From NCBI RefSeq assembly GCF_000143415.4, contig NW_003314265.1, positions 510,405 to 574,404 of the forward strand: a stretch of DNA of 64,000 nt, in the 5' to 3' direction. The stretch comes from Selaginella moellendorffii. Lineage: Eukaryota > Plantae > Lycopodiophyta. The notes below the pieces were generated by a model. That model was not told the DNA's origin. It did not search any database and saw only the letters and a program-made list of their open reading frames with translations. Every line of letters starts with the position of its first letter. Within the stretch, counting starts at the first letter, position 1. The position numbers were made by a program, and so were the translations under genes. This document shows, piece after piece, positions 1 to 64,000 of this stretch.

Positions 1-38
1 ATGCGTCGCTGCTTCATCTGGCTCGCGATGGCAACAGG

Positions 39-293
39 ATGATCGACTTGCACGGGCTTCACGTCGGCGAGGCGATCCCTCTGCTGCGGCGAGAGCTCTC
101 GGCGCTGAGAATAGCGAGCCGAGTGACCTCCAAGCGGCAGTGTGTCTACGTTTGCGTGGGGACGGGCCACCACACCAAAGGCTCGCGGACTCCAGCTCGC
201 GTGCCCATCGCCATTGAGCGGTATCTCGCCGAGGACGAGCGGCTCCAGTTCTCGGAGGTCCAGCCGGGGATGCTGCGGGTGTTTGTCCAGTGA
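39..293 (+). CDS. CID7: Last exon of an Smr-domain protein (CID7/PABP-interacting-like); gene begins upstream of the window
   Basis: MIDLHGLHVGEA...VCVGTGHHTKGSRTPAR...QPGMLRV is a typical C-terminal Smr domain of plant CID7-type proteins; preceded by an AG acceptor at ~37. Confidence 0.8.
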   Translation: MIDLHGLHVGEAIPLLRRELSALRIASRVTSKRQCVYVCVGTGHHTKGSRTPARVPIAIERYLAEDERLQFSEVQPGMLRVFVQ

Positions 294-688
294 AGCGACG
301 AGCGAACAAACACGCGCGAGCAAAAGGCATCGCCAACTTTGTGAATTAACAACCTGTTTTGTTTTGTACACTTTGCAGCAGCACCAAGCAAGCAAGCAAG
401 AAGGAGAAGTCACAGTTTCAACAAAGAACAAGAGAGAGAAGAGATTGAGAAGCCGAGAAAACATCATGGTCGTTTGTCATTGGAAGAATTTTTTGTATCG
501 CTTTGGTAGCGTTAGCTATTTAATCTGTATATTATGTAAAAACACAAAAGCCTGGTGCTCTGAGAAATTGGCCACCTTTTTCCATTGTAGAGAAAATGAG
601 AACGAACTTTGCTTCGATCAAACGAAACAAAAATAAATTTTCAAAAAGCCACATGCTTGTGAGCGAATCGAGCGAATCGATCACAGTG

Positions 689-2612
689 TCAGTGGTACTT
701 CATGCTTGCCACGTCGAAGCCGGGCATGTCAAAAGAGGTGGCGAATTTTTCCACCTCGGCCTTGAGATTTGCGAGCTCCTTGTTGTCCACCAGTCCCTTG
801 TTGAAGTCACGCAGCATCTTACCGTGTTGTTTCTGGATGGCGAGCGTGATGTCAATCGCCCGTCCCAGGAACTCGGCGATTTGCTCGAAGTCTTTCTCCT
901 TGAGACCTCTTGCGGTCATGGCCGGCGCTCCTGTCCATTGCAAATCACACACAAGTTAGTTTCTCGCCAAATATAAGGAAACATGATTTATCTCACCAAC
1001 ACGGACGCCTCCAGGCGCAAGAGCACTGCTATCTCCAAACACCGCGTTCTTGTTAAGTGTTATGTGAGCGAGCTCGCACACCTTCTCGACCTTGTTACCT
1101 GTCGAAGTAAAAACGATGATTTGTTTTTCGTTCTTCCAGCTGCGAGAGGAATTTACGTACCAGTTAGACCGAGCGGACGCAAGTCCCAGAGGATGAGATG
1201 GTTCTCGGTGCCGTCAGTTACTATCTTGTATCCCTTCTTCATGAGCGCGTCCCCGAGAGCCGCTGCATTGGCCCGGATTTGCTTCGCGTACACCTTAAAC
1301 TCGGGTGTATTGACTTGCTTCAGTGCCACGGCCAGAGCAGCGATCTGATGGTTGTGCGGTCCTCCCTGGAGCGATGGAAACACAGCAAAGTTGACCTTGT
1401 CCTCGAAGTCGTAGTTTTCTTCCGTTGTCTGGCCCTTCTTGGGAGGCTTGGGGCCCTTTCGGTAAAAGATCATGCCGGCTCTTGGTCCCCTCAGGCTCTT
1501 GTGCGTGGTCGTCGTCACAATGTCGCAGTGCTCGAACGGACTCTTTGCCTCCTGGAATGTTTGGAATTTATGAGAAACAATCACAAAAGCCAAATTTCTT
1601 GAAGAGGACCACCAGAAAAAGAAATAGGACACGCACAAAGTTCCAGAAAGATCAGCACGACCACCACCATGAAATCTCAGCGCACACAATCCAAATTCAC
1701 CCAGACATCTCGAAAACTTGAGAACTTCCAACAGGAAATCATTCAATCCAAATGCAAAACAAAAGAGTTCCAGAAATCTCAGCACGAGCAGCAAAGAAAG
1801 TCGCTCGTGAAATCTCAACTCAAACAATCCAAATTCACACGCAGACATCTCGTAAACTTGAGAGCTTCCCACAAGAAACCATCCAATCCAAATGCAGACA
1901 CAAACCAGATTTAAAAATCCAAATGCTCACTCACCTCGGCAGCAACGAGCCCGCTAATGTGAGCCATGTCACAGAGAAGTAGAGCTCCACATTTGTCCGC
2001 AATAGCGCGAAGCCTGGCATAGTCCCAGTCCCTTGGATACGCGCTACCGCCGCAGATGATAAGCTTGGGCCGGAAATCCATAGCTTTCTCCTCGAGCCGG
2101 TCGTAGTCAATGTAGCCGGTCTTGGGATCCACCTTGTATGGCAAGCTCTCGAAGTAGATCGATGTGGCCGAGATCTTCTTCCCCCCAGATGTGTAGTAGC
2201 CGTGGGTGAGATGGCCACCGGATGGGAGATCCAAGCCCATAATCCGGCTATGCGGCTCAAGAACAGCAGTGTAGGCGGCGAAATTCGCCGGGCTTCCAGA
2301 GTAGGGCTGGACATTCACACCCCACCTCTCCGGATCGAGGCGATAAGCCTGCAGCGCCCTGGACCGGCACAGATTCTCGATCTGGTCGATGAACTCGTTG
2401 CCGCCGTAGTAGCGATTGCCGGGCATACCTTCCGAGTACTTGTTGGTGAGCGCGCTGCCCAGCGCCTCGATCACCGCCTGCGACGTGAAGTTCTCCGACG
2501 CGATGAGCTCGATCCCCTTCCACTGCCGCGCCTTCTCATGCTCGATCAGGTCGAAAATCTCCTCGTCCACAGCGCTCAGCGGCTGATTCCCCCACTCCTT
2601 GACGGATGCCAT
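689..2612 (-). CDS. SHM4: Serine hydroxymethyltransferase, cytosolic type (4 exons)
   Basis: [45 protein letters not shown] (PLP lysine), LQGGPHNH; no transit peptide; exons ~2612-1935, 1552-1160, 1097-997, 931-689. Confidence 0.95.
1665..1910. repeat. Two-copy ~140 bp imperfect tandem repeat in SHMT intron 1
   Basis: gaaatctca...atccaaattcac(cc/acgc)agacatctcg.aaacttgaga.cttcc.aca.gaaa.cat.caatccaaatgca occurs at ~1671-1760 and ~1809-1900. Confidence 0.75.
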
Positions 2613-3064
2613 GGCCGACGAGAGAGGGGCGAGCGAAATCTAGCTCGCTGGAGAGCTGGGATCTGGAAAATCTTCCCCCGCAAAACCCTGGCGCCCTTCT
2701 TGCTCTTCGCGCGGCTGTGACAATGAGAACAAACTTGGAAATGCGCTACATACAAAAGCTCATGAACTTTCAACTGCATTGGATGCTTGAGTTCGCGTCC
2801 GGAAGCATCCCGGCCCTTGGCTCCTGCCAAAGCAACAATGGCCGTCGATCGAGATCCGCTGTGTGGACCATAGAACCCAGAATGGTAGCTAGCTTGAGAG
2901 TAGTCGCTGGAAAATCACCAAACCTTCGTCCACAGTAACTTACGTGAAATTCGATTTTTTAAAGCTGGATCCAGTCTAGCTTGCGCTGAAAATCTTGTAC
3001 AACAACGTGCACTGAACACAATCTTAGAAAACTCGATGCGACAAAAGTTTACCCCAGCGATCTG

Positions 3065-5767
3065 TCATTCCAGTCGAAATGCATCAGCTACTTCCTGTAT
3101 GGTAGAACGAACTAAAAGAAAGCGATGTCTGATCGAGACGCGAGAATCTCTGAAGGAAACGTAGCTACCTCAAACTCCCGGGAAAATGGAGAAAACTTTT
3201 GACAAAACTTTTGCTGCTACGCTCGAACTTTTCCGATCGAGGACACCATCTGTGTGTGAAAACGAAGTACGATTGTGAACAACTCAAAGCTACTGCCAGA
3301 AAAAACGAAAAAGAAGAACAGAACTTTCAAGACATACCAGTAGCGTGTTCATGGGTCCTTTGAGAACATTGTCGTTGACAGTGATGCCGTCGAGATACTG
3401 TGTGAGAGCGGACTGGAGGCGGAAGTTTTCAGCGGCGACTCTTTTCTTCTCGAGATCGAGTGCCATCTTGTCGAGCAAGACCTGGTAAAAAAGACGAAAG
3501 CATCAAAACTGGACTGCAAATTCTACGAACATGTACCTTGTTGTAGCGCTGTTGAAACTGGGAGAGATAATTCCACTCTTCGACTTCACTCCCAGATTTA
3601 TCGGTGGCATAAGCTGCGGGCCTGTAGACCTCCTCCTGTTTCTCCAGCTTTTCGCCATGACACAAAATTCGTGGCTTCTCTGTTATAGTGACGCTTCTCT
3701 TTTGTCCTTTCACCTTGGTGTCAACAACGTCATCGGCCGTATCTGAACAGAACATCGACTAGTTACAAGGAAAAGAATATTGTATGAGGTTACCATCGTC
3801 TTCTGGCAAGAGGTCAGGCATAATAGAACGACTGCAATGCAAAGGATCAAACGGGAAAATCCTTTCATGCTCCGTTTCCAGCTGCTTGAGAGAAAACAAG
3901 TGTTTGAATAACTGTGATACTACAAAACTATGTACCTTGCAGTTAAGATCTCCAAGCCTGATGATGCGTTCGGACACCTCCAGCTTACCAGTAAGATCTA
4001 GTCTCGCTTCCTCGCTCATTTTCGATATTTCCTGCAAAATATGTTTCAGATGCAAAAAGGGACTCGAATACGAACCTTGAGTTTTATGTGTTCGGAATTT
4101 CTCATTTTCAAGAGCTTCTTCTTGAGTTCTTGATAATGCTGGTTGACAGAATCTTTCTGGTCGCGAAGTGCCTTGTTTATTCCTTCCCATTCTCGGCTGT
4201 TTAACCCCCTGGGTGAGAACTCTGATACTAATAGCGCCGTTGTCAAAGAACCTGTTCGTGGCTATCTTTGCCCGCCAGTAAGAAATGCTTTCATGTATAT
4301 GGATGAGCTTTCTCATTCTTTGCTCAATTAGCTTCGCAGTAACCTTGTCCTTTTCGATCATCCTCTTAAATGCCTGTGTCTTTGTATCTGTACTTGACAG
4401 ATAGGACTGTGACGGAGATGCAGAATGTGAGTTAGTCGTAGAAATTCACAGCAAAAACTAGTACCTGATGTGTCTGCTCCAAGCGCCGCTCGAGTTCTTC
4501 TATTGCATTCTCAAGTGAAATTTTCAGGACGTTGTATTCCTCCATGTTCTTGTTCTGAAACAGACGAAAAGCAAACCAAAATGAATGCAATCTCATAGAA
4601 GGGCGGAGTTACTTTGAGCTCTTCACGGTTGGCCTCAAACTCTTGACGCATCTCTGTTTCAGCCTCTTTGAATTCCGCTTCCATTGCAGCCATCATATCA
4701 TTCAATACCTATATAGAACTGAAGAAGACGTTGAGATTGAGTTAAACTAGTCTGTCTTACCTTTTTCTGCTTGTCATGGGCCCTGACAACATCCATCTTT
4801 TCATTGTTGAAATCTGTGGAAAGTTCATGAAGACGATTCTGGAACTCCTCGTCCATACCCTGTCACCATAAATTATAGACATCGAGACCAAATGACTCAA
4901 GAAAAAGTTACCTTTAAACGAGAATAATGCAAATCAATCAGACCATCAACGATGTGCAAGTGTTTGCTGAATAGCATGAGATGCTGTCCTTCGGACTCCT
5001 CCAGCTCCTTGAACAACGACGAGATGAGTGCATCTTTCCTCCTAACCTGAAGAACAGCATACATAAAAGGAGTTTTCTCAGAAGTATTTTCATGGCAAAC
5101 CTGAAAATCGTGCTCTTCCGAGCACTGCATGACTTCCTCCCGCAGCTCCTTGGTTTTATCTTGTCGAAGTATTTCTCTCCATTTAGCATGAATTTCTCGC
5201 GTGTTATCTTTCGTATATCGCTCCTCTCTTTCCTAAAACATGGCAGATTCGAGACATCAGAGCTTGACCAAAATGTAATGAACCAGAAAACTTGCCTGAA
5301 GCTGCACTAAGCGAGCACGCTGTTCCGCTTCTTTTTTCTTCCGTGCTTCTTCAGCCTGTTAAGAAAGACAAGCGTAATGAACTAACTAACCATGAGTGTC
5401 ACCTTGAGAGTCATCATCTGTGCCTTGAGCTTCTTCTCCTCGGGCGTCATCTTCTTTCCCTGCGGAAAAAATCTCAGCTAAATCCATACGAAAGAAATCG
5501 TAGAGCTGAGAAGTCCCGAAGCAAAAAGAATTTTTGAGCTAGCGACGTGTGTTGAATTTCTTTATCGACAGTGAAAGCAAGAATTCTACAGATTGAGCTA
5601 CTTCTAGAAACGATTTCAATGCGAGCTAAGATTCTCCATGACTAGAAGGACAATTTGTTGTTAAGAACGCTACAAGAGCTACTCAAATGAGAGATGAAAG
5701 AGAAAGGAGCTTCTCCTCGAATCGTGAGGAAAGATTGCGCAGGCAAGAGTCACATTACCTTGGCCAT
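3065..5767 (-). CDS. DRC2: Dynein regulatory complex subunit 2 (CCDC65/DRC2), multi-exon coiled-coil flagellar protein
   Basis: Exons encode RKDALISSLFKELEESEGQH..KHLHIVDGLIDLH, EEWNYLSQFQQRYNKV, LDKMALDLEK..ENFRLQSALTQYLDGITVNDNVLKGPMNTLL; probable 9-nt first exon MAK at 5767 spliced to GKKMTPEEK; 3' end approximate. Confidence 0.8.
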
Positions 5768-5943
5768 GGCTGGGGATGCCGGAAGGAATGGCGAAGAAAT
5801 CCCAAAGCCCTAGCTCTGGCGCCAACCGGCATTCAAAGACCGATGCCACATCACAAATAGTGCGCTGCACACGTGGACGTCGGAGATGTCATAAAGGATT
5901 TTCGCGAGCTAGGGTTTGTGGCGGAGGGTTCGAGTGATGCAGT

Positions 5944-8900
5944 ATGATCAACGATGGAAAGCTCTTCAAAGCTCAGATTCCTGAGAGATCGCTGCTGGCA
6001 GCTCCAGCTGATGGCGCCGCCGCCGCCGCCGCCGATTCTTCCTCGCCGTCGCCGTCTGGGAGTTCCAGAAGATCGCTGTTTAGTCATCTAGGGCCTCCCG
6101 CGAGTGACAAGGTAGCGATTGGCGCATGGGAATTTGTGGTTTGATTCGTGGATTTGATTCAGGAGCGCGCAGCTCGAGAGCGAATCGATGCACAGAAGTA
6201 CGATGTGGAGGCGTGGGAAATTCTTGCGGATGAGGCCCAGGTAAATGCTGCTGCTCAGGATTGCTTTCGTTGCTCACATACTTTTTGCCGATCCAGTCTA
6301 GACCGATTGCTCACGCGACGGGAATTTTCGAGCTACTCGTTTCTACCTTTCCAACTGCGGTAAATATTCTTTTCTTTTTTCTCGGACGTCTTCTTACGTT
6401 GGTTTCTCGTAAAGGGGAAGTTCTGGAAGATGTACGCGGAAGCTATGATCAAGGCGAGCAACGATGATGCGGTCCGGCATATCTTTAGCCGTTGTTTGCT
6501 CAGCTGCTTCCATTTAGAGCTATGGTAAAAGAGTAACATTGTGTGTGCTTGAGCTGATGGTACTGTCTCCAGGAAATGCTACATCAAGTTTATTCGCAGA
6601 GTGAATGAACAGAAAGGCCCTGAATCAAAAGAGGAAACGAGGAAAGCTTTCGAGTTCACAGTCGGTCATGTTGGTACGTAGTTTCTACATTTGCTTCTTC
6701 GTATCTCATCGATTGTCTCGCAGGAATGGACATATCAGCAGGACCTTTGTGGTTCGAGTACATCACATTCCTGAAAACGATGCCCGTACGCTCGCTGGCT
6801 CCAAATGTTTTCTCGTTCTAACTCTTCCTTCCAACAGATTTCTAGTCCTCAGGAAGAGGCTCAGCGAATGCTCCTGCTCCGCAAAGCTTATCAGCAAGCT
6901 GTGCTCTCCCCGATCCATCACATTGAGCAACTGTGGAAAGAGTATGAAAGCTTCGAGAACACCATCAGCCGGGCACTGGTTGGCAGCTACTTCCCTCCCT
7001 CCATCTCTCGTCTTCCAAGGAGAAACCTTGTAGCTCGTATGCAGATGAATAAAGATGGCATTGTGTCTCCGCTCCGGCTTTCTCCGTTTTTTTTTTTTTC
7101 TTCTTCTTTTTTTTCTTTTAGTTTTCCTTTCTTTTCTTCTTTCAGTTTTTTTTTTCTCTGTGAAGGTCTTCTAAAGTACACGCGCTTGTTATGCAGGCAA
7201 AAGGACTTGTGGCCGACTTCCAGCCAAAGCACTTCAATGCTCGTGCTGTCTACAGGGAACGAAAGAAGTTCTGGGACCAAATTGATCAGAGTTTGCTACC
7301 AGTTCCTTTTGCCGGTTCTTTCAAAGCAAGTTCTTTTTCTTTCTTGTCTGCCGAAGTTCTAACGTGTTTTTCTGTGACAGGAAGAACAACAAAATTCTTC
7401 GTGGAAGCAACTTCTTGCGTTTGAAAAGTAACCACAGCTCTTGAGTCCGTTTTCGTTAAAAGCTTACGATTGCAGGAACAATCCTCAGCGGTTGGAGCCT
7501 GCTCTTTTGGCTAGACGTGTGGTGTTTACTTATGAGCAAGTACGTTGTTTTTGTTTCCCTTGATTTTGTCGATTGAGCTAGATTTTTTGCAGTGCCTTAT
7601 GTATTTTTACCATTACCCAGATATTTGGTATGATTATGCAATGTGGCTCGCTCAAAATGGATCAAATGACAATGCTGCCGTAGTTTTTGGGAGAGCTCTC
7701 ATTGCCTTGCCAGGTTTATGGAAATTTTAGTGATACTCAAAACTGACACTCGCTGCATTTCTTTAGATGCAACAATCATCTATTATGCTTACGCAGAATT
7801 TGAAGAAGCTAGAGGCTCCATCAAGGTACGAAAATTCATCTTTTGGCGATTTATATACCACCGTTTCAATCCAGGATGCGAAGAAGATTTATGAAACTCT
7901 TGTGAGTCATGAAAAAATAGCAAATTCCTTGGCTCATATACAGGTTCGTTCGATCTAGGACTTCATTTGTTTCATCATAACGATTCTTCCAGCTGATGCG
8001 TTTCGTGAGGAGAACCGAAGGCATTGAGGCCGCTCGCAAGGTTTTTTCCGAGGCACGAAAGAGTCCTTCCTGCACATATCATCTTTACGTGGCGTGTGCC
8101 GTAATGGTTTTCTGCGTTGATAAGGACCCAAAGGTTTGCAACCTTATTTTTAACGCGTCAACAAAGCTGCTGTTTGTGCAGGTAGCGCGAGACATATTTG
8201 AGTTAGGATTGAAAAAGTACATTCATGAGCCTAGTTACGTGACAGAGTGCGTATATTAAAAAAAAAAAATTCCTTGGTTCATAGTAATCCTCTGACTTCG
8301 CAAATTTGTAAAACAGGTATGCTGACTTTCTTTGTCGTCTAAACGACGACAGAAATGTGCGAGCACTTTTTGAGCGTGCTCTGAATGTTCTTCCAGCAGA
8401 AGAGTCCGTAGAAGTATGTAAATCTCAAAGTATTAGTCAAGGAACGCTTTGTAATTCTTTCTTTCAGGTATGGAATCGATTTTTGGCGTTTGAACAAATG
8501 TATGGTGACATTCCGAGCATGCTGAAGGTAAGAGATGTATGGCCTGAAGAACTGAGATGTAAGTCACTGGCTTTTGTTCAAGGTGGCACAAAGAAGGAAA
8601 GAAGCTTTGACTGGAGATGATGGTGTAGCGGTAGCATCCTCAGAAAGCTCGATGCAGCAGCTAATATCTCGTTACCGCTTTTTGGATCTCTGGCCTTGTT
8701 CATCACAGGATCTCGACCATCTCGCGCAGCAACAGGTTGTATATGCATTCGTCTTTGTTTTTAATTACTTCTCTGTCTCCTACAGATTATGTTGCAAAAG
8801 CTGGAAGAGAAACAGTTGGCTATTGGTAACGTACAAGGTATGCTTGCAATGCATTTCACACACGCTTAAGTACAGTTTTCTTGTCTTATCAGGCGCGAAG

Positions 8901-9709
8901 AAGTCTCAGAACTCCGCAGCGACACCTCCGAAGAACTTGATTCGGCCAGACGTATCGCAAATGACTCCGTATGATCCCAAGCCAGGTACTTGGAAGTTCC
9001 TGATCGCTTGCAGTTTTTAATTGTTTTCTCTTGTGTCATGTTTAGCGGGAAATGACGCCCTTGTGCTGAGTGGTCTGGGACTTCAAGGTTGTCTTGCTAC
9101 TTCTTCGGAAAGCAATTGAACTTACAAATATGATTTCAGGTTCTACTGCTATGCCTGGATTGGCCTCTCGTGCGGGTCTTGGACGAGGTCCTGCGGATGA
9201 TTCTTCAATGGAAGAGCTCTTGAGGCTCTTACCACCAGCAGTAAAAACTTTTCTTAGCCAGCTTCCACCTGTCGATGGTAAGTTTTCGTTTGATATACTG
9301 GAGCGAATACATATCGTCTCCGCTTCGTCACAGGACCCATTCCCGATGTAGACCTGGTGATATCCATCCTACTCGAGAATGAAGTTCCCAATCCCACGGG
9401 ACCAAACGGAAGCACAAAGTCCGCAGCTGCAACATCAGGAAGAGCTGGACGCCACGCAAAACGCAAGGACCTCGAAGGTAAGGTATCGATTCGTGCTGCG
9501 GCAAATAACTCACTCGTGGTCTTTGCTTTCCAGCTCAAGAAGAAGACGACGCAGCGTTACAGTCCCAGGCAGCTCAAAGTGGTCCGAAGGACGTGTTCCG
9601 GATGCGCCAGCTCCAGAGGTCGAGAGCCGTGAGCAACGCCAGCGCCAAAAGGCTACAACAGTCGTCCACTTCGAGCGGCTTAAGCGCCGAGAAGTCTGTA
9701 AGTAATTGA
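5944..9709 (+). CDS. CSTF77: Cleavage stimulation factor 77 kDa subunit (HAT-repeat, Suf), >20 exons
   Basis: KYDVEAWEILADEAQ..FPTAGKFWKMYAEA, RKAYQQAVLSPIHHIEQLWKEYESFEN, YEQCLMYFYHYPDIWYDYA, RRTEGIEAARKVF, RALFERAL, RYRFLDLWPCS, PKDVFRMRQLQR. Confidence 0.93.
7048..7160 (+). promoter_or_regulatory. Candidate intronic polyadenylation signal (AATAAA at 7048-7053 plus downstream U-rich tract) in CstF-77 intron 6979-7196
   Basis: Canonical hexamer followed ~35 nt later by a ~70 nt T-rich tract, in a 218-bp intron with a weak GTTGGC donor. Confidence 0.5.
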
Positions 9710-10457
9710 AGCCATCATTTCCTTCTTTTTCCTATGTACATGGATTCATTAACTTCCCTGAGAGGCCATTTTGGCTGGCACAGGCTCTCTTCATATCTAG
9801 CACGGCTTTTCTTCGTTCCAGTTCGTCAAAACACTAGAGCTCGCGAAGCCGTGTCGTCGGCACTAACTCGGAAAAGAACTCTCTTTCCTGACGTAGAAGA
9901 AGTCGAAGAAAAAAAACGTCACGCATTGCGTCGTTTCATTCCGTTAAGGCCACCTTTCATCACACGAGACGAGCGCTGCTGTCCTTTTTCCCTGCGGTTG
10001 TAAAGAGCACAGCGAGCTCTTTTGTTTTGTCGCATAGAAAAACTGACCATGGCAACCAAGCCAAAGAGAATGTGAAGAGAAAGAGAGAAACTACCTGGGC
10101 GCATTCCATCCCATACAAGAGTACGCATCCTTGACCTGGAAGGAATGGCGACCATTATAAAACCAAGGTCAAGAACACACCACTCCAAAGTCCTCACGTG
10201 TACCTCTCTGCCGATAAGGATAGCTCCCTCTTTGTCCCGCAAATTCTTCCACCCAGCAGTCGAGAGTTTCCACAGGGACCAACGATTTCCCTCCACCTAT
10301 ACAGTCCGTCCACCACAGCCAAAGCTAAGCTCTCGCGTTTTCCAGAGCTTGTGTGGATGCCTGGCGCGAGGACCACCATCACCACCGAGCCAGTTCTTCG
10401 AGAGCTTCCACTTGATGAGAACGACGACGAGGGCGGCGAGAGAGCTCACTTCCAGCG

Positions 10458-11222
10458 ATGGTTGACAAGCTCTGCCACCACAAAGTAGCCAGGATCGAGG
10501 ACGGAAGGTACTTGCCGCAGCAGCGGAGTAGTCACAGCAGCAGCCGAGAGGGATCGCTGCGTCCCAAGTATAAAGGAGTACGTAAGCGGAGCTGGGGGAA
10601 GTATGTCTCGGAGATCCGGGAGCCGAACAAGAGGTCGCGGATCTGGCTCGGCTCCTTCGAGACACCCGAGATGGCGGCTCGAGCTTACGACGCTGCTGTT
10701 CTGTGCCTGAGAGGTCCCAATTCTAGCTTCAACTTTCCAGAGTTCCTGCCTGGCCTGCCGCGTCCTTTGCCGACCACCAACAAGGAGATCCAATCTTTGG
10801 CTGTTTTCGCTGCTCAGCAAGCTCGAGTTACTAGCACCACTGCTACCGCTGCTGCAGCTGCTGCTGCTGCTTCTAACTTGGTTCGTGTGCAGGCACCTCC
10901 ATCAATCTCTTCGCCTGCTGAGTTCTACCATCGGAGAAGATCCAGTCAAGAGAGCCTCCGAGCTGTTCCCGACGAGAGTGGCGGTGGCAGCAAGCGAGGC
11001 GCAGTAGGTCCAGTCGCTCAGAGTTCCAATCCAAACGCATCGTCTACATCAGCAGCGCCTGTGTCAGCACCGAACTCGTCGCGTTCCACGACATCAAGTG
11101 ACACAGTACCGGTTGCGGTCGGCTCCACCGAGACACTTTCAGCAATCCCACTGTGGATGGACGCTCCAGCAGACGCGAGTGACTTGGATCTCTGGACATA
11201 TCCCGAGTTTCCATGCACCTGA
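10458..11222 (+). CDS. AP2/ERF transcription factor (DREB subfamily, A-4/A-5-like), intronless
   Basis: [57 protein letters not shown] followed by EIQSLA; C-terminal LW motif. Confidence 0.9.
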
Positions 11223-11513
11223 AGCTGAGACGATTTTTCGCCGGGGATCTTGTTTTGGGCATTCCTTTTCTTTGTCCTGTCTCCATCTAGATCAAGCAAC
11301 ATGTCAAAAGATTAGAAAACAAAATAAAGAAAGAAAAAGAACAGAAAAGAAGCTAGCAGCCTGTACCTGATTCATTTCATAGCGCAGCCGTTAAATCAAT
11401 CTTGCTAACAGTAAAGCAAAGAAAGCAATGTAAACGACCAACGTGAAGGAGTTAAAGTTGTAGCGCGAATGTTATACGAAAGGTCACAAGCGAAAAGAAC
11501 AAAAACTACATTT

Positions 11514-12159
11514 CTACACCTCGTCTTCGTTGAGGAGCATGTTTGGAATACCTTTCGCTACGGGGAATTTTCTCCCAGTCTCTGGACAGACCAAGTCTCC
11601 TTCCTCTAGATGGATCTGAGAAAAAGCAAAGCGTGACGAGGTGAGCAACAGGATTTGCTTTCGTTTTCTCCTTCGTACCTCAAGGAGAGCATGATGAAAT
11701 CGCCGCAGGAAGTCATCATCGTCCAGCATTGAGGGCTCTACTTGCTCGGGAAGATCATTCACACCTAGCTGGAACACAATAAGACCGAGCACGAGGATGA
11801 GAAAGCTAAAGCAAAGAAAAAGAATTCGGAGCAAACGATACTATCAAGAACTAGAAGCGTTGTAGAAAGAAAGAACAAGCATAGAATGTAAGAAAAACAT
11901 TTAAGAGACTAGCAATCGTCATTCTCGAAGAAACAATAGAAAGAATCTGGGCTAACAAAGAACACCTTGAGAGCAAACTTACAGTCTTTGCGGCTTCCTG
12001 GAACGCTTTCCACTCGATTTTGGGGAAGGAATGGCGCAAGAACTGCGGATTAAACTCTACCGTCTTGGTTTCCAGCTTGGCGACCTCGATGCCGAGCGGG
12101 AATCCCTTGCTGACGCCCTTGATGTTGCAGGACAGCATGTTGTGCGTTAGCAGCCTCAT
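11514..12159 (-). CDS. TRM112: Multifunctional methyltransferase activator subunit TRM112 (3 exons)
   Basis: [20 protein letters not shown]; [11 protein letters not shown]|[33 protein letters not shown]. Confidence 0.95.
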
Positions 12160-12219
12160 CGCGATCGCGCACAATCCAAGAACCCTAAAACCCCGGGTTT
12201 TATTTAGGGTTTTTCGGCC
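12160..12219. promoter_or_regulatory. 60-bp bidirectional spacer with an inverted pair of telo-boxes
   Basis: AACCCTAAAACCCCGGGTTTTATTTAGGGTT at 12181-12211, between the TRM112 ATG (12159, -) and the WDR75 ATG (12220, +). Confidence 0.7.
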
Positions 12220-15200
12220 ATGGCGCTCCGGGGCGGGAGCTTCTTCGCCGATAAGCAGCCCTCCTTCTCTTGCGATGGGAGATTTCTTCTCGTGTGCACT
12301 GGATGCACGGTCTCCGTCCTCAGCGTCGCGACTGGACTCCGGGTAAGATCCTACTTGCATTTCTCTTTCGCTGCTGCTAGACTTCGAGGAATGCGTGATC
12401 CAGGTCGCGGAGCTGCAAGGCCACACCGATAGAGTGACGAGCATTGTCGTGGTTAAAGGCCTGGAAGAGGCCAAGTCCGTGCTCACACACGCTTGGACTT
12501 CGTCATGGGACAAAACCATTCGGCTCTGGAACTTCACGACAGCGACACAGATCACAGTGATCGACGTTGGCTACAAAGTAGTGTCTATGGTACGCGAGCA
12601 GCACGAAACTCTTTCCTCTCTATGTTCTATTGAGATGAAGTGAATTTTTCCGGTGATTTCAGGTGATCCCAGGAGCATCATCTACGCTTTCTGATGACAA
12701 GGGTGTTGCGTTCTTGTCCGTTGCGTGGGACAAAGAAGTGATAACTTCGAATGTCCAAGCTGAACAAGAACAAGAGTCAGAGTCAGATGAAGAAGAGTCT
12801 GAGTCAGATGATAAAGAAGAATCGGGAGGAGAAGAAAAGATGGGAGGCGAAGCAGAAACCAAGATCCCAGACACAACAGTCATTCGCAAGACAGAATTTC
12901 GAGGCTACACTGGTCGAGTCTTACTACTTCATATAGCTTCGCAGAAAACGGTGGAGGGGCACTTGGCAAAGGTTTGTTTTCTCAGAAGTTTGTTTTGTTT
13001 TGCTAAGTTTTCTACTTTCCAGACGAGTCTTCCGCGGGTACTGGTGGCAAGCCGCAAGGGGAGCTTCGTTGGAATGGCTGATTCAGCGAAAGTCTGGGTA
13101 TGGAAAGTGCCTGCTCCCAGTGTTGGCTATTGTTCGGAAGTTCAAGCGACGGTATTGCATCCATGGCAACCTTTAACAGTTATGGCTTTCGATCCTACCG
13201 AAACCTTGGTAGCGGCTGCTGACCGGCGGGGACTGATAACAGTTTGGAAAAACGTAGGAGAACGAACGTTTTATTCGAGCGACTATCGTCGAGGAAAGTC
13301 GGACAGTGGACGGGCAGACGCTAACGATGATGCCGAGTCGAGGACAACATACCATTGGCATCATAAAGAAGTGGCATGTTTGAGCTTTACCGCCGATGGC
13401 TCATATTTGCTATCAGGTGAGTTTTTTGCATTAACTTGTAGTTTTCCTGATCGCTTTATATACACAGGGGGACGGGAAGCGGTTTTTGTCATGTGGCACC
13501 TTGAGACTGGGAACCAACGGTTTCTTCCGCGCTTAGGAACTCCATTCAGATACATCACTAGCGCTCCTGATCCATCGGTGTTTGTGGTATGATGTTTAAG
13601 TTTCTCCATTGGCTTTTGTTGCTTACGTCTGGAGTTGCAGCTTTCCATGGCAGACAATTCATTGAGATTTCTAAACATTGGCAGCATGAGAATGGATCGC
13701 GTTATCTTCGGGATTAAGGTTGATATTGTCGTTATGATGCTAGTATCCTAACACCAAGTTTGGTGTTTGCTTTTTTTCAGCCTTATGTTACTTGTCCAGA
13801 TACTCTTGAATGGTTAAATGTCACCAAAGTGGCTCTTCATCATGTCCATGGGACCGTAGCTGTGCCTACAGCAAATCTCATAGTCCAATTTTACGATGTC
13901 CTCCTCGACAAGCACGCAAATCAGGTATGCCAAATTCTCAAATATAATGTGCAGAACTTTTACATGCAGTTATGCAGATTCAAGTGTCACCAAGAAATTT
14001 CGTATCCTTCGATCACTCGAGGGGTGATTTTGGACAATCGGTAAGCTTTACTTTTGTCAAAAGACTCTTATTAACTGTAGATTGTCATCCTAGACGGTGG
14101 TTACACACGTTGCATTTTCAGTGGATGCCTCAGTGATGGTCACGGTTGACCTCAGAGTTGCAGAAGCCGGTGTCGGCGGAGGTTCTTTTCTAAAATTTTG
14201 GACAAAAAGTTCTGAGCACATCCCCTATACTCTACACACTAGCGTTGATAGTCCCCATGGGTACGTATGTTCCTGCTAATCCGTTAGTACTTTTTTGAAC
14301 TTGAGTTTTCTAGTGGGGAAGTGTTGGCTTTAGCATATCATCCCTCGAAGAACATTGCTGTTACGTGCTCCCGAGCCAATGATTTCAAGGTATGTCTTTG
14401 TAGTTTTCTGCGTGGATACTGATACTCGCCTTTAAAGTTATGGGTTCAAACGAAAAACGAGAGCAAGGACACCCACAACTGGCGATGCAGCGCAACTGGC
14501 TCCTACAAGTAAGCTTGATACGACATATTAGCTTTCTTTCTCTGAACCGTGTGATTTAGGCAGAAACGCATGCATGCAGCAGCCTTTTCGCACGATGGAA
14601 CTCTACTTGCGGTAGCTGCTGAGGAACTCATCACTTTGTGGAATCCTCTATCCAACACTCTTGTCTGTGTATTGAGTATTCCAGGTGCATTCCATGAGGT
14701 ATTGCTTTTTAGCTTCGCGTCTTCATTCTTGAAATGTCTTAACTTCCTTCGAACAGGTTGTGGGAATGTTATCCTTTGTTCCGAAATGCCCGTACCTCAT
14801 TTCTGCATCATTCGGCAAGCAACCTCAGCTAACTGTGTGGAATTTGTCTACTCTTTCCGTATGGTGGTCTTACCAAGTCGAGGTCGAAGGTAATCTTCTG
14901 TTGTCAGCTGATGGTTTCCTCAGACAACTTTATTAACAGGCATCACTGTGGATCCAAACGGCGGACACTTCGCAGTCCTCGCTTCGAGCCACACAAAACG
15001 GTATCATAAAGGAGGTGCTGAAGTTAAACGCAATGGAACCGCTCAAGTGTGCCTATTTAAGCCAGAAAGTCCGCTTCCAACCTCAGTCTGGAACTTTAAA
15101 GATGTAAGTGCGCGGCGCTGTGCGGCCTTATGCAACTAAACATATCCTTTTCTTGCAGGGCATTGGTGGTGCTCTCCTGTTCCTCCCTCCAACGGAGGAA

Positions 15201-15596
15201 GTGAACAAGGCCATCAACGCAAGCTCTTCCGAATCCAAGCTACTTATCCTCAACAAACACCGGGAGTACGTTATATTCGATCCATACTCGGAGTCCAACC
15301 CAAAGCCTGCTTCCAAAATCGCGGCCAATGCCGCAATCGAAGATGGTAAGCTTATCTCTTTCAGCATTTATCTCTCTCTCACTCTCGAGCCATCCTTCAC
15401 AGCTCTCGACACATTTAACGCTATGTATCTCACCACAAACACGTCCAAACCAATCGCCCAACACGATCAACTTAGCAAAATCACGTCAACACAGCCTTGG
15501 GGAGATCTCCTCAACGCGCCCTCTCACGTCCTACCATCGCTCACCGACATCGGCCAACAAATCTTGGAGAGTTTCCTGCAAAAGAAGGCACAGTGA
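12220..15596 (+). CDS. WDR75: WD40-repeat protein WDR75/UTP17/NAN1 (SSU processome t-UTP)
   Basis: PSFSCDGRFLLVCTG, LQGHTDRVT, TTYHWHHKEVACLSFTADGSYLLSGGREAVFVMWHLETGNQRFLPRLG, C-terminal APSHVLPSL..LESFL. Confidence 0.88.
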
Positions 15597-15689
15597 AGAA
15601 CACAAAGAACACGAAGAACACTCGGGACTTTTGTTTCGACAAAAGGAAACATCTCCTTTTTCTCTTATTCAATAGCAATGCTGGATCCA

Positions 15690-17210
15690 CTAGAGCGACG
15701 GGACTGCCTGGTGGTGAACCAAATCCTTCCCAGCGAAGGGAGTCGTCCACTCCTGGCTGGTCAAGTCGTCCGGCGAACCACGGTAACCAGACTGCTGTCG
15801 ATTCCATCCCTCGCTTCTAACCATGAAGCTCCGTGGCAGCGAAGAACTCAAGCCAAAGCTCGTCGCCGGCTTCGCGAATGGAGACGGTGGTATGCCCGTG
15901 CTCCAGTCTATCGTGTGGTAGTCCACGCTCCGGGCCACCGGGATGTCCCAGCTATCGGAAGGATTGCTCGAGTTCCCAGCACTCCACGGCGGATGGATCG
16001 ACTGCGCCGGAGGAGCGACCGAGAGCGACGCCGGTGCGAGCTGCTGTAGTGGATGAGGATGGTGTAAACTCGTTGGAGCGCCGTGCTGGTGATACTGGAG
16101 TTGGTGGTGGTGTTGCTGCTGCTGCTGCTGCTGTTGAGGGGACTTTATCAAATGGGGCTCGTCCAGGCGTCGAAAGCGTTGCAGCATGGCTTGCTGGTGG
16201 CTGGGATGAGAATTCCTCCAGTCGGTGATGATGTCCCGCTCCCTGCTCTGCTGCTCCAGAAACTTGAGCGCCGGGTCCAGCCTCGCGGCGGCGGCGGCGG
16301 CACTGACAGAGCTCAGCGAGTGATGGAGGCTGCTTGCCCCGCGTTGCCACACCGGAGGTGGCGGGAGAGGCACGGCCCTCAAGCCAGGAGGAACTGGAGC
16401 TGGAGCCGGACTAGCAGATGGCACCACCAGTTGACTTACGCGAGCCTCCGCGCTTTGCAGTTTTGTCTCCGCCACCTTCGAAGCTTGCAGTTCCTGCCGC
16501 TGCGGCGCCGCTGCCACCGGCTGTCCATTGTGATCCCGCAGCCACTTGAGAGCAGCATCAATGTCGCCCTCGCAGGCCACGATGGCGCGCTCGATCTCGG
16601 CCAGAGGATAGCCGTGCCGCGTCTCGATGTCGGCGAGCCTGGCGAGCTGGTCGGATATGTCGAGCTTGAGGCTGGCATTCCTTGGCAGCGTCTTTGGGAT
16701 CTCGCCGTCCTCGAGCAGAAAGGTGATGGACTTCTCCATGTCGCCCTCGTTGAGGATGAGAGCCATGGTGGCGCTCTCGCAAGAAAAGCCCATGGGGACG
16801 AGCTGCTGGGCGAGGCTGTCGAGCTTGCGGGACATGAGGTAGCTAGCGCACCGCTCCTTGAGTTCCTTGGTCTTGCGCTCCTTCTGCCGCTGGTGCTTCT
16901 TCTCGTTCTTGAGGCGGATCTTCTCCTGCTTGTCCGGGGAGGCGTCGAGTCCCGGGATGAAAGCTCGCTCCTTAGACGGGAGCTGGGACTGGTCCTCCGA
17001 TTCGCCCGAGCAGCTGCCGTTGTTGGAGATGGAATCAAACTCGGAGGCCGCGATGGAGCTGGCGTCGTCCAGGTGCTTGGGCAGCTTGGGCTCGAGCGCG
17101 TCCAGCAAGTGGAAAGTTCCAGCGGGAGTGGCCAACGAGGAGCTGCTCTTGGACGATGGCGATGGCGACGACTTCCATTGCTGCCTGGCGGTGGGAGCTT
17201 TCCGTGGCAT
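15690..17210 (-). CDS. UBA-domain protein (plant ubiquitin-associated family), single coding exon
   Basis: SNNGSCSGESED, KQEKIRLKNEKKHQRQKER..ERCASYLMSRKLDSLAQQLVPMGFS..ATMALILNEGD, EIERAIVACEGD, C-terminal EWTTPFAGKDL; first true ATG at 17210. Confidence 0.85.
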   Translation of the reverse strand: MPRKAPTARQQWKSSPSPSSKSSSSLATPAGTFHLLDALEPKLPKHLDDASSIAASEFDSISNNGSCSGESEDQSQLPSKERAFIPGLDASPDKQEKIRLKNEKKHQRQKERKTKELKERCASYLMSRKLDSLAQQLVPMGFSCESATMALILNEGDMEKSITFLLEDGEIPKTLPRNASLKLDISDQLARLADIETRHGYPLAEIERAIVACEGDIDAALKWLRDHNGQPVAAAPQRQELQASKVAETKLQSAEARVSQLVVPSASPAPAPVPPGLRAVPLPPPPVWQRGASSLHHSLSSVSAAAAAARLDPALKFLEQQSRERDIITDWRNSHPSHQQAMLQRFRRLDEPHLIKSPQQQQQQQQHHHQLQYHQHGAPTSLHHPHPLQQLAPASLSVAPPAQSIHPPWSAGNSSNPSDSWDIPVARSVDYHTIDWSTGIPPSPFAKPATSFGLSSSLPRSFMVRSEGWNRQQSGYRGSPDDLTSQEWTTPFAGKDLVHHQAVPSL

Positions 17211-18082
17211 TGTTTCCTCCCCTTGTTTTTTGAAATACCTGCGCAAAGCCAACGGATTTCATCATGCAGAGCCCTAGCGACTTCCATTCTCTATCCAGGC
17301 AATCGCAATCGCAAGCTCGCAACGCAGCAGAGCAGCAGCTCAAGAAAGCTCGAGCTCGCGCATTGGCATTTCTATCCCAGCCGCCGCTGCTGCCGCCGAC
17401 GAAAGAATGCGGCGATGCTGGAGGGAGAGGAAATCAATCACAATCGCAGAGCGCCGCGGCATACCTCGTGAGCCCTTCCTCCTCTGCGCGAACAATAACC
17501 CTAAGCCCGCGCCTAAAGCTCCAGGAGGGCGCAAAGAATGCGAGGAGAGTGTGAGTGTTCTGTGAGCGTACTAGGGTTTCCAGCTGGGAGCCGTCCCTTT
17601 CGGAGCCAGAGGTCGTATCCACCGTCGATTCCGACAAAACGTTTCCGTCCTTGCTGGCACCATCCCAGCCGCTGATGTGCAAGCGCCTGGCCGACGGTGG
17701 CGATCGATCCCATCCCACCCCTAAATAGGCGCACTGAAGCAAGAGCTCTCCTCGCTTCAATGGCGCCGGGCGCCCACGCAACAGGCTGCGAGGATCAAAT
17801 GTCGTGAATCTGGTATGGTTTCTCTCCCCGCCTCGCCGCTCGCATTCGCGAGATCTATCGTACCATGGCTTAGGGTTTTGCGATCGCGATTGTGTGGGCC
17901 GATCGGATGATATTTCGTGGGTTTTCCAGCAGCGCGGAGCTGTTTTCGATCGACACCAGCGTCCTCTGGGAGCTCTTATGTGATGTCAGTAACAGAGGGT
18001 CTCATTGAAGATAAAGCGGATCAAAATAATGGGGTGGCAGTGGTCCCCATATCCACCACCACGGACCACAGCCCAGGATCTC

Positions 18083-19210
18083 ATGGACAACCGGATGCTC
18101 GAATTCTATCTAGAGTTCGCAGGCAAGTTCTCTCTTTTCTTTGCTTGATTCTCATCCTTTTCTTTTCCCAGATATTGTTTCCACGGACGATTCTCAAGAA
18201 AGAATCAAGGCGCGTTTGAATGCTCTCTTCGCGTATGCGGATTCACGAGCTCTGACTGGGTATGCGAGTCTTTCTTTTCACTCGTTCGTTCCTTGTGTTA
18301 ATTCGTCGCAAGGTTTCAGCCATACCTCTCTCGATGGTCTGCGCCAGCTTGTTAACGATTTGCACTGGGAGGTATGAAGCATCGCCAGTGAGAATAGCCG
18401 CGCTTAACCCCTCGCAATTTGCTGCAGCTCTTAGATGCTCGCCGGTTTGGAACGTTCTACCGTTTTGTGTTCTTCATGTGCCGGGAAAAGGGTCAGAAAA
18501 GCCTCAGTAAGTGTTGTGTTGTTGCGTGCTGCTGGATGGTTTCTCACTCAGTTATTCTTCCTGTCAGCTGTGAGCATCGCGGTGGATGCTTGGAGGCTGG
18601 CCTTAACCGGGCGTTTCAGGCTGCTCGACCAGTGGTGCGAGTTTGTGCGAATGCACCATCGCCATGCTATTACCGAAGATACCTGGCGACAAGTCCTGGA
18701 GTTTAGTAGGGTGGTGCACGAGGATTTGAGCAATTACGATCCAGAAGGTAGAGAAAAACTTCGCGCTTCGCGTGCTCTGATCTAACTAACGTAGCTGCCG
18801 CTCCAGGTGCTTGGCCTGTTCTTGTCGACGAGTTTGTGGATCACATGTACAGGTAACACACTGTAGTTCTCTTGCTGGAAAAGAATGGCCGTCCTCACAA
18901 AATCCTCCTGCTTTCAGAAGCTCGTCATGCTCTTGCATTGCGGAAGCCTGCGCTTGCGATCCGAGTGCAGTGCTGAGCTCTTCGGAAGTTTTGGATGCTA
19001 CCTCTCAATTGAACCGAGCGAATACACTACCAGGCAAGAAAACTCGCTCCCACTATGATGTCTAAAGATCTATCTCTCTTCACAGGTATGGCTGCTACCG
19101 CCGGTAGTAAGAGGCGGAGGAAAGACACGAACGACGAGGTGTCTTTGTCGCGGCATTTGAAGCGTCTACTGCTGGAGAAACCTCTGCTCATGTCCTCCGG
19201 TGGGTTTTGA
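18083..19210 (+). CDS. AAR3: DCN1-like (PONY/cullin-binding) protein, AAR3 type
   Basis: [79 protein letters not shown], C-terminal KRRRK NLS; the model needs two GC-AG introns (18123-18171, 19034-19085). Confidence 0.85.
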
Positions 19211-19310
19211 CAGATGAAAGCTTTGTAGTAGAGAAATTCTTTTCAATGTATAGTGGTGCCCGAGCGAGCGATGATTCTTTTTGGGCATAGCATTCTTGTG
19301 ACCGAAAAAC

Positions 19311-19533
19311 ACGTGACAATAATATTAATCTTACTGGTGATCTAGACTCTATTCAAGTCAAAGTCTTGAGTCCTCTAATATGAAAGTTCCAAACAACTCT
19401 CTATATTTCTTGGCTAGCAAGTTGCGTGACAATAATATTAATTCTCACTTGTGATCTAGACTCTATTCAAGTCAAAGTCTGGAGTCCTCTAATATGAAAG
19501 TTCCAAACTCTCTATATTTCTTGGCTAGCAAGT
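19311..19533. repeat. ~113 bp direct tandem duplication
   Basis: cgtgacaataatattaat...gtgatctagactctattcaagtcaaagtc..gagtcctctaatatgaaagttccaaac..tctctatatttcttggctagcaagtt occurs twice in a row. Confidence 0.9.
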
Positions 19534-19624
19534 TAGGATGAAGTATATAATGTGTGCCCTAAGGACATACAAAGGAACGGAACGAGAATTTCTTTCATTG
19601 GCAGCAGGCGGAAACAGCACCAAT

Positions 19625-19822
19625 ATGGACAAACAACAAGAGGTTGCTAAGGTCGATTGTTTTGGATGGATGAGACAATGGAAATTCAAAGTAGCAAGTA
19701 AGGTGGAGAATTCGCAAGATTGGAGCAAGACTATGGAAAGCAGCAGTGAGTCAGAGAAAAAGAAAAAGGATGCAATTGTCATTCCTCACTTCTCTTCCTC
19801 GCCAAGACTTCCACTCCTGTAA
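19625..19822 (+). CDS. Small ORF family member A (65 aa): MDKQQ..CFGW..AIVIPHFSSSPRLPLL
   Basis: Shares CFGW and the C-terminal AI(V/I)xPHFxxSxRLxxL motif with the diverged paralog at 21046. Confidence 0.5.
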   Translation: MDKQQEVAKVDCFGWMRQWKFKVASKVENSQDWSKTMESSSESEKKKKDAIVIPHFSSSPRLPLL

Positions 19823-20134
19823 TAGTAGAGAAAAGCTTCCAAATTGTTTGTTCTCTGTTTTAAGATCTGGTACTCAGGATATGTTGGTCAAGCTAGGCAA
19901 CATCGTATCCATTTCCAGGACACTTCTTTTGCATGCCGAGTCATTTCTTACGGAAAGTTTTTCAGACAAGGATTGAAAGCAACAGAGCGTAGAAAATCTG
20001 ATTCAGCCTTCACGCACGAATACCATATCCTTTCTTCTCTCCAATTTGTAACTGGCTCAATGAAGTCAGTGCTTTGGATGGAGGAGTAGTCAAGCCCACA
20101 CAATCTGAGTCCTGTTGATTGCCCTCACAATATC

Positions 20135-20305
20135 CAGAAGCTCGTCGTGCTCTTGCATCGCGGAAGCCTTCCGAGTGCCGTGATGAGCTCTTCGGAAGTT
20201 TTGGATGCTGCCTCACAATTGAACCGAGAGGCAGAGGAAAGACACGAACGACGGTCTTTGTCGCGGCATTTGAAGCGTCTACTGCTGGAGAAACCTCTGC
20301 TCATG
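20135..20305 (+). pseudogene. Duplicated fragment of the AAR3 last exons (internal deletion spans the last intron)
   Basis: cagaagctcgtcgtgctcttgcat...gagctcttcggaagttttggatgct...gaaccgag|aggcagaggaaagacacgaacgac...ctgctcatg matches 18915-19192. Confidence 0.8.
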
Positions 20306-20402
20306 GGTTTTGTTGTTGTAAGACAATAATATGAAGCGAATTCTTTTTTCCACTGTTGTGATCTAGACTCTATTCAGATACAAAACGATCATTGATTTTG
20401 GA

Positions 20403-20580
20403 ATGGCAGCAGAGTTCAAGGTGGAAACACGGACGAGAGCAACAAGAACGAGACAATGGAAATTGAAACAAGTAGCAAGCAATTTGAGCAAGACTATGAA
20501 AAGTAGCAGTGAGCCAGTGAAAATGAATAACGATGCAATTGTCACTTCTCTACCTTGCCCAGACTTCCACTCCAGTAATA
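20403..20580 (+). pseudogene. Degenerate small ORF family member B
   Basis: MAAEFK..RQWKLKQVAS..SKTMKSSSE..DAIV matches member A; CFGW lost and C-terminal motif frameshifted. Confidence 0.65.
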
Positions 20581-21045
20581 GGCTTCTAAATTTTTTATTT
20601 TTTGTAATGAAAATAAAATCTGTCATCTTGAACATCTGAATCTGTTCTAAATTTTGGTAGTCCATTTCGTGTGAGGGATGTGATCCTCCCAAAAGCATGG
20701 AAATGTAAGATATCTCGATTGAATACTGGACGTTAATCTTTTCAATCACATTAAAATTCTAATTAAAACTGCACGTGATAATTTTGCCCTTTGAAACTTT
20801 CAAGATATGTCATAACATCACATCCCAACACATTCCAGGACACTTCATTTGCATGCCGTGGTGTGCAAGGAAAGTCTCGTGGAAAGCCTGGATATAAAAC
20901 ACAGAGGATGGGAAGCTTCACTGTCAAGAACTCGTAGCAACACAGTGTAGAAAATATAATTCCAGGCTCCAGGCACCAGGCACCAAGTGCATAGCAATTC
21001 TGCAAATTCTTCATTGTCGATTCTCCATTTTGTGATTGGAAACCC

Positions 21046-21267
21046 ATGGCTCAAGTTCATGCTGCGGAGTTGAAGGGCAATCAACAGGAGCTCAGTCCTA
21101 ACAAGCGCATGGGCTGTTTTGGATGGAGGAGTAGCAGCAACAAGACCAGCAAGATCAAGCCCAAGAAGAATGCCCAAGTCTCAGATGGGAAGATCAAGGA
21201 GAGAAAACAAAAGCAAGCAATAATTGTTCCACACTTTGCGACTTCAGCCAGATTGTCAATGCTGTGA
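21046..21267 (+). CDS. Small ORF family member C (73 aa basic protein ending AIIVPHFATSARLSML)
   Basis: Good ATG context (cccATGG), TATA-like AATATAAT ~90 bp upstream, retained intact in the duplicate at 31342; motifs shared with member A. Confidence 0.7.
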   Translation: MAQVHAAELKGNQQELSPNKRMGCFGWRSSSNKTSKIKPKKNAQVSDGKIKERKQKQAIIVPHFATSARLSML

Positions 21268-21473
21268 CATGGATTTGCACAGATTCAAGACTTTTTCCTT
21301 TTCGTCTTGAAGAAGCGAACTTGTAATATATTTTGTTTCATGAATTGAAATCATTCTATCAATTCAAAAAAATCTCTTCAATTGATCACAAAAATGCTTG
21401 TTATCACTTCGCGTGAAGAAGAAGAACTGAGAATGTGGAAAACTTCAGGTTTTAGGGTTTCTACGGCCTAGGT

Positions 21474-21827
21474 ATGAACAAGGAGATGCAAGTGCGAAGG
21501 CGCATCGCGAGCATGTAAGCATCGCAAATGTCTCCTCCATTTTTCTCAATCGCTTGTGCGTGCCAGCTACAACAAGCGCGAGGACAATTTCGCGTCCCTC
21601 AGAGACTACAATGACTACCTGGAAGACGTAGAGGACATCAGTGAGCACTCGTTTCATTCTCTCAGCTGCTCACTCACTTTGCCTTGTAGTCTTCAATCTG
21701 GTCCAAGGCATCGATGTGGCTGAGACGGAGGCCAAGATCAAGGCGTACAATGAGGAAAACTACGAGCAAATCCTCGCATCCAGAGCTCGCAAAGTAAGGC
21801 GTGTTTTCGAGGAGAAACAAATCTTTA

Positions 21828-21888
<61 letters not shown>

Positions 21889-22242
21889 ACACAGGCTGTG
21901 GAGATTAGCACCGCTCTCCAGCAAGAGCAAGGCTTCACTGAAACGAGAGAAGCCATAGAACAGGTAACCAGAAATTCTTTTCCATGGTATTCCAGCGAGA
22001 ATTTGGATCGAAAACAGGGACCGTCTGGAGCGTACGCGCCGGCAGTGGCGGGGATGTTGATGCAGCAGCCAACGAGGCAGCCCGAGCCGATTGGGCACAG
22101 CCTGCTCAACGGTGGCGCGGCCGAGGATCCAGAGGCGCAGAGGATTCGAGAGGAGCGAGCCGCCATCGCCGGGGGCTGGTCCATAGACTGCTGCCACAGG
22201 AGGGATCTCACGGAAGCTTTCTCCAGCTTGTGGGTCAACTAG
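21474..22242 (+). CDS. MAT1: CDK-activating kinase assembly factor MAT1 (plant short form)
   Basis: KEMQVRRRIASI|YNKREDNFASLRDYNDYLEDVEDI|FNLVQGIDVAETEAKIKAY.EEN.EQI..SRARK; C-terminal AAIAGGWS..EAFSSLW; telo-box upstream. Confidence 0.9.
21828..21892. repeat. Compound (CT)n(CA)n microsatellite in a MAT1 intron
   Basis: Directly visible; much shorter in the duplicate at ~31946-31974. Confidence 0.95.
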
Positions 22243-22439
22243 AGACAAGAGAAGAACTGCTGCTCAATGGATGAAGTAGCAGTGTTCTTGAGAGCCAGCT
22301 CTCGTTGGATAGCCCCCTTTTCCATTTTTTCTTCAACTCTTCTACAACTTCTAGGCTCACAATACCATAGCCTTTCATTAGCCCAAAAAGCTGACAAAGG
22401 TAGAACCTACAGAACAGACCGTTTTTCTTTTAAACATTC

Positions 22440-24615
22440 ACTCTACCTTACTTCTCTGAAGGTAAACTGTCCCGCTCGCTCGTGGGCATTCCTTTGTTGT
22501 CACAACCAGCCTTATATAACCAGTGGAACACCATTCTTTGAGTTTGTGAGAGCCTTCTAAATTCACTTTCTTGTCCAGCTTCATGATGTCCAGCGTCACA
22601 AATGCTTGAGTTGCTCCTAGGTCACTTCCCGTTGTAAATTGTACAAACACAAGCATCTTCTTGTTCAGCTTACCATTCCACAGGAAAAACATCGCCTTTG
22701 GCCCTGCTTCATAGAATCTCCCTGTCTAAGCATATGTTGTAAATGAAGCACCAGTAAACGAGCATACTTTGTGGCATGTTATGCCATAGTGCATTTACCA
22801 CCAAAGGCTCTCGCAAGATTATATAGTGAATTTCTATTGTAACTGACAAACTAGGAGTCTCTGTTTTATTATCAGTAACACCTCCAATATATGGAACTAT
22901 TGGTGCAAAATGTTCTCCTCCATCACTGCTCTCAAGGAAAGTTGCAAACCACAGTTTACAAGAGTCATGCCCCTCCTCCATCCTGGTACAATCACATGTT
23001 TGGCACCTGAAAAAGAAATAAGTAAATATCACAATATCACGTAATTCTATAAAGCTTGCGGTCTTACCTGAGAGATAGTAAGTAACTATCAGACCTATAA
23101 AACTTGCCATCTCAGGATTGTTCCACAGCAAAACTGTATCATCTCTCAAAGAGCGATGGACTCCAAGTTCCCAGCCTGTTTGAGTGATCATCCTTCGTGA
23201 AAACTCCATGAACCAATCTGCAGCAGGTGCAGTCTCCAGAATATACTTCTCAATAGCGGTGGAGATAACAGCTGGCATGTCTAGTCGACTAACATCTATA
23301 AACCTTTCCATAAACACTTGGATGTTGCTGCCATCAAAACCCAGGTAGACTGTAAATCTCTCCCACATCAAACTCTTTCATAGTTCCAGAAAGAAGATTC
23401 TGCCGAACCGTTAACATGCTATTTCTGCACCTGAAACAACTTCGCAGCATACCATATGACTTGAGTGCAAGGACGATGGGATTCAACAAAGACTGCCCTG
23501 CCTGAGGAGTTTAGCCTGATATGAAGCGACCCTTCATGCACTGTAATAATAATTGAGCTTCGTCTAGCACAACTATGCCATTCCCCCAACCCACGTCTTT
23601 TACCAGCTTTTCTATGCCGCTAGTGAAGTTTGCAACGAAAGAGGGCACTTGATGGACTTCGCAAACCAAACCAAGAAACACCTCAATCAGTTTCAGAAAC
23701 ACGTCATCATACTCCACCTGAAAAAACGCCCAGTCTTGTGGAACAAGCCCTGGCTTACACTCTTTCAATAATTTAAGCCAAGTGAGCCATGCAAGGATTA
23801 AGGCCCCCACGCCACACAGCTCTGGGGTAATATTTCTTTCTCCTCCTGGAAAAAGGTTTTCCACCCAGTTGGCCACTCTGTGAATATCTTTTGATCCTCC
23901 TCCAAACCCAACCATGGGACGGTCACCTGTGAAAAACAAACTGAACCTGGTGCTGGCTAGTTCAATCAGCATTCTTGTTTTCCCTGATCCACTAGGTGCT
24001 AAGAGCACAGTAACCTGCTGAACTGACAACCTTCCTGCAAAGCTTTTGTCCAACTCCACAAGTCCACTTTCAACACCTTCCCACAAAATGCATGGTCTAG
24101 CATCAAGCGAGCACACGAGTGTCCGAGCAGAAGGGAACCTTGCCTTGTAACGTGACTCGTACTGTGCTACTGCCGGTCATTTGAGAGAGATATAAGCGTC
24201 ACACGGACGTGTAATGTCTGCTTCTATAATGTCTGTTTCTGCTGTTTCTGTAATGCCTGTTTCTGTAAACAATAAAATTGAAAAAAAAACCAAGAAACCG
24301 GTTAAACGCCACAGCATATGGCCACCTAAAGACAAATGCGCAGGGAGAGCAAGGGCAATGCGATCGTCCTCCTTCGATCTTGGCGAAGAACCAAAAGGAT
24401 ATTTCGCATAAAGGAAAATTGGGGCAAGAAGTAGAAACCGAAGCCATCCTAAAAGAAAGTATCATACCACCCTTGGTGGCTCCTCCCGCTTCATGGAGCT
24501 GGAGTTAGCTGAGAACACCCGCTGAACCGCATCTATGTCCACTCTACCATCACAAAGGTAAAATTCTTGACTCGCTGCCCCATCTATGTCTTCAATGAAC
24601 TCCACAAGCTCTTCC
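22440..24615 (-). pseudogene. Decayed Crinkler(CR)-type gene: P-loop NTPase plus degenerate PD-(D/E)xK restriction-endonuclease-like C-terminus
   Basis: Walker A VLLAPSGSGKTR..L..RFSLFFT, Walker B IVVLDEAQ, frameshifted VVSG; C-terminal EAGPKAMFFL..MLVFVQF; in-frame stops at ~24178 and ~23511. Confidence 0.55.
24442..24615. repeat. Left arm of an inverted repeat (partner 28392-28651)
   Basis: Its reverse complement ggaagagcttgtggagttcattgaagacatagatggggcag...tttacctt..tgatggtagagtggac...cttttaggatggct matches 28392-28651, where ~90 bp extra is present. Confidence 0.9.
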
Positions 24616-24619
24616 ATAG

Positions 24620-27600
24620 TCCAGGACCCCTTGAATTATATAGACTTGGCCTCCATGCCACGTGTCATATGTCGAATGTCCAGGTAGAGGATATTTCACG
24701 AATATCCATTCTTTATATGCCACGAACCAATGGCCCATGCCATGTCAGGAGTTAAGCCATTCATGGCCATAGACCCTGATGTATTCAACTTGAACATATT
24801 GCAAACTAAATTGATCATGGTCGCTTCTCTACATTATGTTCTCACCTCTTGCTCTTTTTGCACATGACAAAAGATGAAGAAGCATTGTGTAGCATGTAGA
24901 AGTTAAAGAATGGACTCCACAAAATCTCATAATTAGTGGTAACTTCCCTACTGAAAGTCCATTTGAATTACTTACTTGTATTCAATATTTCTTAGCTTAT
25001 CAACTAAGTTAGCAAATGTGGTAATTAAAAGCTTAAAGAGTCTATTAAATGGGGAACTTAGATTGTATCTTAGCAAGCATTCTTGGGAATAGAACCCCAT
25101 TCATCCATGTCCATCATAAAATCTTCCATCTGTGGAAAAATGAGTTATACTGAAGAACTTGTTGGTATAAGCATTTTTATTAGAGAGTTCTTTATAAGGG
25201 CAGCTTGACAGAGTTCAATATAACAGAGATGAGAATCAAAAACTTTCTTAGCAAGGGGTTTAATCCTATTGAATTAAAGAATTGTTACTCTTGAAAGGAA
25301 CTTGGTGACACTCCAAGTTGCAGAATGTTAAGAGGACACCACAATAGATGTGGGGCAAACCATTGATTGCAAAATTTTCAAATCAGCAAGTCTATTTTTT
25401 CACTTGGCTCACTATAATGACTTTGTGTTAGAAGTGTGTAGATTGTTTGTACTTAGCGAAAGGGCCATGTTCTAGCATCCCTAGATGCTAATGCATTCTA
25501 GGACATTGTGACAAAAAGACTAAGATGTGGCAAGTGAAGTTTAAAGCACAACTTTGTCTTTATTTCTATATGCATATAATTGTTATTCCAAGTGTTCAAA
25601 TGTAATGCACAAATCTCTTATGGGTGTATAATTGCAATATTAGCAATTGCAAAAAAGTTCTAGATGAGAATGATTGACAACTTAATAGAGGACTGTATGA
25701 GATGGACCTCAAGACATGAGTTACATATCTAGAATGCACTCAATTAACTGTGAGGTGCATTAGGCATAAAGGAGGAGGGTGACTAGTGTAAATCCATGGA
25801 TTCCATCTTGGAGAACCCAGCAATTATAACTACAATGTAGTGCTTAAGTCTAGACTCACCAAACTTTGTGAAAGCTATAAGCAAGTTATGGAGGCATTGA
25901 TGGCTACAATAATGTGGCATTAACTATTCATAGAGCCAAAGGCAATGGGAGACTTATTGTAGGAAGGCTTGCAATACTCACTATACATGGAAGCTCTATA
26001 GAGCCATTACAAGAGTTTATCATTATTAGGTTGACTTTCACTCATTGGTATAGATGTTTTATTATAGGTCTTTCTAGTGAGGATGATCATTCCTCCTAGG
26101 GAACTCATCAACTACCTAATCTTTGATTTAGACTTTAGAGAAAACTTCCACACCTAAGTTGTGGACATTATCCAAGGTAACCATTTTCTCCCACACATGT
26201 TTTAAACTCTTGTGTTTTGAGTATTTTATAGATATAAATCTAGAAGAGTTATTCAAGTTTCACCATTTCACAATCACTTTGCCAGAGTTCTGAGTTTGGA
26301 TTTAAGTTGAGATATTGGTGTAAGACACAAATCCCTAGGGTTCTTCTATGATAATGAAAGTAGATAGCATTTTAAAATATATATAATTGCTTGACACTTT
26401 CTTTTGAATTCAACTTAGTTCATGTAGAAAAGTTAAAGGTAGGAATATTTGAAAATGCCTATTACTAGCACTTGTGGCCAACATTAATTCTGTGCCTTAT
26501 TGGATCCATTGTTGCACTTTAAAGAAGTCATAGAATCCTCTTCAAGTTGCCATGCTATAAAAAACCCAAAAACATACTTATTGATGGAGTGGACCAAATA
26601 TAAGATCCACTAGATGTTTAAGAATCTAGAGTGTACTAAGATGCCATGATCTACACATATATTCTTCTATGGTAATGGAAACAAATAATATTTTGAAATT
26701 GATATAGTTGTTTATGAATTCAAATTAGTTCACTAAAGGTGAGAATATTGAAGTATTCTATAAATGCCCATTATAAGCACTTGTGGCCCTTAGTAATGCT
26801 TGCCTCACCAAGGGTAATCACTACAATTTCTAAATTCAGGATTTAGGTTCAAGCTATTGTTGTTGGGTGTTAAAAGATCCTTAGATAGTAGAACCAAAAT
26901 CCTAAGGGTAAACTAGAGTTTGAGAACTTGTCATCAATTGCATCTCGAGTAGTAATGTATCTGTTATTGTCACTTTCTCTAGCAGAGCATTTTGCAATCT
27001 TTTTGCTCCCAGATGATGGCACAACGTTAAAAGTAGACTTAAGCTGCCTCATTAGAGCGGTCACCAAATTGTGAGAAGAAGAAGCATCATATAAAATCTT
27101 TGGTTTTATGCCTTGTTAGATCCATTGTTATACCTAATTGTTATAAATCTACTCTTATTAAAGTGAGGATGAACTTTCAATCCTTGAAAACTCTAGTTCT
27201 TTGCCCTTAACAAGCTGTGGCTTGCCCATTAACTTGATCCAACCGTTGGCAGCCATCGGATCAAGTTAGGTTCTCTACAAGAACGTGGTTGACAACTACT
27301 AGGTTCTCCAGAACCCAGCTGCCAGCCGCCAGGTTCTAGAGAACCCTCTCATCCTCCAATAACGTTATTCCACGTGTCTGTTAACAGTCTTGTTACAGCC
27401 TGTTAAGGCTATTCCCAGGCATTCCCTCCACAATGCGCTCACCAGGCTAACGCCCAACTCGCCTGTTCTGGGCGGGAATGTGCTTGCCCTACCCAGGAAC
27501 TGCCTCTTAACACATGGCATATATTGGATGGTTTAGGCCATGTTTAAAAACCCTTCTCACTCAATTCAAATATTAAAATGGTTATGTTTGGAAAAGTGAT

Positions 27601-28200
27601 TGAAGTGTCCACTGCTGTTGATCTCCTTAGCCAAATGTTATTGTACAAAATTGCAATCTCCTTAAACATGCTGTTCTTGGGAAGTAGTCAAGCCCAACTC
27701 ATATATACCTTCAACAAGTAGTGCACACCAGCCTAAAGTTAAGGAATCAGCCTCAATGTTGTAGCTTGGGTCTTACCATTCCCCTTAGTGTTGCCTATGT
27801 CACACATGAATGAGCTCTTCACCAACACCATGCAAACTTGCATCCAAATACAAGCTCCACCACTTCATGGAATTGGGAAAGGTGTTTGTTGAAACTGGGA
27901 CTATAATCAGGAAGATGAGCATGAAGTGATACACCAACCTGGGACCATCTATAGAGAAGTTGCTATGGTTTGTTCTTTCACGAAAGGAAGGTGCCTTCAA
28001 TCAGTAGAATAACATTCATAATGAGTCCTTATCTTTAGCCTAGTTTGTGCAAATCTTTGTGAACATCTTCCTTTAAGGTGTTAAAAGACCTAGATTGCAA
28101 ATCAATGGCAAGGAAGGATAAACTCAATTGGCTGGGGCACGACTCCAGATGCTATACATCCACAGCTTTGCAAAGGCATTTGTCGTAAAGAACACCATGT
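24620..28200. mobile_element. Degenerate TE-like insertion(s), family not identified
   Basis: AT-rich, CpG-depleted, no long ORF, internal short repeats (ctattactagcacttgtggcc / cattataagcacttgtggcc) and a hairpin cluster at 27230-27345. Confidence 0.4.
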
Positions 28201-28391
28201 TAAAGAAGATAGAGTGCAAGAGAATGAAAATTTGGTTCTTTTGTCATGTGCAATAAGAGAGCTACATTTAGTTTGCAATATGTTGAATGCATGGGATGTC
28301 TATGAGCCCAGGAATCAATTCGACACTTTCCCCAAAACCCTAGCTTTGAGTGGTGCCCTAAACTCGGAGCTATGGCGGGTGATGAAAAAGG

Positions 28392-28651
28392 GGAAGAGCT
28401 TGTGGAGTTCATTGAAGACATAGATGGGGCAGAGGGTCATGAATTTTACCTTTCTGATGGTAGAGTGGACGTAGATTCTGCGGGTGTTCTCGGCTAACTC
28501 CATCTCTGTGAAGTGCGAGGAGCCACCAACGGTCCGATGGAGAACTCTTGAACCAAGAAAAGAAGATGGTCTCAGCAAAGTGAAATTTCGGGCTGGATCT
28601 TCCAATGTCATCCGTCCCACGAGAGGTATGCTACTTTCTTTTAGGATGGCT
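28392..28651. repeat. Right arm of an inverted repeat (partner 24442-24615)
   Basis: See left arm; ends ~15 bp before duplication copy 2 begins. Confidence 0.9.
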
Positions 28652-28665
28652 CAATGTGAGTGCTC

Positions 28666-29436
28666 TCGCCAGTGAGAATAGTCGCGCTTAACCCCTCGCA
28701 ATTTGCTGCAGCTCTTAGATGCTCGCTGGTTTGGATGTCGGGAAAAGGGTCAGAAAAGCCTCAGTAAGTGTTGTGTTGTTGCCTGCTGCTGGATGGTTTT
28801 CCACTCCGTTATTCTTCCTCTCAGCTGTGAGCATCGCGGTCGATGCTTGGAGGCTGGCCTTAACCGGGCGTTTCAGGCTGCTCGACCAGTGGTGCGAGTT
28901 TATGCTATTACCGAAGATACCTGGCGACAAGTCCTGGAGTTTAGTAGGGTGGTGCACGAGGATTTGAGCAATTACGATCCAGAAGGTAGAGAAAACTTCC
29001 CCCTTCGCGTGCTCTGATCTAACTAACGTAGCTGCCGCTCCAGGTGCTTGGCCTGTTCTTGTCGACGAGTTTGTGGATCACATGTACAGGTAACACACTG
29101 TAGTTCTCTTGCTGGAAAAGAATGGCCGTCCTCAGAAAATCCTCCTGCTTTCAGAAGCTCGTCATGCTCTTGCATTGCGGAAGCCTGCGCTTGCGATCCG
29201 AGTGCAGTGCTGAGCTCTTCGGAAGTTTTGGATGCTACCTCTCAATTGAACCGAGCGAATACACTACCAGGCAAGAAAACTCGCTCCCACTATGATGTCT
29301 AAAGATCTATCTCTCTTCACAGGTATGGCTGCTACCGCCGGTAGTAAGAAAGACGAACGACGAGGTGTTTTTGTCACGACATTTGAAGCGTCTACTGCTG
29401 GAGAAACCTCTGCTCATGTCCTCCGGTGGGTTTTGA
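28666..29436 (+). pseudogene. AAR3/DCN1-like pseudogene (5' exons missing, internal deletions)
   Basis: Lacks the FYRFVFF segment (gtttgga|tgtcggga) and the VRMHHRH segment (gagttt|atgcta); deletion in the KRRRK region. Confidence 0.85.
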
Positions 29437-29682
29437 CAGATGAAAGCTTTGTAGTAGAAAAATTCTTTTCAATGTATAGTGGTGCCCGAGCAAGCGATGA
29501 TTCTTTTTTCCGCATAGCATTCTTGTGACCGAGAAAAACGTGACAATAATATTAATTCTCACTTGTGATCTAGACTCTACTCTAGTAAAAGTCTAATATG
29601 AAACAACTCTCTATATTTCTTGGCTAGTTAGGATGGTGCCCTAAGGACATAGGCAACGAGAATTTCTTTCATTTGTTTTGGA

Positions 29683-29882
29683 ATGGCAGCAGGTGGAAAC
29701 AGCATCAATATGCACGAGCAACAAAAGGTTACAAAGGTCGATTGTTTTGGATGGATGAGACAATGGAAATTCAAAGTAGCAAGCAAGGGACTATGGAAAG
29801 CAGCAGTGAGTCAGAGAAAAAGAAAAAGGATGCAATTGTCATTCCTCACTTTTCTTCTTCACCAAGACTTCCATTCCTGTAA
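29683..29882 (+). pseudogene. Small ORF family member A' (frameshifted)
   Basis: MAAGGNSINMHEQQKVTKVDCFGWMRQWKFKVASK lies in one frame and MESSSESEKKKKDAIVIPHFSSSPRLPFL in another, separated by a deletion. Confidence 0.75.
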
Positions 29883-29940
29883 TAGTAGTCCAAATTGTTT
29901 GTTCTCCCTCCAAGACACTTTGTTATGCTGAGTCATTTCT

Positions 29941-30275
29941 TGGTTTGCACTTTGGTTTGCTTAAGCAAACTTGTAAGGGTAGTGGATATATCTAAAATAT
30001 ACTTAAATATTCTAGAATATTTTATTATCTAACGGTTATTATTTATTTAGATTAAATTTGTATTTATAATTTATAAACATGCTTATAATTTTTAAACTTT
30101 CTTAAACCCTTTCTAGTATATTCTTTTTTATTCTATCATTTATGGTTGATATGCAATAAGATTAATTTTGTGTTTTAAATTATAAGCATACTTACCATTA
30201 TAAACTTTATTTGATCAGTTGAATTAATAAGTATTAAGCAAACTAAACATTGCTACATGGAACATGCAATTTATT
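29941..30275. mobile_element. AT-rich MITE-like insertion absent from duplication copy 1
   Basis: Copy 1 reads gtcatttct...caaggattgaaagc within ~30 bp; copy 2 has ~330 bp extra with gtttgcttaa (29955) / ttaagcaaac (30234) inverted ends. Confidence 0.55.
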
Positions 30276-30434
30276 TAAACAAGGATTGAAAGCAATAGAG
30301 CATATCTAATTCATCCTTCACACATGAAGACCATACCCATATCCTTTCTTCTCTCCAATTTGTAACTGGCTCAATGGAGTTAGTGCTTTGGATGGAGGAG
30401 TAGTCAACCCACACAATCTGAGTCCTGTTGATTG

Positions 30435-30504
30435 CCCTCACAATATCCAGAAGCTGGTCGTGCTCGTGTTCTGGAGCACGACCAGCTTCTGGATATTGTG
30501 AGGG
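30435..30504. repeat. Perfect inverted repeat, 31-bp arms with an 8-nt loop
   Basis: ccctcacaatatccagaagctggtcgtgctc-gtgttctg-gagcacgaccagcttctggatattgtgaggg. Confidence 0.95.
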
Positions 30505-30761
30505 ATATTGCATTGTGGAAGCCTTCTGAGTGCTGTGCTGAGCTCTTTCGAAGTTTTGGATGCTACCTCTCAATTGAACCGAGAGGCGGAGGAAAGAGAC
30601 TAACGAGGTGTCTTTGTGGCGGTATTTGAAGCGTCTACTGCGAGAAACCTCTGCTCATGGGTTTTGATAACATTGTCGTAAGACAATAATATGAAGCGAA
30701 TTTTTTTTCCACTGTTGTGATCTAGACTCTATTCAAATACAAAACAATCATTGATTTTGGA

Positions 30762-30915
30762 ATGGCAGCAGGAGTTGAAGGTGGAAACACGGACGAGCAA
30801 CAAGAGGTTGCAACGAGACAATGGAAATTGAAACAAGTAGCAAGCAATGTGAGCAAGACTATGAAAAGTAGCAGTGAGGTGCAGTTGTCACTTCTCTAGA
30901 CTTCCACTCCTGTAA
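30762..30915 (+). pseudogene. Degenerate small ORF family member B'
   Basis: Copy of 20403-20580 with further deletions. Confidence 0.6.
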
Positions 30916-31341
30916 TAGGCTTCTAAATTTTTTATTTTTTGTAGTGAAAACAAAATCTGTCATCTTGAACATTTGAATCTGTTCTAAATTTTGGTAGTCC
31001 ATTTTGTGTGAGGGATGTGATCCTCCCAAAAGCATGGAAATTTAAGATATCTCGATTGACGTGATAATTTGTTCTTTGAAACTTTCAAGATATGTCATAA
31101 CATCACATCCCAACACATTCCAGGAAACTTCATTTGCATGCCGAGTCTTTTGCTTGGTGTGCAAGGAAAGTCTCGTGGAAAGCCGGGATATAAAACACAG
31201 AGGATGGGAAGCTTCAGTGTCAAGAACTCGTAGCGACACAGTGTAGAAAATATAATTCCAGGCTCCAGGCACCGGGCACCAAGTTCATAACAATTCTGCA
31301 AATTCTTCATTGTCGATTCTCCATTTTGTGATTGGAAACCC

Positions 31342-31563
31342 ATGGCTCAAGTTCATGCTGCGGAGTTGAAGGGCAATCAACAGGAGCTCAGTCCTAACAA
31401 GCGCATGGGCTGTTTTGGATGGAGGAGTAGCAGCAACAAGACCAGCAAGATCAAGCCCAAGAAGAATGCCCAAGTCTCAGATGGGAAGATCAAGGAGAGA
31501 AAACAAGAGCAAGCAATAATTGTTCCACACTTTGCGGCTTCAGCCAGATTGTCAATGCTGTGA
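31342..31563 (+). CDS. Small ORF family member C' (73 aa, intact, ends RLSML)
   Basis: Differs from 21046-21267 by only two amino acids (KQKQ>KQEQ, FATS>FAAS). Confidence 0.65.
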   Translation: MAQVHAAELKGNQQELSPNKRMGCFGWRSSSNKTSKIKPKKNAQVSDGKIKERKQEQAIIVPHFAASARLSML

Positions 31564-31749
31564 CATGGATTTGCACAGCTTCAAGATTTTTTCCTTTTCG
31601 TCTTGAAGAAACGAACTTGTAATATATTTGTTGTTTCATGAATTGAAATCATTCAAAAAAATCTCTTCAATTCATTCCCAATGATCACAAAAATGCTTGT
31701 TATCACTTCGCATGAAGAAGAACTGAGAATGTGGAAAACTTCAGGTTTT

Positions 31750-32220
31750 AGGACATCAGTGAGCTCTTGTTTCATTCTCTCAGCTGCTCACTCACTTTGC
31801 CTTGTAGTCTTCAATCTGGTCCAAGGCATCGATGTGGCTGAGACGGAGGCGAAGATCAAGGCGTATAATGAGGAAAACTACGAGCAAATCCTCGCATCCA
31901 GAGCCCGCAAGGTAAGGCGTGTTTTCGAGGAGAAACAAATCCTTACTCTCTCTCTCTGTCTCACATACACACACAGGCTGTGGAGATTAGCACCGCTCTC
32001 CAGCAAGAGCAAGGCTTCACTGAAACGAGAGAAGCCGTAGAACAACCAGAAATTCTTTTCAATGGCAGCGAGAATTTGGGACCTTCTGGAGCGTACGCGC
32101 CGGCAGTGGCGGGTATGTTGATGCAGAGCCAACGAGGCAGCCCGAGATTGGCTCAACGGTGGACCCAGAGGCGCAGAGGATTCAAGAGTTGCGAGCCGCC
32201 ATCGCCGGCAGGACAAGCGA
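31750..32220 (+). pseudogene. MAT1 pseudogene (exon 1 and nearly all of exon 2 deleted, frameshifts)
   Basis: ttttagg joins directly to acatcagtgag; several deletions in the last exon. Confidence 0.85.
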
Positions 32221-32654
32221 TCGCTGCTCAATGGATGAAGCAGCAAGCTGATGGTTCTAGCTTAATCAACTGGAAGTTGGACTCCATTAGGTACATCTTA
32301 GGGCTTAGAATTTGGAGAGGGCCGCGCGTACGCGAGCCCTCAACTTCCACAAATTACGACGTCCACTCCTCCACTTTGGGAAGATGGTAGGCCGGCCAAG
32401 CCTTAGTGCAATGGGAAAGCCGAACCTAGGCCACTGGCCTTCATGATCATCAATAGACCCCGTCCAGGTAAGTATGGTTCACTTCCCCAGGCCCTATCTT
32501 ATATACTGCTATTGTGCCCTCATTCTGCGCCCCAGCATGTGGGATAGGGCAAAGAATCGGTACAGCATATCCTTTAGTCAAAGGCCTAGTCGAACAGTCA
32601 ACAACTATCAAATAATCTCAGAACTTCGATACTAGATAGTGAGAGACCTCTTGA

Positions 32655-57990: not shown

Positions 57991-59427
57991 ATGGAGGCGG
58001 CGGGCGAGGATCTAGTCTCGCAGCTCAGGAGAGTTCTCTACAGGCATCAGGTAGAGCTCGAGCCAGCTGCTAACATCGGCTACTCCAGGCGGGATGCTTT
58101 GCATGATTCGAGAGATACTCTGGCCTATCTGTCCAAGATGCTGCTGGAAGACGAAGGGGAAGGAGAAGCTGACTCGGCGCAGCAACAAAAGCCTTCCTTT
58201 CAAGGTTTGTTCGACGAGCTCTCGGCAATTGTTTCTCCTAGTGAAAGCAGTGATGGCTCGACAGAGGGTAGTGATCAATCGTCCGGCTTAGAGGTAAATT
58301 TGGGGAGGACTACAGACATCTACAGTAGTTTGATGGTGTGTGCGAGAGCTGTAGCTGCAAACAATGTTGCAGGCTTCTATGATCTGGCAAGAGACATCAG
58401 GGATGCAGTTGCATTGCAATCAACTCCTTTGCAGAAGGTAGCTCGTTTTCTCATTGATGCGCTTGCGGCCAGATTAGCAGGGACAGGGCCTCAAGCTTAC
58501 AGGGCGATTTCGGCTGGAATTAGTTCAAGAATGCTAGTGGCAGATGCGAGGCTGCCGCTGTTCGCAGTAGCAGTCAACTTTGCCAACAATGTCATATTGC
58601 GTGCTTGCGCAGGAGCCAACAAAGTTCATATCATCGACTATGGGGTTCATTGCGGTCGCCAGTGGCCTTCCTTGATCAAGGCTTTTTCAGTACGTCCGGA
58701 AGGTCCTCCACAGCTCAAGATCACAGGCATCGATCTTGTCACTGTGCCCGAGGCCTTTGTGGCCGGGCAACGTTTGGCAGCCTTTGCTAGGAGCAACGGG
58801 GTACAGCTCGAGTACTGCTCGATCCAGTCGAATTCCTGGGAATCTGTTCAGCCGGTAACTCTTGCCAACGAACTTCTGGTCGTCAACTCCAACATGAGCC
58901 TTAAGCGTATGAGAGACGAGTGGATTTCCGTCAACAATCCTCGCAGGCTTTTGTTCGAGAGTATCTACAAGATGAGGCCCAAAGTCTTCGTGATGTGCGT
59001 GTCAAACGCTTCGTTTAGCTCGCCGTTCTTCATTCCCAAGTTTGACGAGACGCTAAAGCATTTCACCGCAAAGATGGAATGCCTCGACGCATGGCTGGGC
59101 TGGGATTCGATTGGTGATCGCGATTTAATAGAGAAGGTGTTCCAGAGGGCAATCATGAGCGTTGTGGCTTGCGATGGCCTGGAGCAACTGGAGAGGCCAG
59201 ACAAATACAGGACCTGGGACTCGCGAGCAAAAAGAGCTGGATTTCAACCGTTTCTAATAGGTGAGGAGGTGTATGAGAGGATGAAATCACAGTGGGGAGG
59301 CTATGCTTGCAAAAAAAACTTTGGGTGTGGAAAGGATGAGAACTGGATGTTGCTTGGGTGGAAGGATGTAATCTTGTGTGGAATGTCTGCTTGGCAGACT
59401 AAAGCTCAAAGTCTTATAAAATTTTGA
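57991..59427 (+). CDS. GRAS transcription factor (LISCL/SCL9-14-like), intronless
   Basis: YLSKMLLE, L..CARAV, VHIIDYG, QWPSLI, PPQLKITGID, ERPDKYRTW, LLGWK..SAW. Confidence 0.92.
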   Translation: MEAAGEDLVSQLRRVLYRHQVELEPAANIGYSRRDALHDSRDTLAYLSKMLLEDEGEGEADSAQQQKPSFQGLFDELSAIVSPSESSDGSTEGSDQSSGLEVNLGRTTDIYSSLMVCARAVAANNVAGFYDLARDIRDAVALQSTPLQKVARFLIDALAARLAGTGPQAYRAISAGISSRMLVADARLPLFAVAVNFANNVILRACAGANKVHIIDYGVHCGRQWPSLIKAFSVRPEGPPQLKITGIDLVTVPEAFVAGQRLAAFARSNGVQLEYCSIQSNSWESVQPVTLANELLVVNSNMSLKRMRDEWISVNNPRRLLFESIYKMRPKVFVMCVSNASFSSPFFIPKFDETLKHFTAKMECLDAWLGWDSIGDRDLIEKVFQRAIMSVVACDGLEQLERPDKYRTWDSRAKRAGFQPFLIGEEVYERMKSQWGGYACKKNFGCGKDENWMLLGWKDVILCGMSAWQTKAQSLIKF

Positions 59428-59439
59428 CTGTGTAAGGCA

Positions 59440-60650
59440 AATTTTCACTTGGTGCTAGTATTTGTATTGCATGCTGATTCTCAATAATGATTTTATATTG
59501 ATTGATGTAATCTTGTTTATATATATCTAGCACTTGCCCAACATATGTTGTGTAATTAATAAAATATTGTTTTGATTTTATAATATACAATACCACTAAA
59601 AATATTTTAGGGCTTTTTCTTATTAAAAACCAAATTCGAATAGTATTAAAATAACAAATATTATATTCCACTTTGATTGAGGGAATTATGCCTAGAAAAT
59701 GCTAGATGAATAGAAAAATCAATTCTTGTAAACTTGATAATAAAAATATTCAGAACGAAATATATTTCTAGGCATAAGTAAGAATAAATATTCATTAATA
59801 AAGATATTATATACAAATTATTATTTGGAAATATGAATATATTTAGAAAAAAACCTGACAAAGAAAAAAGTAAAAATAAGTTTCTATTATCAATAATATG
59901 TTATATGTAAATTATATTTTTACTTGGGATAGACTTATTGTGATTTTATCAAACAAAAGAGACTTAATTACTACAACATATTAATTAATTATACGTTTTA
60001 CTTAGAAAATAAAACAATAAGTTTTTAGGAGCATTAATATATTACTACCCAGATCCAAACAAGAAAATAATTATTTGTAAATATATATGATATAAAAACT
60101 ATAAATTTAAATTTTACATTCCATAGTATTATGTACTAATAAACTATATTTGCAGTTAGTAAAAAGATTAAAAAATATCACTGTTTAATCAAATACTACA
60201 TATATTATTGTAGTTTTTTTTGATAATGAGCTACATTGTAAATAGCTAAGGCTATATATTAAAATATAATATGTACTTTTATTGTTAAAGTTGTGTAATG
60301 TTTTTGTATGAACATTTGAAGTTTTAATCATGGTCTTACACATTCATAAAACTAAGTCAACCCACATTTAATATACAATCATCTAGTGTTGAATTTTATA
60401 TGTTTTAGTGATATTTAGATAGGCTATTTGTACAAAATATAATTTTTGTATTATATTTGTAAATACTGTTAAAAATAAATTATAAAAGTTAATTTTGACC
60501 TAAAATATTCAAAAATTATAATAATTTATAGAAAAGAATATGTTTAGGTAAATTTGATTATTTTATTCATAAAGTATTAAAAATAAAGTTAATCACATAA
60601 AAAATATTCACCCTCTTAGGGTAACCCGTTAAACAAAATTTAAATCTCTG
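59440..60650. other. Extremely AT-rich intergenic tract, probably repeat-derived
   Basis: Visually very AT-rich, no credible ORF. Confidence 0.5.
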
Positions 60651-63600
60651 CTAGTTTTGGATTTTGATCTCACTAAAGATATACATAATCTATCAACTCA
60701 ATAAAATGAGTTTTTGGGATTGTGGATCACTTCATTCCATTCATTGAAGAGTGAAGCACAAAATACTACATTGTAAACATTCATAAGGCCAACTAACAAA
60801 ATAGTAGCACCACTCTTTGTTGAAATTACATTGCCACCGTCCACTACAATCATAGCTCTTACTATCAAACACATTAGAAAGGCCATACATTCAAAAATCG
60901 TTGAAAGGCTAGCCATAGCAAGGAATTCTTGCAGAAGGCTCTATAATAGAGTTGCTTCTGGATTCTCACAGGGCCTTTGAACATCAAGGAAAATCATATG
61001 GTGGCCTTCTTGAGAAAAGTATCTCATAGTGGCATGGTGGACCTTCCAGTGCTGGCTGGTTCAACAATATACCGAAATCCATACATATAGGTTGCCTTGC
61101 CTCTCATTGCGACTCAAAATTACACCCTCTTCCGGTGCTACTTCTGGGCATTTGCAGATGAAATTGATCAGCCTTCCTCGCCCATACGATGGCAAGGGAT
61201 TGAGCACAGGCTAATCTTAAGGATCCTAGCAAAGAAATCTAGAAAAAAATTGCTTTTTATTTTCCATGCTAGAACTCTTCTCTTACCTTAGAGGCAAGGA
61301 TTGTGGTGTCCTATTCCAAGAAGAGAAAGGATATCAATCTTTAATAAGGGGGGGGAGAGTGTTGTAAATATGACTTTAGGTATCGAAAGATACTTGTTGG
61401 TTAGTCTTTACAGACACTCTCTTCTTACTGCTATGACAATAATAGGTCAATATTGCTAATTTTCTTTATTAGCCCCTTTTGTCCAAGTGTTAGTAAACTG
61501 GATTTAGCATTTGTACTTGGCTGGATGAGCATAAAAAAGGAATTCCTAAATGTTTATTTAGCTAAGCATATTTGGCCCAATTTATTAATTTTCTTTTACT
61601 CTATTTTGTATTGGCTTGGCAAGAACCTTCACATATTGAGTCTAGTCCCTTAATACTGCTATATGATAATTTACTATGCCTACCAAACACCCTTGCTATC
61701 ATGCCCTTTGTGTCAGTCTTATTTTAGTCCCAAATGTTATTTGTGAAAAGTGTTTAGATTTATTCATTTTGCATATCTATGGAATGTAGAGATTGTTTTG
61801 AACATAATGGTGTTCATCCCATGTCTAAATTTGCAATCTAGGGACATTTTATATTTCGTAAATTTCAAACTTATCCTAGAAACCCCCTATAACCCCCCTT
61901 AAGAACATACACTTTGGGCTTTCCCCCCAAACCTCCCTTAGTACTAGGAGTACTAGATTCCTCGCCATCGCCGATCGATCCACTAGAGCTCCAAAACCCC
62001 TGCAAAATCTTACATTGCTGGAATTTCAAATATATAGTAGGGATAGTGATTGAAATGTATGCTCGACCACCTAAAACATTAGTTTAATTTCTGCTAGGTT
62101 ATATCACTCCTTGTTTTGCACCGAGTTTGGGTAAGCCCAAGCAAAGAACACAATACCTTCACAAGTAAATCGAAGTGACCACAAACGTCTGGATCACTTA
62201 TGGGCGTATATCTGTCAGCACGAAGCACGAGTTACAGTGATTCCAAGCATAAGACAATTTTACATACGGTTTGATGATCACATTTGGCTTCCCATCCTTT
62301 TTTGTATCTATGGCAGCCCTGCAAAGCAAAGAAAAATTCACGTATCTTCATCATGAAGTTTGGTAGCTCCGTTACTTTGTCAAGAGGCATGAAGCAACAT
62401 TAAGACCCAGTTGCGCATCGTCATCCAAGGCAAACCTGGATGACAAAATTATACAAATAACGTTAGTGCATCGTCTTGTTTTCCATTTTTTCTTTCCTTT
62501 TGCCTGTAACATCTCATGTTGTGAGTCACAGGATTTGCTTCTAAGAGTCGAAACTTCCGCCATTCGTTCGAATCCAATGCTAGACGGACAATGTGAGCAA
62601 ACCATGACCAAAACTTAGAACTTTCGAGCAAAAAGTAAAGCACGAACCAAAATCCCCAGCATCGCACCAGCACTCTAGTCGATGGGGTACCCTCTTCCTT
62701 GCGTTAAGCCACTGATATACTAAAATTGTGCCAAACACCATTTAATACCATTTAGTGTGCAAATACGAGATATAGGGAGCTAATGCTCATAGGATTTTAT
62801 TGGACCCTTGTTTTGGAGTATAACGGGGTTGGAGTTTAGCTTTAAATTCATGTGAGTTATACGCACGAAGCAAGAAGCTTCGAAAATGAATGTCAAATTG
62901 CATCATTAGCTCTGATGGCCTTTGATGAAGATAATGCAATTGTTGAGAGGCATCATCAAAATCGTCAACATGTTTGAATGCACATTTGAAGACATTCAGA
63001 AGAATATTCTAATCCCCACGAGTTGCTGCCCTCAAACCATTGTACCACTTCAGTGTTATCCCTTAGAGACACATGGGAAATTCATGCAAACATCAAGTAT
63101 CATCTTAAAAATGATATATGGCAATCACCATGAAGTGATCGAACCAATAGTACACATTATCCTCAGGATTCCTACGAAATAACTCTAGCCGAACATGAGG
63201 ATTAGCACCAAAAGTAGGAAAAGCTGTACCATATGTCATGAATGTTGCTATCAATTGAGTTTGGTTATTCAATTGCAATCACATAACATCAAGCAATTGC
63301 ACCAATTATTGCTTCAAAGTTAAAAGAGGAAGAGACAATTACTTTGCCATGAAGATGAATGAAAAAGAAAGAGAAAAAGAAAAGAAATGAAAAAAGTTAG
63401 AAAGAAAGAGAGATTTAGATAGTGTAAAAGTTAGATCTAAACTAAAATCCCAAATCCAAGCACTCCTGAAGGATAATTAAAGGTGCCCCTCACTTCCACC
63501 AATGTGAGTGCATGGAATTTGGAAAGGAAATATAAAAAATGTGTATATCAATTAGCCCAAAAACCATAACTTATATACAAAATCGAGTGGTCCGAATTGA

Positions 63601-64000
63601 AACTAATTTGACGGCTATCAAAATCCCACTATGCTAATATTAATATACGACATCGTAGCTATATATGTCCACATGTTATATGCTTTATTGATGCTTTATT
63701 GTTTATACCTAGGTAAGCTGAAGTATAAGCAAGTGGCTCATCTTAGTTTCTTTACAAAGTTTATATTAATTATAAATATTATTTATTTAAATTTAAATTT
63801 AATTTGGCTATATAATATATATGAATTAAGTTTTTTTAAAAATGAATCTTATCTAAATGAAATGAAGTTAGTATCTTTAATATTTGTACTTGTATTATTA
63901 ATTCAAAGTGCTATTGCACCACCAAAAGCAAAGTACTCTCCAAAATTTGGAAAATTTAACGTATTAAATCCACAGGATATGGATAAAGTAATTCGTATCA

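What the first reader, a model, noticed from the sequence alone, without database searches (positions are those of the whole stretch)
6979..7380. Candidate autoregulatory intronic polyadenylation cassette in the CstF-77 gene
Seen: almost all introns of this gene are ~45-65 bp, but the phase-0 intron between ISRAL and AKGL is 218 bp. It has a weak donor (G|GTTGGC), a canonical AATAAA at 7048-7053 and a ~70-nt U-rich tract (7087-7155). The next intron (7326-7380) uses a GC donor. Established: Drosophila su(f) and mammalian CSTF3 limit their own output through an intronic polyA site in a weak-donor intron, and CstF binds U/GU-rich downstream elements. Inference: this plant gene may carry an equivalent negative-feedback switch that makes a truncated HAT-only transcript. 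I am not aware of this being described in lycophytes.
Basis: partly seen in the sequence, partly recalled or inferred. Interest (0 to 1): 0.72.

Follow-up and report, generated by a model that had tools for sequence, protein, structure and literature searches.

The report
Conserved poly(A)-signal intron in spikemoss CstF77
One oversized intron in the spikemoss gene for the mRNA 3'-end factor CstF77 has an unusual splice donor and an AATAAA signal that mosses also have in the same intron, which suggests the gene limits its own output as its animal counterparts do, but no RNA data could be checked.

Summary
The gene (5944-9709, + strand) is Selaginella moellendorffii CstF77, with 24 exons. Twenty-two of its 23 introns are 48-70 nt. 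Intron 7 (6979-7196) is 218 nt, with donor ctg|GTTGGC, the gene's only sense-strand AATAAA (7048-7053) and a T-rich tract found nowhere else in the 64-kb window (7087-7159). Intron 8 has a GC donor.

Mosses have the same features in the same intron. In Sphagnum, Ceratodon and other mosses it is about 500 nt, with the identical GTTGGC donor and AATAAA 78-81 nt in (70 in Selaginella). TTGTR lies 20-25 nt upstream and G+T-rich sequence lies downstream. Of 17 introns compared between Ceratodon and Sphagnum, only this one is conserved (z about 21-23; all others below 3.3). A liverwort and several flowering-plant lineages lack these features.

Beyond these motifs, the Selaginella and moss introns do not align significantly.

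Best reading (about 0.5): a splicing-versus-polyadenylation switch that attenuates CstF77, like the fly su(f) and vertebrate CSTF3 systems but in a different intron. Arabidopsis CstF77 intronic poly(A) tags were already noted in 2012. This scan had not found the feature on other DNA.

The parts
5944..9709 (+). CstF77 (Suf/HAT-repeat) gene: 24 coding exons, 790 codons plus stop
   Evidence: Frame-checked model. Pfam Suf on separate exons. PDB CstF-77 hits. 22 of 24 exon translations occur verbatim in SELMODRAFT_270661.
6838..6978 (+). Exon 7, ending ...ENTISRAL. It would be the last constitutive exon of a truncated transcript.
   Evidence: Suf profile 149-188. Aligns to human CstF77 residues 160-198.
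6979..7196 (+). Intron 7: phase 0, 218 nt, three to four times longer than every other intron of the gene
   Evidence: The other haplotype has 208 nt and differs only inside the T tract. Not a repeat copy. No Rfam family or stable fold.
6976..6988 (+). Non-consensus 5' splice site ctg|GTTGGCAGCT
   Evidence: The GTTGGC hexamer is identical in Sphagnum, Ceratodon and all other moss loci, and 9 of the first 10 intron bases are shared. Only introns 7 and 8 keep one hexamer in all three lineages.
7028..7032 (+). TTGTA, an upstream element of UGUA/FUE type, 20 nt before the hexamer
   Evidence: TTGT[AG] sits 20-25 nt upstream of AATAAA in Selaginella and in every moss.
7048..7053 (+). AATAAA, the candidate poly(A) signal, 70 nt into the intron
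   Evidence: Only sense-strand AATAAA in the gene. Mosses have AATAAA at +78 to +81 inside a 20-nt invariant block.
7060..7086 (+). Predicted cleavage zone (inferred only). Almost no A occurs from 7061 to 7119, so a poly(A) tail here could not be an internal-priming artefact.
   Evidence: Read directly from the sequence. Position inferred from the usual 10-30 nt spacing after AAUAAA.
7087..7159 (+). U-rich tract (80% T). It is a candidate downstream or CstF64-type element, or a plant intron U-rich enhancer. Its length differs between haplotypes.
   Evidence: Unique in the window. 10-nt indel plus 3 substitutions between haplotypes. Mosses have G+T-rich sequence at the same offset. Contains possible cryptic acceptors at 7121 and 7145.
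7171..7196 (+). Branch-point-like CTAAA plus the 3' splice site ...TTGTTATGCAG
   Evidence: 12 of the last 16 bases match mosses, the highest of 17 introns. In mosses the last 34 nt are invariant.
7197..7325 (+). Exon 8 (AKGL...GSFK)
7326..7380 (+). Intron 8, a GC-AG intron (aaa|GCAAGT)
   Evidence: The same GC donor is found in mosses and in two flowering-plant clades. It is GT in Marchantia, grasses and a Brassicaceae-like locus.

Best explanation
Intron 7 of Selaginella CstF77 is a regulated intron in which slow splicing competes with cleavage and polyadenylation at an internal poly(A) site. The proposed mechanism is as follows. The non-consensus donor GUUGGC and the unusual intron length delay splicing and weaken U1 snRNP protection. 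This exposes a poly(A) site made of UUGUA, AAUAAA 70 nt into the intron, and a U-rich tract 34 nt further on. When 3'-end processing activity (CstF77/CstF64) is high, more transcripts are cut at about 7060-7086. The reading frame stays open through the site, so the product would be a stop-less truncated RNA carrying only the first HAT repeats. It would probably be degraded, which lowers full-length CstF77 and closes a negative feedback loop. What is shown: the sequence elements, their rarity in the window, and the conservation of the donor, the AATAAA position and the acceptor region with mosses, where this intron alone is under strong constraint. What is inferred: that the site is cleaved, that its use depends on CstF, and that the truncated RNA is unproductive.
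For: (1) Anatomy: a 218-nt intron among 48-70-nt introns, the gene's only sense-strand AATAAA, and a T tract unique in the window. (2) Out-of-sample test: moss orthologues (Sphagnum compactum, Ceratodon purpureus and at least four metagenomic mosses) have the same intron at 499-528 nt, with the identical GTTGGC donor and AATAAA at +78 to +81. From the moss genes' own AATAAA density (2 per 9-10 kb), an AATAAA in a 31-nt window has a chance of about 0.7%. GTTGGC occurs in none of the other 86 donors of the four gene models. (3) Constraint: between Ceratodon and Sphagnum only intron 7 of 17 is conserved, with z=22.6 at the 5' end and z=20.9 at the 3' end against less than 3.3 elsewhere. Conservation peaks at the donor, the AATAAA block and the branch point/acceptor. 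(4) Poly(A)-site grammar is shared: TTGTR 20-25 nt upstream, G+T-rich sequence 31-80 nt downstream, and in mosses a U-rich CA/TA site 19-21 nt after the start of the hexamer. (5) Donor hexamers turn over at 15 of 17 introns. The two that stay fixed in all three lineages are the two unusual ones, introns 7 and 8. (6) Precedent: fly su(f) and vertebrate CSTF3 use a conserved weak donor plus an intronic poly(A) site with UGUA, hexamer and U/GU-rich elements, and they arose convergently (PMC3708835). Arabidopsis CstF77 has intronic poly(A) tags (PMC3538716). AAUAAA is the top spikemoss signal (PMC6413133).
Against: Selaginella and moss introns are not significantly alike by local alignment (z 0-1.8), so the link rests on short motifs. 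The donor is weak but not an outlier in Selaginella, where 9 of 23 donors score as low. The T tract is specific to this lineage and varies in length between haplotypes, as a neutral microsatellite would. There is no YA dinucleotide in the expected cleavage zone except CA at 7059-7060. Plant poly(A) sites do not generally need a downstream element. CstF is dispensable for many Arabidopsis sites (PMC10839035), so CstF dependence is an assumption. The liverwort and flowering plants lack these features. The word search over 102-324-aa proteins found no transcript-derived product joining upstream exons to the intron read-through, though that collection's coverage of Selaginella RNA is unknown.
Confidence: 0.5

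Rival explanations
1. The intron is regulated by splicing alone, without polyadenylation. Its conserved weak donor and conserved branch point/acceptor would make it a detained or retained intron, or one that uses cryptic sites. Candidates are the acceptors at 7121 and 7145, which bring in an in-frame TGA, and the alternative donors GTAGCT and GTATGC at 7030 and 7037. Such transcripts would be held in the nucleus or removed by nonsense-mediated decay. The AATAAA block would then be a binding site for some other factor.
For: The conserved parts include both splice sites and the branch-point region. Retaining the 218-nt intron shifts the frame and ends the protein early. The T tract contains ...ttttag and ...tttcag. 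Long conserved introns with unproductive splicing are well known in plant RNA-processing genes (general knowledge). The neighbouring GC-AG intron is also conserved, and one Sphagnum metatranscriptome contig has it unspliced.
Against: In mosses the strongest internal conservation is a 20-nt invariant block centred exactly on AATAAA, with poly(A)-site grammar around it: TTGTR upstream and a U-rich CA site 19-21 nt downstream. No internal splice site is conserved between mosses and Selaginella. No structured RNA is predicted.
Confidence: 0.22
2. In Selaginella the intron is an ordinary, constitutively spliced intron enlarged by a neutral poly-T/CT microsatellite. The shared donor and AATAAA would be leftovers of a moss-type element, or coincidence, with no present function in the lycophyte.
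For: The T tract is the only part that varies between haplotypes, by a 10-nt indel. Tandem Repeats Finder reports low-complexity periodicity there. There is no alignment-level similarity to mosses. Selaginella tolerates many poor donors. U-rich tracts help plant intron recognition in general (general knowledge). The annotated model splices the intron normally.
Against: The identical rare hexamer GTTGGC, AATAAA within 8-11 nt of the moss offset, and the best acceptor match of 17 introns are jointly improbable (under about 1e-3) without constraint over more than 400 million years, when the donors of 15 of 17 other introns changed. The tract is unique in 64 kb, so it is not a common neutral feature.
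Confidence: 0.2
3. The extra sequence is an intron-hosted non-coding RNA (snoRNA, miRNA or structured element) or a transposon fragment.
For: Plant introns often host snoRNAs, and the intron is oversized.
Against: No Rfam hit better than E=0.3 in Selaginella or Ceratodon. Folding energies do not differ from shuffles, with z between -0.15 and +1.3. No other copy in the window. No antisense gene; the minus-strand ORF is a low-complexity artefact.
Confidence: 0.03

Closest known systems
Vertebrate CSTF3 intron-3 poly(A) site (Pan et al. 2006; Luo et al. 2013, PMC3708835)
   Same: Same host gene family (CstF77). The intron is oversized relative to its neighbours. It has a non-consensus 5' splice site whose sequence is conserved, and an intronic hexamer with an upstream UGUA-type element and downstream U/GU-rich elements. 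Conservation is focused on the donor, the poly(A) site and the acceptor.
   Different: A different intron: plant intron 7 falls at human residue about 201, while the human short product has 103 aa. The plant intron is 218 nt, not 33 kb. The hexamer is AAUAAA, not AUUAAA. The frame has no stop before the site. Use of the site and feedback are shown in vertebrates and untested here.
Drosophila suppressor of forked, su(f), intron-4 poly(A) site (Audibert and Simonelig 1998, cited in PMC3708835)
   Same: An autoregulated CstF77 orthologue. The truncated RNA lacks an in-frame stop codon, as predicted here for Selaginella and the mosses. The fly intron is also short.
   Different: No sequence or positional homology. 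The fly system has been shown genetically, whereas this one is inferred from sequence.
Arabidopsis CstF77 (At1g17760) intronic poly(A) tags (Hunt et al. 2012, PMC3538716)
   Same: A plant CstF77 gene with transcripts reported to end in an upstream intron. This is the only plant precedent found.
   Different: The figure showing which intron is used is not held as text. In a Brassicaceae-like locus the orthologue of intron 7 is 115 nt, with a GTAAAC donor and no AATAAA, so the Arabidopsis site is probably elsewhere. No feedback or conservation analysis was reported.
Other autoregulated intronic poly(A) sites in 3'-end factors: Arabidopsis FCA intron 3, plant CPSF30, vertebrate PCF11
   Same: The same logic: a processing factor promotes premature polyadenylation of its own pre-mRNA.
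   Different: Different genes and factors. These are cited only as the general class.

Membership tests
CstF77 autoregulatory intronic poly(A) site (su(f)/CSTF3 type) | Host gene encodes CstF77/Suf | tested here: met
   Pfam PF05843 on five separate exons. PDB CstF-77 chains 2OOE and 6URO. Annotated orthologues.
CstF77 autoregulatory intronic poly(A) site (su(f)/CSTF3 type) | Intron carries a poly(A) hexamer with upstream UGUA-type and downstream U/GU-rich elements | tested here: met
   TTGTA at 7028, AATAAA at 7048, T tract from 7087. The same layout is present in mosses. This is motif presence only.
CstF77 autoregulatory intronic poly(A) site (su(f)/CSTF3 type) | Weak 5' splice site that is evolutionarily conserved | tested here: met
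   GTTGGC is identical in Selaginella, Sphagnum and Ceratodon, while 15 of 17 other donors differ. On weakness, it scores 5 of 9 consensus matches, which ties for lowest in Ceratodon and is among the lowest in Selaginella without being unique there.
CstF77 autoregulatory intronic poly(A) site (su(f)/CSTF3 type) | Intron unusually large for the gene | tested here: met
   218 nt against 48-70 nt in Selaginella. Second longest of 23 introns in Ceratodon.
CstF77 autoregulatory intronic poly(A) site (su(f)/CSTF3 type) | Polyadenylated truncated transcripts end in the intron | not testable with these tools
No transcript-derived read-through product appeared in the word search, which is weak evidence either way.
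CstF77 autoregulatory intronic poly(A) site (su(f)/CSTF3 type) | Use of the site rises with CstF77 or processing-factor level (negative feedback) | not testable with these tools
   Needs an experiment.
CstF77 autoregulatory intronic poly(A) site (su(f)/CSTF3 type) | Descent from the animal elements (same intron position) | tested here: not met
   The exon 7 end aligns to human residue about 201. The human intronic isoform encodes 103 aa. The plant element is therefore an analogue, not an orthologue.
Plant poly(A) signal (FUE / NUE / cleavage element) | A-rich NUE (AAUAAA best) 10-35 nt before the site, U/UG-rich FUE upstream, and a U-rich cleavage element with YA | tested here: inconclusive
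   In Selaginella the NUE and a UUGUA-type FUE are present and the region is U-rich, but the only YA near the expected site is CA at 7059-7060. In mosses all three parts are present. AAUAAA is the top spikemoss NUE, at about 8% of sites (PMC6413133).
GC-AG intron (intron 8) | GC at the donor with an otherwise strong consensus, AG acceptor, and the frame kept only by this donor | tested here: met
   aaa|GCAAGT...acag|, giving ...GSFK|EEQQ... as in orthologues. Conserved in mosses and in two flowering-plant clades.

The most novel reading that the evidence does not exclude
A CstF-sensing intronic poly(A) switch, made of a weak GUUGGC donor, UUGUR, AAUAAA and a U/GU-rich element, was already present in CstF77 of the common ancestor of mosses and vascular plants more than 400 million years ago. 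It is still in use in mosses and lycophytes and was lost in liverworts and seed plants. Together with the independent fly and vertebrate versions, this would make self-limitation of CstF77 by premature polyadenylation a solution that has evolved repeatedly across kingdoms. It would also give the oldest known conserved intronic poly(A) site in plants.
Probability: 0.35. Interest if true: 0.82.

Novelty: new variant of a known kind. Interest (0 to 1): 0.7.

Why it matters
Feedback control of CstF77 by an intronic poly(A) site is established in flies and vertebrates and is thought to have arisen convergently. In plants there is only a passing note of intronic tags in Arabidopsis. A moss-lycophyte version in yet another intron, held in place for hundreds of millions of years, would show that cells repeatedly arrive at the same way of keeping 3'-end processing activity constant.

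It would also bear on what CstF does in plants, where it is not essential and where downstream elements are poorly defined. An animal-style site (AAUAAA plus a U/GU-rich downstream element) inside the CstF77 gene would be a natural reporter for plant CstF activity.

The idea can be tested now. Public nanopore poly(A) data exist for S. moellendorffii and Physcomitrium, and gene targeting in moss allows the donor and the hexamer to be mutated. It also shows that a prediction made from one genome's raw sequence held up in an independent comparison with other plant lineages.

Tried and rejected
2. Spliced-protein search. Exons were searched one by one by reference. Full-length relatives were reached through natural cDNA contigs from the metagenome scan (L025 ORF, then P0110).
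3. Ferns and a second lycophyte. The Adiantum and Ceratopteris genes exceed 100 kb, so no DNA was returned. The two Diphasiastrum isoforms were not on record.
4. Viral-contig scan for stray plant loci: nothing found.
5. Known RNA families and RNA structure: no Rfam hit below E=0.3, and fold z-scores near 0. Rejected.
6. Repeat or transposon origin: no other copy in the window. Rejected.
7. Alignment-level homology between the Selaginella and moss introns: not significant, so only motif-level conservation is claimed.
8. Remnant of the element in Marchantia: z=3.1 against Ceratodon but -0.1 against Sphagnum. Not accepted.
9. Which Arabidopsis intron carries the 2012 poly(A) tags: the figure is an image and is not held. 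In a Brassicaceae-like locus the orthologous intron lacks AATAAA.
10. Literature on plant CstF77 feedback and on conserved plant intron elements, including the CPIR-1 paper: nothing on CstF77.
Full report
**1. What is in the window.**
The + strand from 5944 to 9709 carries a 24-exon gene. Its exons, translated one at a time in their own frames, give a continuous 790-codon reading frame.
- Separate exons hit Pfam Suf (PF05843) at successive profile positions.
- Exon 7 aligns to solved mouse and human CstF-77 structures.
I confirmed this: locus L044, from assembly GCA_000143415.2 scaffold GL377574.1, is 98% identical to the window, so it is the other haplotype.
- Translations of 22 of the 24 exons occur verbatim in the annotated protein SELMODRAFT_270661.

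Exons were searched separately by reference. One script threaded annotated proteins onto their own loci in memory to recover exon boundaries. It did not print, save or send any joined sequence.

**2.
- Twenty-two of the 23 introns are 48-70 nt. Intron 7 (6979-7196, phase 0, between ...ISRAL and AKGL...) is 218 nt, with donor ctg|GTTGGC.
- AATAAA at 7048-7053 is the only sense-strand AATAAA in the whole gene. The window-wide density is 57 per 128,000 strand positions.
- The tract 7087-7155 is 80% T and 94% pyrimidine. No other stretch on either strand of the 64-kb window reaches that composition, and the window's only two + strand T runs of 10 or more both lie in it.
- Intron 8 (7326-7380) uses aaa|GCAAGT, and only this GC donor keeps the frame.
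- The intron is not a repeat copy, matches no Rfam family and folds no better than shuffled sequence.
- The reading frame stays open through the entire intron. An RNA cut after the AATAAA would therefore have no stop codon.
- One qualification: by simple consensus matching the donor scores 5 of 9, which is low, but 9 of the gene's 23 donors score 5 or less.

**3. Allele comparison.**
In the second haplotype the intron is 208 nt. The donor, the first 108 nt and the AATAAA are identical. All differences (a 10-nt indel and three substitutions) lie in the T tract. The tract therefore behaves like an unstable microsatellite. With only 2% overall divergence, the identity of the remaining sequence carries little information.

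**4. Orthologous introns.**
A word search with the genomic ORF that runs from exon 7 into the intron returned ORFs from other plants that also read ...SRAL|VG.... Their contigs, a metagenome scan with an exon-8 alignment that gave 39 loci, and annotated genes reached through natural cDNA contigs produced this picture. The intron position is the same in every land plant seen.

| Lineage | Intron 7 length | Donor | AATAAA |
|---|---|---|---|
| Selaginella (two haplotypes) | 218 / 208 nt | ctg\|GTTGGCAGCT | +70 |
| Mosses: Sphagnum compactum, Ceratodon purpureus, at least four metagenomic mosses | 499-528 nt | ctg\|GTTGGCTGCT | +78 to +81 |
| Marchantia paleacea (liverwort) | 132 nt | GTAGAA | none |
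| Flowering plants, at least five lineages | 100-208 nt | GTAAGA, GTAATT, GTATTT, GTAAAC and others | none |

The flowering-plant set includes grass-like and Brassicaceae-like loci. I inferred those lineage labels from peptide resemblance and did not verify them. No fern or second-lycophyte DNA could be obtained.

**5. Constraint in mosses.**
- In a blastn comparison of Ceratodon against Sphagnum, alignments stop at exon edges everywhere except here. They run about 120 nt into intron 7 and start about 30 nt before exon 8.
- Local alignment of 17 orthologous intron pairs against shuffles gave z=22.6 (first 150 nt) and z=20.9 (last 100 nt) for intron 7. No other intron end exceeded 3.2.
- In a six-moss alignment, conservation peaks at three places: the donor (22 of 25 columns invariant in four taxa), a 20-nt block centred on AATAAA (20 of 25), and the last 34 nt, which cover a CTAAG branch-point motif and the acceptor (23 of 25). 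The middle of the intron is at background.
- Around the hexamer, mosses have TTGTG 22-25 nt upstream, a U-rich CA/TA site 19-21 nt after the start of the hexamer, and a GU-rich element beyond it. This is the standard layout of a poly(A) site.
- Each moss gene has only two sense-strand AATAAA in 9-10 kb, and the one they share is this one.

**6. How much of this carries over to Selaginella.**
By local alignment the Selaginella intron is not significantly similar to the moss introns (z 0-1.8). What they share is a set of short motifs at matching positions:
- the donor hexamer, and 9 of the first 10 intron bases;
- TTGTA 20 nt before the hexamer;
- AATAAA within 8-11 nt of the moss offset;
- T- or G+T-rich sequence 31-80 nt after it;
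- 12 of the last 16 bases, the best acceptor match of the 17 introns.

Donor hexamers differ among Selaginella, Ceratodon and Sphagnum at 15 of 17 introns. The two that are identical in all three are the two non-standard ones: GTTGGC (intron 7) and GCAAGT (intron 8). GTTGGC appears in none of the other 86 donors of the four gene models.

They do. The chance of an AATAAA in a 31-nt window is about 0.7-1.5%, and the chance of matching that hexamer is under about 1%. I regard the shared layout as real, with the caveat that it rests on only two deep lineages.

**7. Mechanism.**
The best-supported reading is competition between splicing and polyadenylation. A poor donor and an oversized intron slow splicing and reduce U1 snRNP protection. 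That lets the 3'-end machinery use the internal site and produce a stop-less truncated RNA holding only the first HAT repeats. Full-length CstF77 output then falls when processing activity is high.

This is how vertebrate CSTF3 intron 3 and fly su(f) behave. There the weak donor, the intron size and the UGUA, hexamer and U/GU-rich elements are conserved, and the fly RNA also lacks a stop codon (PMC3708835). The plant intron is a different one: the exon 7 end corresponds to human residue about 201, whereas the human short isoform encodes 103 aa. It is therefore an analogue. All steps after the sequence layout are inferred: cleavage, dependence on CstF, and the fate of the short RNA.

**8. Rivals.**
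- A splicing-only switch (retention, cryptic acceptors at 7121 and 7145, or alternative donors at 7030 and 7037) fits the conserved splice signals. It does not explain why the strongest internal block in mosses is centred on AATAAA with poly(A)-site grammar around it.
- A neutral poly-T expansion fits the haplotype polymorphism and the lack of alignable sequence. It does not fit the retained rare donor and hexamer position, or the tract's uniqueness in the window.
- A hosted RNA or a transposon is not supported.

**9. What is known already.**
Hunt et al. 2012 (PMC3538716) reported that Arabidopsis CstF77 has transcripts ending in an upstream intron, without further analysis. The figure is not held, so the intron is unknown. 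In a Brassicaceae-like locus the orthologue of intron 7 has no AATAAA. I found no paper on feedback control of plant CstF77, or on this intron in mosses or lycophytes. CstF77 and CstF64 are non-essential in Arabidopsis and are needed at only some sites (PMC10839035). That makes a CstF-dependent sensor site plausible but unproven.

**10. Limits.**
- Lycophytes other than Selaginella, ferns, hornworts and algae are unsampled.
- Taxon labels for metagenomic loci are inferred.

**Verdict.**
- Observation: confirmed.
- Interpretation: partly supported. It passed a genuine comparative test but still needs 3'-end data.
- Novelty: a new variant of a known kind.
- Interest: 0.70.

Noticed in passing
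window 7326-7380; L046 3239-3994; L048 from 3110; L017-L021, L028-L029: The GC-AG donor of intron 8 (aaa|GCAAGT) is kept in Selaginella, in all mosses and in two flowering-plant clades. It is GT in Marchantia, grasses and a Brassicaceae-like locus. Intron 8 is the longest intron in Ceratodon (756 nt) and is long in several flowering plants (about 840-1070 nt). Two unusual donors therefore sit side by side and both are conserved.
   Followed up: partly
L010 (Sphagnum metatranscriptome contig) 2079-3606: In this RNA-derived contig introns 1-7 are spliced out. From exon 8 onward it is colinear with genomic DNA for 1.5 kb, so intron 8 and later introns are retained. It could be pre-mRNA, a retained GC-AG intron, or a chimeric assembly.
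   Followed up: partly
L048 3114-3978 (Sphagnum compactum annotation): The deposited gene model splices intron 8 as caa|GTTCCA...GAAG| rather than using the conserved aaa|GCAAGT donor 4 nt upstream. This is probably an annotation error caused by avoiding GC donors.
   Followed up: no
window 4944-10709 versus L044/L045 (GL377574.1:1899593-1905336): The window is not the GenBank scaffold GL377574.1. It is a 98%-identical allelic copy, so both haplotypes of this region are assembled.
   Followed up: yes
window 9710-11322: The CstF77 gene's own 3' region has no AATAAA on the sense strand. The only canonical hexamer in the transcription unit is the intronic one. The true 3' end could not be mapped.
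   Followed up: no
window 8247-8316: Intron 15 is the second longest (70 nt) and contains an A12 run (8258-8269), one of only two A runs of 10 or more in the window.
   Followed up: no
window about 10480-11220 (+) and upstream of about 5770 (-): The neighbours are an apparently intronless AP2/ERF-domain gene downstream and an NYD-SP28 (flagellar dynein-regulatory type) gene upstream on the opposite strand.
   Followed up: no
Adiantum and Ceratopteris CstF77 genes: The fern orthologues span 129 kb and 112 kb, against 3.8 kb in Selaginella. That is a 30-fold difference for the same exon set of about 24.
   Followed up: no
L046 2840-3031: The collection lists a 63-aa called ORF inside Ceratodon intron 7, in its unconserved middle. 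It is probably spurious.
   Followed up: no
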